Part shown: positions 1 to 64,000 of the stretch, one piece after another
Position numbering within the stretch: position 1 is the first letter of the stretch
How the letters are laid out: every line of letters begins with the position of its first letter
Source of the DNA: Candidatus Sulfotelmatobacter sp.
GTDB lineage: Bacteria > Patescibacteriota > Saccharimonadia > Saccharimonadales > UBA4665
Length of the DNA: 64,000 bases
Direction of reading: 5' to 3'
Assembly (NCBI GenBank): GCA_035508275.1
Contig: DATJNI010000007.1
Coordinates: forward strand, 60,324-124,323
Program-made: the position numbers and the translations under genes
Notes under the pieces: generated by a model
Told to the model about the DNA's origin: nothing
Databases searched by the model: none
What the model saw: only the letters and a program-made list of their open reading frames with translations

Positions 1-1430
1 TTAGCTAGATTTTTGAGACTTGCGAGTATGTCAGCTAGTGAGGATAGAGCTTCTCTAGCCTTTGGGGTAACGCTCTCGGCGGTGTCGACTTCAGCTAGGG
101 CTTGCTCTAGGCTGAGGCCACTGCCTACTTGCCAAGTTAGGAAGTTATTAAGTGAGGTTGCGCCTATACCACGGGTTGGGACGTTTACTATTCGCTCAAA
201 GCTAATTGAGTCATTGGGCTGATAGATAAGTCTAAGGTAGGCAATTATGTCTTTAATTTCTTTGCGGTCATAGAAGCGTACACCCCCGACGACTCTATAT
301 GGAATACCGTAGCGGATAAAGGCCTCTTCTAGTGAGCGGCTCTGAGCATTGGTCCGGTAAAGGACTGCGAAGTCGCTGTACTTTCTTCTACCGACATCGG
401 TTGAGTTTTTAATGCGTCTTATGATGGCGTCAGCCTCGGCTCGTTCGTTGGCGGCAGAAATGACTTGGACGGGCAGGCCATCGCCTAAATTGGTCCAGAG
501 CTTCTTATCTGTTCTTTGGAGGTTTTTAGTTATTAGTGAATTAGCGGCCGATAAAATATTCTTGGTTGAGCGGTAGTTTTGTTCTAGCTTTATAACTTTG
601 CAGTTTTTATAATCTGATTCAAAATTTAGTATGTTTCGAAAGTCTGCACCTCGCCAACCATATATGCCCTGAGAGTCATCGCCAACTACTGCGATGTTAT
701 TATTGCCCTTTGCTAGCAGCTTAATTAGCTTGTACTGCGCCGAGTTGGTGTCTTGGTATTCATCAACCATGATGTATTTAAACTGGTTTTGCCATTTTTC
801 TAGGACTTTAGGGTTGGAGGTAAAGAGCTTAACAGTTTTATTTATTATGTCGTCGAAGTCTAAGGCAGAGTTGTCTTTTAGGATGCGCTCGTAAATTGGG
901 TAGGCTTTGGCAGCCATGTGTTGAGCTGGGGATTTAGCTAGACCAGTGTAGGCGCTAGGTGTTATCATTTCGTTTTTAGCACTGCTAATTAGGTTGGCTA
1001 GAAGTCTGGGAGGATAGGTTTTTTCATCTATAGAGAGCTGTTTAGAAGCTTGTTTAACAGCGCTTTGTTTGTCGCCTTCATCGTATATAACAAAGCTTCT
1101 GGGGGTCCCTACGTGTTCAGCATCGATTCTTAGTATTCGCACACAGATACCGTGGAAAGTACCCATGTATGGCATGAAGCTGCGATTCAGACGTGCGCCA
1201 AGCAGTTTAGCTATGCGTTCACGCATCTCGTTAGCTGCTTTATTAGTAAATGTGACAGCTAAAATATTGTTTGGGCTAACGTTTTTTTCTTGAACTAGAT
1301 AGGCGATTCGGTGAGTTAGGGTTTTGGTTTTGCCAGATCCAGCTCCAGCTAGGATTAGAAGAGGTCCTTCGGTTGATTTAACCGCCTCCATTTGCTCACT
1401 ATTAAGACCATCTAAAACACCAGGGCTCAT
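1..1430 (-). CDS. pcrA: ATP-dependent DNA helicase PcrA/UvrD family, N-terminal ~476 codons (3-prime end runs off the window)
   Basis: Absent from the ORF track because it is open at the window edge. My reverse-strand translation from the ATG (complement of 1428-1430) reads MSPGVLDGLNSEQMEAVKSTEGPLLILAGAGSGKTKTLTHRIAYL. This is the UvrD-family Walker A; a later IMVDEYQD motif II lies near 760-790. Confidence 0.9.
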   Translation of the reverse strand, partial: MSPGVLDGLNSEQMEAVKSTEGPLLILAGAGSGKTKTLTHRIAYLVQEKNVSPNNILAVTFTNKAANEMRERIAKLLGARLNRSFMPYMGTFHGICVRILRIDAEHVGTPRSFVIYDEGDKQSAVKQASKQLSIDEKTYPPRLLANLISSAKNEMITPSAYTGLAKSPAQHMAAKAYPIYERILKDNSALDFDDIINKTVKLFTSNPKVLEKWQNQFKYIMVDEYQDTNSAQYKLIKLLAKGNNNIAVVGDDSQGIYGWRGADFRNILNFESDYKNCKVIKLEQNYRSTKNILSAANSLITKNLQRTDKKLWTNLGDGLPVQVISAANERAEADAIIRRIKNSTDVGRRKYSDFAVLYRTNAQSRSLEEAFIRYGIPYRVVGGVRFYDRKEIKDIIAYLRLIYQPNDSISFERIVNVPTRGIGATSLNNFLTWQVGSGLSLEQALAEVDTAESVTPKAREALSSLADILASLKNLA

Positions 1431-1454
1431 CACTTAATTCTAGCAAACTCGGTA

Positions 1455-1886
1455 TTACAGGTCAGAGATGTACTCGTAAAATCCAAATAACTTTTGCCCG
1501 TCTCCTAGAGGTTCGGGTATTTCTTCCCCTGCAACTTGCCAATGTCCATCGGGATCTCTCTCAAAATCCACAAATTTTCTCTCTTCTACCGAATGTGCCA
1601 GAGAAGATATGTATGCACGCATTCTTACTCTGTCGCCCTCAAATACAGGTTCGTGAGGTCTCATAACCATAGGACCAAGAGGGAAACAATTTAAGTGAGG
1701 GTTGCCTAGATTTTTTAATAAAGTACGTCCAAGTGATGCGCTGACTTTATCTAATACGATATCGTCAAGCTCCTCATTTGATAAAAGTACGCGGCACTCG
1801 ACTTGCCAATTGACTACATTAAGTACAGCACCATCTTCAGTCGAAGGTATGTCGTCATCTTCTAACCTTTTTCCGATTAACTCCAT
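1455..1886 (-). CDS. hypothetical acidic cytoplasmic protein (143 aa)
   Basis: Intact ORF filling the pcrA-tpiA gap on the same strand. No motif recognised. Confidence 0.5.
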   Translation of the reverse strand: MELIGKRLEDDDIPSTEDGAVLNVVNWQVECRVLLSNEELDDIVLDKVSASLGRTLLKNLGNPHLNCFPLGPMVMRPHEPVFEGDRVRMRAYISSLAHSVEERKFVDFERDPDGHWQVAGEEIPEPLGDGQKLFGFYEYISDL

Positions 1887-1941
1887 AGTAACTGTAATAT
1901 ATCACCAAAAAGAAGCGTAAGAAAACGCTAGTGCTCGTGAG

Positions 1942-2724
1942 CTATTTTTTAGATTTGTTCTTTAGGTTATATGCGCTAGATATAATTTTAGAGAATTTAG
2001 CGTAGTTAAGAGAAGCTGCTCCTGGTAAACAACCGTCAACTCCTTCTATTTCTAAGTAGCCTGAAGCTGTTTGGTCATCTACGCTACCGCCATAGATTAC
2101 TCGTATTTTCTCAGCTGTTGCCTTACCGTAAAGTTCGCTGACATTTAATCTAATAGTGTCGATAGCTGGTTTAACGAGAGATGGTTTAGCTAGTTCACCG
2201 TCAAAAGTAGATATAGCCCAGATTGGCTCGTAGGCAATTATGACGCTGCTTACATCTTCTGCCGTAAGATTACTTAGAGCAGTAACTACCTGGTCGTGAA
2301 TAACTCGCTTGGTTTCGCCGGCGTTTCTTTCTTCTTTGGTTTCACCAACGCAGAGAATTGGGTTAATACCATTTCTAATGGCTGCGCTGACTTTATCTCT
2401 AATGGTTTCTAGTGATTCGTGGAAATATATTCGCCGCTCTGAATGTCCAACTAGTGCGTAGTCAACGATGTCTCTAAGCATGGTGAAGCTGACCTCACCC
2501 GTGTAAGCTCCTTCATCTTTAAAGTAGGCATTTTGAGCGCACAGACCAAATTTACGCTTATCTATTGCTTCGGCTACTGTTGTTAGCGTTAGCAAACTGG
2601 GAGCTAAAACTACCTCTATCTCTCGGTGTATAGGAATGTTCTCATCAAGTCTCTTAACTAGGGCTAGAGCCTCTTTAACGTCGAGGTTCATCTTCCAGTT
2701 ACCGATGATGATGGTTTTACGCAT
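1942..2724 (-). CDS. tpiA: triosephosphate isomerase
   Basis: IIGNWKMNL, VGHSERR and AYEPIWAI motifs; 260 aa; directly downstream of pgk. Confidence 0.95.
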   Translation of the reverse strand: MRKTIIIGNWKMNLDVKEALALVKRLDENIPIHREIEVVLAPSLLTLTTVAEAIDKRKFGLCAQNAYFKDEGAYTGEVSFTMLRDIVDYALVGHSERRIYFHESLETIRDKVSAAIRNGINPILCVGETKEERNAGETKRVIHDQVVTALSNLTAEDVSSVIIAYEPIWAISTFDGELAKPSLVKPAIDTIRLNVSELYGKATAEKIRVIYGGSVDDQTASGYLEIEGVDGCLPGAASLNYAKFSKIISSAYNLKNKSKK

Positions 2725-2738
2725 ATGCTTATTATACC

Positions 2739-4025
2739 TTAGCGCTTGTCCTCTAAAGCTTCTACGCCGGGTAGCTTGTGTCCACTCATTAACTCTAGAG
2801 AGGCACCACCGCCTGTCGAGACATGATCGAAGCTATCTACTAGGCCTCTGCTCTCTATGTAGCCGACGGTATCGCCGCCGCCAACTAGAGAGTAGGGTCT
2901 AGTGCCTAAGTCCCCGACTATGGCCTCAATAACTGTTTGGGTGCCATGAGTGTAGGGTCCTATTAGGCCCCTTAGCCCTTTGGTCTCGGTTACTCCCATG
3001 GTGCCATTCCAGACGACAGTACTTGAAAGTTGGATAGCCCCAGCAATAAAGGCAGCGCTAAATGGGCCAATGTCTAGGATCATCTCATGGTCAAGAATAC
3101 GCATATCTTTTTCGCTTGGTTTATGTGGGTAGGAGACAATGTCGGCATAGTTATTGGCGGAAAAGTCGACAATTCGTGTACTGTGTCTACCCTCCATGTC
3201 TTGAGAAACAACCACATCAAAGGGGATAGCGAGAGTGAACTTACGTTTTTTAGATTCGATTTCGCTTCTTGCCATAATTTCTCTGGCTAGCTTTATTTCT
3301 TTTAAGTCTATTAGGCTTCTGCCGACCGGGATGCTCTTGGCAGCTAGAAAGGTATTGGCTAGGGCACCGCCGACTGCCATGAAGTCGGAATGCCGCATAA
3401 ACGTCTCAATAAGTTCAATCTTATCTGATATCTTAGCTCCACCAATTATGGCGGCAAGGGGACGTTTGGGATCATGCATAACGCTAGTTATGTTGTCGAC
3501 TTCTTTAGCAAGCAGTAGACCGGCAACACTTGGTAGTAACTTAGTGATGGCATAAGTACTAGCATGCTTTCTATGGACAACAGCGAAGCCGTCTTCTACA
3601 AATACTTGGCAGTTTTCGCTGAGCTGCCGAGCAAAGTCTTCGTTGTCAGACTCTTCTTCCGGGTGGAAGCGAAGGTTTTCTAGTAGCAGTATTTCATGTC
3701 TTGGCAGATTGGCTTTAGCTTGAGTGGCCTTTTCGCCTATGCAATCGTCAAGGAAATGCACTCTTCTACCCGTTAGTTTCGCTAGTTTAGCGGCTATCGG
3801 TTTTAGGCTCATCTCCTTATTTACCTGGCCCTTAGGGCGGCCAAGGTGAGAGATAATGACTAAGTTCTTAGCATGGGATAGGATGTAGTCTACTGTTAAT
3901 AGGGATTGTCTTATCCGGTAGTCGTCAGTTATTTCACCGTTTTTAATTGGAACGTTATAGTCGGCTCTTAGAAGAACCGTTTTGTTTTCTAGATTAATGT
4001 CTTTAACTGTTTTTTTACTGAACAT
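2739..4025 (-). CDS. pgk: phosphoglycerate kinase
   Basis: LLRADYNVP and SHLGRPKG N-terminal motifs and GGGDT near the C-terminus; 428 aa. Confidence 0.95.
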   Translation of the reverse strand: MFSKKTVKDINLENKTVLLRADYNVPIKNGEITDDYRIRQSLLTVDYILSHAKNLVIISHLGRPKGQVNKEMSLKPIAAKLAKLTGRRVHFLDDCIGEKATQAKANLPRHEILLLENLRFHPEEESDNEDFARQLSENCQVFVEDGFAVVHRKHASTYAITKLLPSVAGLLLAKEVDNITSVMHDPKRPLAAIIGGAKISDKIELIETFMRHSDFMAVGGALANTFLAAKSIPVGRSLIDLKEIKLAREIMARSEIESKKRKFTLAIPFDVVVSQDMEGRHSTRIVDFSANNYADIVSYPHKPSEKDMRILDHEMILDIGPFSAAFIAGAIQLSSTVVWNGTMGVTETKGLRGLIGPYTHGTQTVIEAIVGDLGTRPYSLVGGGDTVGYIESRGLVDSFDHVSTGGGASLELMSGHKLPGVEALEDKR

Positions 4026-4104
4026 CCTCTAGCCCACCCTGTCAAAAAGTCTAAAGCAGTTAGTTTTACTATTAATATTGTAGCGGATAGTTAGGCAAAT
4101 CGTG

Positions 4105-6951
4105 TCAGTTGACTGTGAATGATACCGCCGGCGTGGTTACGCTTTGACCTGAACTATCTTTAACTATAGCGCTAACGCTGTGAGTACCCTTCGCTCCGGA
4201 TGTCTTAAATTGCACTTCAAACGGCGAGGAAGTTACGGCTGAGCCATAGTCTGCGCCGTCTACTACATATTGGACTGAGGTTATACTGGCGCCGGTTGAA
4301 GGAGTGGCGTTAACTTGCAGCTTGGTGTCAGCGGTTAGAATTTCACCGATAGTGGGGTTTAGTATTGTGGCACTTAAGGGACTCGTAGCGTTTGATTTAT
4401 TACCACCAGAGTTACTTACTTTAATAGTAACTGGTGGTGAGGTAGCCATAGCACCAGTACCGTCCTGGACGACTGCTGTAATAGTGTACGACCCGTTTGC
4501 TACAGAGTTAGTATTCCAGGCATAGGTGTAAGGTGCCGAAGAGATTTGCTTGCCTAGTTTAGCGCCGTTTAGGTAGAATTGAACGTCAGCGACACTTGTT
4601 CTAGGGTCAGTTGTGGCGCTAGCTTGAATGTTTACAGTCCCTGAAACGGTTACATTATTAGCTGGGCTGTTTATCGTAGCGGTAGGCGGTGCCAGTGGCT
4701 GTGTGTTGTTATTACCGGTCTCGCTAATGTAGAGGAGTCTTGGAGAGTCGGTAACGGGAACTTCTATTACAATGTTGGTTGAGCTTCTGGAAATAACGTT
4801 GACGCTTGGTGTGGCGCCAGTTAGAGGATCGTAGAAAGTCATAGAGTTAATATTGTTACCATTAACTCCACCGATGGTTAAGCGGTAGGTTTCAGCCGGC
4901 AAGTCAAATTTGGTTTCGCCGGGAGCGCTAGAGTTGTATATCTTCTCTAGATCAGAGGTTTGAACATATATTGGTACTAAGAAACTGGAATTAGTTAACT
5001 GGTAAGGATAGAAGGAAAAGACGTTTCGGTTGTATAGGTCGGGGTACTGGGCAGTGCCATTGCCGCTGAACTGGATATTACCGGAGTAGTCGTCAATTTC
5101 GTTGAGGGCCAGGGATTGCGGTTTGGTAATGGTTTGGGCAGCCATGAAAGGCTTTAGGAAGTTATGGATGGTCTGGGTAATGAAGCCGCCCTGAGAGTCA
5201 CCTGGGTAAACATTGGGGTTAGAGTCAACTGCACTAATGAAACTGCTATCTACTAGATTAAGGCTGTATGGCCCCTGCTTTGAATCCTTGGCTGCGTAAA
5301 AGTCTATTTGCTTGGCACCCTTATTTACAAAGTCGGATAGGTATCGTATCTGAGCCTTGGCTTGTATATATTCACGGTCATTATTAGTGTAGTTATATTT
5401 GCCGTTATTCGGGTCGCCGCCGTTTCTAGGTGGAGTTAAACCGTAGTTATATTCGGTTATCCAAACTTGGGCGGTGTGGCCTTGAGGGTTGGCTGCATTC
5501 GAGCCGTGCAATGATCCACCAAGAGTCGTGGATATTGGAGACATGTCTCTAAGTAGTGACTGGTCGGTGAAGGCAGACAGAGACTGTTCTGGATAGTGAG
5601 CAACAAAGCTTGGCGTAAAGGTGTCTACGTTAACAGTCTTACCTCCAACAGTCTTGGTGGTATAGTCTCGCTGCATTAGGGCGTTCAGAGGATAAGACTG
5701 ATCATATTTTAAGTCAGCCGGATAAACCTTCTCGTTCTGGTATGGGTGCTTGCTTAGAGCTGTAATAGTGCTGGGAAGGGTTGAGCCACTGGGAAATGGT
5801 GACTGCGAAGCAAAACCATTGGTAATCTGGACACCGGTGAAACCATTAGCCGGGTTAGCTATAAAGTTACCTGTGTCAGCTAATATCTGAGCAGTGGTAC
5901 TACCGGTTAGGGTAGGGTTGGGTGGTGAAGAGTAGTAATTAGCGGCAGCTAAAAAGTTTGAGCCAAAGCTTAGCTCATTCCAAACTTCCAGGTCAAAGTT
6001 GTTATTACCAAGTGCGGCCTTAGCAGTACTAGCGACTCCGTTAACATAAGCCAGCCAGCCCTTGCTGTCAGTTGTGTAAACCGGGTTGGGCGTAACACCG
6101 TCAGCTAGAAAGGGTTTCTGGAAGGGGGCATAAGTAAGAATGGTCATTTTGCCCGAGAGATCGGCTGTGCTGTCTATTGGCTTGGACAGAGTAACTGTGT
6201 TGCCACTGACGGCAGTAAACAGGATTCCGGCCATGACTCCGTTATCTTCTATGCCAGTTTTTCCTGGCACTATCTGTTTGGCGGTCGAACTCGATACTGT
6301 GACCGTCGTGTCACCGACTTTCGGCGTAACTGTATACGAACCAGTGAAGCTAGAATTTGGTACTGGGTTAGTGTCTCCGGCGTAGAGAATAATTAAGGGT
6401 CGGATGCCGTTGGCTTTTAGGGCGTCAATTTTAGTTGTGAGATCGCCTGCAGCAGTTGGGTTAACCTGGGTTGGATTAGCATAACTCATAAAGCCGCCCC
6501 AGTTGGTTCCAAGTCGAGCGTGGGTAAAGCCAGTGTCTTTTAGTAGGTGGGCGGTGTCACTGGCTTCATTGGCGTTAACGTTGAAGTTAATACCAACAGC
6601 GTTTAGCATGTCCGTGGCAGGGACAGTGTCTAGGTAAGCGTTTTGGGGCTGATCGTAGAAGGATCTGTCGCTAGCAGTTAGATTAGTTAGGTATGCCGGG
6701 TCAGTATAGTCTGTGACAGTACCGGCAAACGGTGTCGCAGCATGTCCACCTAGAATTAAGTAGGCACCAATTACGGCAAATACCGCTACGAAAACTGTGG
6801 CGGTAATTTTTGAAAAGATAAAGTTGGGCATTTTATCGTTTAGGCTGCCCTTGCCTTCTCCGACTGTCGCTGAACTGGGGGGAACACTACTTACTGGATT
6901 TGATTCTTTGGGGGTAGTATCAGGGTTATCCTGAGAGTCATTAATGGCCAT
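4105..6951 (-). CDS. membrane-anchored extracellular protein: clan GH-A-like glycoside hydrolase core plus two C-terminal Ig-like (Big-type) domains
   Basis: N-terminal TM helix (FSKITATVFVAVFAVIGAYLILGG). Candidate acid/base and nucleophile motifs DLEVWNELSFG and QVWITEYNYG, as in (beta/alpha)8 clan A hydrolases. Two C-terminal repeats of the type VSGTVNIQA...VQFYLNGAKLG...APYTYAWNT...NGSYTITAVVQD. Confidence 0.6.
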   Translation of the reverse strand: MAINDSQDNPDTTPKESNPVSSVPPSSATVGEGKGSLNDKMPNFIFSKITATVFVAVFAVIGAYLILGGHAATPFAGTVTDYTDPAYLTNLTASDRSFYDQPQNAYLDTVPATDMLNAVGINFNVNANEASDTAHLLKDTGFTHARLGTNWGGFMSYANPTQVNPTAAGDLTTKIDALKANGIRPLIILYAGDTNPVPNSSFTGSYTVTPKVGDTTVTVSSSTAKQIVPGKTGIEDNGVMAGILFTAVSGNTVTLSKPIDSTADLSGKMTILTYAPFQKPFLADGVTPNPVYTTDSKGWLAYVNGVASTAKAALGNNNFDLEVWNELSFGSNFLAAANYYSSPPNPTLTGSTTAQILADTGNFIANPANGFTGVQITNGFASQSPFPSGSTLPSTITALSKHPYQNEKVYPADLKYDQSYPLNALMQRDYTTKTVGGKTVNVDTFTPSFVAHYPEQSLSAFTDQSLLRDMSPISTTLGGSLHGSNAANPQGHTAQVWITEYNYGLTPPRNGGDPNNGKYNYTNNDREYIQAKAQIRYLSDFVNKGAKQIDFYAAKDSKQGPYSLNLVDSSFISAVDSNPNVYPGDSQGGFITQTIHNFLKPFMAAQTITKPQSLALNEIDDYSGNIQFSGNGTAQYPDLYNRNVFSFYPYQLTNSSFLVPIYVQTSDLEKIYNSSAPGETKFDLPAETYRLTIGGVNGNNINSMTFYDPLTGATPSVNVISRSSTNIVIEVPVTDSPRLLYISETGNNNTQPLAPPTATINSPANNVTVSGTVNIQASATTDPRTSVADVQFYLNGAKLGKQISSAPYTYAWNTNSVANGSYTITAVVQDGTGAMATSPPVTIKVSNSGGNKSNATSPLSATILNPTIGEILTADTKLQVNATPSTGASITSVQYVVDGADYGSAVTSSPFEVQFKTSGAKGTHSVSAIVKDSSGQSVTTPAVSFTVN

Positions 6952-7049
6952 TTAGTTCTCTTTTATAGCAAAATTAATATATGTCATTTTTGTTTTACAA
7001 TACTCACTTATTAGGATGCTATAGATGGGCTTCGAAGTCAAGCTTATGC

Positions 7050-7619
7050 TTATTTGGTAAGTTCTTCGAGCAGTTCAGGGAAAGTATCGTCGGGCAAGTA
7101 TTTGTGTGTAAAATGCCCCTTGCCTTTAAACTCCCGGTAATTTACATCTTTTAGAGTCTCTCTTAGTTTCTTAACAGATGTTTGGATTTCCGGTGCGTCT
7201 TCTGCCGAGTTAAATATTACTAGCTCTTTTGTTCTTGAAGCAACGGTGGGGTCTAATTCAAATTTAAAAAACTGGTTTGGGTCTTCTTGCTCGACATCTA
7301 TCCAAGGAGCAACCAGAACCACTTTGCCTGTTCTTATTTCGGGGTGTTCGCTTAAGTATCTAACCCAGAAGCCGCCGCCACAGCTATGTCCAACGATTAA
7401 AGTTTCTGGGGTGATATCGTATCTTTCTACTTCCTTCACCCATCTATCCCACAGTGGTTCGTAAGCTAACGGAACTTCCGGAGTTGCGGCTGCAATGTCT
7501 CTATTGAGTAGCTGTTTCTGAAGCCATGGCAGCCAATGCGAATTGCTCATCGAGGGATACTTTTCTGAGTAGTATTCAGCTTTGCTTGGGCGGCCATGCA
7601 GAATAATGGCGTTTTTCAT
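7050..7619 (-). CDS. alpha/beta serine hydrolase, YdeN/RBBP9-like
   Basis: 189 aa. ILHG near the N-terminus, nucleophile elbow GHSCGG, and WLPWL motif typical of this small hydrolase family. Confidence 0.7.
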   Translation of the reverse strand: MKNAIILHGRPSKAEYYSEKYPSMSNSHWLPWLQKQLLNRDIAAATPEVPLAYEPLWDRWVKEVERYDITPETLIVGHSCGGGFWVRYLSEHPEIRTGKVVLVAPWIDVEQEDPNQFFKFELDPTVASRTKELVIFNSAEDAPEIQTSVKKLRETLKDVNYREFKGKGHFTHKYLPDDTFPELLEELTK

Positions 7620-7640
7620 AATATTTAGCTTATTTAATAA

Positions 7641-7871
7641 CTAGAATGCTTTTTTCTCTAGCTTTACTATTCTTTTCTCATGGTTTTTAAATTGTCTGTC
7701 AAAACTGTCATTCATCCTGTCAAGAGCATCAGCAATATACGAGGAAAGGTTATCTATCTTGGCATCTATCCTGTCCTCCAGGTTACGGAGGTCTAATCTA
7801 AGATCGGAGGTTTGCTCAGAAACTGCCAAGGCAATAAATCTCTTTAGTTCATCTACAAGTTTCCTGTCCAT
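7641..7871 (-). CDS. hypothetical coiled-coil protein (76 aa)
   Basis: Heptad-like charged sequence. Same strand as its neighbours. Confidence 0.4.
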   Translation of the reverse strand: MDRKLVDELKRFIALAVSEQTSDLRLDLRNLEDRIDAKIDNLSSYIADALDRMNDSFDRQFKNHEKRIVKLEKKAF

Positions 7872-7932
7872 GACTCCTAGTATACGCCCGTGAATATTAA
7901 ATTTTTATTAATTTTTAAGATTTCTTAGGTTA

Positions 7933-8316
7933 CTAGCAAACGGTGTTAGCGTTAATTATATTAGAACAATACTTGGTCTGTTGATTAACTGAACTGCCTT
8001 CGAGAGGGCTATTCTTTGAGCCTGGCAGGGAGATGCTTGGTCCGCCTGATTTTTTATTACTTTGATGAGAGTTTACGTATAGGCCAGCTATGAGACTTAT
8101 GAGTAATAAGATAACGATTATTATTAATGGCCATTTTGAGTGCTTAAGAGATTTGTCGGTTGCTAGACCACTCATTACCAGTAGGTTTTTTGCTTGCTCG
8201 TCAGTTACTTTTGGTGCACTTGGAATTGAGGAGTAAGGGCTCTGATTCTGGGCTGGACGTGGGTTTGGTTTAGGAGGAGTCTGAGGATTATTTAGCTTTG
8301 GATCTTGGTTTTCCAT
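7933..8316 (-). CDS. hypothetical single-pass membrane protein with Pro-rich N-terminus
   Basis: PQTPPKPNPRPAQNQ region followed by TM helix WPLIIIVILLLISLIAGLYV. Confidence 0.45.
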   Translation of the reverse strand: MENQDPKLNNPQTPPKPNPRPAQNQSPYSSIPSAPKVTDEQAKNLLVMSGLATDKSLKHSKWPLIIIVILLLISLIAGLYVNSHQSNKKSGGPSISLPGSKNSPLEGSSVNQQTKYCSNIINANTVC

Positions 8317-8353
8317 TCTACTTAAAATAATACCACTAAAGCGATAGGGATAA

Positions 8354-8428
8354 TGGTGACCTCACGGGGAATCGAACCCCGATTGCCAGGATGAAAACCT
8401 GGTGTCCTAGCCGTTAGACGATGAGGCC
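8354..8428 (-). tRNA. tRNA-Glu (anticodon UUC)
   Basis: Reverse complement GGCCTCATCGTCTAACGGCTAGGACACCAGGTTTTCATCCTGGCAATCGGGGTTCGATTCCCCGTGAGGTCACCA folds as a cloverleaf. Anticodon stem CCAGG/CCTGG, loop TTTTCAT, encoded CCA. Confidence 0.9.
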
Positions 8429-8466
8429 GTGAGTCCGTATTATATCAGATTGAGAGGTGTTATTAA

Positions 8467-8499
8467 TAATCCCCCTGGACACCAAAACCAGAGGGATTA
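8467..8499. terminator. imperfect 11-bp hairpin between the surface-protein gene and tRNA-Glu
   Basis: TAATCCCcCTGG / CCAGaGGGATTA with a 9-nt loop. A T-rich run follows on the plus strand only, so orientation and function are uncertain. Confidence 0.3.
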
Positions 8500-8617
8500 C
8501 CTTCGTTTAACTATTTTTATTTTCTGTTAGAGCGGTCAGTCTTTGCTCTTGTCGAACTGGGGCTAATGTTAGCATATTTTTGGTGTTTTGGCTAGTGCTT
8601 ATCCACAAGGGATAGGC

Positions 8618-9547
8618 TTATTGCTTGCTCAAGTGTCGGCTGATTACTCTTCGGTAAGCAATCATACCTAGAATCGATGCAGCGGCAAATAGTCCAATTA
8701 CGTCACCAGGGCCAGTGTTTACTAACTGAGTAACTGATGCTGGTGTGGTAGTCGTAGGAGTGGTAGTAGTAGGAGGAGTAACTGGAGGTGTTACCGGTGG
8801 CGTTACTGGAGGAGTTGTTTCGGGTGTAACTGTGACTTCGTAAACAACTACTATTCGGTAGTTCCAGCAGCCCCATTCAATGCCAGAGCTCATTGGACCA
8901 GGGCTACCAAGTGGAGTTGATCCGTTAACTACATTGTCTGAAAGGCCGTAGTAAGTAGTTTGGGCTAGATTGTTGTTGTAGTGGACTGAGTTTGGAACTA
9001 GAGTCAGCTTTACTGGCTTACCCGCACAATTAAGGGTAGTGCTGTCGGTAACTGTAGCAGCATTTGATGCACCGATTGTGCTAGTAAACTTGAAGCTGTT
9101 GCCAGTAGAGTTAATTGGAGCAGAGGTATTCAGGTAAGCGCCTTGGGCAATGGAAGAACCGCCGTTGGTGTTGTAGTAAGATTCAGCATCATTGTGGACG
9201 TAAGTCCAGATATCGAATTTTTCACCTGTTGTACAGCTAGTATTCATACTAAGTTGTAGAGGTGGATTGTCAGCGCCGAGAGGGTTACCATTGCTAGTGT
9301 TCTGTCGAATACGAACAAAGTTAGGTTCATCGCCTAGGGGATAAGAACCTTGGGTAGAAGAAAGTGTGCTAGTTATGCCACAGATGTTATTAAATACAGG
9401 GGTTGCAGAGGTAGTAAAGTTACCGCTAGGGTTGTACTGATAACACGCTAGGGCACTAGCATTACCGCTAATTCCAACCACTGTAGCTATTACAGAAGCT
9501 GCCATTAGTCCAAAAGTTGCGGTTAATATTCTCTTGTAGCTCTTCAT
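8618..9547 (-). CDS. secreted cell-surface protein with C-terminal LVNTGPGD sorting-type signal
   Basis: Signal peptide (AASVIATVVGISGNASA). PT-rich linker TPPVTPPVTPPVTPPTTTTPTTTTP. LVNTGPGD (coded at 8702-8725) followed by a hydrophobic helix and RRVISRH tail. Confidence 0.8.
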   Translation of the reverse strand: MKSYKRILTATFGLMAASVIATVVGISGNASALACYQYNPSGNFTTSATPVFNNICGITSTLSSTQGSYPLGDEPNFVRIRQNTSNGNPLGADNPPLQLSMNTSCTTGEKFDIWTYVHNDAESYYNTNGGSSIAQGAYLNTSAPINSTGNSFKFTSTIGASNAATVTDSTTLNCAGKPVKLTLVPNSVHYNNNLAQTTYYGLSDNVVNGSTPLGSPGPMSSGIEWGCWNYRIVVVYEVTVTPETTPPVTPPVTPPVTPPTTTTPTTTTPASVTQLVNTGPGDVIGLFAAASILGMIAYRRVISRHLSKQ

Positions 9548-9570
9548 ATTATTATCCTAGAATCCTTTCT

Positions 9571-10770
9571 TTAAGCTCCAGGTTGGTCTGGGTCTGATCC
9601 TTTAGTTACTGGGGGTGTTGGAGGAGGGGTAGGCGGTGTTGGAGGGGTAGGAGGTGTAGGCGGAGTGATTGTGGTTGGTGGAGTGGCCTTACCATGACCA
9701 GGAGTCTTTCCTGGGGCTGGGGTCGCCTCTTTTTGTGGTCCAGAATGTGGTCCAACATTATTACCGCTTAGCGGTCCAGGAAGTGATTCGTGAGTTGGTC
9801 CGCTTGTAATACTGCCGCCACCTGAGGATTGTTCCTCGTTACCACCAGAAGCGTTGGCTGAGCCATGACCCTCAGGTCGAAGTGCTGGCTTAGCTTTCTC
9901 AGGCTTTTTACCAGTGGATTTGTTGGTTAGACCAGCAATTTGCTGAGGTGTTAAACCGGCAATATATACTGTGCCGTTTTCGATACCCTTGCTGCTGTTA
10001 GTAGATATTAGGACTGAAGGATAGTCAGTTTGATTAGAGTCAGAAGACTGTACGGAAAACTCTACGCCAGCGTAAGTTTGACCAGCTTGGACTACAACTT
10101 TTTGGAATCTAATTCCAGTGATATTGTATTGGTCGTTTCTTACGGCAACAGCTTCAACAAGTACCGCACCTTTGTAGGCAAAACCTGGGTTGTAGCTTAC
10201 ATCGTTACTTAAGACACTTAGAGATTTTTGGCAATCTGCTTTAGCATTTGCTTCGTTTTGGCCAGCATCACTAGTGTTGTATCTAGCTAAAGTCTTATTA
10301 AATGAGTCTTCGTAGTCAAAGTTAGTAGATACAGCACCTTCTTGTGTTGCCGGGTTAACTGTTAGGGCCATAATTGCTGACAAGGAATAAGCGTCTGCAC
10401 CATCGCCAGCTAGTGGGCCTTGGTTTCCGAATAAACTCCAGAAGTAGTTTTTAGCGTCAACATCTGATCCGGCTGAGTAATTAGGGAAGAATGCATCCGG
10501 TGTATAGAGGCTCATGTCATTGGCTGATTCACCTAGCGACAAACTTCCACAATTCTCTTTTGCTTGATTTGGGCTAACGCTAGTAGCAATTTCTGATGCC
10601 ACTGGACGTCCCGATGTAGCTTGAGTGCCACAACCTTCTATAACAGCTCCTGCACCAAACATAGCTACGGCTGAGGCAGCTAGTACTGCGCCTCTACTTC
10701 TTAAGTTGGCAAAAATGCTGCTGTGCTCAACTGAATGTCGATCTTGTGCTGGAAAATCTTCTTGTCCCAT
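9571..10770 (-). CDS. secreted protein with Gly/Ser- and Pro-rich C-terminal tail (possible lipoprotein)
   Basis: N-terminal hydrophobic segment ending AVIEGC. C-terminal PPTPPTPPTPPTPPPTPP tail. No anchor motif. Confidence 0.65.
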   Translation of the reverse strand: MGQEDFPAQDRHSVEHSSIFANLRSRGAVLAASAVAMFGAGAVIEGCGTQATSGRPVASEIATSVSPNQAKENCGSLSLGESANDMSLYTPDAFFPNYSAGSDVDAKNYFWSLFGNQGPLAGDGADAYSLSAIMALTVNPATQEGAVSTNFDYEDSFNKTLARYNTSDAGQNEANAKADCQKSLSVLSNDVSYNPGFAYKGAVLVEAVAVRNDQYNITGIRFQKVVVQAGQTYAGVEFSVQSSDSNQTDYPSVLISTNSSKGIENGTVYIAGLTPQQIAGLTNKSTGKKPEKAKPALRPEGHGSANASGGNEEQSSGGGSITSGPTHESLPGPLSGNNVGPHSGPQKEATPAPGKTPGHGKATPPTTITPPTPPTPPTPPTPPPTPPVTKGSDPDQPGA

Positions 10771-10882
10771 TAAATAACTCCTTTAAGGGCTGTTAGTATG
10801 ACCAGGGTTATTTTGACCTCTAGATCTTTTATCTTAATATATCACTCTTTTCATATTTAGTCAACTATATTTTAGATTATGC

Positions 10883-11737
10883 TTATGTATTTTGCCAGTT
10901 CTCTGCCCTCTCTATTGCCTGGGCTATTGAGGCGTCTACTCTGGGCCAATTGACACCATCAGGTGATGATTTATCGAATACAGCCCGAGCAACCGCTATT
11001 TTGGCGGTTAACAGGGAGTCAACAACCCTTTGATCTTCTTTTATAAGTAGCCTGTTGGCCTCGCCACGTTGTCTATCATCGCTTAAGTCGACTTCCCCAA
11101 GGCCTTTGCCGGAACGTATAACTAGTCCTGCTTTAGGGAGTTCAAGATCCCAAGGAGCGTTTGTTTTGATGGCAATCATGGGCTGGTTAGATTTTAGCTT
11201 TTTAGGATCAAGCCTTAGAAAGCTACTAAGAACAATGGTTAGGCCGTCATGGCTTAGGCCCCTGATTAAATCTGCTTGTTCTTCTGGGTCATCAGAATGA
11301 GTTAGAACTTCAAAGTCCTGGTCTCTCGCAGCTGCTGATCCGACAGAGAAGAGTAGGGCTTCGTCCGTCACACCAGGCAGAGACTCTTCTAGAGCTCTGG
11401 CTATTGCGATGTTAAGCCCGTTTCTGGCGGCTCCCAAACCGAATCTTTCGTCTAGGGAAGTTGGTACGCGCTGTTCGGCAACTACTCTAATATCTAGCTG
11501 TCTGGGTGGATGAATAATTGCAACGTGGGGTTCGTCCATTACTATGCTGTCGTAGGAGCTATGGTCAATATTGCTTGGGTCATCTAACTCAGGATCAAAC
11601 GGACGATGGTAAAGAGGAAAGTCAGAAAAACCCACCGAACTTTTGGGATGATCGTGCTCACCCCATAAGATCGGTGAATTAGTGACAAGGTTAGCCAGGG
11701 CGTCTGTGGTAGCCGCTAGTTTAATCTCGCCAGACAT
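10883..11737 (-). CDS. hypothetical protein, possibly divergent DUF58-like partner of the MoxR/VWA pair
   Basis: Starts 1 nt after the upstream ATPase gene ends. The YHRPFDPELDDPSNIDHSS segment loosely resembles the DUF58 R-x-Y-x-x-G-D...IDW motif. The family call is weak. Confidence 0.6.
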   Translation of the reverse strand: MSGEIKLAATTDALANLVTNSPILWGEHDHPKSSVGFSDFPLYHRPFDPELDDPSNIDHSSYDSIVMDEPHVAIIHPPRQLDIRVVAEQRVPTSLDERFGLGAARNGLNIAIARALEESLPGVTDEALLFSVGSAAARDQDFEVLTHSDDPEEQADLIRGLSHDGLTIVLSSFLRLDPKKLKSNQPMIAIKTNAPWDLELPKAGLVIRSGKGLGEVDLSDDRQRGEANRLLIKEDQRVVDSLLTAKIAVARAVFDKSSPDGVNWPRVDASIAQAIERAENWQNT

Positions 11738-11738
11738 A

Positions 11739-12815
11739 TTATTTTCCTGCTTCGCTTATGGCAGTTTCTATGAATTCGTTAAGTTGTCCTTGGTGAAAAT
11801 CTTCTGCATCTATTTTGGGATGGACAAATATCCTAGCGGCAAAGACACCTGGCAAAGCTCGGACTACATCCTCTTTAGCTACCGCCATTTTGCCAGCATG
11901 AATTGCACACTGTGCCCTAGCTCCTAGGCTTAGCTGTTCATACATTCTATGGTCGCCTTCTCGAACGCCGAACTCTCTGGCAAGAACGTCCATAGTAGAG
12001 ATAGTCAGTTCCACTATATGGTCTCTAGCTTCGTCTGGTATAGCCACCTGTCCAATGTGCCTTCCAAACTCGAGAAGTTCTTTTGCAGAGACTACTGGAT
12101 CAACCTTTTTCCAAGCTTCTTTCTTGTCAGTACTTCTATTTAATAGCCTGGCTCTACGAGTAGATTTATCGCCAGTCCCATCTGTTAGACCCATTATGGT
12201 GCCAACAGCCATTCTAGATGCTATTTGAGGAGGAATTGTATGGGTTCCATCCCTTCTGTTTATGGTGTTGGCTGAGGCAACAACCCAATGAATACCTGGC
12301 ATATCTTGTATTTCACCACGTCTTTCTACCGTTCCATTGGCCATTAACGACATTGCCGATCTTAGGGCTGCAGGGTTGGCGGCAGTCATTTCTTCGAAGT
12401 GGATGCCGCGAGTTTTATTTGTAAATATGCCCGCAATTTCTTGAGTAATTTCTTCTTCTGTTCTTTCTATATCGCTTTTGGTAGTCTTTTTCTGAGTGTA
12501 TGTGTCGCCTTTGATTGCCCTTGCGCTAAGATCATGGTCGCCTGGGATAAAGGCTACTGTTTCGTTAGTATAGCCAACGCCTTCAATTGCCTGGAAGTAG
12601 GCTCTAGATAACAAGGTCTTACCCGTGGCTGCTCTACCGCCCAGACCAAAAGGGGTCTGTGTCATTAGGGAAACTATTGCAGCGTCGACAGCTGGATCTT
12701 CGTGAGATACGACACTGCCCAAAGCTTCTCGAATATTTTCTGCAGCCTTAACGAGATCTGCTGCAACAGCGTCTCTAGAGGCTGATACTTCTCTTAAGTG
12801 TGATGGTTGTTCCAT
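11739..12815 (-). CDS. divergent MoxR-like AAA+ ATPase
   Basis: Walker A GRAATGKT. IHFEEM at the Walker B position. ANPAALRSAMSLMANGTVERRG and VVASAN resemble the MoxR LLeamEe...v and ATqNP blocks. Confidence 0.7.
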   Translation of the reverse strand: MEQPSHLREVSASRDAVAADLVKAAENIREALGSVVSHEDPAVDAAIVSLMTQTPFGLGGRAATGKTLLSRAYFQAIEGVGYTNETVAFIPGDHDLSARAIKGDTYTQKKTTKSDIERTEEEITQEIAGIFTNKTRGIHFEEMTAANPAALRSAMSLMANGTVERRGEIQDMPGIHWVVASANTINRRDGTHTIPPQIASRMAVGTIMGLTDGTGDKSTRRARLLNRSTDKKEAWKKVDPVVSAKELLEFGRHIGQVAIPDEARDHIVELTISTMDVLAREFGVREGDHRMYEQLSLGARAQCAIHAGKMAVAKEDVVRALPGVFAARIFVHPKIDAEDFHQGQLNEFIETAISEAGK

Positions 12816-12817
12816 GA

Positions 12818-13774
12818 TTATCCTCTCATTCCTTTCCCTGTTGTGAACCTGCGTCTGTTGGCTAGGATCAAAGATCCTGTACCAAACAAAATGGCTGCAA
12901 GTCCTTTCATAATTAATGAAGTTTCACTTGATATACCCATCTCATCGGTGGTAGTTGGTTGGTTGACTCGCTCAGCAATTAGGTTCATGCCGCCAGTGGT
13001 ACGACTAAAGTACTGTCCACCAGTAGAGCTTGCAAGACCTTGGAAACTATCTACTAACTGTTTTGGGGTACCGCGCGGATCCAGGTTAACTACGCTGACT
13101 TTGGTTTTCTGCTGGTTGGCAGCTTGGGCCAAGCTAGCAGTATCTCCCAGGCTATCGCCATTAGTTATTACCAGTATCTCGCCCGCTGTATTTGTTGAGC
13201 TTTTGGCTTGCTTATCTAGTAAGTCTTGGGCGGTTGCGATACCACCGTTCATATCTGCAGCACCAAGCGGCTCACCGACAGCTGTATTTACAAACTTAGC
13301 AAACTCTCTTGCTGTAGTGATTTGCTGGTTGTCTGAGTGAACTCCGCTTAGGTTTTCATCTACTACGGTTGGGTTAGTCTTAGAGAAGTCGCTTATGATA
13401 GACACCTCTTGAGGTAGTACACTTTGAACATCTGCGGCACCATCAGCTACAATTTCTAGACCCTCGGGATTAGTGTGAGACGATTCTCCTGTGAATGAGT
13501 AGGCAAAGAGACTGCCGCTTACTGCGAAAGACAAGATAACGGCACCTTTAACTGAGTACCTGCCAAGGAAGGCTCTAGCCCTTTCATAAGCACTTCGCTC
13601 ATCTTGGTTTTCCTTTTCGTCTTCATTTTGTTCGTGAGACAGTGCACTAGCAAGTACTGGCAAGTGTTCTTCTTCTACCACTCTACTTTGCCTTTCAATG
13701 GCAAAACGATCAGCTACAGCGCCTACGGTGGCGCCAGCAGCAAAACCGACAGCGAGTGCAATCTCTGAATCCAT
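12818..13774 (-). CDS. membrane-anchored von Willebrand factor A (VWA)-like protein with degenerate MIDAS
   Basis: N-terminal hydrophobic helices. LEIVADGAADVQ at the DxSxS position. ILVITNGDS, VSVVNLDPRG and GGQYF blocks typical of VWA. C-terminal TM plus ANRRRF tail. Confidence 0.65.
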   Translation of the reverse strand: MDSEIALAVGFAAGATVGAVADRFAIERQSRVVEEEHLPVLASALSHEQNEDEKENQDERSAYERARAFLGRYSVKGAVILSFAVSGSLFAYSFTGESSHTNPEGLEIVADGAADVQSVLPQEVSIISDFSKTNPTVVDENLSGVHSDNQQITTAREFAKFVNTAVGEPLGAADMNGGIATAQDLLDKQAKSSTNTAGEILVITNGDSLGDTASLAQAANQQKTKVSVVNLDPRGTPKQLVDSFQGLASSTGGQYFSRTTGGMNLIAERVNQPTTTDEMGISSETSLIMKGLAAILFGTGSLILANRRRFTTGKGMRG

Positions 13775-13829
13775 ATACGATTATTTTACACTATTTTAGC
13801 TAAATAGTCAAAGGTTGTTTATAAGAAAC

Positions 13830-14786
13830 TTATTTGTCTCTTTTGGAGTTAGCTTCTATACGCTCTTTGGCGAATTTTCGTCTCAGTACCAACTGATAAA
13901 TAACTATTCCAGAGGCTGCGGCGCCAATGAAAACTAGGGCAACATCGCCTGGTCCGGTGTTAACTAGACTGGAAGTAGTTGAAGATGGGGTAACAGTTGC
14001 TTGGACAGCCGGAGTTGAGGCTGTTTGTTGGGGAGGGGCTTGGGTAGTGGTGTTCTGGACGACGGTAGTATTAGTTGAGCAATTGCCGCCGCTAGCATTA
14101 TTGGTATTGGACGAGTTGGTTGTGTTGCCGTTGCAGTTGCTTATGGTAGTGGCTGCTGGAGTGGTCGTCTTAGTTGGTACCGGTTTAGGAGGAACGGGCT
14201 TAGGTGGGACAGGTGGTGGAGAAATTGGTCTTGCAGATATTGGGTTGCCGCAGCTGGAGAGAATAGCGAAGTCAAAGCGACCGTTTATAGTTACAACGTA
14301 AGCGTAAAGAGCATTATTTAGGAAAGATATTGACGGAGGTCTAGTGTAGAAGGTGGTGCCGTCAAAGTTAACAGTGGAGCTGCCGCTTATATACTGTCTG
14401 CCGCCCGTTAAAGCACCTGTAGCTATTACTCCACCGGTCGAGTTTAGGACATCACCAGATTTAGTCACTTCGCCAGCTTGGACATGAGCCACGCTACTAT
14501 TCATAAGTTCAATATCTGAGTAATTTATACCGAAGTAGTTATATATATTATGGATACTGGCAGCCGAGTTAACTCCGTCGCCGTTATTGTACTTGCCTAT
14601 AAGGTTGTCTACGGAGCTGGCGCCACAGTAAAGGACTGCGTTAGCGTCACAGTTATATGGTCCACCTATACCAATATTTTGAGCATGTACTGAGTCCAGT
14701 TTAATTAGGAAAAGTGCCAACAGAATAGTCAGTGCTGCAGCGAACATCCAGTTGCGGTTTTTGAGGTTGTAGGTCAAACTCAACAC
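13830..14786 (-). CDS. secreted cell-surface protein with C-terminal LVNTGPGD sorting-type signal
   Basis: Signal peptide. Linker PPPVPPKPVPPKPVPTKTTTP. LVNTGPGD (coded at 13944-13967) followed by a TM helix and RRKFAKER tail. Confidence 0.8.
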   Translation of the reverse strand: MLSLTYNLKNRNWMFAAALTILLALFLIKLDSVHAQNIGIGGPYNCDANAVLYCGASSVDNLIGKYNNGDGVNSAASIHNIYNYFGINYSDIELMNSSVAHVQAGEVTKSGDVLNSTGGVIATGALTGGRQYISGSSTVNFDGTTFYTRPPSISFLNNALYAYVVTINGRFDFAILSSCGNPISARPISPPPVPPKPVPPKPVPTKTTTPAATTISNCNGNTTNSSNTNNASGGNCSTNTTVVQNTTTQAPPQQTASTPAVQATVTPSSTTSSLVNTGPGDVALVFIGAAASGIVIYQLVLRRKFAKERIEANSKRDK

Positions 14787-14870
14787 AAATATCCTCCCTC
14801 CGGGTTTCTGCTCTTCAAACTATACCTTGATAAACGGACTGTCTGTGGATTTTATTACATATTTTTTACG

Positions 14871-17159
14871 CTAGGAGTGAGCAGCGTGAAGTTCTTTAGC
14901 TGGAGCTGCTTTTTTGTCGCCCGGTTTTACGGCTAGCTTTTCTTTGGAGAAGTTAAAGCCAAAGGTACTGCCCTTGCCTTCTTGGCTCTCAAATATTAGT
15001 GATCCACCTTGGGCAACAACTACTTTTTTGGCCATATATAAGCCTAGTCCGGTGCCATCCGGTCTGACTTTTCTAGCATTGCCAGCCCGGTAAAACTTGT
15101 TGAAAAGATGATGTTTTTCACTGTTAGGTACCCCTATGCCATCATCTGTGACAGTTAGTTCAATGCTGGTGTCTTTGTTTTTTAGGTTGACGTTTATGTG
15201 ACCATTCTTGGGTGTGTAGTAGATGGCGTTGTCTACAAAGTTCATAACTACCTGACGTATTTTGGTTTCGTCCATCATAAGGTCTGGAAATTCTTTAGGT
15301 CTGTTATACGTTAGATGGACATTATGTGACATCGCAGTGTCTTCTAGCTGCTGCATTTCTTGTTCGACTAGTTGAGCTAAGTTCACCTTAGTGTTTTCAA
15401 TGGAGAATTTGCCGGTTTTTAGTCGCGAAACGTTTAGCATGTCGGCAATCAGGTAAACCATTTTTTGGGAGGAGAAGAAGGCCTGGCCTATCATATCCTT
15501 TTGGGTGTGGGTTACTTTGCCAGCGTCACCTTCAAGAATCATGGAGAGATAGCCTTTTATGCTTGTTAGGGGTGTTCTTAGTTGGTGAGAGGCCATGCTG
15601 ATGAAGTCGTCTTTAGTTTCATCTAGAACCTTAAGGCGTTCGTTAGCCTTACGCAGCTTGTAAGTAGCTTCGTTGACTTTTTGTTGAAGTGTCACATTAA
15701 AGGCCTGAATTTCCTCGAATCGTAATGCGTTTTGTATGGCGATTACTAACTCATTGGCTAGTATCTCTATGACTTTTATGTCCGTATTGTTATAGATGTT
15801 TCCGCTCTTTTTATACCCAAAAATCATATAGTTTTTATGAGCTGTGGCAGAATGCTCCTTCGATTGAAGTCTTATTGCTATCGCGACCCGATTATTACGC
15901 AGAGTCTTTTTTAGGTCCGTTTCACCCTCTTCTAGGTTGTCGTAAACAATCATGCTTTCATCCTGTTTGTCTAAAATTTTATATAGCGACTTAAAGTCAT
16001 CTGCTTTCAAATCCTTCGAGCCTGTTACCCTTATAGTGTCCGTGCCTTCGTCCCTAATAATAAAAGCTGCTCTTTCGCACTTGATGTAGTCCTCTATAAC
16101 CATGGCGGAGCGTCTGAGTAGAATACCAAGTTCTATATTGTCTATTATTGTTTTATTCAGTTCATCTAAAAAGGCTTGGGTATCGTAAGCGTCCCTATAG
16201 AAAATCTTCCTGGTAAAAACGTCGAAGTAGTGTTTTATTGCGGGGTAAAAAAGTGCTAGTACGATCGCTAAAGCTGTATAGATAATTCTGGCTTGAGAGT
16301 CGTTCAGGTTCTTAAAGGCGTAATTAGTAATACTTGAGGCAATAAGAGTGAATGCTCCAGCTAAAGTAGCGAGAGCAAGTAAGTAGGCTATGGATCTAGC
16401 AATGATTAATCTAATGTCAAACAGTCTATGGCGGACAATAGCGTATGCCACCATGCCAGACAAAATCAGGGTAAACGCAGGACCAAGTCTAGAACTTGAC
16501 CAGTTATTAATAACTAGGGGCAATAAAACATTTGAGATAACAGCGAGCACAGCATATAAAATGATGCCCCAGGAAACTATGGATACTTGTCGTTTCTGTG
16601 AAACTAGGTGAGTTTCTTTTCTCTTCTTAAATATAATGACAAGCAATAATGCCAAGGAGTATGCCACGTAGAAAACGAACAGCCAGTAGATAAACGAAGT
16701 AGTGACCGTTGAGCTGCTACCCGAAATAGTAACAGACTGTATAACCTCTGGGGTTAAACTTAAGGGTATGAGAACAATAGTCAGACTTGTGTGAAATAAA
16801 AGAAAAAATCTTCTTTTAAAGTGAGTTGGTGTAGGAAAGTTATTCACGAAATTTAACACACAGTAGATAGCAACAATCCCCGTTAGAATTGTTAGTCTAG
16901 TGTAAAAAAGCACATTCGTGTTCACATGATCGGACAGGTAGTTTGCTATAGACCAAGACACTAGTGCCAGGGACATGTACGCAAAGTTTCTGTTTATTGC
17001 TTGGGAAGGATTACGTACTACAATTAGCAAACCAAGGGTAGTAATGGCTATACTACAAATTATAAGAATCAGTAGATCTGGTAACACCTTTGATAGCCCA
17101 TCTATTTCTTGTTGAAAGCTTAACCCCTTTATAATAACAGTTACGCTTAATAAAGACAT
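14871..17159 (-). CDS. sensor histidine kinase with multi-TM N-terminal sensor domain
   Basis: About 7 hydrophobic helices in the first ~310 aa. H-box SHQLRTPLTSIKGY. N-box MNFVDNAIYYT. G-boxes DDGIGV and GTGLGLYMAKK. Confidence 0.9.
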   Translation of the reverse strand: MSLLSVTVIIKGLSFQQEIDGLSKVLPDLLILIICSIAITTLGLLIVVRNPSQAINRNFAYMSLALVSWSIANYLSDHVNTNVLFYTRLTILTGIVAIYCVLNFVNNFPTPTHFKRRFFLLFHTSLTIVLIPLSLTPEVIQSVTISGSSSTVTTSFIYWLFVFYVAYSLALLLVIIFKKRKETHLVSQKRQVSIVSWGIILYAVLAVISNVLLPLVINNWSSSRLGPAFTLILSGMVAYAIVRHRLFDIRLIIARSIAYLLALATLAGAFTLIASSITNYAFKNLNDSQARIIYTALAIVLALFYPAIKHYFDVFTRKIFYRDAYDTQAFLDELNKTIIDNIELGILLRRSAMVIEDYIKCERAAFIIRDEGTDTIRVTGSKDLKADDFKSLYKILDKQDESMIVYDNLEEGETDLKKTLRNNRVAIAIRLQSKEHSATAHKNYMIFGYKKSGNIYNNTDIKVIEILANELVIAIQNALRFEEIQAFNVTLQQKVNEATYKLRKANERLKVLDETKDDFISMASHQLRTPLTSIKGYLSMILEGDAGKVTHTQKDMIGQAFFSSQKMVYLIADMLNVSRLKTGKFSIENTKVNLAQLVEQEMQQLEDTAMSHNVHLTYNRPKEFPDLMMDETKIRQVVMNFVDNAIYYTPKNGHINVNLKNKDTSIELTVTDDGIGVPNSEKHHLFNKFYRAGNARKVRPDGTGLGLYMAKKVVVAQGGSLIFESQEGKGSTFGFNFSKEKLAVKPGDKKAAPAKELHAAHS

Positions 17160-17182
17160 TACTTTTTGCTATTATTAGGTAA

Positions 17183-18079
17183 ATGTTACAAAAATATCCT
17201 TTATTCTCTCGGTTAACGATTGAGGATAAAAAATCAATAGAAAAAATTGTAGAAAAGTTTGATCCATACTCTGATTTTAATTTCACGAGCTTGTTTTCCT
17301 GGGATGACGGGACAACTGAAATCTCACTGCTATACGACAATCTGATTATTAAAATGTCTGATTACAGCAGTAGTAAGACGATATATACACTTATAGGCCA
17401 GGATAAAATTGACGAGACATTGCTAAGTCTGTTTGGCAGGACAAATAAAGTTGATCTGGTTCCTGAGGTAGTTATAAAGAATATAAATAAACCTGATTTA
17501 TTTGCTATTAAAGAAGATAGAGATCAGTTTGACTATGTATATAACATACCCGAGCAGATAAATTTGACTGGTGGTGCATTTAAATTGAAGAGAAATAAAT
17601 TAAATCACTTCATGAAAAACCAAAGCGGCGACATGGCAGTTAAAAAAATAGACTTTAGGTCTAAGTCTATTAGGTCAGACGTGATGAGTATATTAAAGCA
17701 ATGGACTACGGAGAGAGAAGTACAAGGTAAAGAAAGTGCCAGAGAGTTAGAAGCAATAAGAAGGCTCTTTGACTACAGCCAAAGTCTTAATTTGTCTGGT
17801 GTGATTCTATATATAGAGGGTGCCGCGGTCGGTTTCTCAATTAACGAAGCTGTTCAAAAAGACTATGCCATATGCCACTTCCAAAAAGCCCTTTACGTTT
17901 TTAAGCACATTGATGTGTTTCTCTCCAACATAACCGCGAAAGAAATGAAGCATTTTGGTTGTAAGCATATAAATTGGGAGCAAGATTTGGGTATGCCTGG
18001 CTTAAGGAGACTAAAAGAGTCATACAAGCCCGACTTTTATCTCAAAAAATATACAATAGAAAAGCAGACACCTACTTAG
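17183..18079 (+). CDS. DUF2156-type protein (MprF C-terminal-like, GNAT-fold aminoacyl-transferase-like domain)
   Basis: The N-terminal pattern LTIEDKKSIEKIVEKFDPYSDFNFTSLFSWD is characteristic of DUF2156 as I know it; 298 aa. Confidence 0.6.
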   Translation: MLQKYPLFSRLTIEDKKSIEKIVEKFDPYSDFNFTSLFSWDDGTTEISLLYDNLIIKMSDYSSSKTIYTLIGQDKIDETLLSLFGRTNKVDLVPEVVIKNINKPDLFAIKEDRDQFDYVYNIPEQINLTGGAFKLKRNKLNHFMKNQSGDMAVKKIDFRSKSIRSDVMSILKQWTTEREVQGKESARELEAIRRLFDYSQSLNLSGVILYIEGAAVGFSINEAVQKDYAICHFQKALYVFKHIDVFLSNITAKEMKHFGCKHINWEQDLGMPGLRRLKESYKPDFYLKKYTIEKQTPT

Positions 18080-19539
18080 ACCACGATTTCAGGGATAGAG
18101 AGATCTATGTTACCAAATAAATCTCGATTAGCGTCTCGGGTTAAAGCTATAGGGATGGAGTCCCTAACCTCATCTGACTCTGGGGTAACAAAGTCTGTTC
18201 GACCCATAAGTGGCTCAAATTCTATGCCAAATCTATTGAATGAATCTATAGAGGCTTGATTGACAGTAGCAAATACCACAGTTTCCTTCTTAGGCAGCCT
18301 CTTTTCCAACATTCGGTAAAAAAGTACATATGCTATATCTGCCATTTTTAGATAATGATACGGCTCCGTTCTTTCGCCTATGCGAAAGTTTGTTTCCACG
18401 GCCATGCTTTTAGATACGTCGATGCCACGATCTTTATAGAATTTTCTAAAATCTTTAATTGTAAAATTACCAAGCTTGATTAGTTCGTCTACTGTATAAA
18501 AACCCGTCTCCTTTTTAGTTGAGCCTGCGGACGTAAATTGATTTACGGACGTGTCGTACTGCAGGCCGGTAATGGTAGCGGCATGCACCACTCTTGAACT
18601 CTCTGGCCTAGTGTCGACTAAAGCAAAGAACAAAGTACTATCTTCGTCTTCATCGGAGACATTTTCGACTTCAGGGAAATATGATGCTTCGTATGACCTG
18701 ACGAAGTTTGCATATTTACTATAAGGTCTTATCCAAACGCCCACTATATCTTCGTCTGGGCACTGCACCATTGCTAGCTGCGTAAGCTGACGGTCTAACT
18801 CCGCTAGCTCTTCCTTGCTTAAGTCATACCTGGGGGTATTATCGTTCTTGTCACCAGAAACAAACTTTACGTCTTTTTGTGCTTCGTCTAAGGCTGCCCT
18901 TTCCACTTTAGCTTGCGCCCACTTTTGAAATAATCTGCTAAGGCCAAGAAAAGTTACCACAGATGCTACGACTTCTGGGCTAGTTATGTTGCCAATCCCC
19001 TCTGATATTGCAGCGCCTTCTACCGCACAGACCCCTGCTACCCACGCGGCCGTAAAAAGGCCGTTCCTTCTAGTTTCTTGTCGAGTTCTCTCTGTGTTAT
19101 CTCTTTGACTTAGCGCAAGCGAAACTGGTACACCCAGATATAGAGCTGTTAGCGCCTCCAAACTTTTTGGTACTTGCCAGTTTGGGCCAACGATATTATC
19201 TATCCTGCCATTTAGCCAGTCTATAGACTTTGTTGCCTTGTCAGTTGTCAGCAAATCGCTAGCTGCGATTGCCCCTGCACCCTCAACTAATAGTGTTGAG
19301 CCTCCCAGCACAGCTGCTCCAACGATTGGTTGATTGGTAATAGCCTCTGTTGCAAGTAACATTCCATAACGTGATCCCTCGTTTGTAATTGGCAATAATT
19401 CGAATGCCACAACGGCACCTTCCAGGCTATATTTGGCAGCTTGAAGAGCCTGCCTAAATCTACCTTGTTCTGATACTTGAACAACATCCTCAGGCGATTT
19501 GATCAGTAAATGCGATTCACTGTTATGATCAGTATTCAT
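18076..19539 (-). CDS. membrane protein with C-terminal GNAT/FeeM-like putative N-acyltransferase domain
   Basis: Four or more hydrophobic helices in residues ~40-200. The C-terminal half (FVRSYEASYFPEVENVSDEDEDSTLFFALVD...VVHAATITG) fits the acyl-amino-acid synthase style GNAT pattern. The domain call is tentative. Confidence 0.55.
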   Translation of the reverse strand: MNTDHNSESHLLIKSPEDVVQVSEQGRFRQALQAAKYSLEGAVVAFELLPITNEGSRYGMLLATEAITNQPIVGAAVLGGSTLLVEGAGAIAASDLLTTDKATKSIDWLNGRIDNIVGPNWQVPKSLEALTALYLGVPVSLALSQRDNTERTRQETRRNGLFTAAWVAGVCAVEGAAISEGIGNITSPEVVASVVTFLGLSRLFQKWAQAKVERAALDEAQKDVKFVSGDKNDNTPRYDLSKEELAELDRQLTQLAMVQCPDEDIVGVWIRPYSKYANFVRSYEASYFPEVENVSDEDEDSTLFFALVDTRPESSRVVHAATITGLQYDTSVNQFTSAGSTKKETGFYTVDELIKLGNFTIKDFRKFYKDRGIDVSKSMAVETNFRIGERTEPYHYLKMADIAYVLFYRMLEKRLPKKETVVFATVNQASIDSFNRFGIEFEPLMGRTDFVTPESDEVRDSIPIALTRDANRDLFGNIDLSIPEIVV

Positions 19540-19579
19540 ATGGTTACTCCACTAACTATCTAGGGGATGTCGTGACTTC

Positions 19580-20083
19580 TTATGATGACGAAGGAGAATC
19601 GTCCTTCCAGTCATCGGATTGGTAGACAGCGGCAACTAAAGCGCATACAGGTAAGTGAGTACACGTCCTACCAATAACTTCCATCGAAATATTTCCAAAA
19701 TCTACGTTTCTAGTGGCCATCAAGGCTTCAAGGCTCTGGGTTATATCGCTGCGTACAGCCTTTTCGCTCGCTCCCTCATGCTCAACGAATAGACCTTTAC
19801 CAGTTTTCTTATCCTGTACCCAGCCTATCCCTGCCCACGCCTCTGTGTTGGGCGAATCTACTCTCTCTTCGGCCATTACAACATAGAGACGATCGCCCCA
19901 CTTGCCTGGTAGTTCTTTATCCGCAAGGGGCTTTTGTTTTTTTATAATTTTCGAGCCGCCAGGTATTACGGAACTTAATTTTATTAAGTTATAGTTTGCA
20001 ACACCGGCACTATTCAGTGCAGCATCAAATGCAGCCAACTTTGTTGGGCCTGTTCCGATACCTTTTACGACCTGGATATTCAT
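19580..20083 (-). CDS. pdaD: pyruvoyl-dependent arginine decarboxylase
   Basis: N-terminal GTGPTKLAAFDAALNSAGVANYNLIKLSSVIP carries the Ser-Ser self-cleavage site of the PvlArgDC family; 167 aa. Confidence 0.8.
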   Translation of the reverse strand: MNIQVVKGIGTGPTKLAAFDAALNSAGVANYNLIKLSSVIPGGSKIIKKQKPLADKELPGKWGDRLYVVMAEERVDSPNTEAWAGIGWVQDKKTGKGLFVEHEGASEKAVRSDITQSLEALMATRNVDFGNISMEVIGRTCTHLPVCALVAAVYQSDDWKDDSPSSS

Positions 20084-20241
20084 TGCAGTCCTAATCTGTT
20101 AATATTACACAATTTTTTTGTATTATTACAATACTGAAACAAATAAACACCTAGCCAATAATCTGACCAGGTGTTTAATCTGCTAAAGTACTGGTTGAAT
20201 AATAGCATAAACGTCTTGGAATGTCAATTAGTACTTGTGCT

Positions 20242-20250
20242 TGGTATAAT
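20242..20250 (+). promoter_or_regulatory. extended -10 element TGGTATAAT, 10 nt before the response-regulator ATG
   Basis: TGGTATAAT read directly in the sequence. There is no Shine-Dalgarno between it and ATG 20261, implying a near-leaderless mRNA. Confidence 0.35.
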
Positions 20251-20260
20251 ATCTTTAGCT

Positions 20261-20641
20261 ATGCCTAAAGTACTCATCGTAGAAGACGAAATACAGATAG
20301 CAAAAATGTATCAGCTTAAACTTGAGACATCTGGGTTTGAAGTACAAACTGCTTTTAATGGGGCCGATGGATTGAGGGTTGCGGAGAACTTTAAGCCTGA
20401 GCTAATAATGTTAGATCTTATGATGCCAGTGATGGACGGGGGCGAGATGTTAAAGGCTCTTAGAGCTAAGAAGTGGGGTGCGAACATTAGGGTCATTATT
20501 TTAACCAATATTAGTAGGGATGAGGCCCCTACCAGTATGAGACTACTTAATGTCGACAGATATATTATTAAGGCTCACTATACGCCGTCACAGGTGGTAG
20601 ATATTGTTAATGAAGTATTAAGGACTAAGGCGCCAAGCTAA
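20261..20641 (+). CDS. stand-alone response-regulator receiver (CheY-like)
   Basis: MPKVLIVEDE start, phospho-acceptor context LIMLDLMMPVMDG, conserved LTN and KA. No output domain. I chose ATG 20261 over the upstream GTG of the track ORF. Confidence 0.85.
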   Translation: MPKVLIVEDEIQIAKMYQLKLETSGFEVQTAFNGADGLRVAENFKPELIMLDLMMPVMDGGEMLKALRAKKWGANIRVIILTNISRDEAPTSMRLLNVDRYIIKAHYTPSQVVDIVNEVLRTKAPS

Positions 20642-20669
20642 AAGAGTATACTTTACTATAGGGGTGAAT

Positions 20670-21035
20670 ATGGCCAAGGTAGCAATTATAGAAGACGATC
20701 AGACCATCTCTCAGATGTACCGCTTTAAGTTTGAAGCATTGGGCTTTAATGTTCAGACGGCAGAGAACGGCAGGTTGGGACTTGAGATGGTGGAAAAAGA
20801 TAAACCTGACATGATTTTGCTTGATCTTATGATGCCAGAGATGTCAGGTGATGAAATGCTTGAGAAAATGCGCGCAACTCCTTGGGGTAAAGATATTAAA
20901 GTTATGATACTGACAAACGTCGGGGAGCAAGAGATACCCCCTAAAGTCAAAGAGCTAGGTGTTAGCGGTATTATTCTTAAAGCCGAGATGACACCTCGCC
21001 AAGTTGCTGATCTGGTCAAAAAAGAGCTTGGTTAA
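20670..21035 (+). CDS. stand-alone response-regulator receiver (CheY-like), paralogue of the preceding gene
   Basis: MAKVAIIEDD, MILLDLMMPEMSG, ILTN, LKA. GGGG purine tract 7 nt upstream of ATG 20670. Confidence 0.85.
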   Translation: MAKVAIIEDDQTISQMYRFKFEALGFNVQTAENGRLGLEMVEKDKPDMILLDLMMPEMSGDEMLEKMRATPWGKDIKVMILTNVGEQEIPPKVKELGVSGIILKAEMTPRQVADLVKKELG

Positions 21036-21057
21036 CAATTAATGGCATAATGTAGAT

Positions 21058-22368
21058 ATGAAAATAGCTATTGTAGGCTATGGGCTTGAAGGAAAGTCTT
21101 CTTACGCTTACTTTTCTAAAGATCCAGCCAATGTAATAACTATCTGCGACAAAGATGAATCTATAGATACGCCGGCGGATACCTACAGGCATGTTGGTGA
21201 GGATTATCTTAAGTATTTAGAGGATTTTGATTTAATCGTCCGAACTGCCGGTTTAAATCCTAATCTTATCCTCGACGCCACCCCTGGAGTAGAAGATAAG
21301 ATTACAACTCAATTAAACGAGTTTTTGAGTGTTTGCCCTTCTAAAAATATTATTGGGGTTACTGGGACCAAGGGTAAGGGTACAACCGTAACGCTAATAT
21401 ATAAAATGTTGGTTAAAGCTGGAGTTAAAGCAGTTTTAGGTGGCAATATTGGTATACCTTTTTTAAGCCTTCTTGACGATATCCAAGATGATACTTATGT
21501 GGTGCTGGAGCTATCTAGTTTTCAACTGTGCGATCTTAAGGAAAAGTCGCCACATATTGCAGTCTGTTTAATGGTTGTGCCAGAACATCTTAACTGGCAT
21601 GACAGTGTTGAGGATTACTACAAGGCTAAGTCACAGTTATTTATTCATCAGTCAGCCGAGGATACTGCTATTTGTTATGCGGACAATAAAGCTTCGGTGG
21701 ATATTGCTAGGCAAAGCCCAGGTAAGCTTATTCCCTACTTCAAAGCACCTGGTGCAGAGGTCAAAGATGGCACCATTATTATTGAGTCTAATGAGATATG
21801 CCCGGTATCTGATGTAAAGCTTCTTGGTGAGCACAATCTTCAAAACATCTGTGCAGCCCTCACTAGTGTCTGGCAAGTAAGTCAGGATGTATCCTCTTTC
21901 AGGCAAGTTATTACCTCCTTCACGGGGTTAGAGCATAGGCTTGAATTAGTGCGGGAGGTTGACGGCGTCAAATACTATAACGATTCCTTCGCCTCAAGCC
22001 TTAAAGCAACTGAGGCGGCAGTTGAAGCTATTGAGGGCAAGAAGGTGCTGATAGTTGGAGGATTTGATAGAAAACTTAATATTGATGAATTTGGTGAATA
22101 TGTTGTGAATCACCAAGATGAATTTAGGAAAATATTAGTTATTGGTGAGATTGGGCAGAAGTTAAAGGAACTATTTGATAGGGTAAAGTTTGATAATTAT
22201 GACTACAGTGGCGATTTGAGAGATATGACTCAGATTGTAAAGAGAGCTAAGGAGCTGGCTGCATCTGGGGACAGCGTGGTGCTTTCTCCTGGTTTTGCCA
22301 GTTTTGATATGTTTAAAAACTTTGAGGATAGGGGCAACCAGTTTAAGCAGGCAGTGAGCAGCCTATGA
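21058..22368 (+). CDS. murD: Mur ligase, UDP-N-acetylmuramoyl-L-alanine--glutamate ligase (MurD type; D- or L-Glu specificity unresolved)
   Basis: N-terminal Rossmann-like KIAIVGYGLEG. ATP site GVTGTKGKGTT. LELSSFQL. 436 aa. Confidence 0.85.
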   Translation: MKIAIVGYGLEGKSSYAYFSKDPANVITICDKDESIDTPADTYRHVGEDYLKYLEDFDLIVRTAGLNPNLILDATPGVEDKITTQLNEFLSVCPSKNIIGVTGTKGKGTTVTLIYKMLVKAGVKAVLGGNIGIPFLSLLDDIQDDTYVVLELSSFQLCDLKEKSPHIAVCLMVVPEHLNWHDSVEDYYKAKSQLFIHQSAEDTAICYADNKASVDIARQSPGKLIPYFKAPGAEVKDGTIIIESNEICPVSDVKLLGEHNLQNICAALTSVWQVSQDVSSFRQVITSFTGLEHRLELVREVDGVKYYNDSFASSLKATEAAVEAIEGKKVLIVGGFDRKLNIDEFGEYVVNHQDEFRKILVIGEIGQKLKELFDRVKFDNYDYSGDLRDMTQIVKRAKELAASGDSVVLSPGFASFDMFKNFEDRGNQFKQAVSSL

Positions 22369-23651
22369 GTAAATACACTAGTTTTATATTCAAAGACTAC
22401 CAATTCAGCGAGGAGAGCAAAGAGCTTAACCTAACATACTCATACGACAATACTCTTGTCTTAAAGGAAACTTTTAAGTTCGATTTCGAGTATGCGTCTC
22501 ACGATAAGAAGGCTCTAGATCGAGCCATGCAACTACTTTTTTTTGTAGCTGGAGTTTCTTATTACAAAATGTACCAGGCTAGCCAAATTACAGTTGAAAA
22601 GGGACAGATTTCTAAAGAACTGTCTGAATACCTCAATAAGACATATCTGAAGGGACTGGGAGAATTTTTCTATGTAAACAACCTGGATCCAAATTTTAGT
22701 ATTAACTTCCCTGTTAATGGTTCACTTGGTGAAGTTTTAGAAGTTAGTAATAATTCTGGGAAAATGGTCGGGATTGGCGGAGGTAAGGATTCGCTTGTCA
22801 GTGTGGAGCTTTTACGCCAGCAGGAAGACGTGAGCACCTGGAGCCTAAATCATAGAGACCAGCTGGAGCCACTAGTTAACACTATTGGCCTAAAACATTT
22901 CTGGGTTGATAGAAAACTAGATCCACAAATACTAGAATTAAATGCCCAGGATGCTCTAAACGGTCACATACCAATATCGGCAATTCTTAGCGCTGTAGGA
23001 CTCGCGGTTTGTATTCTGACAGGCAACAGGGATAGTGTTGTGTCCAACGAAAGTTCAGCCAGCGAACCTAGTCTTAACTACCGGGGTGTGGACATAAATC
23101 ACCAGTACTCTAAGTCTATAGAATACGAGAGGTCTTTTCAGAGTGTTATAAAGAATTACTTTGGGGATAGCCTAATGTACTACTCCCTGCTTAGACCATT
23201 AAGTGAGCTTAGGATAGCTGAGATATTTGCGAAAGCTTACTTCGATAAATACGCTGGTGTTTTTAGCTCGTGTAACAGGGCCTTTCGCCACGGTGAGCAT
23301 CATCTTTTTTGGTGTGGAGAGTGCCCTAAGTGCGCGTTTGTTTTTATGGCTTTGACGCCTTTTATGGATAAGGAGAAGTTGGTTAAACTGTGGGGCGGCA
23401 AGAATTTGCTGCTTGATCCTAGCTTAGAGCCAACATATAGACAGCTGCTTGGGATATCCGGGAATAAGCCGCTGGACTGCGTAGGTGAAGTTAAAGAATC
23501 TAGAGCAGCTATGAAGTTCTGTCAGAAGATTTATCCTGAACTCAATAAATATGTTTTTGAAATACCTGAGGATTATGATTTTCGGGCTTGGTCTGAGCAC
23601 GCTATGCCTGAGGAAATATTTAATTTCCTAAAACGGCGACTCAATGCTTGA
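22365..23651 (+). CDS. PP-loop-like (GGGKDS) ATP-utilising protein, candidate MurL-type UDP-MurNAc-L-Ala-L-Glu epimerase
   Basis: ATGA start/stop overlap with murD. MVGIGGGKDSLVS PP-loop-like motif. C-terminal CGECPKCAFVF. The functional assignment is an inference from context. Confidence 0.5.
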   Translation: MSKYTSFIFKDYQFSEESKELNLTYSYDNTLVLKETFKFDFEYASHDKKALDRAMQLLFFVAGVSYYKMYQASQITVEKGQISKELSEYLNKTYLKGLGEFFYVNNLDPNFSINFPVNGSLGEVLEVSNNSGKMVGIGGGKDSLVSVELLRQQEDVSTWSLNHRDQLEPLVNTIGLKHFWVDRKLDPQILELNAQDALNGHIPISAILSAVGLAVCILTGNRDSVVSNESSASEPSLNYRGVDINHQYSKSIEYERSFQSVIKNYFGDSLMYYSLLRPLSELRIAEIFAKAYFDKYAGVFSSCNRAFRHGEHHLFWCGECPKCAFVFMALTPFMDKEKLVKLWGGKNLLLDPSLEPTYRQLLGISGNKPLDCVGEVKESRAAMKFCQKIYPELNKYVFEIPEDYDFRAWSEHAMPEEIFNFLKRRLNA

Positions 23652-24462
23652 TAAAGTTATTGGCTGATCTGATTAGGTTATCAAATAGGGCGCAAACCGT
23701 TAAAGGACCTACCCCTCCCTTGGTTGGTGTAATGGTTAGATCGAGCCTGTTGTCATAGACATCTTCATCAACGTCTCCAACCGTCTTGCCATTTTCACTG
23801 GCAACCCCAGCGTCAACCACAACAGCGTCTTGTTTGATCATGTCGGATTTTATGAGTCCAGGGACACCAGTTGCGGTGATAATAACATCTGCGTTCTTTA
23901 CTTCATCAGCAATGTCTTTGGATTGCCTGGAGAGAACTATTGGGTTTTGGCCAGATGCTTTTAGAGCCTTCTCTAGAGGTGCACCAACTAGCCTTCCCTT
24001 GCCTACTATAACGATGTTTTTGCCATCAAGATTTACGTTGTAGCCTGCTAGCAACCATAGAATTGCTAGTGGTGTAGCGGGATCAAAATCTGTTTTCTTT
24101 GCCAGTCCGTCGACATCTTTGTTGGGTGCGACTAGATCAACTATTTCTTCTGTTCTTTCCTCGTTAGCAATAGGCAATTGAACAATTATTCCATGAATTG
24201 AATCGTCTGAATTAAGTTTTTTTATTAGCTCAGGTACTTCTTCTATTTCCACTCTGAAAAGCTCTACTTCAATTCCTATCTCTTCGCCGTATTTCTTTTT
24301 TAGTCTTAAATATATCTCAATGACAGGGTCATGTATGGTCACGATAATAGCTAGCTTGGGGTTAATGCCGTTAGCTTGTTTTAAAGCTCTAACCTGTTTC
24401 GCTTGGCGTTCTTTAATGTACCCGGATAATTCCAGACCGTTGAGGTATTTCACGTAGTGCAT
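23641..24462 (-). CDS. folD: bifunctional methylenetetrahydrofolate dehydrogenase/cyclohydrolase
   Basis: LAIIVT, IHGIIVQLP, VIVGKGRLVGAPL and GGVGPLTV motifs; 273 aa. Confidence 0.9.
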   Translation of the reverse strand: MHYVKYLNGLELSGYIKERQAKQVRALKQANGINPKLAIIVTIHDPVIEIYLRLKKKYGEEIGIEVELFRVEIEEVPELIKKLNSDDSIHGIIVQLPIANEERTEEIVDLVAPNKDVDGLAKKTDFDPATPLAILWLLAGYNVNLDGKNIVIVGKGRLVGAPLEKALKASGQNPIVLSRQSKDIADEVKNADVIITATGVPGLIKSDMIKQDAVVVDAGVASENGKTVGDVDEDVYDNRLDLTITPTKGGVGPLTVCALFDNLIRSANNFIKH

Positions 24463-24531
24463 TATATCTTATCTGTTACGGCTTGCCAAAACAGAGGTAA
24501 TTTGCTAAAGTTTTTTAGTCCTTATTTCTAA

Positions 24532-24608
24532 GGGCCAGTAGCTCAGCTGGTTAGAGCACCTGCCTCTTAAGCAGGGTGTCGAGGGTTCGAGTCCCTCCTG
24601 GCCCTCCA
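24532..24608 (+). tRNA. tRNA-Lys (anticodon CUU)
   Basis: GGGCCAGTAGCTCAGCTGGTTAGAGCACCTGCCTCTTAAGCAGGGTGTCGAGGGTTCGAGTCCCTCCTGGCCCTCCA. Anticodon loop CTCTTAA, encoded CCA. Confidence 0.92.
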
Positions 24609-24625
24609 AGCATAAGTACTATGAA

Positions 24626-24650
24626 GGACTTCTCAGGAAGTCTTTTTGTT
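24626..24650 (+). terminator. rho-independent terminator after tRNA-Lys
   Basis: GGACTTC-TCAG-GAAGTCT hairpin followed by TTTTTGTT. Confidence 0.6.
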
Positions 24651-24691
24651 TATGCTTGCTATCTTTAAATACTTCAACAATACTTAATTAT

Positions 24692-25207
24692 ATGACTAGG
24701 GTTCTGCCTTCTGGTATAGAAGCAAAGACGGGCTATATGCCAAGTTTTCTTGCAGGACATCTCCCGCAGTCTGAGCGACACTACGTAGAGTTAGCCCATG
24801 AGGTAAACCCTTTTCAGGGCCTGTGTGGTGAACAGTCACGTAACAGCATGTTGGATGCGATGTTTGCACTGGGTGCTGCTTTCCAAAATCCAGAACTTCA
24901 GAGCGACCCATTCTTTAACAGGTTTAAAAGCTGGTTAGCAACATTTGAGTTAAAAGTCACTCGTTGGGAATTAGACATAAATAATCACGAGCAGGAAGTT
25001 TACGAGCCGGTCCTACGTTTCGGTGGCAGTCCGTTGACCGAGCCTTTGGTATATGACCCTAATGATCCAGGGCCAACAACTGAAGTTTTAGGCAGACGAC
25101 TCAGTAGAAATGACTTGGTCGCATTTACTCACTATGTCATGACAAATAGTGGCCCAGAGGGTCCTAATGACCCTAGGTATGCTTTTATAGAATCGATTAA
25201 GTCCTAA
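24692..25207 (+). CDS. hypothetical protein (171 aa)
   Basis: ORF with an in-frame ATG at 24692 (the track ORF begins at an upstream TTG that would overlap the terminator). No motif recognised. Confidence 0.5.
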   Translation: MTRVLPSGIEAKTGYMPSFLAGHLPQSERHYVELAHEVNPFQGLCGEQSRNSMLDAMFALGAAFQNPELQSDPFFNRFKSWLATFELKVTRWELDINNHEQEVYEPVLRFGGSPLTEPLVYDPNDPGPTTEVLGRRLSRNDLVAFTHYVMTNSGPEGPNDPRYAFIESIKS

Positions 25208-25247
25208 TCTCAGTTACGATAACGTCTGGCACTCCCCAAAAGACAGA

Positions 25248-25712
25248 CTATTGGATAATTGTGAATTCGGTTGAACACTGAAAGAATGTTTTAGTATTTG
25301 GGTAGTTCAGGTCGCTGTGGGCATAAACCGATGCATTGTCTGTGCCCGTGGTTGTAACATCAGAGGGAACTGTGTACTTTCCTAGGTTTTTTGTCTTACT
25401 TTCACCTGGTTTAATACCTGTCACGTTAACCTCTTTAAAGTATGTAGTAGGACCATCGTTATTATCTACAAATGAAATAAAGTGAGCACCTATAGTGTAA
25501 TTTCCAGTATTTGTTACTGTAATTGTAGGTGTCATTGATTGGCCTATAGCTAGCGTTGCAGGAACATTGCCTATGGTACAGGTCGCCTGGTATACCTTTT
25601 GCAGATTTGGAGTTGATGCATAACTAGTGGCGGTAATGAGCGCCGCTCCAGTAATGGTAGAAATAGCCATAAAACTAGCGATCATTATTTTATTAGTTAT
25701 AAATTGCTTCAT
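25248..25712 (-). CDS. small secreted protein
   Basis: AAGGAG 7 nt upstream of ATG (complement of 25710-25712). Signal peptide MKQFITNKIMIASFMAISTITGAALITATSYA. Beta-rich mature part. Confidence 0.65.
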   Translation of the reverse strand: MKQFITNKIMIASFMAISTITGAALITATSYASTPNLQKVYQATCTIGNVPATLAIGQSMTPTITVTNTGNYTIGAHFISFVDNNDGPTTYFKEVNVTGIKPGESKTKNLGKYTVPSDVTTTGTDNASVYAHSDLNYPNTKTFFQCSTEFTIIQ

Positions 25713-25836
25713 GAGTAGCTCCTTTTTATATAACTCTATATATATACATTGTTGGGTTGAAATAGTCAAAGCCTATAGAGTTAGTCAGTATTTAGAGCTT
25801 CTGCGTGACCCTACAACCACCTGGTTATTCGTAGAG

Positions 25837-27177
25837 TCAATTTTCAATACCTACTGCAGAAACCGCACCACCAATAATTAATAGTCCTGCAGTAAGAGTT
25901 ATGGCGTCATGAAAACCGCTAAGGGATATACTACGTCCGACAATAACCCCTATTACGGCTATGGCAATAAGACCAGCGATTCTCGAGATAGCGTTATTAA
26001 CAGCCGAGGCAATACCGGAATGACTTTGCTCTATTTTGCCAAGAACAGCTGCGGTTAATGGAGCAACGGTCATCGATAACCCAAGAGAGAAAACTAGTAT
26101 TCCGGGCAACAGTTTGCTTGTGTAGTCTATTGGCAGCGTAACCCGAGATATTAATATGAAGCCGATACCTGCAATTAGTGGGCCTAGGCTCATAAAAAGT
26201 CTTGGGCCATAAATGCCTGCCAATTTGCCAAACTGAGGTGATAGTAAAAACATAATGATAGTAACTGGCAGTAGGGATAGTCCTGCATCAAAAGCTGAAT
26301 AACCGCCCACCTCTTGAAGGAATATAACTATTAAAAAGGTGGCGACGGATAAGCCGCCGTAGATTGCTACAGTTGCTATATTACCGACGGTGAAGTTGCG
26401 TATTTTAAATAAAGATATTGGTAGCATAGCGTTCTTGATTTTTGATTCATAGGTAATGAAAGCAATTAGAAGTAGTACGCCAAGTATAAATGGAAGTAGT
26501 ATTTTCAAGCTGTGCCAGCCGTAATCTGGTTGCTCTATTAACGCAAAGACTGTTCCAAGGAGCCCTAAGCTACATAGAAGTGCCCCTATGCCGTCAAGAC
26601 GAGTTCTAGTTCTTTTCTCACTCAGTTCTACTTTAGTCAGTAGCCAGAGACAAAGAATTATTGGAATAACATTTATTGCGAAAATTAGTCTCCAGGTAAA
26701 ATCGTCGACTAGAAAACCACCAAGTAGAGGACCAATAATAAAGGCGATGCCGGTCCAAGCTGTCCAAGTACCGATAGCTTTACTTTTTGCTGCGCCTTCA
26801 AAATTAGAGATAATTATTGCGAGAGAACTTGGTACCAGTAATGCTCCACCTGCTCCTTGAAGAGCACGGGCAATAATTAAAAATGTGTGAGTAGGAGCAA
26901 GTGCGCAAAGTATGGAAGCTAGACCGAAAATTAGAAGTCCAATAGCTAATATTTTCTTACGACCAAAAATGTCAGATAATGAGCCGGCAAGTAGAATTAA
27001 TGAGCCAAGCGTCAGAAGATAGGCATCTACAATCCACTGTTGTACTGCTAGTCCGCCACCAAGGTGACGTGTAATTGAGGGCAGAGCTACATTAACTACC
27101 GAACCATCCAGAAATGCAACGAATGATGCAAGGATACTAATTACTAGGATAAGTCTTAACTTACGATCCATAGCCAT
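25837..27177 (-). CDS. MFS transporter, DHA2 (EmrB/QacA-like) type
   Basis: LDGSVVNVALPSI, GSLSDIFGRKK and about 13-14 hydrophobic helices; 446 aa. Confidence 0.85.
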   Translation of the reverse strand: MAMDRKLRLILVISILASFVAFLDGSVVNVALPSITRHLGGGLAVQQWIVDAYLLTLGSLILLAGSLSDIFGRKKILAIGLLIFGLASILCALAPTHTFLIIARALQGAGGALLVPSSLAIIISNFEGAAKSKAIGTWTAWTGIAFIIGPLLGGFLVDDFTWRLIFAINVIPIILCLWLLTKVELSEKRTRTRLDGIGALLCSLGLLGTVFALIEQPDYGWHSLKILLPFILGVLLLIAFITYESKIKNAMLPISLFKIRNFTVGNIATVAIYGGLSVATFLIVIFLQEVGGYSAFDAGLSLLPVTIIMFLLSPQFGKLAGIYGPRLFMSLGPLIAGIGFILISRVTLPIDYTSKLLPGILVFSLGLSMTVAPLTAAVLGKIEQSHSGIASAVNNAISRIAGLIAIAVIGVIVGRSISLSGFHDAITLTAGLLIIGGAVSAVGIEN

Positions 27178-27179
27178 AA

Positions 27180-27710
27180 CTAGAGGCCAACCTTATAATG
27201 AACTAATATGGTACCTTGTTTGTTAAGAAGTTTATGATCAAGTAAACGCAGTCTTTTCTTGACTAGTTCATCGCTAAACAGGTTGATCCCCTGAGTAAAT
27301 ATTTGTGGTTCAATAGTTAGGTATATCTCACTGACTAAGTCGTCTCTTAGAAAAGATGTGTAGGTGAATCCCCCTCCAAGTAACAGCATGGATTTAAAGC
27401 CCTCTTTTTCGAGGCGAAGTACTAGTTCTTTTGGTGATTCATTGGTAAATTCTAGGACACCCTTTTTGCTGTCGTTCTTGTATTGGCTGGGGTTGCTAGT
27501 TAATACAACTCGCAGTTTAGCGGGGTGCAATTTAATATTGGGGCGTATTTTTTCATATGTTTTTCGACCAAAAACAATTAAATTATGTTTAGCAACTAGT
27601 TTGGATAGGTGGTCTTGGTCTTCGTTTGATATCCAGCTGCCCGTACCTACCTTTGTGCCTTCAGTAATCTTGCCATTTATGGAGGTCACGGCCGACATTA
27701 TAATTATCAT
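27180..27710 (-). CDS. RibD C-terminal domain / dihydrofolate-reductase-like reductase
   Basis: SAVTSINGKIT, IVFGRKTYE and LLLGGGFTYTSFLRDDLVSEIYLTIEPQIF match the RibD_C/DHFR-like pattern. Confidence 0.75.
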   Translation of the reverse strand: MIIIMSAVTSINGKITEGTKVGTGSWISNEDQDHLSKLVAKHNLIVFGRKTYEKIRPNIKLHPAKLRVVLTSNPSQYKNDSKKGVLEFTNESPKELVLRLEKEGFKSMLLLGGGFTYTSFLRDDLVSEIYLTIEPQIFTQGINLFSDELVKKRLRLLDHKLLNKQGTILVHYKVGL

Positions 27711-27711
27711 A

Positions 27712-28464
27712 CTATTTGTTTGTCCTCTTACCGGGCTGCCAATCGACGCTGCTTAAAAAGGGTTCAAATAAATCATCTTTTCTATCCATGTTTATGTAGG
27801 CAAGTTCGTCGGCAGTAGGATTTCTATCCTGAAAGTGGACAAATGGCACATCACTAATTATGGCAACGGGGGTCTGTTCTTTTCCTTCGCCCATGGCGAG
27901 GACACCTGAGGCCGCAAGTCCTTCGGCAACACTTGCTTGGCTGACATCGAATGGCCTACCAAATAAGTCTGGTTTTCCTATATAGTCATTGAGTGCTCGA
28001 AACCCACTGTAGCCTAATGCAATACCGTGCGTACCTCGACGAAGCGGCATACAGGTACTATCGGTAATGATTACGCCGACTTTTTTTAAATTAAACCTCT
28101 CTTTTAAGTAGACTCTAACGTCATTGGCCGTTTGCTGGGGATCCTTCGGCCAAAGTACAAAGTTCCCTCCACCATTCGATTCATCTATGCCTGCTGCTGC
28201 GATGAGAGTATTCCTGACAATGCTGAAATGATAACCGTATTTGCTCAGCTCGCCAGGTAAATAAAAATCTGATTCTTTTTTGATAAGTTCATTTTTATTG
28301 CTTGATTCTATTGGCAAGACTCTGCCCTCACAAAGGGAAACAACCTTGGATGTAATAAGTAAGATACTTCCTTCCGAAAAATCAGTAACAAAAGTGTCAA
28401 GCAACTTTAAAAGGCTCGTGGAGTTAGCTTGCACTCTGTCGGTTTTGATGGCTATAACTTGCAA
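27712..28464 (-). CDS. CofE-like gamma-glutamyl ligase family protein (F420-0:glutamate ligase homologue)
   Basis: ITSKVVSLCEGR, AAGIDESNGGG and ITDSTCMPLRRGTHGIALG are CofE-family hallmarks; 250 aa. Confidence 0.75.
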   Translation of the reverse strand: MQVIAIKTDRVQANSTSLLKLLDTFVTDFSEGSILLITSKVVSLCEGRVLPIESSNKNELIKKESDFYLPGELSKYGYHFSIVRNTLIAAAGIDESNGGGNFVLWPKDPQQTANDVRVYLKERFNLKKVGVIITDSTCMPLRRGTHGIALGYSGFRALNDYIGKPDLFGRPFDVSQASVAEGLAASGVLAMGEGKEQTPVAIISDVPFVHFQDRNPTADELAYINMDRKDDLFEPFLSSVDWQPGKRTNK

Positions 28465-28476
28465 TGATTTATCCTC

Positions 28477-29565
28477 TTACTTCATAGACGGGTATGCGCT
28501 CAACACTCGAGCATATAGATCGTCTACAACTCTTTTTTGGGCATCTCCCGTGGATGCATAATGGTCCAGCCCAGGGGCAGCATTTACTTCAAAAACTGAG
28601 TAGTGCGCTTCAGGGCTAGCTATATCATCGCACGCTAAATCTATACCACAAAGACGTAAACCAAAATTTGCCGCTATGTATGCGCCTAAGTCCCTCCACC
28701 GGCGATGGGTTGATTTTGTTACGTCCTCAGCCTTGCCGCCAGCCGATAAATTAGATATCGTCATAAGCTCTAAGGATTGTTCCTCCGGTAGAATACTAAG
28801 CAAGTCTAAGTCCTGACGACCAATTTGTCTGGCTATTCTAGTGTCATTGGGGTTGATGGTTGTATCACGACCTTCTTCGAGGTACTCTTTTTGAACCTCA
28901 GCAATTAGCTCCCATATAGTACTTGTACCATCACCTGTTACAGAAAGGGGTATTCTACGATATGAGCTTATTAGTGTTCCATCCAATATGACTAGGCGAT
29001 AGTCGGGCATGGCCACGGCCTCTTCGACGACCATTACCCGTACCTTATCTCTTTCGAAAGAAGCAATAACCTCACCTGCTTCTTGGGCATTGTCAACACG
29101 CATCACACCAATTCCTTTAGACCCATCAACACGTTTGATGTAAGCGGGAAAGCCGAGCACTCCCTCAATGTATTCAATGGCGGTATCTGACGTACGTAGC
29201 TCAGTGTTTCCTCGTCGCCTCTGAGATTCGCCTATTGTTTCTGCCCACCAAGGCAGAAGAAATTCTCGTCCTTCAGGCGTAGTTATACCGATTTGTTTTA
29301 GCATAAATTTGGCATGTCCCTTATCTCCCGCCAGTTCACTTGCTGCAGAGTTATTTAACCCAGGGTCATTGCCGTAAGTAAACCTAAAACTTCCGTCATC
29401 GTACGTTAATCTGGTTGTGTAGCCATACTCTGGCTCAACTATAAGCTCAACGACATTACCTAGTTCACCTCTATTAAAAAGCTCTATGGCTTTTCTCGTT
29501 AAATACGCATAGTGGGCATGAGAAATTACTTCACCATGAGGATTAGACATGTCACCTTCAGGCAT
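28477..29565 (-). CDS. ATP-grasp ligase (cyanophycin-synthetase/RimK-like fold)
   Basis: GFPAYIKRVDGSKGIGV, VVEEAVAMPDYRLVILDG, TGDGTSTIWELI and FEVNAAPGL are typical ATP-grasp blocks. Confidence 0.7.
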   Translation of the reverse strand: MPEGDMSNPHGEVISHAHYAYLTRKAIELFNRGELGNVVELIVEPEYGYTTRLTYDDGSFRFTYGNDPGLNNSAASELAGDKGHAKFMLKQIGITTPEGREFLLPWWAETIGESQRRRGNTELRTSDTAIEYIEGVLGFPAYIKRVDGSKGIGVMRVDNAQEAGEVIASFERDKVRVMVVEEAVAMPDYRLVILDGTLISSYRRIPLSVTGDGTSTIWELIAEVQKEYLEEGRDTTINPNDTRIARQIGRQDLDLLSILPEEQSLELMTISNLSAGGKAEDVTKSTHRRWRDLGAYIAANFGLRLCGIDLACDDIASPEAHYSVFEVNAAPGLDHYASTGDAQKRVVDDLYARVLSAYPSMK

Positions 29566-29684
29566 AACAATATTATATAAACTAATTGAGCTCTCGTCGA
29601 ATTTGTCTATAAAATATATTAGACGTTGGTATTAACTACTGTGACCTATCAAAATATTCTTATCACCAGTGCTATACTTTTATT

Positions 29685-29900
29685 ATGTCTGATTGGCACG
29701 CACATCTAGGAATTTGGTTGCCGGTTATTATATTCGTTGTTCTGCTTCTTTTTGCTTTTGAGATATGGATGATTGTTGATGCGGCTCTAAACAAAAAGAT
29801 TAGCGATAAAGCAAAAGTTTGGTGGATAGTAGGAATGCTTATTATCCATCCCTTTGTGGCAATTGTTTACTTTTTTACTGATCACAAAAAGCGAAGCTAA
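29685..29900 (+). CDS. small membrane protein, PLD-nuclease/cardiolipin-synthase N-terminal-like domain
   Basis: Two TM helices with the EIWMIVDA...KVWWIVGMLIIHPFVAIVYFF pattern; 71 aa. Confidence 0.6.
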   Translation: MSDWHAHLGIWLPVIIFVVLLLFAFEIWMIVDAALNKKISDKAKVWWIVGMLIIHPFVAIVYFFTDHKKRS

Positions 29901-30817
29901 AATACCTCTGCCAGCATACATCTAACTCCGCCCCCTCCAACTTCTTGGATGGTTGGAACGGGTATATGTACTAATTTACCGAATTTACTTAGCATTTGTT
30001 TTTGTTCTTCGTTGTAAGCACTAAAGGCGGTTTCGCTCATAATAATTACTGGTTGGTCGTTCGAAGGTTGCAGCTGCAAAATGTTGCCGCAGAAGCAGCT
30101 AACCTGATCCAAGCTAATGTCTACGACGGTTTTGTTTAGTTCTTTTAGCTTATTTAGTAAGTCATTTCTTTCGTTCTGGTCGGTTACGGACTCGGTGCAG
30201 ATAACTGCGAAGTCTTTACCAAGATTCATTGATACATTTGTATGATAAATTGGTTTACCAACTTTATCTACGGCATGAAAGTACATGGCTTGGTAACCCA
30301 TCTTTTGGCACCAGAGATCGAGGGTTTGTTTGGATGATCTTGGTGAAGCTATGACAAAAGCAAATTTGTTTATTCTATCTAGAACTAGACTGCCGGTTCC
30401 TTCTAGAAATTGACCGCTATTTTCTTCGTTTGTTAAATCTAGCGTGTTAGTGACATCAAAGTCTAATTTGCTCAGAGCTGCCTTAAGAACATCTACTTGC
30501 CTTTCAGCCCGTCTGTTTTCTGCTAGCATCGGATAAATGACTAAGGTGCCGTCCTCGTGTGTTGTAAACCAGTTATTGGGAAATATTTCGTCTGGAGTTA
30601 TATCTTTAGGACTCGGTAGTATTTCAACCTCTATGCCGTTATGTTTTAGGGTTGAGACCACGCCGTTAAATTCATTTAAAGCTTGTTCTCTTATTTCCTT
30701 TTCTGTCTCGCCTTGACCAGACAAGTCGTGCTGAAATGGATCACTGTCTGCGGTTTGGGGATTAAAGCCGAAGTGGCTAGGTTCAACCATTATTACTTTT
30801 TTTGCTATTTGAGACAT
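29897..30817 (-). CDS. guanidino-group-modifying (amidinotransferase/arginine deiminase superfamily) enzyme, CtlX-like
   Basis: C-terminal GGGGVRCMLAEVF with the superfamily catalytic Cys. N-terminal VIMVEPSHFGFNPQT. 306 aa. Confidence 0.7.
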   Translation of the reverse strand: MSQIAKKVIMVEPSHFGFNPQTADSDPFQHDLSGQGETEKEIREQALNEFNGVVSTLKHNGIEVEILPSPKDITPDEIFPNNWFTTHEDGTLVIYPMLAENRRAERQVDVLKAALSKLDFDVTNTLDLTNEENSGQFLEGTGSLVLDRINKFAFVIASPRSSKQTLDLWCQKMGYQAMYFHAVDKVGKPIYHTNVSMNLGKDFAVICTESVTDQNERNDLLNKLKELNKTVVDISLDQVSCFCGNILQLQPSNDQPVIIMSETAFSAYNEEQKQMLSKFGKLVHIPVPTIQEVGGGGVRCMLAEVF

Positions 30818-30876
30818 AGCTTTTATTGTACCAAGTAAAATGACTTGTCTTTTTTAGGTACTGATATTATTAACCT

Positions 30877-31455
30877 ATGCCAAACGAGGATAGCATTACG
30901 AGATGTGTATGGGCAGGAAACGACCTGGCCATGCGGGATTACCATGACATAGAGTGGGGCGTGCCTGTACATGAAGACAGAGTTTTGTTTGAGTTTTTAT
31001 GTTTAGAGGGCGCACAAGCTGGCCTTAGTTGGTCAACGATTCTTTCTCGGCGCGCTAACTACCGTAAAGCTTTTGATAACTTCAATCCATTGAAAATGTC
31101 TAGGTATTCGGACGTAAAAAAGTCTGTCCTCTTAAACGATGCTGGGATTATACGAAACAGACTAAAAGTTGAAGCTTTTATCTCTAATGCGATGGCCTAT
31201 TTAGATATCCAAAAAAAGTATGGCAGTTTAGACAAATACCTCTGGGGGTTTGTTAAAGGCAGGCACCTGAATACTTCGGACCAAGCGAAAGCGGAAGAGA
31301 TTGGCGTGAGTATGAGTAAAGACCTAAAAAGGCATGGTTTTAGGTTTGTTGGACCAACAATATGTTACGCATTTATGCAGGCGACTGGAATGATCAATGA
31401 CCACGAAACTAGTTGTTTCCGATACGCTGAAATAGAGAAGGACTTTGCTAGATAA
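30877..31455 (+). CDS. tag: DNA-3-methyladenine glycosylase I
   Basis: RCVWAGNDLAMRDYHDIEWGVP and LCLEGAQAGLSWSTIL motifs; 192 aa. Confidence 0.9.
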   Translation: MPNEDSITRCVWAGNDLAMRDYHDIEWGVPVHEDRVLFEFLCLEGAQAGLSWSTILSRRANYRKAFDNFNPLKMSRYSDVKKSVLLNDAGIIRNRLKVEAFISNAMAYLDIQKKYGSLDKYLWGFVKGRHLNTSDQAKAEEIGVSMSKDLKRHGFRFVGPTICYAFMQATGMINDHETSCFRYAEIEKDFAR

Positions 31456-31462
31456 CCAACCT

Positions 31463-32410
31463 TTAGGCTTCTCTTGGTCCGTCACTTTTATCTACCGTTC
31501 CGGTTTCTACCCTTTTAGATACTTTTTCGACGTTATGTTTGATCGCATCAGCAAGCGTGCGCTGAATTGCTCTATTTAAAATAAAGGCGCAGCTTAGATA
31601 GCCAAAGGCTACAAGTTTACCTATTTCTATTGACTTATCTTTAAAACTTTCTTCAAGCATATACTGCCTATTCTGTGTACCTGGGCCACCGTACTGCGCC
31701 AGAATAAGATTTTCTATAGTTAGGTTAATATTTTCTAAAAGCATCATGTGCCCAATCGGGGTATCGTCATCTTCGTCTCTTTCAATAAACATTTTGGTAG
31801 AAGCTGTTGGCTCAAAGCCCGATTCTATAAGAGTATCGATGTCATCTAGCGTAAGCTGGTCCCATTTTATTACCAAGGAACCTGCTGTTGGCCTCCAGAT
31901 GGGAGGCTCGGTCTTTGCCCCATCCTTACTAACCGTGATGTAGCGACTGCCTCGGACGTAATCATAAAGCAAACCTTTAATGCCTGCGTCTATATCGGCA
32001 CTGGCGCAACAAGCTAGGGCTGAGATTGACCAGATTAGGTCACCTGCTTCATCCAAAAGACGAGCACTATTTTGATCTCCATCTCCTTGGCCCAAGAATA
32101 CGCTAAGAACCTCAGTTCTTAACTCCGCCGTCTCCTCATGGAGTTTACTAGTAAACCTTTCAAGGGCGCCTAGTGTGCCCTGCTCCTGTTTCCAAGCACC
32201 ATCAACCCAGTTCTGATAGTCTAAAACGGTTGCATCAGGTGAGGACGTAAGCCTAGCCACCAGAGCTTCTCTATCAATTTCAATATCGCCTCGGTAGAAG
32301 AGACCGTCAATTGTATGAGGCAATTCTTTGCCAGGAGAGGTTCCAATAATATGATCGTCTCGTTGCGGCACAAGACCTTGGTAACCCCCGTCAAACTCGG
32401 AGTTAATCAT
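31463..32410 (-). CDS. MazG-like all-alpha NTP pyrophosphohydrolase domain protein with N- and C-terminal extensions
   Basis: LHEETAELRTEV ... LLDEAGDLIWSISALA matches the MazG ExxE...ExxD metal-binding pattern; 315 aa. Confidence 0.55.
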   Translation of the reverse strand: MINSEFDGGYQGLVPQRDDHIIGTSPGKELPHTIDGLFYRGDIEIDREALVARLTSSPDATVLDYQNWVDGAWKQEQGTLGALERFTSKLHEETAELRTEVLSVFLGQGDGDQNSARLLDEAGDLIWSISALACCASADIDAGIKGLLYDYVRGSRYITVSKDGAKTEPPIWRPTAGSLVIKWDQLTLDDIDTLIESGFEPTASTKMFIERDEDDDTPIGHMMLLENINLTIENLILAQYGGPGTQNRQYMLEESFKDKSIEIGKLVAFGYLSCAFILNRAIQRTLADAIKHNVEKVSKRVETGTVDKSDGPREA

Positions 32411-32507
32411 AAGTATATTATATAATATTAGCGTTTATATAACAACTTGGATAGTCTTGATTGACTTTAGTGCACTAGCATCTTAGTATTTAGAGTGAAA
32501 GAAGCTT

Positions 32508-32861
32508 ATGGCTGATCCTAAAAACCAAAAAGATTTTGAAGAGATAAAATCTGAGTATAGAGCTATACATAGGCAGTATCTTTTATCTCTGGCTGCAGCA
32601 CTCATTGCGCTGTTTGGCGGAGCCTTGGTATACAAACATTTAATGCATTTGTCCTGGCTGAATGCCGTGTACTTCTGTACAGTCACTCTAACTACAGTTG
32701 GATATGGAGATATTCATCCGGATAATGACTCATCTAAGCTATTTACCATATTCTATCTATTTGTCGGCATAGCTATTATTGGCAGTTTTATCAACGTTCT
32801 AATTAGGCATAACGTAGCTCGTAGAGAGTATAGAAAAGCCAAAAGAAAAAATATTATCTAA
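32508..32861 (+). CDS. minimal two-TM potassium channel
   Basis: Selectivity filter TLTTVGYGD between two hydrophobic helices; 117 aa. Confidence 0.8.
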   Translation: MADPKNQKDFEEIKSEYRAIHRQYLLSLAAALIALFGGALVYKHLMHLSWLNAVYFCTVTLTTVGYGDIHPDNDSSKLFTIFYLFVGIAIIGSFINVLIRHNVARREYRKAKRKNII

Positions 32862-32864
32862 AAA

Positions 32865-32900
32865 GTGAAACTTTTTTGGTGTTAGATGCATATAACTATT
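32865..32900 (+). promoter_or_regulatory. ECF-type promoter, copy 1 (GTGAAAC-N15-TGCATATAACTATT) upstream of the sigma factor gene
   Basis: 29 of 36 positions are identical to the second copy at 33898-33933, with identical spacing. AAC-containing -35 element and conserved -10 region block. Confidence 0.6.
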
Positions 32901-32916
32901 GTTAAGATACATATAT

Positions 32917-33459
32917 ATGGATCAAAACGATGAAGCGGCGCTTGTTGGTAAAGTGTTGGACGGGGATGTAGGGGGCTACAGATATTTCATTGAGCGTTAC
33001 CACAAGGGACTAATTCAGCACATTTATAACATAGTTGGTGACGAGGCGACGGCAGAGGATGTAGCTCAGGAAGCGTTTATTAGGGCTTACGATAATCTCT
33101 CTAAATACAATCCTGAGTATGCCTTCTCTACTTGGCTATATAAGATAGCGAGTAACATTGCGCTCAGGTTTCTAAAGCAAAATTCCAGATTTGTGCCGCT
33201 CAATGAGGATTCAGTCCTAAATGCTGATAAGGCACCACCGCCGGATGAGAAGCTGGATGCACAGCTAACCAAAGAAACAGTGGTCACGGCGATAGATAAG
33301 CTGCCAACTAAATATCGGTTCGTTATTACCATGTACTATTGGGACGACCTAAGCCTGAAGGAAATATCTGAGGCTCTAGGTAGCCCGGAAGGAACCATAA
33401 AGACTTGGTTGTTTAGAGCCAAGAAAATATTAAGAAAGGAGCTGTATGGACAAGTTTGA
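32917..33459 (+). CDS. ECF-family RNA polymerase sigma-70 factor
   Basis: Region 2 EDVAQEAFIRAY and TWLYKIASNIALRFL. Region 4 LSLKEISEALGSPEGTIKTWLFRAKK. ATG 32917 preferred over the upstream TTG. Confidence 0.9.
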   Translation: MDQNDEAALVGKVLDGDVGGYRYFIERYHKGLIQHIYNIVGDEATAEDVAQEAFIRAYDNLSKYNPEYAFSTWLYKIASNIALRFLKQNSRFVPLNEDSVLNADKAPPPDEKLDAQLTKETVVTAIDKLPTKYRFVITMYYWDDLSLKEISEALGSPEGTIKTWLFRAKKILRKELYGQV

Positions 33460-33901
33460 TCAAATTATTAAACAAGCCAAAACTACAATTCAGCCTAACA
33501 GTAATTTTGTCAGTAGAACTATGAATAGGATTGATCACGAAGAGGAAAAGAGCCGTATTAGGTTTCGTTTTTGGCTGCCAGTCGGAGTCGGAGCATTTGC
33601 TGCTGTACTTATAGCGCTAGTCTTGGTAGCTCCCTTCTCTTCTAAGCCAAGTAATAAGGCTAATTTGTATGCATCTAACTCTAACAGCAGCGCTAGCTCT
33701 GGTACCAGCCCAGCTTTAGGCTCACCGCCTAAAAACGTTCCTGCGACAATTCCGGCTGGGGATAGTAACGCAAACCTAACTAGCGACATTAACAGCATCT
33801 CTGCCTCAATAAATGAGCAGAACTATGATCAGAACGGCGTAAATACAGGCCTAAACGATATGGCTTACGAAGTTTCAATACCGACATATCAAAATCAGTG
33901 A
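33446..33901 (+). CDS. putative anti-sigma factor (single-pass membrane protein)
   Basis: Overlaps the sigma gene by 14 nt. Short cytoplasmic N-terminus, TM helix WLPVGVGAFAAVLIALVLVAPF, Ser/Asn-rich exterior. Confidence 0.6.
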   Translation: MDKFDQIIKQAKTTIQPNSNFVSRTMNRIDHEEEKSRIRFRFWLPVGVGAFAAVLIALVLVAPFSSKPSNKANLYASNSNSSASSGTSPALGSPPKNVPATIPAGDSNANLTSDINSISASINEQNYDQNGVNTGLNDMAYEVSIPTYQNQ

Positions 33902-33933
33902 AACTTTTTAGCAGTTCAGTGCATATAACTATT
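33898..33933 (+). promoter_or_regulatory. ECF-type promoter, copy 2, upstream of the secreted-protein gene
   Basis: GTGAAACTTTTTAGCAGTTCAGTGCATATAACTATT. Overlaps the anti-sigma stop codon. See copy 1. Confidence 0.6.
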
Positions 33934-33954
33934 AGTAAAAGGAGCTAAAACTAA

Positions 33955-34788
33955 ATGAATAAAGTATCAACAGTTTTTAAACTAGTGGCACTATTTGCAG
34001 TGGCAATCATCTTGGGTAGTACTCTGGCAACTAGCCTAGTTAGTGCAGATAAGCTAACTAAACTCGCGAATAGCGTAACTTCAGACGCAACTAATACTAT
34101 TGGCACAGCTGGCAATACCGGCTCTATCGGTATAGCTAGTAATCCTAACCCTAACGTTAGTACCTGCAATAATAATAGTACCCAGGAGCTTCAGACAATT
34201 ATTACTAGGGGGAATCAGGAGATTAATAGACGCCTAGCTAGTCTATCTAAGCTATCGACTCTTATTAGTTCTGCTAGCAAGCTTACTCCGAGTGATCAGA
34301 CATATCTACAAAATGAGGTTAGTAGTACAGTAAGTGGACTGCAGACGCTTCAGACTCAACTAGATAGCGCAACGACTGTTTGTACTGCTAGGACTGATGC
34401 TCAAAACATATTCAGTGAGTATCGAGTCTACGCACTAGTTGTTCCTAAGGTTTGGTTAGTAAAAGAAGCTGACGATCAGCAGGTAGCTGAGGCTAAGCTT
34501 TCTACTCTTGCTGGTGATTTGCAAACTAGACTAACTAATGCAGGCTCGGGTGTACCAAATCTTTCTCAATTGCAGTCTGACCTAACCTCAATGCAAAGCG
34601 AAATTAGCTCAGCTCAGTCGATCTCAAGCAGTGTTGAATCAAGCGTTATTTACCTAACTCCTAGCGATTACGATTTGAACCACTCTGTGTTAGAAGGGTA
34701 TAACACTCAGCTGAAGACTGCTCGTCAGGACAACCAACAAGCATTGGCTTACGCAAAAGACATTACTGCCGGCCTAAAGAAAACCTAG
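33955..34788 (+). CDS. secreted alpha-helical protein, probable ECF regulon member
   Basis: AAGGAG upstream of the start. Signal peptide LVALFAVAIILGSTLATSLVSA. Helical Ser/Thr/Gln-rich repeats. Confidence 0.7.
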   Translation: MNKVSTVFKLVALFAVAIILGSTLATSLVSADKLTKLANSVTSDATNTIGTAGNTGSIGIASNPNPNVSTCNNNSTQELQTIITRGNQEINRRLASLSKLSTLISSASKLTPSDQTYLQNEVSSTVSGLQTLQTQLDSATTVCTARTDAQNIFSEYRVYALVVPKVWLVKEADDQQVAEAKLSTLAGDLQTRLTNAGSGVPNLSQLQSDLTSMQSEISSAQSISSSVESSVIYLTPSDYDLNHSVLEGYNTQLKTARQDNQQALAYAKDITAGLKKT

Positions 34789-34870
34789 TAGAGAAGCTGC
34801 AAAGTTACTCGACTAGTTATTGCTAGTTTTCGTTCAAGCACAAGCGTGTGTGGTATAATATGTTTTTGAA

Positions 34871-35545
34871 GTGAAAACAAATATACCAGAAGCAATTGAA
34901 CCGGTGCTGGATAGGCGGCCTGAGGCCGCTTTTTTTGAACCCACTGCAAGTTATATGTTTGATTTTTCTAGGGGATTTTATCTGGATACTAAGTTTTTGA
35001 TGCCTGAGGGTTTTGGCGTGGTCGCTAGTTTTGGTCAACCGAGTGACAGCCCTCTAGACTCTATACCGCCCATCGAGAGTTTGCACTTTGACGGACGTGG
35101 TCACTCAGAAGGACATTACTCCTGGCAAATATGTCATGGCAATGAAGGTCAGCAAAGAGTTTGGCAGGTGGATGTCTCTGAGGGACATATTGAAGGAACT
35201 TATTTCGGTACGGACCGTCAGGGTAGATTATTACGGGATATACCATTAGTTGGTGAAACCTTGTCTTCAACATTGGATTATCTGGCGAACCTAGTCGGTA
35301 GCGATGAAGTACTTGAAGCAATTGCTGCGACCAAATCTAAGAAAAAACGTGCAATCCGAGACGTCCTAGAACATGTCGCTAGAATAAGAGATGGTGAGAT
35401 ATTTCATCCGTCTGCACTCGCATCAAAGAAAACTATAGCTCAGCATACGGGTTTTACTGCATTGAAACCTTATGCTCCAAAAAGATCCTTAGCAGAAGAT
35501 GTAGTGGAAGAAAAGTTAGCTGTAGCTTCGATGGCTACTTCATGA
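34871..35545 (+). CDS. hypothetical protein (224 aa, GTG start)
   Basis: Intact ORF. No motif recognised. Confidence 0.45.
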   Translation: MKTNIPEAIEPVLDRRPEAAFFEPTASYMFDFSRGFYLDTKFLMPEGFGVVASFGQPSDSPLDSIPPIESLHFDGRGHSEGHYSWQICHGNEGQQRVWQVDVSEGHIEGTYFGTDRQGRLLRDIPLVGETLSSTLDYLANLVGSDEVLEAIAATKSKKKRAIRDVLEHVARIRDGEIFHPSALASKKTIAQHTGFTALKPYAPKRSLAEDVVEEKLAVASMATS

Positions 35546-35577
35546 GTGAATCTTAAAAAGTTGTGTAAAATTACAGT

Positions 35578-36051
35578 TTAGCTAACTTTTAAGGGGCCTC
35601 GCAGTTGGCTTAGCGGTATAAGCGTCTTAGTTTCTATATTTATGTTGGCTGGCTGTTCTGGGTCAACTGTATCTGTAGGAAGAAGTATTAAGCAAACCTC
35701 TAGCCTATTTTTATCTTCGCGTAAGAAATGTTCATGGTCATATGCAAGACCCTCTCGATCGAATAATTCAAAGCCTCCAAACGTACCGCGCTCGCCTCCA
35801 GATGAAAATGAGGATTCAACCGCACAGCTTTCTTCCCACAGAGTTATTACCTCTTGTGGATCTACAGTGATAACAGTACCAACCATATGTTTATATGTTT
35901 CGTTCAAATCACCTAACTCCTCAGTGAGCGACGACATGCTCAGCTCTGCAGCAGTTAATGCTAATCCTGCAACACGAGCACTTCTTCGTAATAATTCAGT
36001 GTCTCTACGTATCCTTGAGGTTTCCAGTCCTTCTATAGTCCGTTCAGGCAT
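35578..36051 (-). CDS. hypothetical acidic protein (157 aa)
   Basis: Balanced composition, in contrast to the Ser/Arg-rich shadow ORF on the plus strand. Confidence 0.45.
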   Translation of the reverse strand: MPERTIEGLETSRIRRDTELLRRSARVAGLALTAAELSMSSLTEELGDLNETYKHMVGTVITVDPQEVITLWEESCAVESSFSSGGERGTFGGFELFDREGLAYDHEHFLREDKNRLEVCLILLPTDTVDPEQPANINIETKTLIPLSQLRGPLKVS

Positions 36052-36098
36052 ACTGAGATTTTAATTGTTGGCCAGCATACAAGCAAGCATGAGTATAT

Positions 36099-36175
36099 TG
36101 GTACCCCGGGAGGGATTCGAACCCCCGACCTTGAGCTTAGAAGTCTCCTGCTCTATCCAACTGAGCTACCGGGGC
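36099..36175 (-). tRNA. tRNA-Arg (anticodon UCU)
   Basis: Reverse complement GCCCCGGTAGCTCAGTTGGATAGAGCAGGAGACTTCTAAGCTCAAGGTCGGGGGTTCGAATCCCTCCCGGGGTACCA. Anticodon loop CTTCTAA. The anticodon stem has mismatches at both ends (27-43 G.A and 31-39 A.G). Confidence 0.8.
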
Positions 36176-36184
36176 ATGGGTAAA

Positions 36185-36259
36185 TGGTGCGGGTGGCGGG
36201 AATCGAACCCGCAACTCTTGCTTGGAAGGCAAACGTGAGAGCCGTTTCACTACACCCGC
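36185..36259 (-). tRNA. tRNA-Gly (anticodon UCC)
   Basis: Reverse complement GCGGGTGTAGTGAAACGGCTCTCACGTTTGCCTTCCAAGCAAGAGTTGCGGGTTCGATTCCCGCCACCCGCACCA. Anticodon loop CTTCCAA. Confidence 0.9.
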
Positions 36260-36300
36260 GTTCTTATCTGTTCTAACGGGTGAGATTATACCACAAATGG

Positions 36301-37824
36301 TTAGATGTCGTGGAGGACGTTGATCTTTGCACCAAGGCTATTTAGTCTGTCTGCTAAGTCCTCGTAACCTCTGTTAATGGTGTAAACGTTTCTAAGAATA
36401 GATTGGCCGGGTGCAGCTAGCATGCCAATTAGAAGCATAACTGCTGGTCTAATGCCGGATGGGCAGACAAGGTCAGCCGGTTTAAATTTGGTTGGTCCTT
36501 CTATATATATTCTATGAGGATCAGCCAGTTCCAGATTTACACCTATCTTTTTCATTTCCGTGTACATAAGTGCTCTGTCTTCATAGACCCAGTCGTGAAT
36601 TAGAGTTCTGCCTTTAGCAACAGCGGCAATTGGAACAAAGTACGGCAAGTGGTCAATGTTAAGTCCAGGGAAAATATTGGGATGGATCTTTTCTTTAGGA
36701 GCTACAAGTGTGCCATTGTGCTTATGTATGGTTATGTCAGTCAGATCGGTAAAGCCGTTATCTGCTTTGTAATATTCACTTAACTTATACTTAAGGCCCA
36801 TTTTTTCTAGTTTGAGTAGTTCTAGTTCGAGAAATTCTATGGGTGCTCTTCTAATAGTTATTGTTGAGTCGGTAGTAATAGCTGCGGAAATGAAGGTCAT
36901 GGCTTCAATTGGGTCTTCACTCGGAGAATATGTCACATTTTTCTTAATGTTCTTAAGGCCCGTGACAGTTAGGGTACTGGTGCCGATCCCTTCAATTTTT
37001 ACCCCTAGTTTTTGTAAGTAATAGCAGAGGTCTTGGACCATGTAGTTCGCGCTGGCCATCTTAATAACTGTCCTAGCTGGTGTGGCTGCAGCAGCCATTA
37101 GAATGTTTTCGGTAGTAGTGTCGCCAGATTCATAAAGAACTACTGCGCGAGCCGGGATTTTAGGTTGGGACTTTATTTCGTAGTGACCGGATTGAGTTTG
37201 GACACTAACTCCAAACTCTTCTAGGCCGTATAAGTGAGGTAGAACCGTTCTTCTACCTAGGTCGCAGCCGCCGGCGTAAGGGATTTTAAATTCTCTTAGT
37301 TGATGTACGAGTGGCCCCATTAGCATGATAACGGAGCGTGTTTTTTTAGCAGCTTCTTTATTCATGCTAGTTAGGTCAAGTTTTGCAGGAGGTTTAATTT
37401 CTAGGTCGTTTGCGCCAACCCATTTAACCTGAACGCCAATGCTGGTTAGCACTTCGATAATACGGTTAACTTCCTCTATTTTAGTAACGTTTTTTAGTCT
37501 GGTTGTACCTTTATTGAGTAAGCTTGCACAAAGCAAAGCAACGGTAGCATTTTTGGAAGTTTTAAGGGTAATCTCTCCTTTTAGTTCATGTCCGCCTTCA
37601 ATTAGTAGACTAACTGCCCCGTTATTGAGGCTTATTAGGGGTTTGTTTAGCACATCGCTGACTCTACCTAAAGTTTCTAGACTTAGGTTTTGTCGACCAT
37701 GCTCCATTCTATTAACGGCAGATTGGGAGGTATTTAGTCTGCGAGCAAACTCGGCTTGGGTAAGACCTTTGTCAACTCGTATTTGAGCAATAAGTTGACC
37801 GATCTTAGTGTTAGTGGAGGCCAT
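36301..37824 (-). CDS. murA: XRE-type HTH domain fused to UDP-N-acetylglucosamine 1-carboxyvinyltransferase
   Basis: Residues ~8-65 (IGQLIAQIRVDKGLTQAEFARRLNTSQSAVNRMEHGRQNLSLETL) form an HTH_3-like domain. The remainder is MurA: ELKGEITLKTSKNATVALLCASLL, active-site loop PYAGGCDLGRRTV, C-terminal YEDLADRLNSLGA. Confidence 0.85.
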   Translation of the reverse strand: MASTNTKIGQLIAQIRVDKGLTQAEFARRLNTSQSAVNRMEHGRQNLSLETLGRVSDVLNKPLISLNNGAVSLLIEGGHELKGEITLKTSKNATVALLCASLLNKGTTRLKNVTKIEEVNRIIEVLTSIGVQVKWVGANDLEIKPPAKLDLTSMNKEAAKKTRSVIMLMGPLVHQLREFKIPYAGGCDLGRRTVLPHLYGLEEFGVSVQTQSGHYEIKSQPKIPARAVVLYESGDTTTENILMAAAATPARTVIKMASANYMVQDLCYYLQKLGVKIEGIGTSTLTVTGLKNIKKNVTYSPSEDPIEAMTFISAAITTDSTITIRRAPIEFLELELLKLEKMGLKYKLSEYYKADNGFTDLTDITIHKHNGTLVAPKEKIHPNIFPGLNIDHLPYFVPIAAVAKGRTLIHDWVYEDRALMYTEMKKIGVNLELADPHRIYIEGPTKFKPADLVCPSGIRPAVMLLIGMLAAPGQSILRNVYTINRGYEDLADRLNSLGAKINVLHDI

Positions 37825-37934
37825 AGGTGAATAATAATATCATAAGTGGTGTTTATTGGGCAATAACTTTATTTATTTTACTTTCTGATACAATTTAAGT
37901 GACAAAAGAGTTAACTACAACTAAGGACTAGCTT

Positions 37935-39215
37935 ATGAATGACACTGCTATTGCTGATTTAATTAAGGCCGAGGAACAGAGACAAAGGGATGGTTTGGAG
38001 TTAATTCCTTCCGAGAACTATGTTAGCCGCGAGGTTTTGGATGCTATGGGTAGCGTGCTAACTAATAAGTATTCTGAGGGTTATCCGGGTAAACGCTACT
38101 ACGGTGGTCAGGAAAATACCGATAAAGTTGAACAGCTGGCTATAGATAGGGCTAGGGAGCTGTTTAAGGCTGATCATGCCAATGTCCAGCCACATTCTGG
38201 TGCACCAGCTAATGAGGCTGTCTATAGCGCTTGGTTGGAGCCAGGAGATAGTGTTCTAGCTATGGATCTGGGTCACGGCGGACATTTAACTCATGGTGCG
38301 CCAGTCACCCGCTCTGCTCATCTATATAACTTTGTTCGGTACAAGATGAAAGATGTTGAAACTGGCGAGATAGATTATGCCGAGCTTAGAGAGTTAGCCA
38401 AAAAACATCAGCCTAAGATTATCCTAGCTGGCTTTAGTTCTTACCCAAGAGAACTAGACTATGCCAAGTTTGCTGAGATCGGTAACGAAGTTGGAGCACT
38501 ACTGATGGCGGATATGGCTCATATTGCTGGGCTAATAGCTGGGGGTGTAGCAGCTAATCCTTTCGATTACGGCTTTCATGTTATTACTTGCACTACCCAT
38601 AAGACTCTTAGAGGACCAAGAGGGGGTATGGTTCTAACTAAGGGGACTGTTTCGAATCCACTTAAGGCGCCTGAGAAAACGATCGAGAATATACCAACTC
38701 TTATAGACAGAGCTGTCTTCCCTGGTATGCAAGGTGGACCACATGAGCATATTATTGCTGCAAAAGCCGTAGCTTTTTATGAGGCGCTGCAGCCGGAGTT
38801 TAAGGAGTATGCCCAACAAATTGTTAAGAATGCTTCTGCTCTAGCCGAGGCTTTAAAAGCCTTAGGTTTTAAGTTAATAACTAATGGCACTAGCAACCAT
38901 CTTATGGTAGCCGATGTTTATTCTAGCTTTGGTTTGCACGGCGGTGAGGTGGAAGAAGCACTGGATAAAATCAACTTAACGCTTAATAAGAATGCTATCC
39001 CTGATGATCCCCTGCCACCTTTTAGGCCAAGCGGCGTAAGGCTTGGTACGCCAGCTATAACAACCAGAGGACTGAAAGAGCAAGATATGGAAAAAATAGC
39101 TAAGTGGATGAAACAAGCAGTCGATGCACGAAGTGATGAGCAGGCGCTAGCTAAACTAAGAGAAGAGGTTCGTTCTTACGCCACTACCTTCCCTCTGCCT
39201 AGTGATAAAAAGTAA
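37935..39215 (+). CDS. glyA: serine hydroxymethyltransferase
   Basis: LELIPSENYVS, YSEGYPGKRYYGG and the PLP-lysine context TTHKTLRGPRGG; 426 aa. Confidence 0.95.
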   Translation: MNDTAIADLIKAEEQRQRDGLELIPSENYVSREVLDAMGSVLTNKYSEGYPGKRYYGGQENTDKVEQLAIDRARELFKADHANVQPHSGAPANEAVYSAWLEPGDSVLAMDLGHGGHLTHGAPVTRSAHLYNFVRYKMKDVETGEIDYAELRELAKKHQPKIILAGFSSYPRELDYAKFAEIGNEVGALLMADMAHIAGLIAGGVAANPFDYGFHVITCTTHKTLRGPRGGMVLTKGTVSNPLKAPEKTIENIPTLIDRAVFPGMQGGPHEHIIAAKAVAFYEALQPEFKEYAQQIVKNASALAEALKALGFKLITNGTSNHLMVADVYSSFGLHGGEVEEALDKINLTLNKNAIPDDPLPPFRPSGVRLGTPAITTRGLKEQDMEKIAKWMKQAVDARSDEQALAKLREEVRSYATTFPLPSDKK

Positions 39216-40244
39216 TTAGGGGAGTAGTTCTGGTTCTTGAATAAGGTCTATATCGAACTTTTCTTTGACGCTAGCTTTAATCTTGTCTCTAAATTTCAGT
39301 AGATCAGCCGTACTTTTGGCTGAGTCATTTACTAGTACTAGAGGTTGGGTTGGCCAGGTAGACATGCCGGTTTCTTCGTCGTGGTAATCTTTAAAGCCAC
39401 ACTGTTCTATTAGCCAGGCGGCAGATATTTTTACTTGGTTATCTTCCATTTGCCAGTTTGGTACCATTTCGTGGTCTTGTTTAATTAGTTGAAATTTGGT
39501 TTCATTTACTACGGGATTGGCAAAGAAAGAGCCACAGTTATGGACTTCACTGACTTTAGGAAGTTTAGCGTTTCTAATGTTAATAACGGCTTCTCTGATT
39601 ATTGCCGGCGTATATTCTTTTATGCCATGTTGATCGAGATAGTTAGCAAGGACTGTATAAAAAGGCGGACTAGGGTTGCCTTTAATAAGGTGGAGGGTGA
39701 TGGTAGCTACCAGAAAGCGACCTTTATCTGTCGTTTTAAATCTGCTGGTTCGGTAGCCAAAGGCACAGTCACTGGCGGGAATCATTGACCAGTTGCCGCC
39801 TTGGGTATCTAGTACTTCTACAGTAGTTAGGGTTTGGGATATTTCCTGGCCATAGGCCCCAACGTTTTGGATAGGTGTAGCACCGGCTTTACCGGGTATT
39901 AGGCTTAGAGCTTCTATGCCGGTCAGGCCTAGCTCAACCGATCTTTCTACGACGCTGTCCCAGTTTTCACCTGCCCCGATAGTTATGTAGTAATTAGTTT
40001 CGTCCTCTTCAAACACTTCAAAGCCTTTAATACTGTTTACTATTAATAGCCCTTTGAAACCTTCGTCTTTCCATACAAGGTTGCTGCCACCACCAATACA
40101 GATAACTTTTAAGTTATTTTGATTGGCAAAAGCTAGAGCATCGGTTAGCTCATTTTTGGTTGTAACCTCAGTTAAATGACTGGCTGTGCCACCCAAAGCC
40201 ATTGTGGAATAGTTGCTTAGGGCAACGTTTTCTTTTACTTGCAT
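39216..40244 (-). CDS. murB: UDP-N-acetylenolpyruvoylglucosamine reductase
   Basis: NYSTMALGGTA, ICIGGGSNLV, and C-terminal SAAWLIEQCGFKDY and GSFFANP motifs. Start uncertain: ATG 40244 preferred, track ORF extends to 40295. Confidence 0.85.
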   Translation of the reverse strand: MQVKENVALSNYSTMALGGTASHLTEVTTKNELTDALAFANQNNLKVICIGGGSNLVWKDEGFKGLLIVNSIKGFEVFEEDETNYYITIGAGENWDSVVERSVELGLTGIEALSLIPGKAGATPIQNVGAYGQEISQTLTTVEVLDTQGGNWSMIPASDCAFGYRTSRFKTTDKGRFLVATITLHLIKGNPSPPFYTVLANYLDQHGIKEYTPAIIREAVINIRNAKLPKVSEVHNCGSFFANPVVNETKFQLIKQDHEMVPNWQMEDNQVKISAAWLIEQCGFKDYHDEETGMSTWPTQPLVLVNDSAKSTADLLKFRDKIKASVKEKFDIDLIQEPELLP

Positions 40245-40319
40245 TATCTTATTATATACACTAATTGGCCTGACGCTTGTGCTTGCGGTGATCATAAGAG
40301 GTAGTTAAAATATAGGTAT

Positions 40320-40874
40320 ATGGCGAGTAACAGGCCTTTTCAATTACTTGGAGAGCATTTAAAGAACGTCCGTGAGGACGCTAAAAGAAGTCTAGAGGAA
40401 GTCTCTGGGGCTATTGAGATTGATGAGAGCAGGCTAAAGCAGATTGAAGCCGGCATGGAAAGACCCAGTGAGGACATAATGTTGCTACTTATTAATTACT
40501 TTAATATTGGCGACAGCGATGCTTACCATTTGTGGCGACTTGGTAAGTATAAAAGTGATATATCTGAGTTTTTGGATGGGGCACAGGATATGGACGCTTT
40601 CAAAGACAGTTCCACCCACCCCATGATCATGCTGCTATCTATGGACGTTAGGACAATGTACTCTGACGGCATCGAAATATCTTGGAATGAGGCTGGTTTT
40701 ACCCTTAACTTTACTCAGTCCATGAAAAACGGTGACAAGAAACAGTCTGCTGTTGTAGCCAGAGTCGGCATGAGTGAAGTTCAGGCTCAGAACGTGCTAA
40801 AGACTTTAGAGAAAGCCCTACTTAGAGCCAAGTATGCAAATAAGAAGCTATTGCCACCTAGGACGGATAGCTAA
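40320..40874 (+). CDS. XRE-family HTH protein with uncharacterised C-terminal domain
   Basis: LLGEHLKNVREDAKRSLEEVSGAIEIDESRLKQIEAGMERPSEDIMLLLINYF is HTH_3-like; 184 aa. Confidence 0.6.
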   Translation: MASNRPFQLLGEHLKNVREDAKRSLEEVSGAIEIDESRLKQIEAGMERPSEDIMLLLINYFNIGDSDAYHLWRLGKYKSDISEFLDGAQDMDAFKDSSTHPMIMLLSMDVRTMYSDGIEISWNEAGFTLNFTQSMKNGDKKQSAVVARVGMSEVQAQNVLKTLEKALLRAKYANKKLLPPRTDS

Positions 40875-41115
40875 ATTCTTGTAACATTTATTACTGATCT
40901 AGGTCTAGCATAAGCATAGAATTGAAATCGTGCTTTTAAAAAATCAAGGAAAGAAATAAACATATTATGACCACTGAGAAACTCCTCAAAGAACTGCAAG
41001 CCCTTGCTGTACACACTTCTACAAGTACAGTTCGACCGATTAAAGTGGTTAAGGGCTAGACTTTCCTTCCCTTCATATAAGTAGTCTCATCTGTTAAAAT
41101 ACCCTGTGCTAATGC

Positions 41116-41192
41116 GCGCCCGTAGCTCAGCGGATTAGAGCGTCTGTCTTCGGAACAGAAAGTCGGGGGTTCGAATCCCTCCGGGCGTACCA
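41116..41192 (+). tRNA. tRNA-Arg (anticodon UCG)
   Basis: GCGCCCGTAGCTCAGCGGATTAGAGCGTCTGTCTTCGGAACAGAAAGTCGGGGGTTCGAATCCCTCCGGGCGTACCA. Anticodon loop CTTCGGA. Confidence 0.9.
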
Positions 41193-41201
41193 ATACGGTT
41201 A

Positions 41202-41843
41202 TCATTCATTTTGTTCTAAAGCAATTTTCCCCAATTGCGAGAATACTAATTCGTGTACAGCATTAACCGATGGAGTACAATCAATAACCTCCACATCAAA
41301 TTTTTCAGCAAGCCAGTGGTAGCCTCTCGCTACTCTTTCAAAGAAAGATCTACCTTCTTTTTCAAACCAGTCACTTTCTGGACGAGCAAGACGTAATCTT
41401 TCCTCCTTTACCTCTATTGGCGCATCAAGGATAACTACTCCGTCGGGCATAAAGAAGTCCCCCATAGCTCTTTTTGAACGCTCAATTATCATGTCAATAT
41501 CCAAGCCTCTTCCAAAACCTTGATAAGCTACAGCTGAAAACCAGTTCCTATCGCTCAGAATAACCGAACCTTTTTTAACATTTGGCTGAATAACCTGTGC
41601 GGCTAGTTCTCTTCGTACCACTGTGAATAAGTCAAATTCGGTTTCTGGAGTTTTACTAATTGAAGGGTCAATTATAAGACCTCTTATAGCTGTACCTATA
41701 TCAGTACTCCCAGTATCTATAACGCCTATAACATCATCCCGGTGCGTTGAAAGTCTATCTAATAGTAAAGATTTCTGTGTCGTTTTGCCGACACCGTCTG
41801 AGCCTTCTATTACCAAATACTTTCCTAAGTGTGACTCACTCAT
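41202..41843 (-). CDS. tmk: thymidylate kinase
   Basis: P-loop LVIEGSDGVGKTTQ and the DR...S..AYQG block (LSDRNWFSAVAYQGFGRG). Confidence 0.9.
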   Translation of the reverse strand: MSESHLGKYLVIEGSDGVGKTTQKSLLLDRLSTHRDDVIGVIDTGSTDIGTAIRGLIIDPSISKTPETEFDLFTVVRRELAAQVIQPNVKKGSVILSDRNWFSAVAYQGFGRGLDIDMIIERSKRAMGDFFMPDGVVILDAPIEVKEERLRLARPESDWFEKEGRSFFERVARGYHWLAEKFDVEVIDCTPSVNAVHELVFSQLGKIALEQNE

Positions 41844-41928
41844 AACACTATGAAAGCATCATTTGAGCATTAGTCAAGTATATAATTGGGAGACCATCCC
41901 CTAACAGCAAGTAAGTTATAATTTAGTC

Positions 41929-42714
41929 ATGTCTTTAGCGATTACAATAATTTCACCTGAGGGTATAGTGCTTGCAGCGGATAGTAGGCTTACCGTAACA
42001 ATGAAAAATGAACTTGCAGACGGTAGCAAGACTGTAATCCCAAACTACTATGATAATGCGGTAAAAGTTCTCAACCTTACTAAGCCACATAATTATGTTG
42101 CTGCCACTACCTATGGTGCAGGCACAATAGGCCAGCGCACCGCACACAGTTATCTAAAAGAATTTCAGGCATCTTTAGGGAATAGACGTTTAGCTACAAA
42201 AACATTTGCTCAGAAATTGCTAGATTTTTATAAGAAGCAATGGGGTGAGGTAGAACATAGCGAAGATGAAGATAAGTTATATTTTCAAGTTGCAGGCATT
42301 GATGCAACGGAACTTTACGGAGAGGCTTACTTAGTCACGATACCCGATAGTACTTCGCCGCATACTTTAATAGAGAAGGGGTCTTTTTCACTTGCATGGG
42401 GCGGACAAACGGATACGGTTTATAGACTTGCGAAGGGATATGATGCGCTCATAGCCCAAGAGTTGAATGACTCTAACTTATCAGAGGAAGATAAGCAAAT
42501 GGTGCTACAAATATTGAATTCAAAGGAACTAAATTTACCAATACATCTTTATAGCTTGCAAGATTGCATTGACTTAGCAAGATTTTTAATAGACTCTACG
42601 GTTAAAGCTCAGTCATTATCAGTAGGTATTCGTGGCGTAGGTGGCTCAATAGATGTTGGATGCATTACGAGACACAAAGATTTTTGGTTTATTGCAAGAA
42701 AGGAGCTAAAATAA
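41929..42714 (+). CDS. proteasome beta-subunit-like Ntn hydrolase with Ser at the Thr1 position and no propeptide
   Basis: MSLAITIISPEGIVLAADSRLTV aligns with the T1-TIVGI-x-DGVVLAADxR consensus. Ser2 lies 16 residues before the AAD Asp (Asp17 equivalent), and a Lys lies 16 residues after it. Later blocks VAGID..G.AYLV, AWGGQTD and GGSIDVGCIT fit the beta-subunit fold. Confidence 0.65.
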   Translation: MSLAITIISPEGIVLAADSRLTVTMKNELADGSKTVIPNYYDNAVKVLNLTKPHNYVAATTYGAGTIGQRTAHSYLKEFQASLGNRRLATKTFAQKLLDFYKKQWGEVEHSEDEDKLYFQVAGIDATELYGEAYLVTIPDSTSPHTLIEKGSFSLAWGGQTDTVYRLAKGYDALIAQELNDSNLSEEDKQMVLQILNSKELNLPIHLYSLQDCIDLARFLIDSTVKAQSLSVGIRGVGGSIDVGCITRHKDFWFIARKELK

Positions 42715-42716
42715 TT

Positions 42717-42881
42717 ATGATAATGAAAACATTTGTATCTTACAGTACGGGAAAAATAAAAACAATATCATCTGATGGAGATACTATAAGTGGAGTTTAT
42801 ACTTCCGATATAGGCAAAAAAAAATTTAAAAAATTGATTAAGAAAGCTTCACAGCCCGTTCCAAAAGAACAGGGCAAGTAG
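42717..42881 (+). CDS. small Lys-rich protein (54 aa) immediately downstream of the proteasome-like gene
   Basis: GGAG 11 nt upstream. Starts 2 nt after the preceding stop. MIMKTFVSYSTGKIKT...KKKFKKLIKKAS. Confidence 0.4.
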   Translation: MIMKTFVSYSTGKIKTISSDGDTISGVYTSDIGKKKFKKLIKKASQPVPKEQGK

Positions 42882-42953
42882 GTATACTTCTAAAGTTATA
42901 AGTTTTAATTTCTTAATCTATGTCGTAACAGAGATAGTGATGATAAAATATAT

Positions 42954-42976
42954 GTACAGGATTCAAGCCCCTGTAC
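42954..42976. repeat. hairpin GTACAGG-N9-CCTGTAC carrying the motif TTCAAGCC(C)CTGTACTA, copy 1
   Basis: Read directly. The motif recurs at 43130-43144 inside a second hairpin. Confidence 0.5.
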
Positions 42977-43003
42977 TATAAAAACTAAAATAAAAGGAGG
43001 CGT

Positions 43004-43108
43004 ATGAAACGTCTTGAATATGGTAGTGGTATTTATTTACTAATGCCCGATACTGTAGTTGCAACTGTCGCTACAGTCTACCAGTCAATAGAAAAACCCG
43101 CTGGCTAG
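43004..43108 (+). CDS. 34-codon micro-ORF with consensus Shine-Dalgarno
   Basis: AAAAGGAGG 5 nt upstream of the ATG. MKRLEYGSGIYLLMPDTVVATVATVYQSIEKPAG. A terminator hairpin overlaps the stop. Below the ORF-track size cutoff. Confidence 0.45.
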   Translation: MKRLEYGSGIYLLMPDTVVATVATVYQSIEKPAG

Positions 43109-43120
43109 AGCGGGATTTTC
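43097..43120 (+). terminator. hairpin CCCGCT-GGCTAG-AGCGGG followed by ATTTTC
   Basis: 6-bp GC-rich stem overlapping the micro-ORF stop codon, then a short T run. Confidence 0.45.
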
Positions 43121-43134
43121 AAGAGTGCGTTCAA

Positions 43135-43162
43135 GCCTGTACTACAACGCGATAGTACAGGC
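43135..43162. repeat. perfect 10-bp hairpin GCCTGTACTA-N8-TAGTACAGGC, copy 2 of the CCTGTACTA motif
   Basis: Read directly. Lies between the micro-ORF and the convergent 71-aa gene. No U-tract on either strand. Confidence 0.5.
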
Positions 43163-43176
43163 TGGGCACGTTGATG

Positions 43177-43392
43177 TCAAGCTTCGGGCAAATCGCTATA
43201 TTTTTGTCTTAACAAGTTCCAAAACTCATCGAATTTATTTTCAGCAAGCTGAATTTCTTTTTTCTCTTCGTCTGTCAGCTCTGTTTTTACTCCACGTATA
43301 ATTTCATCCAATATCGCCCTTGATACTCTATCAGCGTCAGTATATTGTCTGTACGCAACAGTAATTTTTTGGTTTAGTTCTTTCATATCCAT
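43177..43392 (-). CDS. hypothetical helical protein (71 aa)
   Basis: Charged helical sequence. Intact ORF. Confidence 0.4.
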   Translation of the reverse strand: MDMKELNQKITVAYRQYTDADRVSRAILDEIIRGVKTELTDEEKKEIQLAENKFDEFWNLLRQKYSDLPEA

Positions 43393-43447
43393 ATCTAAAA
43401 TTATACTCTAGCGGTGCTACAATTAAGACATAAATAAGGAGTGCTAT

Positions 43448-43585
43448 ATGGCTAGGTTTGAAATGTCAGGAGGGGCAAAGTTTTGGTATTACTTTATAAA
43501 TATATTTACTTTTGCTTCCCTTTACTTTATTAAGGTAGCAGTTATGAAGGCATTTGAAGATATGCAGAATAAAGCCAGACACTAA
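43448..43585 (+). CDS. 45-codon micro-ORF encoding a putative single-TM peptide
   Basis: AAGGAG 7 nt upstream. MARFEMSGGAKFWYYFINIFTFASLYFIKVAVMKAFEDMQNKARH. Below the ORF-track cutoff. Confidence 0.4.
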   Translation: MARFEMSGGAKFWYYFINIFTFASLYFIKVAVMKAFEDMQNKARH

Positions 43586-43729
43586 CCTAAACTATTTACT
43601 TGCTTTTAGGGTATAGTCACCTATAATTGCCCGGCTATAAGCCCTTAAAGATTAATAAGTACTTTTGCGCCTATAATGGTCATGGTTTATATGTTTAGTA
43701 TTGATAGAATATAAAATAGAATTTGACTT

Positions 43730-44155
43730 ATGGAAATACCAGACTTTTTCGTCATAGGGGGTGAGCCCGCTTCTCGCGAGACTATAGAAGGCATATATTC
43801 GGCCATGTCTGCTCCAAGTTATGCCGAGGGACATAGAGGAAGAGAACCTTACGGCGTAAGTGTCTTCTTTTCAGAAGAAGATGGTGACTTGGACGGCATT
43901 AATATTTGGGTGCAGCGGGCACACAACATGACGAGAAGAGGTGTTCACACCGGCTGTTTTGGTACAAGCGGTGAAGACATTGCCTTTATGGGTCATGTAA
44001 TGGATAGTGGTCCAGTTACGCTCACTCAAGCTGTCGCCGAGAGAGCTGCAGCTCGTCTGGAACAAAAAAGACAAGAGGCCGAAAGAGTCGGAATAGCTGC
44101 TGTAAGAATTTTCTTATCTTCTACAAACTCGGTTAGAGATCCCAATATCCATTAA
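43730..44155 (+). CDS. hypothetical protein (141 aa)
   Basis: Intact ORF. No motif recognised. Confidence 0.45.
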   Translation: MEIPDFFVIGGEPASRETIEGIYSAMSAPSYAEGHRGREPYGVSVFFSEEDGDLDGINIWVQRAHNMTRRGVHTGCFGTSGEDIAFMGHVMDSGPVTLTQAVAERAAARLEQKRQEAERVGIAAVRIFLSSTNSVRDPNIH

Positions 44156-44281
44156 GCTGTTAAATATTTAACTTTGCAAACAAAACTGTGATATAGATTA
44201 CTTGACTCGTTAAGCGATGGGTTTCACAATCTAAATTGAAAGGTAATTATAAAAACTTTAAACAAATATAAAGAGACAATT

Positions 44282-44650
44282 ATGCGCAAGAAAGAGACTG
44301 GCCTAATAAAAACAATCGAGTACAGAAGGGAGGCTGTTGCATGGGCACTAGGTTTTGCCGGTCTCATAAAGGGAGTTGTATCTGTAGGAGTAGAAGACTT
44401 AAGACGATTGAAGGAAGAGGTGTTCTATGATGGAGTTCCAAACCCTTATTCTGAAGAGCATGAACTCGCAAAAACTGCTATGGGAAGAGGTAGAGTTATT
44501 GTGCAGTTTCCTCTCGAGCGAACTAGAACCCCAGATGAGACACCTATCAGCCCTGTAGGAGCCGGTGCCACAGTTAGTCCGCTTCGTCCATTAAACAATA
44601 GAGGTCCGGACTTACCACCCAGTCCCGATAGACCACTTCAAGCTGCTTGA
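44282..44650 (+). CDS. hypothetical protein (122 aa) with Pro-rich C-terminus
   Basis: Intact ORF. No motif recognised. Confidence 0.45.
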   Translation: MRKKETGLIKTIEYRREAVAWALGFAGLIKGVVSVGVEDLRRLKEEVFYDGVPNPYSEEHELAKTAMGRGRVIVQFPLERTRTPDETPISPVGAGATVSPLRPLNNRGPDLPPSPDRPLQAA

Positions 44651-44681
44651 TTTTATTTTTCCATAATATATTATTCAGATA

Positions 44682-45326
44682 GTGAGCGACACAAAAACTA
44701 GAGGTGTTAATACGTTAGTTCGAAGCGAGGCTCGTAGAATTCCTACTGATGAGAATGGACTCGTAGTACCACCCTCATATCCTGAATTTGAATACGTAGA
44801 ATATATAAGGCCTGATCCTATTCCGGAGGGTGTGATGGAACATCATATGTACTGGCCTGAGCGTAATTATGCAGGGTCTTACTTAGCGCACCATTTCAGG
44901 AGACATTCATATAACACTGTTTGGCTGCAAAAAAAGGAAGAGCGCCGCTTACATAGAGTAGCGGAAGTTCCTGTACCTAGTGATGACGCTATGCATAGAT
45001 TTTTTCAAGAGGCTATCGTTCTAGATGGATTACGAAATACGTTTAATGCAATAGGTGATATTGATGATGCTTTAACTAGCGATATCGTACGTAAATCACA
45101 AGATACTAGAGACAGAAGGACAAGACGTTTATCCACGCTTGCAGATATTATTGAAGAAACGGCTAGACTAGAAGTTATACCAAGGGAGATAAGAAGAGCC
45201 CACATAGGGCCTGCTGTACGTCTACTTATTGGTGAGTGCGTATCTGGAGTTCCAAGAGAAATTGCCAATGAGTATGGGCTCGAGCCGTTCGTGCCTGAGA
45301 GAGATTTTTTGGCTACTGCTATATAA
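44682..45326 (+). CDS. hypothetical protein (214 aa) with His-rich motif
   Basis: GTG start. EHHMYWPERNY...HHFRRHSYN cluster of His residues. No family recognised. Confidence 0.5.
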   Translation: MSDTKTRGVNTLVRSEARRIPTDENGLVVPPSYPEFEYVEYIRPDPIPEGVMEHHMYWPERNYAGSYLAHHFRRHSYNTVWLQKKEERRLHRVAEVPVPSDDAMHRFFQEAIVLDGLRNTFNAIGDIDDALTSDIVRKSQDTRDRRTRRLSTLADIIEETARLEVIPREIRRAHIGPAVRLLIGECVSGVPREIANEYGLEPFVPERDFLATAI

Positions 45327-45334
45327 TCCTTATT

Positions 45335-45517
45335 ATGGAACCAAATAAATCTAACGAGTCTAATACTCCGAAAAAGTCTGGTGGTTATGGGAAACGACCT
45401 GTTTGGCAGTGGGTTTTACTATACGTAGTTGTGGCTATCGTGGTTTACGGGATTATTTATCTTATTTTCATACATAAGAGTGGTAGTTCAAGCGGCAGCT
45501 CTTCGTCTGGATACTAG
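45335..45517 (+). CDS. small single-TM protein with poly-Ser/Gly tail
   Basis: WQWVLLYVVVAIVVYGIIYLIFI helix; 60 aa. Confidence 0.45.
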   Translation: MEPNKSNESNTPKKSGGYGKRPVWQWVLLYVVVAIVVYGIIYLIFIHKSGSSSGSSSSGY

Positions 45518-45518
45518 G

Positions 45519-45947
45519 TTAGTATTTCCAGGTAAAGTAAGGTTTGCGGATAAATAGGAAAGCTCTTGGTTTTTTAGATTCTATTTTTATTAAGTGAACG
45601 TGGTAGTGCGGAACAGTTTTTATTTTATTATCCTTCTCGCGGGCATAAATGTTGTATCCTTGCTTTTCATACTTAGCTAGGACTTCTATCATTTCTATTT
45701 TTTCTTTATCGTTTAGTTCCGATAGACTCTCAACGTGTCGCATTGGAATAGCCATTAGATGATCTTTGACCCTGCTCATCTCCCAGAAGTCATAGCTGTA
45801 AATATTATCTAAGACTTTAATATACTTACCTTGGTACTTAGGCTTTGCCTTGTCATCACAGAATGGGCAGGGTTTGCTTTTTGAATAGAGGCTTTTCCTG
45901 GTTTTATCGGGGTTGTAGCGTTTCTTAGTCTTGCGTTTGCGGTACAT
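45519..45947 (-). CDS. HIT-family (histidine triad) nucleotide hydrolase/transferase
   Basis: CPFC near the N-terminus and histidine triad VPHYHVHLI. Basic N-terminal tail. Confidence 0.75.
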   Translation of the reverse strand: MYRKRKTKKRYNPDKTRKSLYSKSKPCPFCDDKAKPKYQGKYIKVLDNIYSYDFWEMSRVKDHLMAIPMRHVESLSELNDKEKIEMIEVLAKYEKQGYNIYAREKDNKIKTVPHYHVHLIKIESKKPRAFLFIRKPYFTWKY

Positions 45948-46707
45948 GGTATGGTTCGTCCCCTAGGATTCTAGCTACTAGCCCGCTACTATTCCAACGA
46001 ATGCCATTTTCGTCTTTCATATAAGTGGTGCCCGTATCTATAACTCTTACTTTTGCATCAGTCCTACTACTATCACAAATGGTGCGAGCTAAATCTATAG
46101 CCTTGCCGTGTTCTTCATAGATAACCCAGGTGCCGAGTGCATCACGCCGCACTAGCTCTTCGGCTAGTTTTCTGTGCGTGGCCACACTAGATATAGGCTC
46201 AGATGGATCGGCATCAATTGCGACGAGATCTACTACAGGACGGAAGCGGTTAGGCTCAGGGGTTGGAACCATAAAATTACATAGAGTCATGGCTCTAAGT
46301 CGCCAAGGGTATACTGGTCGATTCCCAGGTTTACTTGACTTTACATTCGCTACCCTCTGATCTGTATCTAATGTGACTACCAGGAAGACTTCGTCTGACT
46401 CCGGGGTGGGCGGAACGTCGCTTATGTCTACCCCTCTTTTTAGTTGATTGTCATACTCTCCAAGTACGCGGGCGTGCGTTAAGTACCATTGGTGATTAGG
46501 GTGCGGAACATCAAAAGAGCCGTCAACTATGACAACGTGTTTGCCGCCAACCACTTCTGTTTCAATTTCTTCTACAAGCTCAAGAAAGTCTTCTTCGTTT
46601 TCCGGGTACCTTAGTCTATCCCCCCAAATTCCGTCTGTCATACCATCAACAAGTTCTTGTTTAGGTATTGCTAGATCACTGGATAAGCCTTCGTAACCCA
46701 TCTTCAT
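45925..46707 (-). CDS. cytidylyltransferase-like nucleotidyltransferase with variant HxGH motif (HPNH)
   Basis: VVIVDGSFDVPHPNHQWYL at the GxFDxxHxGH position. LVVTLDTDQRV, VDLVAI and C-terminal IRWNSSGLVARI resembling the ISST motif. Confidence 0.6.
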   Translation of the reverse strand: MKMGYEGLSSDLAIPKQELVDGMTDGIWGDRLRYPENEEDFLELVEEIETEVVGGKHVVIVDGSFDVPHPNHQWYLTHARVLGEYDNQLKRGVDISDVPPTPESDEVFLVVTLDTDQRVANVKSSKPGNRPVYPWRLRAMTLCNFMVPTPEPNRFRPVVDLVAIDADPSEPISSVATHRKLAEELVRRDALGTWVIYEEHGKAIDLARTICDSSRTDAKVRVIDTGTTYMKDENGIRWNSSGLVARILGDEPYHVPQTQD

Positions 46708-46816
46708 ATATGTAAACCCTTAGATTAGTCTCTATTTAAATATATTTACTAGATAAATACAATTTACTCTTGTTGTAAAGTTAAGCGAATTAACGTATAA
46801 TCACCTCTGTTTTTAT

Positions 46817-46894
46817 GGCGGGCGTAGCTCAGTAGGTTAGAGCGTCTGATTGTGGTCCAGAAGGTCGTGGGTTCAAATCCCATCGCTCGCCCCA
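46817..46894 (+). tRNA. tRNA-His (anticodon GUG) with encoded G-1
   Basis: G-GCGGGCGTAGCTCAGTAGGTTAGAGCGTCTGATTGTGGTCCAGAAGGTCGTGGGTTCAAATCCCATCGCTCGCCCCA. Anticodon loop TTGTGGT. The extra 5-prime G sits opposite discriminator C73. Confidence 0.85.
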
Positions 46895-47061
46895 TTTTCT
46901 TTCATTTATTTGACAGTCTTTAAACTTAAGCATTAGACTAGAGATATGCCTTATGCTATGGACGTGGTAGTTGTAAAAGCAAAAAGAACTTTATCAAAAG
47001 GTTTACTATATCTGTTTAAATAGTCCGTCGGGTCATTTTTGTTATACTTTAACCTGACAAA

Positions 47062-48924
47062 ATGAAAAAGCTTATTAGATTTTTTGGGCAATACCGCCTG
47101 TTTTCGATTGCACTAGCTACTCTAATTATTGGTTTAATTCTTTACTTTAGTGGTTTCCATTCGGCAGCCCAGTGGCTTATTAGTATCGTTGCGATTGGTG
47201 AAGTTCTGCCTTCTCTCTGGCGGATGTATGAGGATTTTAGATCAGGCAAGTACGGCGTGGACATTCTAGCGGCAACAGCCATCATTGTTTCAATTATCTT
47301 AGGTCAGTATTGGGCTGGGATTGTCGTAGTGTTAATGCTTACTGGTGGTCAATCTCTTGAAGACTATGCTTCTAAAAGGGCTCAGCGGGAGCTTCATGCA
47401 CTGCTTAAGTCTGCGCCTCAATCAGCTAACGTTATTACTAAAAAGAAGATTGAAAGCGTACCAATTGACGATATTAAAGTCGGGGATAAGTTTCTCGTTA
47501 AAGCTGGCGAGGTAGTTGCTGTAGACGGCGTCATTATTGACGGGCAAGCTAACTTTAATGAAGCTTCAATTACTGGCGAGGGCTTACCGCAGAGTAAAGA
47601 TAAAGGTGATAGGGTTATATCTGGCTCAATTAGTATTGACGGTGTAGTCACGGTTAAAGCAACAGCCATTGCTGCCGATAGCCAGTACCAGCAGATTATT
47701 AAGCTTGTGAGAACTGCAGCTAATTCGCAGGCGCCATTTGTGCGCCTAGCTGATCACTACGCCCTGCCCTTTACAATTGCTGCTTACGCCATTGGTCTGA
47801 GCGTCTGGGTACTTAGTGGTGATGCTATTCGATTTTTGGAAGTTATTATTGTAGCAACACCTTGCCCGTTAATTCTTGGGGCTCCGACTGCCTTAATTAG
47901 TGGTATGTCTAGAGCTAGTCACTACGGCATCATTATTAAGACGGCGACATCTTTAGAGAAACTAGCTCAAGCCACTGTCATGGCTTTTGATAAAACCGGT
48001 ACGCTGACTAAGGGAGAATTATCTGTAAAAAGTATTGTCACGTTTAATAAGTTTTCGGAAAGCGAGGTTCTTAGGTTTGCACTGACCCTGGAACAAAATT
48101 CTAATCATGTGCTGGCTGAAGCTATAGTGGCTGAGGCTAAAAGCAGACAAATTAAAGGATTAAAAGCCAAACATTTGGAAGAAATATCTGGTCTTGGAGT
48201 TAAAGCCAACATTAAGGGTGATGAGGTAGTGGTAGGAAGTTATGTGCTTATGATGAAAGAAGGCATTAATATCCCGGATAGTTACAAGCACGGTTCTATT
48301 AAGGAAACCTCGGCATTCGTTAGCATCAATGGGCACCTAGCTGGAATTGTTACTTTTGAGGATGAGATTAGGCCTGAGGCCGCTGCTACACTTGCCTACC
48401 TACATGCTAATGGCATTAAGGAAATAGCTATGATAACTGGAGACAATAAAGTAACAGCCGAGTTTATTGCTGAGAAGCTTGGTATAGATAAGGTTTTTGC
48501 TGATGCTTTGCCGGCAGATAAGCTGCACTTTCTAAGTACTTTGAAGCCTAAACCTATTGTCTTTGTTGGTGATGGAGTTAATGATGCCCCGGTCTTAACA
48601 GCAGCTGATGTTGGTATTGCTATGGGGGCTAAGGGTTCAACTGCGGCTAGTGAGTCAGCCGATATGGTAGTTATGCCAAACGATATTAGCCGGGTGGCTA
48701 CTGGAGTTGGTATAGCTAAGAGGACTTTTCAGATTGCCAGACAAAGCGTACTAATTGGTATCGGCTTAAGTTTGATCCTGATGTTCATATTCGCTACTGG
48801 TAAGTTTACCCCACTCATGGGCGCTATTATTCAGGAAGTTGTTGATGTCTTTGTAATCTTTAATGCACTAAGAGCGCATATGATTGAACCTTTAGTGATT
48901 AATAAGAACGAAGGCCACGAATAG
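47062..48924 (+). CDS. P1B-type heavy-metal P-type ATPase, TPCP transmembrane motif, no N-terminal metal-binding domain
   Basis: FDKTGTLT phosphorylation site, GDGVNDAP hinge, TGE-type actuator (ITGEGLP), and VATPCPLILGAP in the metal-binding helix; 620 aa. Confidence 0.85.
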   Translation: MKKLIRFFGQYRLFSIALATLIIGLILYFSGFHSAAQWLISIVAIGEVLPSLWRMYEDFRSGKYGVDILAATAIIVSIILGQYWAGIVVVLMLTGGQSLEDYASKRAQRELHALLKSAPQSANVITKKKIESVPIDDIKVGDKFLVKAGEVVAVDGVIIDGQANFNEASITGEGLPQSKDKGDRVISGSISIDGVVTVKATAIAADSQYQQIIKLVRTAANSQAPFVRLADHYALPFTIAAYAIGLSVWVLSGDAIRFLEVIIVATPCPLILGAPTALISGMSRASHYGIIIKTATSLEKLAQATVMAFDKTGTLTKGELSVKSIVTFNKFSESEVLRFALTLEQNSNHVLAEAIVAEAKSRQIKGLKAKHLEEISGLGVKANIKGDEVVVGSYVLMMKEGINIPDSYKHGSIKETSAFVSINGHLAGIVTFEDEIRPEAAATLAYLHANGIKEIAMITGDNKVTAEFIAEKLGIDKVFADALPADKLHFLSTLKPKPIVFVGDGVNDAPVLTAADVGIAMGAKGSTAASESADMVVMPNDISRVATGVGIAKRTFQIARQSVLIGIGLSLILMFIFATGKFTPLMGAIIQEVVDVFVIFNALRAHMIEPLVINKNEGHE

Positions 48925-49521
48925 CGGGACGAGGACATTGTCTAGACCATATACCGCTATATTCTCTAGTAGTGCAGACATGACACTGACTATTAATATG
49001 AAAGATAGCGATAGGGTAACTGTTGCAAAATGGGCGTAGCCAAAAAGTATAAGGACTGAGGCAACAAAGAAAGCTAGAGTGCCAATAAGACTTTTAGTGT
49101 GTTTGAAAATTATGTATGAGTACTTTCTGCCAAACCTAACTCCAACTAGAGCGGCTAGACCGTCAGCAATACTCATTTGAAATATAGCGGCAGTGAAGAT
49201 CCATTTGTCGTTAGTAAGCAGCGCGATTAGCAGTATAGATAAAGCGAAAGTAGCTTCTCCCCAGGTAGCTCTTTGCACGCTATGGATGGCTTGGAAGACA
49301 CCTAGATACTTAGAGATAATTACTACTACAAACATAGAAAGAGCAATAAGTTCTATTTGCCCCCAGCTTAAGTAAAAGGGCCAGAAAGCAGCGAAGGCCC
49401 CGACACTCATATGGACAAACTTACGGCTGAACTCTCCGTGAGTGGTGCGCTTGCGCCATAGCACTTCGTTTACAACTAAGATCAGCAGTATTGCTAGTAG
49501 TGTTAGTATTAGGTTTAACAT
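48892..49521 (-). CDS. polyprenol/dolichol/phytol kinase-like membrane protein (CTP-dependent kinase / CDS family)
   Basis: SRKFVHMSVG, ADGLAALVGVRFGR and KSLIGTLAFF blocks. 6-7 TM helices. Confidence 0.6.
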   Translation of the reverse strand: MLNLILTLLAILLILVVNEVLWRKRTTHGEFSRKFVHMSVGAFAAFWPFYLSWGQIELIALSMFVVVIISKYLGVFQAIHSVQRATWGEATFALSILLIALLTNDKWIFTAAIFQMSIADGLAALVGVRFGRKYSYIIFKHTKSLIGTLAFFVASVLILFGYAHFATVTLSLSFILIVSVMSALLENIAVYGLDNVLVPLFVAFVLINH

Positions 49522-49545
49522 TAGCTTATATGTATTTAGTATAAC

Positions 49546-49621
49546 TGGTCGGGGTGAGAGGACTCGAACCTCCGACCTCAGCGTCCCGAACGCTGCGCGC
49601 TAGCCACTGCGCCACACCCCG
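49546..49621 (-). tRNA. tRNA-Pro (anticodon CGG)
   Basis: Reverse complement CGGGGTGTGGCGCAGTGGCTAGCGCGCAGCGTTCGGGACGCTGAGGTCGGAGGTTCGAGTCCTCTCACCCCGACCA. Anticodon loop TTCGGGA. Confidence 0.9.
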
Positions 49622-49653
49622 AAATGGGTGCTTACATTTTAACAAAATACCTT

Positions 49654-51420
49654 TTACTTGGTGCACGCTCTTGGATCCCAGGGCGACAGACCTTGTGTGG
49701 CTGAGCTAACCGTACCTATGCCGACCGTCTGTTGGCCCGAGCTAGAGGAAGATGAAGAGGATGAGGACGTGCTGGACGGCGATGTGGCAGAGCCCTGAGT
49801 AGATGAGGATGAAGGACTGGTAGGTGTATTGACGCTCATGTCCGTACCAGTCAATACCGTTATTTGAGAGCCTCGGGTGACCCGAGAAGGATCTTGAGCT
49901 AATATTACGTAACCATTTAGATCTTTGGCAACAGCTAGAGCGTCTGCTTCTGTACTCCTGCCTGAGTAATAAACAACCGTCTCCTGTGCTTCCTGACTTA
50001 CTGGAGTAGCGGTGCCAGGTGTGCCGACCATATTAAAGCCTAGCGATTGCAAGGACGACGTAGCTTGTCCAGCTTGGTCTGGTGTGCCGCTACCATTAAC
50101 TACATTGACGCTAACGCTACTAGGCTTGGGTAATGGCTTGCCTGTTAGCGTATCTATGGAACTGTTTGTGCCAAGGAACTTATCTATTATTTGTTGGTCC
50201 TCAGCCTCAATTGGAAAGACTACGTCGCCGTAAGAATTGTCTTGGTAGACATAGTTGCCAAAGTTTGTAGTTACGATAGGTAGAGTGTATTGTGGCACGC
50301 TGTTTATGCCGACAGCGTGAAATTCTTGGAGCAGTGAGATCATCTCTCCAGTAGACAAGCCAGAGTCAACCTGAACCTGGGGAGCTATAGCATCGACAAG
50401 CTTTTGGTCGGTTATAGGGTTATCTATGCCTTGAGCGGCTACGGTGCTAGCCAGCACCCTTAAAAACTCGTGAGTTCTAGCAATACGGGCAATGTCGCTC
50501 TCGTTTTCCTGTGGCCAATAGTTAGGGTCATTGGTTGTGACGCCTGGTGCCTTGTACTGCAGATGTCTAGCCCTAACGACTTGTAAGGCTTCCACGCCGT
50601 TTAGGGTTTTACAGCCTGGGGTTTGGACGTTTAGGTAAGATTCTGAATCATATACTGGCATTGGGAAATCCATTTTTATGCCGCCAATAGCGTTAACGAT
50701 GTTTACAAAACCGTCAAAGCCTACTTCTGCGTAGTGTTGGATTGGAATGCCAAAGTCTTCTTGGACAGCATTAACTAATTGATCTGGTCCCTGATAGAGG
50801 GCCGCATCAATTTTAAAGGCTTCGTCACCTGATCTGGCGTTGGGGATAAAGGTGTCTCGTGGTATGGAAAGCAGAGAGATAGTATGAGTTTTTGGAACTA
50901 AATGAACGATGAAAATAACGTCGCTGTTTACGCCAGTTACACCCTGGGAACAAAAGCCCCACTGAGCGTTTTGAACTTTCAGGTTGCAACGATTGGTTGA
51001 GCCAGCGACTAGTATGTTCTCTGCTCCACCGACTGATGCTGATAGGTTCTTAACGTCAAGATGATGAAGTTTATGGTAAAGCTGCCAACCGTCCCAAGCG
51101 CCTGCTGCAACTAAAAGAACTAATATGACTGCAAAAACCTTCAGGAATATTTTCTTTTTCGAACGCTTCTTCTTGGGTTTACTTCGGGTTGGCGGAATAC
51201 TCTTATTAAGCAGTGAGTCTGCGTCGGTGTTATTTTTAGCTAGGTGAGAGCGACGGGGCATATCGCCGTTTACTTTAGTCGGGTCTACTGAAGTTTGGCT
51301 GAGACGGTCATCTTTATATTCGACTTTGTGAGTAGGTCTACGCCTAGGCTGGGGACTCGCCCTAAAGCCATCGATACTTAGAGGCTGGTTTGGGCGTTTT
51401 GGTTGAGGGTTTTCGGGCAT
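49654..51420 (-). CDS. LytR-CpsA-Psr (LCP) family cell-wall glycopolymer transferase with LytR_C domain and poly-Ser tail
   Basis: Basic N-terminus plus a TM helix. SDVIFIVHL...LLSIPRDT LCP core. VNVVNGSGTPDQAGQATSSLQSLGF LytR_C-like block. C-terminal SSTSSSSSSSSSSG. Confidence 0.85.
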   Translation of the reverse strand: MPENPQPKRPNQPLSIDGFRASPQPRRRPTHKVEYKDDRLSQTSVDPTKVNGDMPRRSHLAKNNTDADSLLNKSIPPTRSKPKKKRSKKKIFLKVFAVILVLLVAAGAWDGWQLYHKLHHLDVKNLSASVGGAENILVAGSTNRCNLKVQNAQWGFCSQGVTGVNSDVIFIVHLVPKTHTISLLSIPRDTFIPNARSGDEAFKIDAALYQGPDQLVNAVQEDFGIPIQHYAEVGFDGFVNIVNAIGGIKMDFPMPVYDSESYLNVQTPGCKTLNGVEALQVVRARHLQYKAPGVTTNDPNYWPQENESDIARIARTHEFLRVLASTVAAQGIDNPITDQKLVDAIAPQVQVDSGLSTGEMISLLQEFHAVGINSVPQYTLPIVTTNFGNYVYQDNSYGDVVFPIEAEDQQIIDKFLGTNSSIDTLTGKPLPKPSSVSVNVVNGSGTPDQAGQATSSLQSLGFNMVGTPGTATPVSQEAQETVVYYSGRSTEADALAVAKDLNGYVILAQDPSRVTRGSQITVLTGTDMSVNTPTSPSSSSTQGSATSPSSTSSSSSSSSSSGQQTVGIGTVSSATQGLSPWDPRACTK

Positions 51421-51575
51421 AAATATTGATACATTTTATACTAATTATGTTTGAAAGCATATAAGTTTGTATCTCTGTTTTTGGAATAATTACACTGGGG
51501 TCTTGAATGACTCGTTAACACTAGCTAATTATTGTAATTTGGGTCTACAAACTGTAAGCTCAGTCTAGAGGTTTT

Positions 51576-52133
51576 ATGAAAAAACGAAATCCAATAGCAG
51601 TATTTTTCTTAAGCATAATTACACTAGGTATTTATGATATCTACTGGCTAGTGAAAACAAAGACAGTGCTCAATAAGGAAACTAAGGTGCATGTGCCGAC
51701 AATATGGCTTTTGTTTATACCTGGAATTTTACTTGGCGTTGGCTATGGACTATTGATTGGCGGGGGTGTTTCAAATCATAACACTGGCTACGGTAGCAGT
51801 ACTAGCACTATAGCTCATCCAGGTGTTTTCTTTAGTGGAGTTGGCTTAATAGTAGTTGGTTTTATTGCAGCTTTTACTATTGGGATTTATTGGCTATTTA
51901 GGTTTTCGCAGGCAGTTGATGAATATACAAATGGGAAAATGAATACTGCTGTTTCGTTTCTAATTTTGTGGTTAGTACATTTTATTGGTGTAGCACTAAT
52001 TCAAGATGCGTTTAATAACATGCCTGGAGTGCAGACCGGTCAACCAGTAGCTGCCGCGCCGCTTAATTCGACCAGCCCGCCAGCTGAGCAATATTCACCT
52101 CCCCCAAACGACAAACCCAACCAACAAGTCTAA
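51576..52133 (+). CDS. DUF4234-like membrane protein
   Basis: NPIAVFFLSIITLGIYDIYWLVKT motif. Several TM helices. Pro-rich tail. Confidence 0.6.
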   Translation: MKKRNPIAVFFLSIITLGIYDIYWLVKTKTVLNKETKVHVPTIWLLFIPGILLGVGYGLLIGGGVSNHNTGYGSSTSTIAHPGVFFSGVGLIVVGFIAAFTIGIYWLFRFSQAVDEYTNGKMNTAVSFLILWLVHFIGVALIQDAFNNMPGVQTGQPVAAAPLNSTSPPAEQYSPPPNDKPNQQV

Positions 52134-52156
52134 TCTTTAATCAGCTTCATATGAGC

Positions 52157-52717
52157 TCATTCAGGTTGGGGTATTTGAAATCTCTCTCGTAAAGAATCCA
52201 GTCTCTTGCCAAATGCATCAACCAAATCAAACTCAAAGGTTTGTGCTTGCTCCATAGCGCTTGCTACGAGTAGAACGCCACTTTCGAGCATAGCGTGAGG
52301 TAAATCGCCAGCATAACCATCCTCTTCATCTTCGTGGTCTAGTTCGTGCAGTTCCTCTGCTAGCGTTGCAGCAGCTTCAGCAAACTCGGCAAAGTATAGA
52401 GGGGTTGCCTTAAAATTTCCTCTTTCAGATAAATCAATAAAGCCTGATAAACTGCGGTCACCGGGATATACTCTATCGGAAGAATCTGAGTTCCACCTTG
52501 CAAACCTTAGTGCATACTGCAAACAATCGGGGGCTATTACGAACTCAACCGTATTCCTGTCACCAAAATCTTTGCCAACGAGATCCTTAACTAAATGAGT
52601 CATGACATGCTGAGCATTTGCCCTCAATCCCTTATCTTCTAGATCCCAGCCGCCTTGTTCTACGTCATAAGTATAAAGAGGGCCACTTAGGTCTCTGAGT
52701 TCTGCTTTAGATAACAT
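52157..52717 (-). CDS. hypothetical acidic protein (186 aa)
   Basis: Intact ORF with core-like G+C. Helical, with a weak MazG-like flavour only. Confidence 0.45.
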   Translation of the reverse strand: MLSKAELRDLSGPLYTYDVEQGGWDLEDKGLRANAQHVMTHLVKDLVGKDFGDRNTVEFVIAPDCLQYALRFARWNSDSSDRVYPGDRSLSGFIDLSERGNFKATPLYFAEFAEAAATLAEELHELDHEDEEDGYAGDLPHAMLESGVLLVASAMEQAQTFEFDLVDAFGKRLDSLRERFQIPQPE

Positions 52718-53091
52718 AATAAAAGCTTAGAATTTCTATTACATAAGTGCAAGGTTAAGCAATATGTTTGATTAATCTTACTGGTCGCGCTGTGGCGAAT
52801 AACGCCGAACCTGACTTTATAAGTTTACTACACTATCTAAAACAGAGTTGGGATGCTGATATTTTTGTAAATGAAACTGAGCCATTATTGGAAAGTATTG
52901 ATATTCAAGACGTGCAAAAGGCTGAATATACTAAAGCGTATCATTATTAGTTCTGACTCCTAAAAACTAGCTTTCACGGCGCTTAATAAGCATTGTTAGC
53001 ATATATAGCCACTATATCTTTGAACTACTAATCAAAGTCATTAGTGATAATACATGCCAGAAATTATTATAATAATAGTAGTGGAGTATGT

Positions 53092-53304
53092 ATGAATAGC
53101 GATAGTCAACAGATTGTATTAACAAAAGCACAGAGCAGTTTTGTTAAGGGTGTTATGTCAGAGTTTAGGAAAAATGGTGGTGCGGAGTTATTGGCTGAAC
53201 TTGTAGCATTGCTGCAAACAATTGATGAAAATGCACCTGATGCCGAACTTAATGAGACAACGATGTCTGATAATAATGGTGGCAGAATTGAACTTAATCA
53301 GTAG
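53092..53304 (+). CDS. hypothetical acidic protein (70 aa), island
   Basis: GGAG 5 nt upstream of ATG 53092. The track ORF starts further upstream. Confidence 0.4.
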   Translation: MNSDSQQIVLTKAQSSFVKGVMSEFRKNGGAELLAELVALLQTIDENAPDAELNETTMSDNNGGRIELNQ

Positions 53305-53318
53305 GTGGTGTTTGATTC

Positions 53319-53771
53319 ATGAATAGTGATACTGCAACGGTAGTGCAAGCTAGCTCAAAGCCTCAATTAGCCTCAAATCACCGCATAAAGTTATGGGCTT
53401 TTTTAGCTAAATATGAAGGCAATACTCACAAAGAGATCGCTCAAATGATTGGTTGCCCTGAATCTACAATAGCAACCTACTTTAGTAGGGAATGGCGGAT
53501 GGATTATCAAGACTTTGCTGATGAAGAAGATGCTATCCGACTAGAGATGGTACGCAATATCTTAAAGCACAAAATGATTAGAGCAGCCAAGGAACTGACT
53601 AATTTAGTATTAAGCCATGATCCAAGGATCAGATTAGCTGCTTGCAAGGAAGTGCTAGACAGAACAGTAGGCAAAGATTTTATAGTAAATGAACTTAATG
53701 ATTCTGAAACCTTAACTTTGGAAAGACTTAGGATAGAGAAAAAGAGAGCCTCGCACTATGAAAAAGTTTGA
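53319..53771 (+). CDS. putative HTH DNA-binding protein, island
   Basis: NTHKEIAQMIGCPESTIATYF resembles a helix-turn-helix; 150 aa. Begins MNSD like the preceding ORF. Confidence 0.45.
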   Translation: MNSDTATVVQASSKPQLASNHRIKLWAFLAKYEGNTHKEIAQMIGCPESTIATYFSREWRMDYQDFADEEDAIRLEMVRNILKHKMIRAAKELTNLVLSHDPRIRLAACKEVLDRTVGKDFIVNELNDSETLTLERLRIEKKRASHYEKV

Positions 53772-53775
53772 CATT

Positions 53776-54186
53776 TTATTTTTTCTGAATTACTAGTTCG
53801 GTAAAACCAGTATCTTTATCATGCTCTCTTTTATAGGTAACCGAATCATCCTCAGCTATTACTACCTCGGCAGTTAGATCAACTAATGAGCCATCCTTAA
53901 GGTGTCCGCCCACTACCTGACCTTCCTTGCTTGATAAAGCTATATGTAGATGGCAATCAGTACCTGTCAGAGTACCAACTAGGGACACAATCTCATGTTT
54001 ATCTTCATAAGTCCTTATGTCCTGTTTGTCTGGTGTTGCGCCAGCCATTCTTAGTACAAAAGGCTTTAATGCTCCAACACAGGTAAGTATTGAGCCAGCT
54101 TTAATATTATTGTCCTTAGCAAACTTTAATAGCTCAACTCGCAAATCTTGGTCTTGCTTTAGCCTAAGCGTGAACAGCTTCATCAT
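53776..54186 (-). CDS. PPC (DUF296) domain protein
   Basis: LRLKQDQDL..ELLKFAKDNNIKAGSILTCVGAL...EIVSLVGTL....HLHIALSSKEGQVVGGHL...TAEVVI fits the PPC/DUF296 pattern closely. Confidence 0.75.
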   Translation of the reverse strand: MMKLFTLRLKQDQDLRVELLKFAKDNNIKAGSILTCVGALKPFVLRMAGATPDKQDIRTYEDKHEIVSLVGTLTGTDCHLHIALSSKEGQVVGGHLKDGSLVDLTAEVVIAEDDSVTYKREHDKDTGFTELVIQKK

Positions 54187-54461
54187 TCATCCTCACTTAA
54201 CAATGATATTATTTGATAGCCGTATTTATCTACATCTTCCTTAGACCAAAAGTCAAGATCTTTAGTTTTACCAACGTATCCAACCTTACGGTGGATAGTG
54301 CGACCTGTAGGCTGCTTGGTCGCCGAGTTAATCTCATTTAGCACTAAAGTATCACCTGGTTGACAATCCCAGTCTGCCAGCCTTAACTCATAAGTTTTTT
54401 CACCACTGGCAAGTTTATCAAAGTATTCTGATAGTATCTTTTTCTCAATAACTTTGCTCAT
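54183..54461 (-). CDS. ASCH-fold protein, DUF3850 type
   Basis: KKILSEYFDKLASGEKTYELRLADWDCQPGDTLVLNE parallels the DUF3850 consensus (K-I-W-P-E-Y-F...G-x-K-T-F-E-L-R-x-N-D-R-x-F-x-x-G-D). Confidence 0.75.
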   Translation of the reverse strand: MSKVIEKKILSEYFDKLASGEKTYELRLADWDCQPGDTLVLNEINSATKQPTGRTIHRKVGYVGKTKDLDFWSKEDVDKYGYQIISLLSEDE

Positions 54462-54826
54462 GCTTTTGCTATCTCTATATAATTACCGCTTGGGTCACGA
54501 ACAAAAGCATAGGTCAGCAGCACACCCTTAGTAATAGGAATAACTATTACGCAACCTTGTTTTTCAAGTTCTGCTATGTCACTTTCAAGATTATTTGATG
54601 CAACCGCTATATGTTGGCGTATAAATTCTACTTGAGGATGTTTGGTGTCAATAAATTGCCATAGCTCAATACCAGCTCCGCTTTCTGACGCCATCTGTGC
54701 AGCATGAGCTTCTGGCTCAGGTTTTTCAAATCTGGTTGTTACGCTAAAACCAAGTTTTTCATATAGTTTTATGGCTTCACCTAAGTCTTTTACTTCAAAT
54801 CCGCTATGTAAGTATTTGGTTATCAT
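54458..54826 (-). CDS. VOC (glyoxalase/bleomycin-resistance/dioxygenase) family protein
   Basis: HSGFEVKDLGEAIKLYEKLGF and VRDPSGNYIEI blocks. I prefer ATG 54826, which removes the overlap with the upstream gene. Confidence 0.7.
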   Translation of the reverse strand: MITKYLHSGFEVKDLGEAIKLYEKLGFSVTTRFEKPEPEAHAAQMASESGAGIELWQFIDTKHPQVEFIRQHIAVASNNLESDIAELEKQGCVIVIPITKGVLLTYAFVRDPSGNYIEIAKA

Positions 54827-54830
54827 AATG

Positions 54831-55370
54831 TTATTTCTTGTAAAACAAGCTTTCAATTTGCTTAAGGTCATTGGTTGGTTCAATGTCGGTTAGGCTTTCC
54901 AGCGTTTCATTAGACTGAGGATCTTCAAATACTAATGTGAACCTAGGCGAGTGTTTATTAAAGCGGCAATCAGGAAACAACATATGGTGATGCCATTCAA
55001 CCCCTTGTTTATTCAAAACTTTGGCTCGGTTGATAATTTTGTTAACCGTATCGCTTGGCTGGTAGTCTGAATCGGTAGACTCTTGATTCAGCACTTTTGA
55101 CCCATGAAGTAATGGAGATAGTTCTTGACCCAGTGTTTTCTCTGCTTGTTTAGAATAGTGTACTAGCGCTATACCTTGTGTGGGACACTCAAAAACAAAT
55201 GCATACTTTTGGTTATCATTGAGACTGCAAGCTGGCGTAAGTATATGAAAATGCCACTTTACACCATTGTTATGGCACTTGAGTGCTTTATCACGGATTA
55301 CACTGATCTCAGTCTCTTGCATACACTCATTGTAAGGCTGTTCAGAGGTTTTCATCAAACACAAATGCAC
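54831..55370 (-). CDS. uncharacterised protein made of two tandem copies of a ~50-aa W-H-x-H / Cys domain
   Basis: The repeats IRDKALKCHNNGVKWHFHILTPACSLNDNQKYAFVFECP and IINRAKVLNKQGVEWHHHMLFPDCRFNKHSPRFTLVFEDP align position by position. Start codon uncertain (GTG 55370, ATG 55355 or ATG 55322). Confidence 0.6.
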   Translation of the reverse strand: MHLCLMKTSEQPYNECMQETEISVIRDKALKCHNNGVKWHFHILTPACSLNDNQKYAFVFECPTQGIALVHYSKQAEKTLGQELSPLLHGSKVLNQESTDSDYQPSDTVNKIINRAKVLNKQGVEWHHHMLFPDCRFNKHSPRFTLVFEDPQSNETLESLTDIEPTNDLKQIESLFYKK

Positions 55371-55722
55371 TTATCTGTTTAATTCCATGCTCTATAAAGC
55401 TGCAAACTCTCAGTTGACCATCCCAAACCCTATAACCATGTCGCATGTTATCTTTGACTGCTACAATCGGTGGTACTTTATCAAGGCTATCTTTGCTTAT
55501 TAGTTTATCTTGTATCACTGGTTTTATCTTTGACCAGGCGTCAACATATTGCATCTCTTTTAGGTCAGTGACATCTATCCAGCCATGTATATCTGTATGG
55601 GCTATGATCAGACTATCTATTGGCAATAAGCCTTCATGCCAATGGTCTTGATAATATTCTTTATCCTTAAAGTTTATTTCAATCAGCCTTTTGTAAAAGT
55701 AGTCCAGATCAATCTTTTTCAT
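55342..55722 (-). CDS. hypothetical protein with possible ParB/sulfiredoxin-like C-terminal domain
   Basis: VPPIVAVKDNMRHGYRVWDGQLRVCSFIEHGIKQISAFVF resembles the ParB N-terminal-domain core (PPI.V....Y.V.DG.HR). The call is weak. Confidence 0.5.
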   Translation of the reverse strand: MKKIDLDYFYKRLIEINFKDKEYYQDHWHEGLLPIDSLIIAHTDIHGWIDVTDLKEMQYVDAWSKIKPVIQDKLISKDSLDKVPPIVAVKDNMRHGYRVWDGQLRVCSFIEHGIKQISAFVFDENL

Positions 55723-55736
55723 CTAAGGCATTATAA

Positions 55737-56375
55737 TTGAGGTATATGGATAGAGCTAAACAAATAGCTAAAGACTCAGCAATGGCAGCAGCAGATTCAA
55801 TTGCCAGTAAGATACCTGGATTAGATATAGCTTGGGGCGTTTCAAAAGCTGTTTATGGCAGTGGGCTAAAACTTAGGCAGCAGAAAGCACTAGAGTGGGT
55901 GGAAATGATAAGAGATAACCCTGGTATCTTTACGGAAGGATTATTAAGCAAAGAGTCATTCCAAGATAGTTTTGTTTACGCACTTGAGAAATACATAACG
56001 GAGCGGAATGAACAAAAAAGACAATACGCCAGAAATATATTCTTGCACTTGGCTGAAGCTGAAAGCATTGAGGATTTTCCACTTGAGAGGCTTTATATAA
56101 CATTGGAACAGCTCAGCATGAATGACATTGCCGTGCTATCTGATATTGACCCTGAGCGAACAGACATTAACTATCAAATATATGGTGCTACAGATCAGAA
56201 GCTAGACAACATATACTCGCTGTTGCAGGTAGGCATAATAAGGGAAAGTCAGGGATCACATACAATAGTTGATGGTTTCCGAGCGCCATTTGTAAATATA
56301 TCTAATTTTGGCAAAGAGTTTACTAAATACATTAAGAGGGATAGTAGTGAAGATTCAAGTGAGTCTGATGAATAA
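55737..56375 (+). CDS. hypothetical protein (212 aa) with acidic Ser-rich tail, island
   Basis: Intact ORF divergent from the five-gene operon. No family recognised. Confidence 0.5.
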   Translation: MRYMDRAKQIAKDSAMAAADSIASKIPGLDIAWGVSKAVYGSGLKLRQQKALEWVEMIRDNPGIFTEGLLSKESFQDSFVYALEKYITERNEQKRQYARNIFLHLAEAESIEDFPLERLYITLEQLSMNDIAVLSDIDPERTDINYQIYGATDQKLDNIYSLLQVGIIRESQGSHTIVDGFRAPFVNISNFGKEFTKYIKRDSSEDSSESDE

Positions 56376-56402
56376 AGCCAGGCTACTTTAATTTTTATAC
56401 TA

Positions 56403-57197
56403 CTACGGATTGCCCCAAGTGCTGTTGACATAGATATGGACATACTTTGTATAAGTCCATTGCTGATATGTAACATCTATAGTAACTACGGCATCACTAG
56501 TATGGTCATTTAGGAAATACTGCGGTGCAGTACCTAAGAGTAATGTATTGTTAGCATCATCAATGTTTAGCAACATAGGTATGTCAGGGTAACTAGAACC
56601 TAATGGATTAAGTGAGGACACTGTTGCAGCCGACCAAGATAATGGACTAGTTGAGCCATCAGAATACTCAGCAACTAGATTAAATGGAATTGGCGTGTAA
56701 TCATAGCAAGTTTCCGGCGTGCCACTGATAATATCGCCAAACTCACAATACGGTATATAGATTGTCTCATTAGCACCTGGTGTTGGTGAGATAACTGCTA
56801 TGCCGGTCATGGTAGGCGCTGGCTTTTGTGGAGCAGGTTGTGTTGATGTTGAAGATGCAGTTTTGCCACTACTTGACGGTGTGCCACTAGACTGACTACT
56901 TGTTGAGGTTTTACTGCTTGGTTTGTTAGTATGACTGGTCACGCTATTGGTAGCAGGGTTATCAGACTTATTATTTGATGCTGTCTGTTTGCTAACAGTT
57001 TTATTACTAGTATTACTACTATTGATGATCATAGGAGCAGCATAAGCAGACGCAGCTACAACAATCACAATTCCAACTATGACACCTACTGGAAAGCCTC
57101 TGTATCTTTTCATAAACAGCTCAGAGACTTTTATCCACTTTGCGCTTGTTTTACTTATGGTTTTAGTTTTAATTTTATTAAAAATACTCATAATCAT
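56403..57197 (-). CDS. membrane-anchored extracellular protein with Ser/Thr-rich linker, island
   Basis: TM helix FPVGVIVGIVIVVAASAYA, a long S/T/N/K linker, and a ~130-aa C-terminal globular domain. Confidence 0.6.
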   Translation of the reverse strand: MIMSIFNKIKTKTISKTSAKWIKVSELFMKRYRGFPVGVIVGIVIVVAASAYAAPMIINSSNTSNKTVSKQTASNNKSDNPATNSVTSHTNKPSSKTSTSSQSSGTPSSSGKTASSTSTQPAPQKPAPTMTGIAVISPTPGANETIYIPYCEFGDIISGTPETCYDYTPIPFNLVAEYSDGSTSPLSWSAATVSSLNPLGSSYPDIPMLLNIDDANNTLLLGTAPQYFLNDHTSDAVVTIDVTYQQWTYTKYVHIYVNSTWGNP

Positions 57198-57201
57198 TCC
57201 T

Positions 57202-57786
57202 TTAGTAAGTTATTGATTGGTTATCACTTGGGTTATTGTCATTTGTGCCACCATAAGTAATGTTGCAGATGTTATTGTGAGTTGTGTAATTGTAGTTATA
57301 GCTAAGAATGTAATGGTTACTAAAGTCATTATTTTGAGCTGTTGTTATTGATCCAAGATTACCTAGATATTGAGGGGCGGTATTATCATCAAAGATATTA
57401 GCCTGGTACATCTCATTAGGGTTGGCTGCTGCCTGTTGACTAAAGTATTTGCATAGCTTAGGTAGGATTGTGTGGTTATCCTGGCTAGGATTTATTACCG
57501 CTGTAACTGTTATAAAAGCGCCGTCATTCTTATTGGTAACATAGTCTAAAGATACAGGTGGATTTGTAGATGTAGAGGCGGTTGAGCCTTTGCTGGCAGT
57601 GGTTTTATTGCTTGGAGCAGTTATAGCTGTGAGAATTATCAAAACAACTACGGCTGATCCAAAGTAAATAGCAATCTTACGGCGGTTATACGGTTTACCA
57701 GTCCGTTTATTTTTACCTGGTTTGGCTAGACCACCTACTAATAGAATGATGGATATTACTAATAAAAAGATCAGAAAGCCACGCAT
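57202..57786 (-). CDS. two-TM membrane protein with extracellular Asn-rich domain, island
   Basis: Helices FLIFLLVISIILLVGGLA and IAIYFGSAVVVLIILTAITA, followed by an S/T linker. Confidence 0.55.
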   Translation of the reverse strand: MRGFLIFLLVISIILLVGGLAKPGKNKRTGKPYNRRKIAIYFGSAVVVLIILTAITAPSNKTTASKGSTASTSTNPPVSLDYVTNKNDGAFITVTAVINPSQDNHTILPKLCKYFSQQAAANPNEMYQANIFDDNTAPQYLGNLGSITTAQNNDFSNHYILSYNYNYTTHNNICNITYGGTNDNNPSDNQSITY

Positions 57787-57886
57787 TTACTTCTCCTTTC
57801 AGGCTTTTTAACCTGACGACAAGCAAACACAAAGCCTACCGCCAGGCGACAACCTCTCGGCTGCCTACATGAGTTTCCCCATGCAA

Positions 57887-57930
57887 CCAATAGACAGTAC
57901 CTGAACGATAGGCTCAGTATTGTCTATTGG
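57887..57930. repeat. 10-bp perfect inverted repeat CCAATAGACA-N24-TGTCTATTGG upstream of the recombinase gene
   Basis: Read directly. Lies about 110 nt upstream of the recombinase start. Confidence 0.5.
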
Positions 57931-58041
57931 ATTTGAGTCCATGCCTGTTGCCAGGTTTAGGACTTTACTAAATTGTATTAACACTATAGAAGTGTTGACA
58001 TCATTGTACCACCATCCAATCAAGTCCATCTCTGTTAAAAT

Positions 58042-59634
58042 GTGATCATGGATCAAGGTGAAGAAGAAGTCATAGATTTTACTAAACTCAGATATGCTTT
58101 ATATTTGCGCAAAAGTACCGATGATAAAGAGCGACAACAGAGATCCATAGACGATCAACAAGCCGAGTGCGAAGAGATGGCTGCAAAGTATGGATGGCAC
58201 TTAGTAAAGCCTTATTATGAAGACCACGGCTCTGCTAAAGTACCTCGCAATCCTAAACGTGGGCGGTTTTATGACCTATTAAAAGATCTGGAAGCTGGAA
58301 AGGTGGATGGAATAATAGCTTGGCATCCAGACAGGTTGGCTAGAAATATGGAAGATGGTGGAGAAATTTTTGGTCTATTAGATCGGAAAGTGCTAAAAGA
58401 TCTAAAGTTTGTTACTCATTACTACACCAATGATGCAACAGGCAAAATGCTTCTAGGCATATCTTTCACTCTGTCAACTTACTATTCTGCTAACTTATCT
58501 CAAAATGTTAAGAGAGGTCATAGAAGAGCTTTAGGTGAAGCTAAATCATCTGGCGCTCCAAAACATGGCTATAACCGTTCTGAGCAAGGTATTTATGAGC
58601 CTAATGAAAACTATGAAATAGTAAAGGAAGCATGGCAGATGAGGCTCAGAGGTCATAGTTTGAGAGAAATATCTGACTGGATGAATGAAAATGGCTATGC
58701 AAGGGTCATTAAGGACAAGAAATCAAAGAAGTTTAACCAAATAATCAAAATGAGTTTTCAGACTGTAGGTGAAATGTTTAAAGACTCCTTTTATTGTGGT
58801 CTGATGGTGCAAACAAATAAGACTGTTGACCTTAGAGAAGCCTATAATTTTGAGCCAGTAGTTAATGAAGATGAATATGATGAGGTTCAGCGACTATCTA
58901 GGGCTACAGCTTCACCTTTGATTAAAAATAGGCGCAAAACCTTTTATCCTCTGAGAGGTATGGTGAAGTGTGCATTATGTGGTAGAAATATGTCGCCAGG
59001 TGCATCAAAAGGACAACATGGTGATCGCAAGCGTTACTTATATTACCGTTGCATAAATGCTGAGTGTACTCGCAAAAAGAAATCTATAAGGGGGAAGGTC
59101 ATATTCAATTTTATATATGACCTACTAAAAGATGGTGTCAATTTAACTGATAAGGATTACAAAGATTATTATGAACATTTGACTAATGAAGCCAACAAAG
59201 ATGCTACAACTATACAAACTGAACTTAACAGCAAAAGAGGAGCATTAAAGGCTACAAACAAAAGGATAAAAAATATTGGTCTTAAGCTTATAGATTATTC
59301 TCAAGACTCACCTGTTTGGAAGGTTAATAATGACGAACTAATAAAATTGGAAAAAGATGCAAAAGATCTCAAAAAACAGATAGTTGAGCTTAAAGAAAAC
59401 CAGACTGATCCTAAAAAAGACATACTTAGCATTGAGCAGTTTTTGAACCTAGCAAAAAAGGCTGGTTCTAAAGTGAAGGCAGCTAATGAGGTTGGGAAAG
59501 ATCATATTTGCCGAATAATCTTTTTGAACCTCATGGTTGATGAGCAAGAAGTAACTGATTATCACCTTACAAAAGCATTTTCTAAGCTAGAAAAGATGCA
59601 AAATGTCGGTGATGGTCGGGGTGAGAGGACTTGA
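58042..59634 (+). CDS. large serine recombinase (integrase)
   Basis: The N-terminal resolvase motif ALYLRKSTDDKERQQRSIDDQ carries the catalytic Ser. DGIIAWHPDRLARN. Recombinase domain. Zinc ribbon CALCGRNM...YYRCINAECTRK. C-terminal coiled coil. 530 aa. Confidence 0.9.
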   Translation: MIMDQGEEEVIDFTKLRYALYLRKSTDDKERQQRSIDDQQAECEEMAAKYGWHLVKPYYEDHGSAKVPRNPKRGRFYDLLKDLEAGKVDGIIAWHPDRLARNMEDGGEIFGLLDRKVLKDLKFVTHYYTNDATGKMLLGISFTLSTYYSANLSQNVKRGHRRALGEAKSSGAPKHGYNRSEQGIYEPNENYEIVKEAWQMRLRGHSLREISDWMNENGYARVIKDKKSKKFNQIIKMSFQTVGEMFKDSFYCGLMVQTNKTVDLREAYNFEPVVNEDEYDEVQRLSRATASPLIKNRRKTFYPLRGMVKCALCGRNMSPGASKGQHGDRKRYLYYRCINAECTRKKKSIRGKVIFNFIYDLLKDGVNLTDKDYKDYYEHLTNEANKDATTIQTELNSKRGALKATNKRIKNIGLKLIDYSQDSPVWKVNNDELIKLEKDAKDLKKQIVELKENQTDPKKDILSIEQFLNLAKKAGSKVKAANEVGKDHICRIIFLNLMVDEQEVTDYHLTKAFSKLEKMQNVGDGRGERT

Positions 59635-59689
59635 ACCTCCGACCTCCGCGTCCCAAACGCGGCGCGCTAGCCAACTGCGCCACACCCCG
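59613..59689 (-). tRNA. tRNA-Pro (anticodon UGG)
   Basis: Reverse complement CGGGGTGTGGCGCAGTTGGCTAGCGCGCCGCGTTTGGGACGCGGAGGTCGGAGGTTCAAGTCCTCTCACCCCGACCA. Anticodon loop TTTGGGA. The first 22 nt (59613-59634) overlap the recombinase ORF on the other strand. Confidence 0.9.
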
Positions 59690-59721
59690 AAAACAGATAG
59701 ATTATACCAGAGATTAAGGTG

Positions 59722-60519
59722 TTAACCTAAGGTCTTCTGGATTTGCTTAATGGAGTTTGTTCTATTTGGTTTGTCACAATTTATGAGTACAGCGTTGAAT
59801 TGTCTTGGTCCGTTTGTTTCAAGTAAGTTCTTAGTTTTAATATTATCTCTCCAGCGTGGCAGTACGCTTTCTAAACTAATTCCTAGAGAAGCGTTGAGTG
59901 CACCGCACATGCCAATGTCAGTAATATGTGCTGTGCCTCTTGGTAGAATGCGAGCATCGGCTGTTGGTACGTGCCAGTGATCGCCAACCACTAGATTGAC
60001 TCGGCCGTCTAAGTAATGGCCAATGATTACCTTTTCGCTCGAGTAGTCTCCATGGAAATTAACTACTATGGCGTCTAGTTCTTGGTCCTGATATTCACTG
60101 AGGATCTTGTCTATTACTTTTAGTGGGTTATCTAGCTGCAAACCTGCATCTTTGCCAACTATTTTACCTTGAAGGCTAGCTACTAGGGTTGTTTTACCGT
60201 TTTTGGCAATTAACTTTTGACCTAATCCAGGAGTGCCTTCTGGGTAGTTGGCTGGGCGGATTATTGGTTGTTTAGGATCTTGCAGCGCTGGATATATTTC
60301 CCTATTGGTAAGGCTCCAGTTGCCACCGCTACAGAAGTCTACGCCAGCTTTTAGTAGTCTTTTAAAGTCAGCAATGCTAGTGCCTTTGCCGCCTGTTACG
60401 TTTTCCGCTTGAGCTATTACTAGATCAATCTTTTCCTCATTTATGAGGGTTGGTAAAACTTCTTCAACTACTTCAAGGCCAACCTCCCCCATGACGTCGC
60501 CGATATAGAGGATGTTCAT
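59722..60519 (-). CDS. ymdB: YmdB-like metallophosphoesterase (2',3'-cyclic-nucleotide phosphodiesterase family)
   Basis: MNILYIGDVMG, GGNWS, NFHGDYSSEK and GDHWHVPTAD metallophosphoesterase motifs. Directly downstream of rny, as in Firmicutes. Confidence 0.85.
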   Translation of the reverse strand: MNILYIGDVMGEVGLEVVEEVLPTLINEEKIDLVIAQAENVTGGKGTSIADFKRLLKAGVDFCSGGNWSLTNREIYPALQDPKQPIIRPANYPEGTPGLGQKLIAKNGKTTLVASLQGKIVGKDAGLQLDNPLKVIDKILSEYQDQELDAIVVNFHGDYSSEKVIIGHYLDGRVNLVVGDHWHVPTADARILPRGTAHITDIGMCGALNASLGISLESVLPRWRDNIKTKNLLETNGPRQFNAVLINCDKPNRTNSIKQIQKTLG

Positions 60520-60521
60520 GA

Positions 60522-62030
60522 CTACTTAGCGAATTCTACGGCTCTGGTTTCGCGGATTACGTTTACTTTGACAGTACCTGGGTACTGCATGGTGGATTCA
60601 ATTTTAGTGGCGATGTCTCTAGCCATTTTAATGGCGTTAAGATCATCTATGGATTCTGGTCTGACAAATATTCTGACTTCACGTCCGGCACTAATGGCGT
60701 AGGATTTCTCAACTCCGTTAAAGCTGTTAGCAACATTCTCAAGATCTTTCATGCGCTCAGCAAAGTTTTCGGCGGAGATGTTTCTGGCTCCTGGTCTTGC
60801 AGCGCTCATTGCATCAACTGTTCGAATAATTAAAGCTTCGACGGTTGTTGCATCGACGTCGTCGTGATGTTGTTCGGCGGCTAGAGCTACTTCTTCGGGG
60901 GCACCGTACTTTCTTAGTATTTCCCCGGAAATGTGGTGGTGCTTGCCTTCTATCTTGTGGGTTAGGGCTTTACCAATGTCGTGGACTAGGGCAGCGTATT
61001 TAGTTGTTTTTACATCTGCACCTACTTCTTCAGCAATTATGGCTGACAGGTGGGCCATTTCGGTGGAGTGTTTTAGTACGTTCTGGCCGTAGCTAGTTCG
61101 GTATCTTAGTTCTCCAAGTAAGTGCAAGATTTCTTTAGGAATACCTATAACACCAACTTCTCGGGCAGCATCTTCACCGGCTCGCATGACATCTTTATCA
61201 ACATTCTTTTGGGCCTTTTCAATTACTTCCTCAATCCTACCAGGATGGATACGCCCATCTTTTATGAGCATTTCTAATGCTTGACGGGCTACTTCACGCC
61301 TAACGGGATCAAAGCTACTTAGTACTACATAGCCAGGCGTGTCATCTACTAGGATGTCAACGCCAGTTGCTCGTTGAAGAGCTTGGATGTTTCGCCCTTC
61401 TTTGCCGATGATACGGCCTTTCATTTCTTCGTCTTCAAGTTTTACGGATGTGATGGTTCGCTCAGCCGTTACTTCACTAGCCATGCGCTCCATAGCCGTA
61501 GTTATTATTAATGCTGCCTGTTCTTCGGCGTTGTCTCTGGCTTCATTTTGCTTCTTGGAGATTAGACCGATGAGATCATTCTTTATATCCCTTTCGGTCA
61601 TTTGCATTAGCTTGTCGGCTGCTTCGGCTTTTGTAAGTTTAGCGATTTTTTCTAATTTATCTTGTTGCTTGGTACGAATGGTACGGATTTCGTTTTTTAG
61701 AGATTCAACTTCGTCTTCGTTCTTTCGTAGCATTTCACTTCTTTTGTCTAGTTCGTCTAGTTTCTTGTCTAGAGATTCTTCGCGGGTTACTAGTCTGGCT
61801 TCAAGGTCTTTTAGTTCCCTTCTTCTGGACTGTTCTTCTTTTCTAGTTTCCTCAACGGATTTGTTTGCGTCTTCCCTAGCCTGCTCGACTAGTTTGCTAG
61901 CTTCTTTTTTGGCTTTATCTAGTTCTTTTTGTGCTTTTTCTTCAGCGGAACCCATTCTTTGTTTGGTAATAGCTAGACTGGCGGCAAAACCAACAGCTAG
62001 CCCTGCAATAGCAAGCACTGCCTCTATCAT
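60522..62030 (-). CDS. rny: ribonuclease Y
   Basis: N-terminal TM helix, Lys/Glu-rich coiled coil, KH motif GRIIGKEGRNIQAL, and HD domain HSTEMAHL...LVHDIGKA. Confidence 0.95.
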   Translation of the reverse strand: MIEAVLAIAGLAVGFAASLAITKQRMGSAEEKAQKELDKAKKEASKLVEQAREDANKSVEETRKEEQSRRRELKDLEARLVTREESLDKKLDELDKRSEMLRKNEDEVESLKNEIRTIRTKQQDKLEKIAKLTKAEAADKLMQMTERDIKNDLIGLISKKQNEARDNAEEQAALIITTAMERMASEVTAERTITSVKLEDEEMKGRIIGKEGRNIQALQRATGVDILVDDTPGYVVLSSFDPVRREVARQALEMLIKDGRIHPGRIEEVIEKAQKNVDKDVMRAGEDAAREVGVIGIPKEILHLLGELRYRTSYGQNVLKHSTEMAHLSAIIAEEVGADVKTTKYAALVHDIGKALTHKIEGKHHHISGEILRKYGAPEEVALAAEQHHDDVDATTVEALIIRTVDAMSAARPGARNISAENFAERMKDLENVANSFNGVEKSYAISAGREVRIFVRPESIDDLNAIKMARDIATKIESTMQYPGTVKVNVIRETRAVEFAK

Positions 62031-62223
62031 AATTATCCTTTCTACTGTAGAGAGTAGATGAGGCGCTTACCCAGAAAAAGCGATCGCTATCAAGTCACTA
62101 GCTTTTCTCAGATAGATAAACGTTCTTACTCTCAAAAAACCTAAAAATTATTGCGTAACCTTGGTAAAGGAAGCTATCTATAGTCTCTTCTTCTTAGAAG
62201 CTAAAACGTTCCTTATATGAAAT

Positions 62224-62253
62224 AATATACGCTTTTTGACGTGCCACGGTCAA
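62224..62253 (-). promoter_or_regulatory. candidate sigma-70-type promoter for rny (TTGACC-N18-TATATT on the minus strand)
   Basis: Read from the reverse complement of 62221-62260. Implies a ~185-nt leader before the rny ATG. Confidence 0.35.
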
Positions 62254-62258
62254 TTATT

Positions 62259-62651
62259 TTACTTTCTTGGAGTAGTGATGTGAGGTTCTCGACCATAGTT
62301 TGGAACAGCTACGTAGTCGTTTTCGTTATTTTCTAGTCTTTTTAGGCCAAGGTTTACCCAGTCGTGTGTGCCAGTTGATACGAGCGGGATGCTAAGACTA
62401 TAAGCTAGAGTATTAGCAACACTGAAGCCGATTCTAAGACCGGTAAAGCTGCCGGGGCCAGCAAATATTATGAGGCCTCCCAGGTCTTTTATTTCCATGT
62501 CAGATTTTTTAAGTAAATCGGTAATTTTTACTAGTATGGTTTTAGATAGTTCTTTGTGTGCCTGCCATTTTATTTTCTCTATTTCTTGGCCATCTTTTAT
62601 TAGGCTGATTTCAGCCTCTGGGTTATCGGTTTTAATGGTTAATATGTTCAT
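62259..62651 (-). CDS. tsaB: TsaB-like protein, short form (130 aa)
   Basis: FAGPGSFTGLRIGFSVANTLA motif. Only the N-terminal half of a canonical TsaB appears to be present. Confidence 0.8.
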   Translation of the reverse strand: MNILTIKTDNPEAEISLIKDGQEIEKIKWQAHKELSKTILVKITDLLKKSDMEIKDLGGLIIFAGPGSFTGLRIGFSVANTLAYSLSIPLVSTGTHDWVNLGLKRLENNENDYVAVPNYGREPHITTPRK

Positions 62652-62655
62652 TGGT

Positions 62656-63102
62656 TTAGTTTAGTAAATAACTATAGCTCTTAGGATACTTTATATTTAG
62701 TTTTCTAGAATTCTCACCAGTAACCGTAATTGTTATTGTCAGCCTTTGACTAGGAAGTACGTTTTTTACAATGTCTGACCATTCTACAATTACGACCGCA
62801 TTTTTATCTTCTGTAGCTTCAGCTAGTTCGCTAGCCATAATGCCGGGTTCATTTAGTCTATAAAAGTCGTAGTGGTAACTAGTGAACTTCTCTCCCCTGT
62901 ATTCATTTTTAATGTTAAAGCTCGGACTAGTAACATTTGCTTTTATATAGGCGCCAGCTACTAGACCTTTGGTAAATGTGGTTTTGCCTCCACCCAGGTC
63001 GCTAACAAGCTCAATGACCTCTCCGCCTTTTAGCTTGGAGCCAATTGTCTCAGCGAAAGCTGTTAGTTCTTTCTCATTACTTAATTCTTTAACTATATCC
63101 AT
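62656..63102 (-). CDS. tsaE: tRNA t6A biosynthesis ATPase TsaE
   Basis: P-loop LVSDLGGGKTTFTKGL, SPSFNI, HYDFYRL and VIVEW motifs. Confidence 0.9.
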   Translation of the reverse strand: MDIVKELSNEKELTAFAETIGSKLKGGEVIELVSDLGGGKTTFTKGLVAGAYIKANVTSPSFNIKNEYRGEKFTSYHYDFYRLNEPGIMASELAEATEDKNAVVIVEWSDIVKNVLPSQRLTITITVTGENSRKLNIKYPKSYSYLLN

Positions 63103-63144
63103 AGTTGTTGCTCGCTACTCGTAAAAATATACTATTATATTACT

Positions 63145-63672
63145 ATGCTGCAACTAAGCAATGCGCTGGTCGGTAAGACTGTTCTCTCGCTTCGGACGGG
63201 AACACCGATCGCTAAAGTTTTGGGTACAGTTATTAACCCCGATAACTTAAAGATTGAGGGCTTCTATGTAGAGGAGAAATTCTCTAAGAAGCATTTAGTC
63301 TTAGTTAGTCAGGATATCCGTGAGGTTTTGCATAACGGCTTTGTAGTTAATGATCAGGAGGTGCTGGTTGAGCCAGGGGAGTTAGTAAGACTAAAGAAAG
63401 TTATTGACTTAGAGTTTAGTTTAATTGGTAAACAGGTTGTGACAGTTTCAAAGGAGAAAGTCGGTAAGGTTAGTGACTACGCTACCGAAACGACTACCTT
63501 TTTCATTCAGAAGATATATGTCAGCCAGTCTATTTTAAAGAGTTTTACGGGTGGAAACCTGAGTATCGATAGAAGCCAAATACAAGAAATAACTAATACA
63601 AAAGTAATTATTAACGATTTGTACGGTAAAGATAGCGTGCCTTCAGTTGCAACCGCGCCGAGCGCTTTTTAG
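63145..63672 (+). CDS. tandem PRC-barrel-like domain protein
   Basis: Two repeats of the L-[VI]-GK-x-V...G...G-x-V pattern (LVGKTVLSLRTGTPIAKVLGTVI and LIGKQVVTVSKEKVGKVSDY). Confidence 0.5.
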   Translation: MLQLSNALVGKTVLSLRTGTPIAKVLGTVINPDNLKIEGFYVEEKFSKKHLVLVSQDIREVLHNGFVVNDQEVLVEPGELVRLKKVIDLEFSLIGKQVVTVSKEKVGKVSDYATETTTFFIQKIYVSQSILKSFTGGNLSIDRSQIQEITNTKVIINDLYGKDSVPSVATAPSAF

Positions 63673-64000
63673 TCACCTTTAACTGCGTCCTTGATGTCAG
63701 AGTACGAGTAGCCTTGCCGAGAAAGATACTGCATGAGTTTTAGGTCGTCCTGATAACGAGTTTGTCTTCTTTTTATTTCAACCAGCTGTTTGATAGAGGA
63801 TTTGTCACTTAGCTCCGTCTGGGTTAAAACCTTATCTATTACCTCTCCTTTTATATGTTTGGCACGAAGTGAATAACGTATTTTATTAATCGAGGCAGGG
63901 GAGAAGCTTTTATGGTCGTTAACGAAGGCAAGGGCAAAGGCTTCATCATTAATTAAACCTAGATTACTTAACTTGTTAAGTATTGCATCGGTCAGGGCAG
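63669..64000 (-). CDS. recX: RecX-like regulatory protein, C-terminal ~110 codons (5-prime end beyond the window)
   Basis: My reverse-strand translation reads ...LSNLGLINDEAFALAFVNDHKSFSPASINKIRYSLRAKHIKGEVIDKVL...LMQYLSRQGYSYSDIKDAVKGD-stop. These are RecX-type helical repeats. Not in the ORF track because it is open-ended. Confidence 0.7.
   Translation of the reverse strand, partial: ALTDAILNKLSNLGLINDEAFALAFVNDHKSFSPASINKIRYSLRAKHIKGEVIDKVLTQTELSDKSSIKQLVEIKRRQTRYQDDLKLMQYLSRQGYSYSDIKDAVKGD

Follow-up and report, generated by a model that had tools for sequence, protein, structure and literature searches.

A large serine recombinase gene that appears to contain its own attachment site, in an integrative element at the 3' end of a Saccharibacteria tRNA-Pro gene

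To our knowledge, serine integrases are regarded as avoiding tRNA targets, and their directionality as being set by a separate RDF protein alone. The Ccr genes of SCCmec lie inside the cassette, and integration does not split them. In mycobacteriophage BPs and its relatives, which have a tyrosine integrase, attP is located in the 3' part of the repressor gene and integration alters the C-terminus and with it the protein's properties, the truncated repressor being the active and stable form. The SSV1-type 'suicidal' integrases (SSV1/2, pTN3, pT26-2) have attP within the integrase gene and a tRNA as target, and the gene is split to opposite ends of the element; they are tyrosine recombinases, exclusively archaeal, and once integrated they are presumed to have no activity (PMC8371274). 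Surveys of mycobacterial prophages have found tRNA sites to be used by tyrosine, not serine, integrases (PMC10654092). For the LI integrase, a rule for the offset of motifs between attP and attB has been described (PMC3783163).

The window, the whole stretch of 64,000 nucleotides that was analysed, belongs to a Saccharibacteria (CPR) chromosome. We conclude, with a probability of about 0.8, that it holds a 6,831-bp integrative element (52782 to 59618), which entered the very 3' end of a tRNA-Pro(UGG) gene by means of its own large serine recombinase (LSR), and that attP lies inside the LSR gene (Table 1). An earlier note on this DNA had pointed out a small AT-rich island with a 530-aa serine recombinase ORF ending inside the tRNA gene. 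Pfam confirms the domains of this protein, Resolvase (PF00239, E=2e-24), Recombinase (PF07508, E=2e-10) and Zn_ribbon_recom (PF13408, E=5e-9), and the last 22 nt of the ORF overlap the 3' end of the tRNA gene antisense, with the TGA stop in the T-loop. No ORF of the island has a phage_integrase domain, the sole recombinase being of the serine type (Pfam, PHROGs). The island (52782 to 59612) has 38.1% G+C as compared to 42.6% in the rest of the window, so the lower G+C is real, but the drop is smaller than the hand counts in the note implied. This is the lowest 6.8-kb segment of the window, and the next lowest elsewhere has 40.3%. Capsid, terminase and replication genes were not detected in the island by Pfam, PHROGs, NCBIfam or PADLOC, in agreement with the note. 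The data support a small integrative island that has cargo genes only, has tRNA-Pro as its target and is mobilised by a large serine recombinase.

Table 1. Features of the element and its target in the window
Feature	Position	Strand	Basis
attL (distal junction) common core TGGTCG, left end of element	52782-52787	+	six-locus alignment
Detached 3' end of LSR gene (P' arm, 49 tail-specific codons and stop), encodes GRAVANNAEPDFISLLHYLKQSWDADIFVNETEPLLESIDIQDVQKAEYTKAYHY and stop	52783-52950	+	codon phase of LSR end
Conserved non-coding motif AGCCA-N7-TTTGAAC, downstream of tail stop	53007-53025	+	alignment of distal ends
Small companion ORF, about 70 aa, ends ...LNETTMSDNNGGRIELNQ	53092-53304	+	conserved homologs
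HTH DNA-binding protein, 150 aa	53319-53771	+	weak Pfam Sigma70_r4_2 / HTH_23, PHROG terS-like and CII-like HTH matches
Cargo: PCC/DUF296	53776-54186	-	Pfam, NCBIfam, PADLOC, PHROGs
Cargo: ASCH/DUF3850	54183-54461	-	Pfam, NCBIfam, PADLOC, PHROGs
Cargo: glyoxalase/VOC	54458-54883	-	Pfam, NCBIfam, PADLOC, PHROGs
Cargo: orphan	54831-55370	-	
Cargo: orphan	55342-55722	-	
Cargo: orphan	55737-56375	+	
Cargo: Ser/Thr-rich protein, N-terminal hydrophobic segment	56403-57197	-	
Cargo: Ser/Thr-rich protein, N-terminal hydrophobic segment	57202-57786	-	
LSR without tail, as integrated, 530 aa (or 528 aa if started at ATG 58048), last 7 codons from host tRNA DNA	58042-59634	+	Pfam
attR (proximal junction) common core TGGTCG, tRNA positions 71-76 (CGACCA-3')	59613-59618	+	
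tRNA-Pro(UGG), intact, host target, B' half-site in acceptor/T-arm	59613-59689	-	ARAGORN

The LSR gene at this locus is in two parts. Six loci have LSRs that are 65-72% identical, and at each of them the ORF runs 22 nt into a tRNA-Pro gene (UGG, CGG or GGG), always in one phase, before it stops. Upstream of the LSR, at a distance of 1.9-5.3 kb, these loci and one more (L067) have a conserved block that begins exactly with TGGTCG and has unrelated sequence to its left. The six-locus alignment, conserved from TGGTCG on and not leftward of it, places the left edge at exactly 52782, where the note had put it. The sequence that follows TGGTCG at this position is the missing C-terminal coding segment of the LSR, as judged from its frame, its conservation at the protein level and the contiguity of such segments with LSR C-termini in other contigs. 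When the P arm is joined to the 52783-52950 block the frame stays open and a 579-aa ORF results. The join gives exactly 49 additional residues, with a conserved sequence, in all six close loci, and it keeps the reading frame in eight loci when L011 (about 29-31% identity) and L036 (41%), whose LSRs are divergent and have the same split with other types of tail, are counted. It was also possible to find uninterrupted junctions: P0121 (on the phage-like contig L068), P0122 and P0123 read AAT GGT CGC across the core, in phase, and in P0127 and P0139 the C-terminus of the LSR is contiguous with a tail of one of these types. Distant homologs of 564-571 aa carry homologous tails at their C-terminus, and the tailed full-length homologs L065 and L066, 45-48% identical, are located away from tRNAs. 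The attP site lies within the LSR gene, 49 codons ahead of the natural stop. Of the best 120 homologs, about 100 have a terminal peptide of the GRGxRT or RTRTFDL type, resembling antisense translation of a tRNA, and the design appears to recur across many related bacteria. Most of the contiguous forms are either remnants of an LSR (P0121, P0139) or short ORFs (P0122, P0123), rather than complete free elements of the close family.

Integration at TGGTCG leaves the tRNA gene intact, with at most six identical nucleotides exchanged. The main part of the LSR gene comes to lie beside the tRNA and ends there after GRGERT, at the TGA antisense to the T-loop. The last 49 codons are moved 6.8 kb off, to the opposite end of the element, and the 49 residues they encode are swapped for GRGERT and a stop, read antisense from the tRNA DNA of the host. 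With attP inside the ORF, integration necessarily remodels the C-terminus of the enzyme, and excision, by rejoining both parts, would give the 579-aa full-length form.

We found no earlier description in the literature of a serine integrase gene that holds its own attachment site at tRNA-Pro, and we regard the element as a variant of LSR integrative elements in which the variation is new. With phage-type LSRs (phiC31, Bxb1, A118/LI, TP901-1, SPbeta SprA) it shares the resolvase catalytic and recombinase domains, the zinc ribbon with a coiled-coil insert, a short common core without long direct repeats, the integrase gene at the end of the element and a 5-bp attP/attB offset in one arm. Their targets, however, are protein-coding genes or intergenic regions and not the 3' tip of a tRNA gene, while here attP is inside the integrase ORF, the C-terminus differs between the free and the integrated state, and RDFs are candidates only. 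The SSV1-type integrases likewise have attP in the integrase gene, a tRNA target and a gene parted to opposite ends of the element, but the present recombinase is of the serine type, in a bacterium, and loses a 49-aa tail alone, after the last folded domain. The integration-dependent immunity of BPs also involves a protein whose C-terminus changes on integration, whereas the split gene here encodes the LSR and not a repressor, and the recombinase is serine as compared to tyrosine. Islander-type tRNA islands with tyrosine integrases also abut the 3' end of a tRNA, with the integrase beside it, accessory cargo and AT-richer DNA; they differ in recombinase family, and here there is no restored and displaced tRNA segment, the 6-bp core alone being shared. 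Finally, the Ccr recombinases of SCCmec, at the 3' end of rlmH (orfX), belong to the LSR family and also leave their target, a conserved housekeeping gene, active by inserting at its very 3' end, but the target here is an RNA gene.

It is conceivable that the element was once mobile in the way proposed and that this copy is now fixed, the truncated LSR being inactive or domesticated and the integration a 'suicidal' dead end. A search of JGI metagenome contigs for the predicted attB and attP junctions gave neither an empty site nor a circle junction; no close relative with an empty site was present among the compared loci, where the nearest ymdB is 68-69% identical. Genes for replication or transfer are also absent, and decayed remnants of tailed LSRs in other chromosomes (L056, P0139) show that decay occurs. 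Against this, the ORFs of the LSR and of the tail are both unbroken in this element and at all related loci, which would be hard to maintain if the parts were never rejoined. The differences in the tail between seven loci are 0.26, 0.285 and 0.45 for the three codon positions as compared to 0.76 in the host flank, a divergence biased to the third position that indicates purifying selection at the protein level. The catalytic motif Y..R.S..D...Q.R is invariant in an alignment of 56 sequences, and the truncation is beyond the last folded element: the AF2 model of the LSR is folded to about residue 512, with long helices at 368-451 inside the zinc-ribbon region (an embedded coiled coil), and the tail, which has low confidence (pLDDT 27-46), is predicted to be flexible, with a single short helix, and to lie beyond the last folded domain. 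The integrated LSR retains all known functional domains since the 49-aa tail alone is removed, and the 530-aa form is probably still a competent recombinase. We therefore consider a fixed, inactive copy unlikely.

A second explanation, proposed in the note, follows the manner of tyrosine integrases. The element would carry its own tRNA 3' segment (about 22-30 nt), and the original end would have been displaced to a 30-nt patch at 52782-52811 as an attL copy and decayed since. The composition drop does begin at this patch and TGGTCG is shared, but the rest of the patch is conserved in seven loci as protein coding in the frame of the LSR and lacks acceptor/T-arm features of a tRNA. In each of six loci TGGTCG is the one identical block that both junctions share, no longer shared repeat was found, and a tRNA-derived repeat was seen in none of the six. 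When the tRNA was compared with the upstream 10 kb at six loci, the best local matches scored no better than shuffles and the patch was not among them. In global alignment the rest of the patch is marginally above shuffles (p about 0.02), which we attribute to shared recombinase-recognition motifs and not to tRNA ancestry. Moreover, L060 has a variant acceptor stem, in which GGGATG on the 3' side is paired with CATCCC on the 5' side of the host, as expected if the 3' strand of the tRNA is host DNA. The claims that the element supplies the 3' end of the tRNA and reconstitutes the gene thus fall, as the 22 nt beneath the end of the LSR ORF belong to the host's tRNA gene and the element could supply six core nucleotides at most. 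Strand exchange must have been confined to the 6-bp core TGGTCG, the reverse complement of the terminal CGACCA of the tRNA, and the displaced-end explanation is largely refuted and very improbable. Least credible of all is that the 52782-52950 block is a small gene in its own right or a terminal sequence acting in cis, matching the LSR frame by chance, as a mechanical 60-aa ORF (TTG 52768) spanning it and the many tail-type 'hypothetical proteins' of 57-70 aa annotated by gene callers in CPR metagenomes might suggest, since conservation starts exactly at the core and not at upstream starts, the phase is equal in eight loci, two with unrelated tails, and tails occur naturally as the C-termini of contiguous and full-length LSRs.

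The arms of the sites add to the reading of an attP inside the LSR gene. In the right arms GAACC is found at +26-30 in P' and at +21-25 in B', that is, 5 bp outward in P', and P' and B' have xGAxT in common at +15-19. The 5-bp offset, in one arm, matches the rule for LI integrase. Dyad symmetry between left and right arms was not detected in the reconstructed attP or attB, which is why the half-sites were assigned from one arm alone. The position of tRNA-Pro(UGG) beside ymdB-rny is conserved in most of 56 Saccharibacteria loci, and in most of these syntenic loci it has no adjacent LSR, the site beside ymdB being without insertion in most related genomes. The targeting of tRNA-Pro described in the note is recurrent, LSR homologs abutting the UGG, CGG or GGG type in other Saccharibacteria. 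As one LSR family uses all three, target recognition probably rests on the acceptor/T-arm half-site that the tRNA-Pro types have in common.

The closest solved relatives of the LSR are SPbeta integrase, TnpX and TP901-1. Its identity to any deposited phage LSR is about 26% or less, and its best NCBIfam match, CcrB, has 94 bits, far below the 900-bit cut-off of that family. Here a large clade of LSRs from CPR bacteria has the CCA end of tRNA-Pro as its target and carries attP within its own coding sequence, which would be a bacterial, serine-type parallel to the archaeal tyrosine recombinases with a site in their own gene (PMC8371274). The short attB/attP pairs of this new compact integrase family may serve as tools, also in the genetically intractable Saccharibacteria. 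An LSR ORF ending antisense in a tRNA together with a tail ORF initiated by TGGTCG gives a rule for delimiting islands in CPR genomes, and LSR tails would account for many of the orphan 'hypothetical proteins' mentioned above.

The tail may act as a module specific to the free state, in integration versus excision, stability or partner binding. A more tentative suggestion, possible but to our minds somewhat doubtful, is that it is a built-in state sensor: full-length integrase would be made from the free element only and the tail-less enzyme when integrated, the isoforms differing in directionality, stability or partner binding. If so, the position of attP in its own gene would set an integration-dependent switch, a counterpart to the archaeal SSV-type integrases and to mycobacteriophage integration-dependent immunity, and apparently widespread in CPR/Patescibacteria.

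Homologs of the cargo genes are absent from the related LSR elements and from the 56 syntenic loci. Homologs of the companion ORF, which matches no Pfam or PHROG family, are present in all eight LSR loci. In L036, L057, L059, L061, L062 and L063 they lie directly upstream of the LSR; in the window and in L060 their place is the distal end. The position of the HTH protein is taken in L059, L060 and L061 by one of about 140 aa that is likewise of the HTH type. Candidates for a directionality factor are the companion ORF, the HTH protein or both, and the companion ORF may alternatively be regulatory. In all seven distal ends the AGCCA-N7-TTTGAAC motif is located 21-71 nt past the tail stop codon, and it is possibly a promoter or operator.

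The ORF that ends inside the tRNA-Pro(UGG) gene carries Resolvase, Recombinase and Zn_ribbon_recom domains and is therefore a large serine recombinase (LSR), a member of that superfamily by domain criteria. Its final 22 nt run antisense to the tRNA acceptor and T-arm, with the TGA stop inside the T-loop. The flanking genes and 56 related loci assign the host to Saccharibacteria (CPR). The gene order rny - ymdB - tRNA-Pro(UGG) - [0-6 kb] - tRNA-Pro(CGG) - ... - tRNA-His is kept in most of these loci, and in most of them no recombinase adjoins tRNA-Pro(UGG). The earlier note had described an AT-rich island starting at 52782. This left boundary is correct, as DNA conservation among related loci starts exactly there, and the drop in composition is real, 38.1% G+C in 52782-59612 as compared to 42.6% in the remaining window, but smaller than the note's counts of single lines had implied. 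It is the lowest value of all 6.8-kb windows, the minimum elsewhere being 40.3%.

Features of the element and the neighbouring interval (window positions)
Feature	Position	Strand	Description
LytR_cpsA_psr protein	49654-51420		between tRNA-Pro(CGG) and the island
DUF4234 membrane protein	51576-52133		between tRNA-Pro(CGG) and the island
Orphan gene	52157-52717		186 aa; between tRNA-Pro(CGG) and the island
Element	52782 to 59612 plus 6-bp core		6,831 bp between the two cores
Distal junction (attL)	52782-52787 (core)		host flank - TGGTCG - P' (tail coding)
Small ORF	53092-53304		strongly conserved C-terminus ...LNETSISDNNGGRI.L; companion of the LSR in 8/8 loci
HTH protein	53319-53771		family matches weak and generic
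Cargo			PCC/DUF296, ASCH/DUF3850, VOC/glyoxalase-fold protein, three orphans, two Ser/Thr-rich proteins with hydrophobic N-termini
LSR	58042-59634	+	530 aa (528 aa from ATG 58048)
Proximal junction (attR)	59613-59618 (core)		P (LSR coding) - TGGTCG - tRNA
tRNA-Pro(tgg)	59613-59689	minus	ARAGORN

In an all-against-all comparison of ORFs, a mechanically called 60-aa ORF at 52768-52950 has a counterpart 1.9-5.3 kb upstream of every related LSR. In the DNA alignment (A1) the left side is unconserved, and conservation begins exactly at TGGTCG (52782) and extends over some 170 nt. In this hexamer the T falls in the third codon position, as it does at the junction between LSR and tRNA, and when the LSR sequence up to 59612 is joined to the sequence from 52782 onward, the frame stays open and becomes exactly 49 aa longer in all six close loci (572-579 aa). 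The consensus of the conserved tail in these loci is GRA.AN..EPDF.SLLH.LKQ.WD...E.ET.P....ID......G..Y.Y*, and no start codon of its own is conserved across the copies. In seven copies, including one from a metagenome (L067), the tail differs pairwise by 0.26, 0.285 and 0.45 at the three codon positions, as compared to 0.76 in the adjacent host flank; the segment is therefore under protein-level selection in the frame of the LSR. Two divergent LSRs (L011 and L036) show the same split of the gene, with different types of tail. All seven distal ends (the window at 53007-53025, L057, L059, L060, L061, L063 and L067) have a conserved non-coding motif, RCCA-N7/8-TTTGAACy, 21-71 nt past the tail stop, which may serve the small-ORF and HTH genes next to it as a promoter -35 region or an operator.

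As judged from these junction sequences, attP lies inside the LSR reading frame, integration occurs at the 3' core of tRNA-Pro, and the tail is thereby detached. In all six loci the two junctions share no sequence but TGGTCG, and the crossover dinucleotide must therefore lie within it. Since it is the complement of tRNA positions 71-76 (CGACCA), the tRNA remains intact, and the part derived from the element is at most six identical nucleotides. The circle junction is predicted to read ...GCAAAATGTCGGTGA-TGGTCG-CGCTGTGGCGAATAACGCC... and the empty site ...GTTTGATTAATCTTAC-TGGTCG-GGGTGAGAGGACTTGAACC... The right arms on the element side (P') and the tRNA side (B') share xGAxT at +15-19, and GAACC is found at +26-30 in P' and +21-25 in B'; the left arms have no matching motifs. 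In LI integrase the zinc-ribbon motif lies 5 bp further out in attP than in attB (PMC3783163), and the offset of GAACC in the right arm alone is suggestive of the same shift. No dyad symmetry was detected when the reconstructed attP and attB were scanned for it.

The earlier note had explained the island differently, with a 30-nt patch at 52782-52811 as a candidate displaced tRNA end. We compared each tRNA by local alignment with the 9-10 kb that precede its LSR in the six loci, with shuffled sequences as control, and the only match above the shuffles was the neighbouring complete tRNA-Pro(CGG), where present. The patch is not among the top tRNA matches, and with TGGTCG excluded it barely beats the shuffles (p about 0.02); it is coding sequence of the LSR tail. 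In L060, a variant on the 3' side of the acceptor stem pairs with the host 5' side, which fits a 3' strand of host origin. The observation of an island at this tRNA was thus real, but we favour attP inside the LSR gene with a detached tail, a mechanism that differs from the one first proposed and is more interesting.

Homologs of the LSR number in the hundreds, and the contexts were fetched of five close ones with 65-72% identity. Three of them (L057, L060, L061) adjoin tRNA-Pro(GGG), one (L059) tRNA-Pro(CGG) and one (L063) tRNA-Pro(UGG), and all five have the same 22-nt overlap between LSR and tRNA in the same phase, ...nnT GGT CGG GGT GAn nGG AnT TGA. Because three tRNA-Pro isoacceptors are used and the downstream flanks are unrelated, this suggests that the specificity of the LSR is seated mainly in the tRNA half-site. 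The divergent LSRs of three ymdB loci (L011, L021, L036; ~24-41% identity) likewise terminate within a tRNA-Pro gene. Among the C-terminal peptides of the 120 best homologs, ~75 are xGRGxRT-like or xSRGxxN-like, ~30 read RTRTFDLxVPNRAR..., a longer tRNA-antisense read, and ~13 are long tails; the overlap was read at the DNA level for the fetched loci and inferred from the end peptide for the others. Many LSRs with 45-49% identity (among P0055-P0119), some of them source-named Woesebacteria, end in xSRGAGN- or xSRGERT-type peptides and not in xGRG, which at the peptide level suggests that the targets are tRNAs that lack an encoded CCA or belong to other tRNA species.

A profile of 91 aa across the junction (A2) retrieved ORFs in which the LSR C-terminus continues straight into a tail (P0121, P0122, P0123, P0127, P0139). 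In P0127 and P0139 the joined tails are of kinds that occur split elsewhere. In both contigs whose junction was examined as DNA (L068, L073), it is AAT GGT CGC, in the same phase. From the close family, only remnants or short ORFs were recovered in contiguous form, and no complete free element. One of the ORFs, P0121 (...KAFSKLEKAQSVLNGRPKANIFEPYF...), sits in the phage-like contig L068. This contig and its Logan counterparts (L068-L072) are ~20 kb and carry a 733-aa portal-like gene, a CHAP-domain protein, DUF1064 and an IS1595 transposase; the LSR part is only the last ~65 aa, fused to the tail, which connects this LSR family with phages. Homologous tails are also carried by distant full-length LSRs (564-571 aa, 45-48% identity), ...LE.F..L.DAI..HWD...Y.YEY*. 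These proteins (P0046 etc.) were rejected as free forms of tRNA-targeting elements, as contigs L065 and L066 show no tRNA in the fetched loci and the contexts are unlike CPR; they support tail homology only, not an attP state.

In L064 the frame of a 67% identical LSR (P0016, 565 aa) stays open across TGGTCG (nt 3606) and ends in a tail of another type, and the contig starts with a further tail-like ORF, whose TGGTCG is at nt 25; this could represent tandem elements or an exchange of tails between elements. Tail-like remnants were seen ~0.6-1.4 kb from tRNA-Pro genes without a complete LSR in L056 (13341-14143, an LSR fragment with a contiguous tail), L022, L024 and L048; these have the appearance of copies of this element type that have decayed or been rearranged.

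The AF2 model of the rejoined 577-aa LSR (alignment of 56 sequences) is confident to about residue 512, with pLDDT mostly 70-95, and low over 515-577 (27-46), with one short helix at 534-543. The junction is therefore placed in a flexible region past the last folded element. According to the model, the integrated LSR should keep its catalytic, recombinase and zinc-ribbon/coiled-coil domains, and the tail resembles a linear motif added at the end, with the helix FISLLHYLKQ and an aromatic Y-x-Y C-terminus. The free element would express the full-length LSR, which would integrate at tRNA-Pro. Once integrated it would express a tail-less LSR, whose last residues (3 to about 30 aa) would be incidental and vary with the T-loop sequence. 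Because intact, selected tails are maintained at the far end, it is likely that the elements are regularly rejoined, that is, excise. It is conceivable, though we would rather doubt it than assume it, that the tail is a genuine regulatory switch, which might act on directionality, stability or the binding of partners.

Searches of JGI metagenome contigs with the degenerate attL, attR, attB and attP pattern of the window element, which finds both junctions in the window, gave zero matches. The family-level P' pattern gave one more integrated copy in metagenomes (L067) and no free form, and nothing in IMG/VR. A look-up of strains with an empty site through the exact YmdB protein of the window found that protein not on record. 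L062, a 3,391-nt contig of the same element as L061, starts about 6 nt past the distal core and stops 35 nt inside the tRNA. The assembly is thus broken at each attachment site, which would be expected if integrated and non-integrated forms coexist in that sample; this is suggestive only. The block of element and tRNA-Pro(GGG) has one orientation in L060 and L057 and the opposite one in L061, as judged against the RNase H and peptidase M50 genes that flank it. The orientation of this tRNA thus differs among relatives, and the inversion may be recombinase-associated.

The LSRs of deposited phages are distant, about 25% and at most about 26% identical to that of the window, and no relatives were found in IMG/VR with either the single protein or the alignment. 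Among solved structures the SPbeta integrase is a weak match (E about 1e-6). The archaeal SSV-type integrases share with the window LSR the location of attP in the integrase gene and the choice of a tRNA as target, and recombinases with the site in their own gene have been called exclusive to archaea in a review (PMC8371274). In contrast to the window LSR, they are tyrosine recombinases, and the halves into which they are cut are presumably inactive. From tRNA islands of tyrosine integrases the window element differs in both defining respects, the recombinase family and the displaced tRNA fragment. In the integration-dependent immunity of mycobacteriophages, integration edits the C-terminus of the repressor; the edit is shared, but the edited protein here is the LSR. 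No published description of attP within an LSR gene at tRNA-Pro was found in the literature searched, which does not disprove that one exists.

The small ORF mostly lies directly upstream of the LSR, and at the distal end in the window and L060, where it would come just downstream of the full-length LSR in the circular form. No replication, transfer, capsid/structural or defence function was assigned to the island genes by Pfam, PHROGs, PADLOC or NCBIfam, in agreement with the earlier note, which had seen no capsid or replication genes. A terS assignment of the HTH proteins (PHROGs) was rejected as non-specific HTH similarity. None of the cargo genes of the window element recurs in the related elements. 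Of the genes between tRNA-Pro(CGG) and the island (49546-52781), only DUF4234 has counterparts in the same interval of a relative (L008). Between genomes the length of this interval differs, with 10 nt at one extreme and 6 kb at the other, which makes it a variable hotspot by itself.
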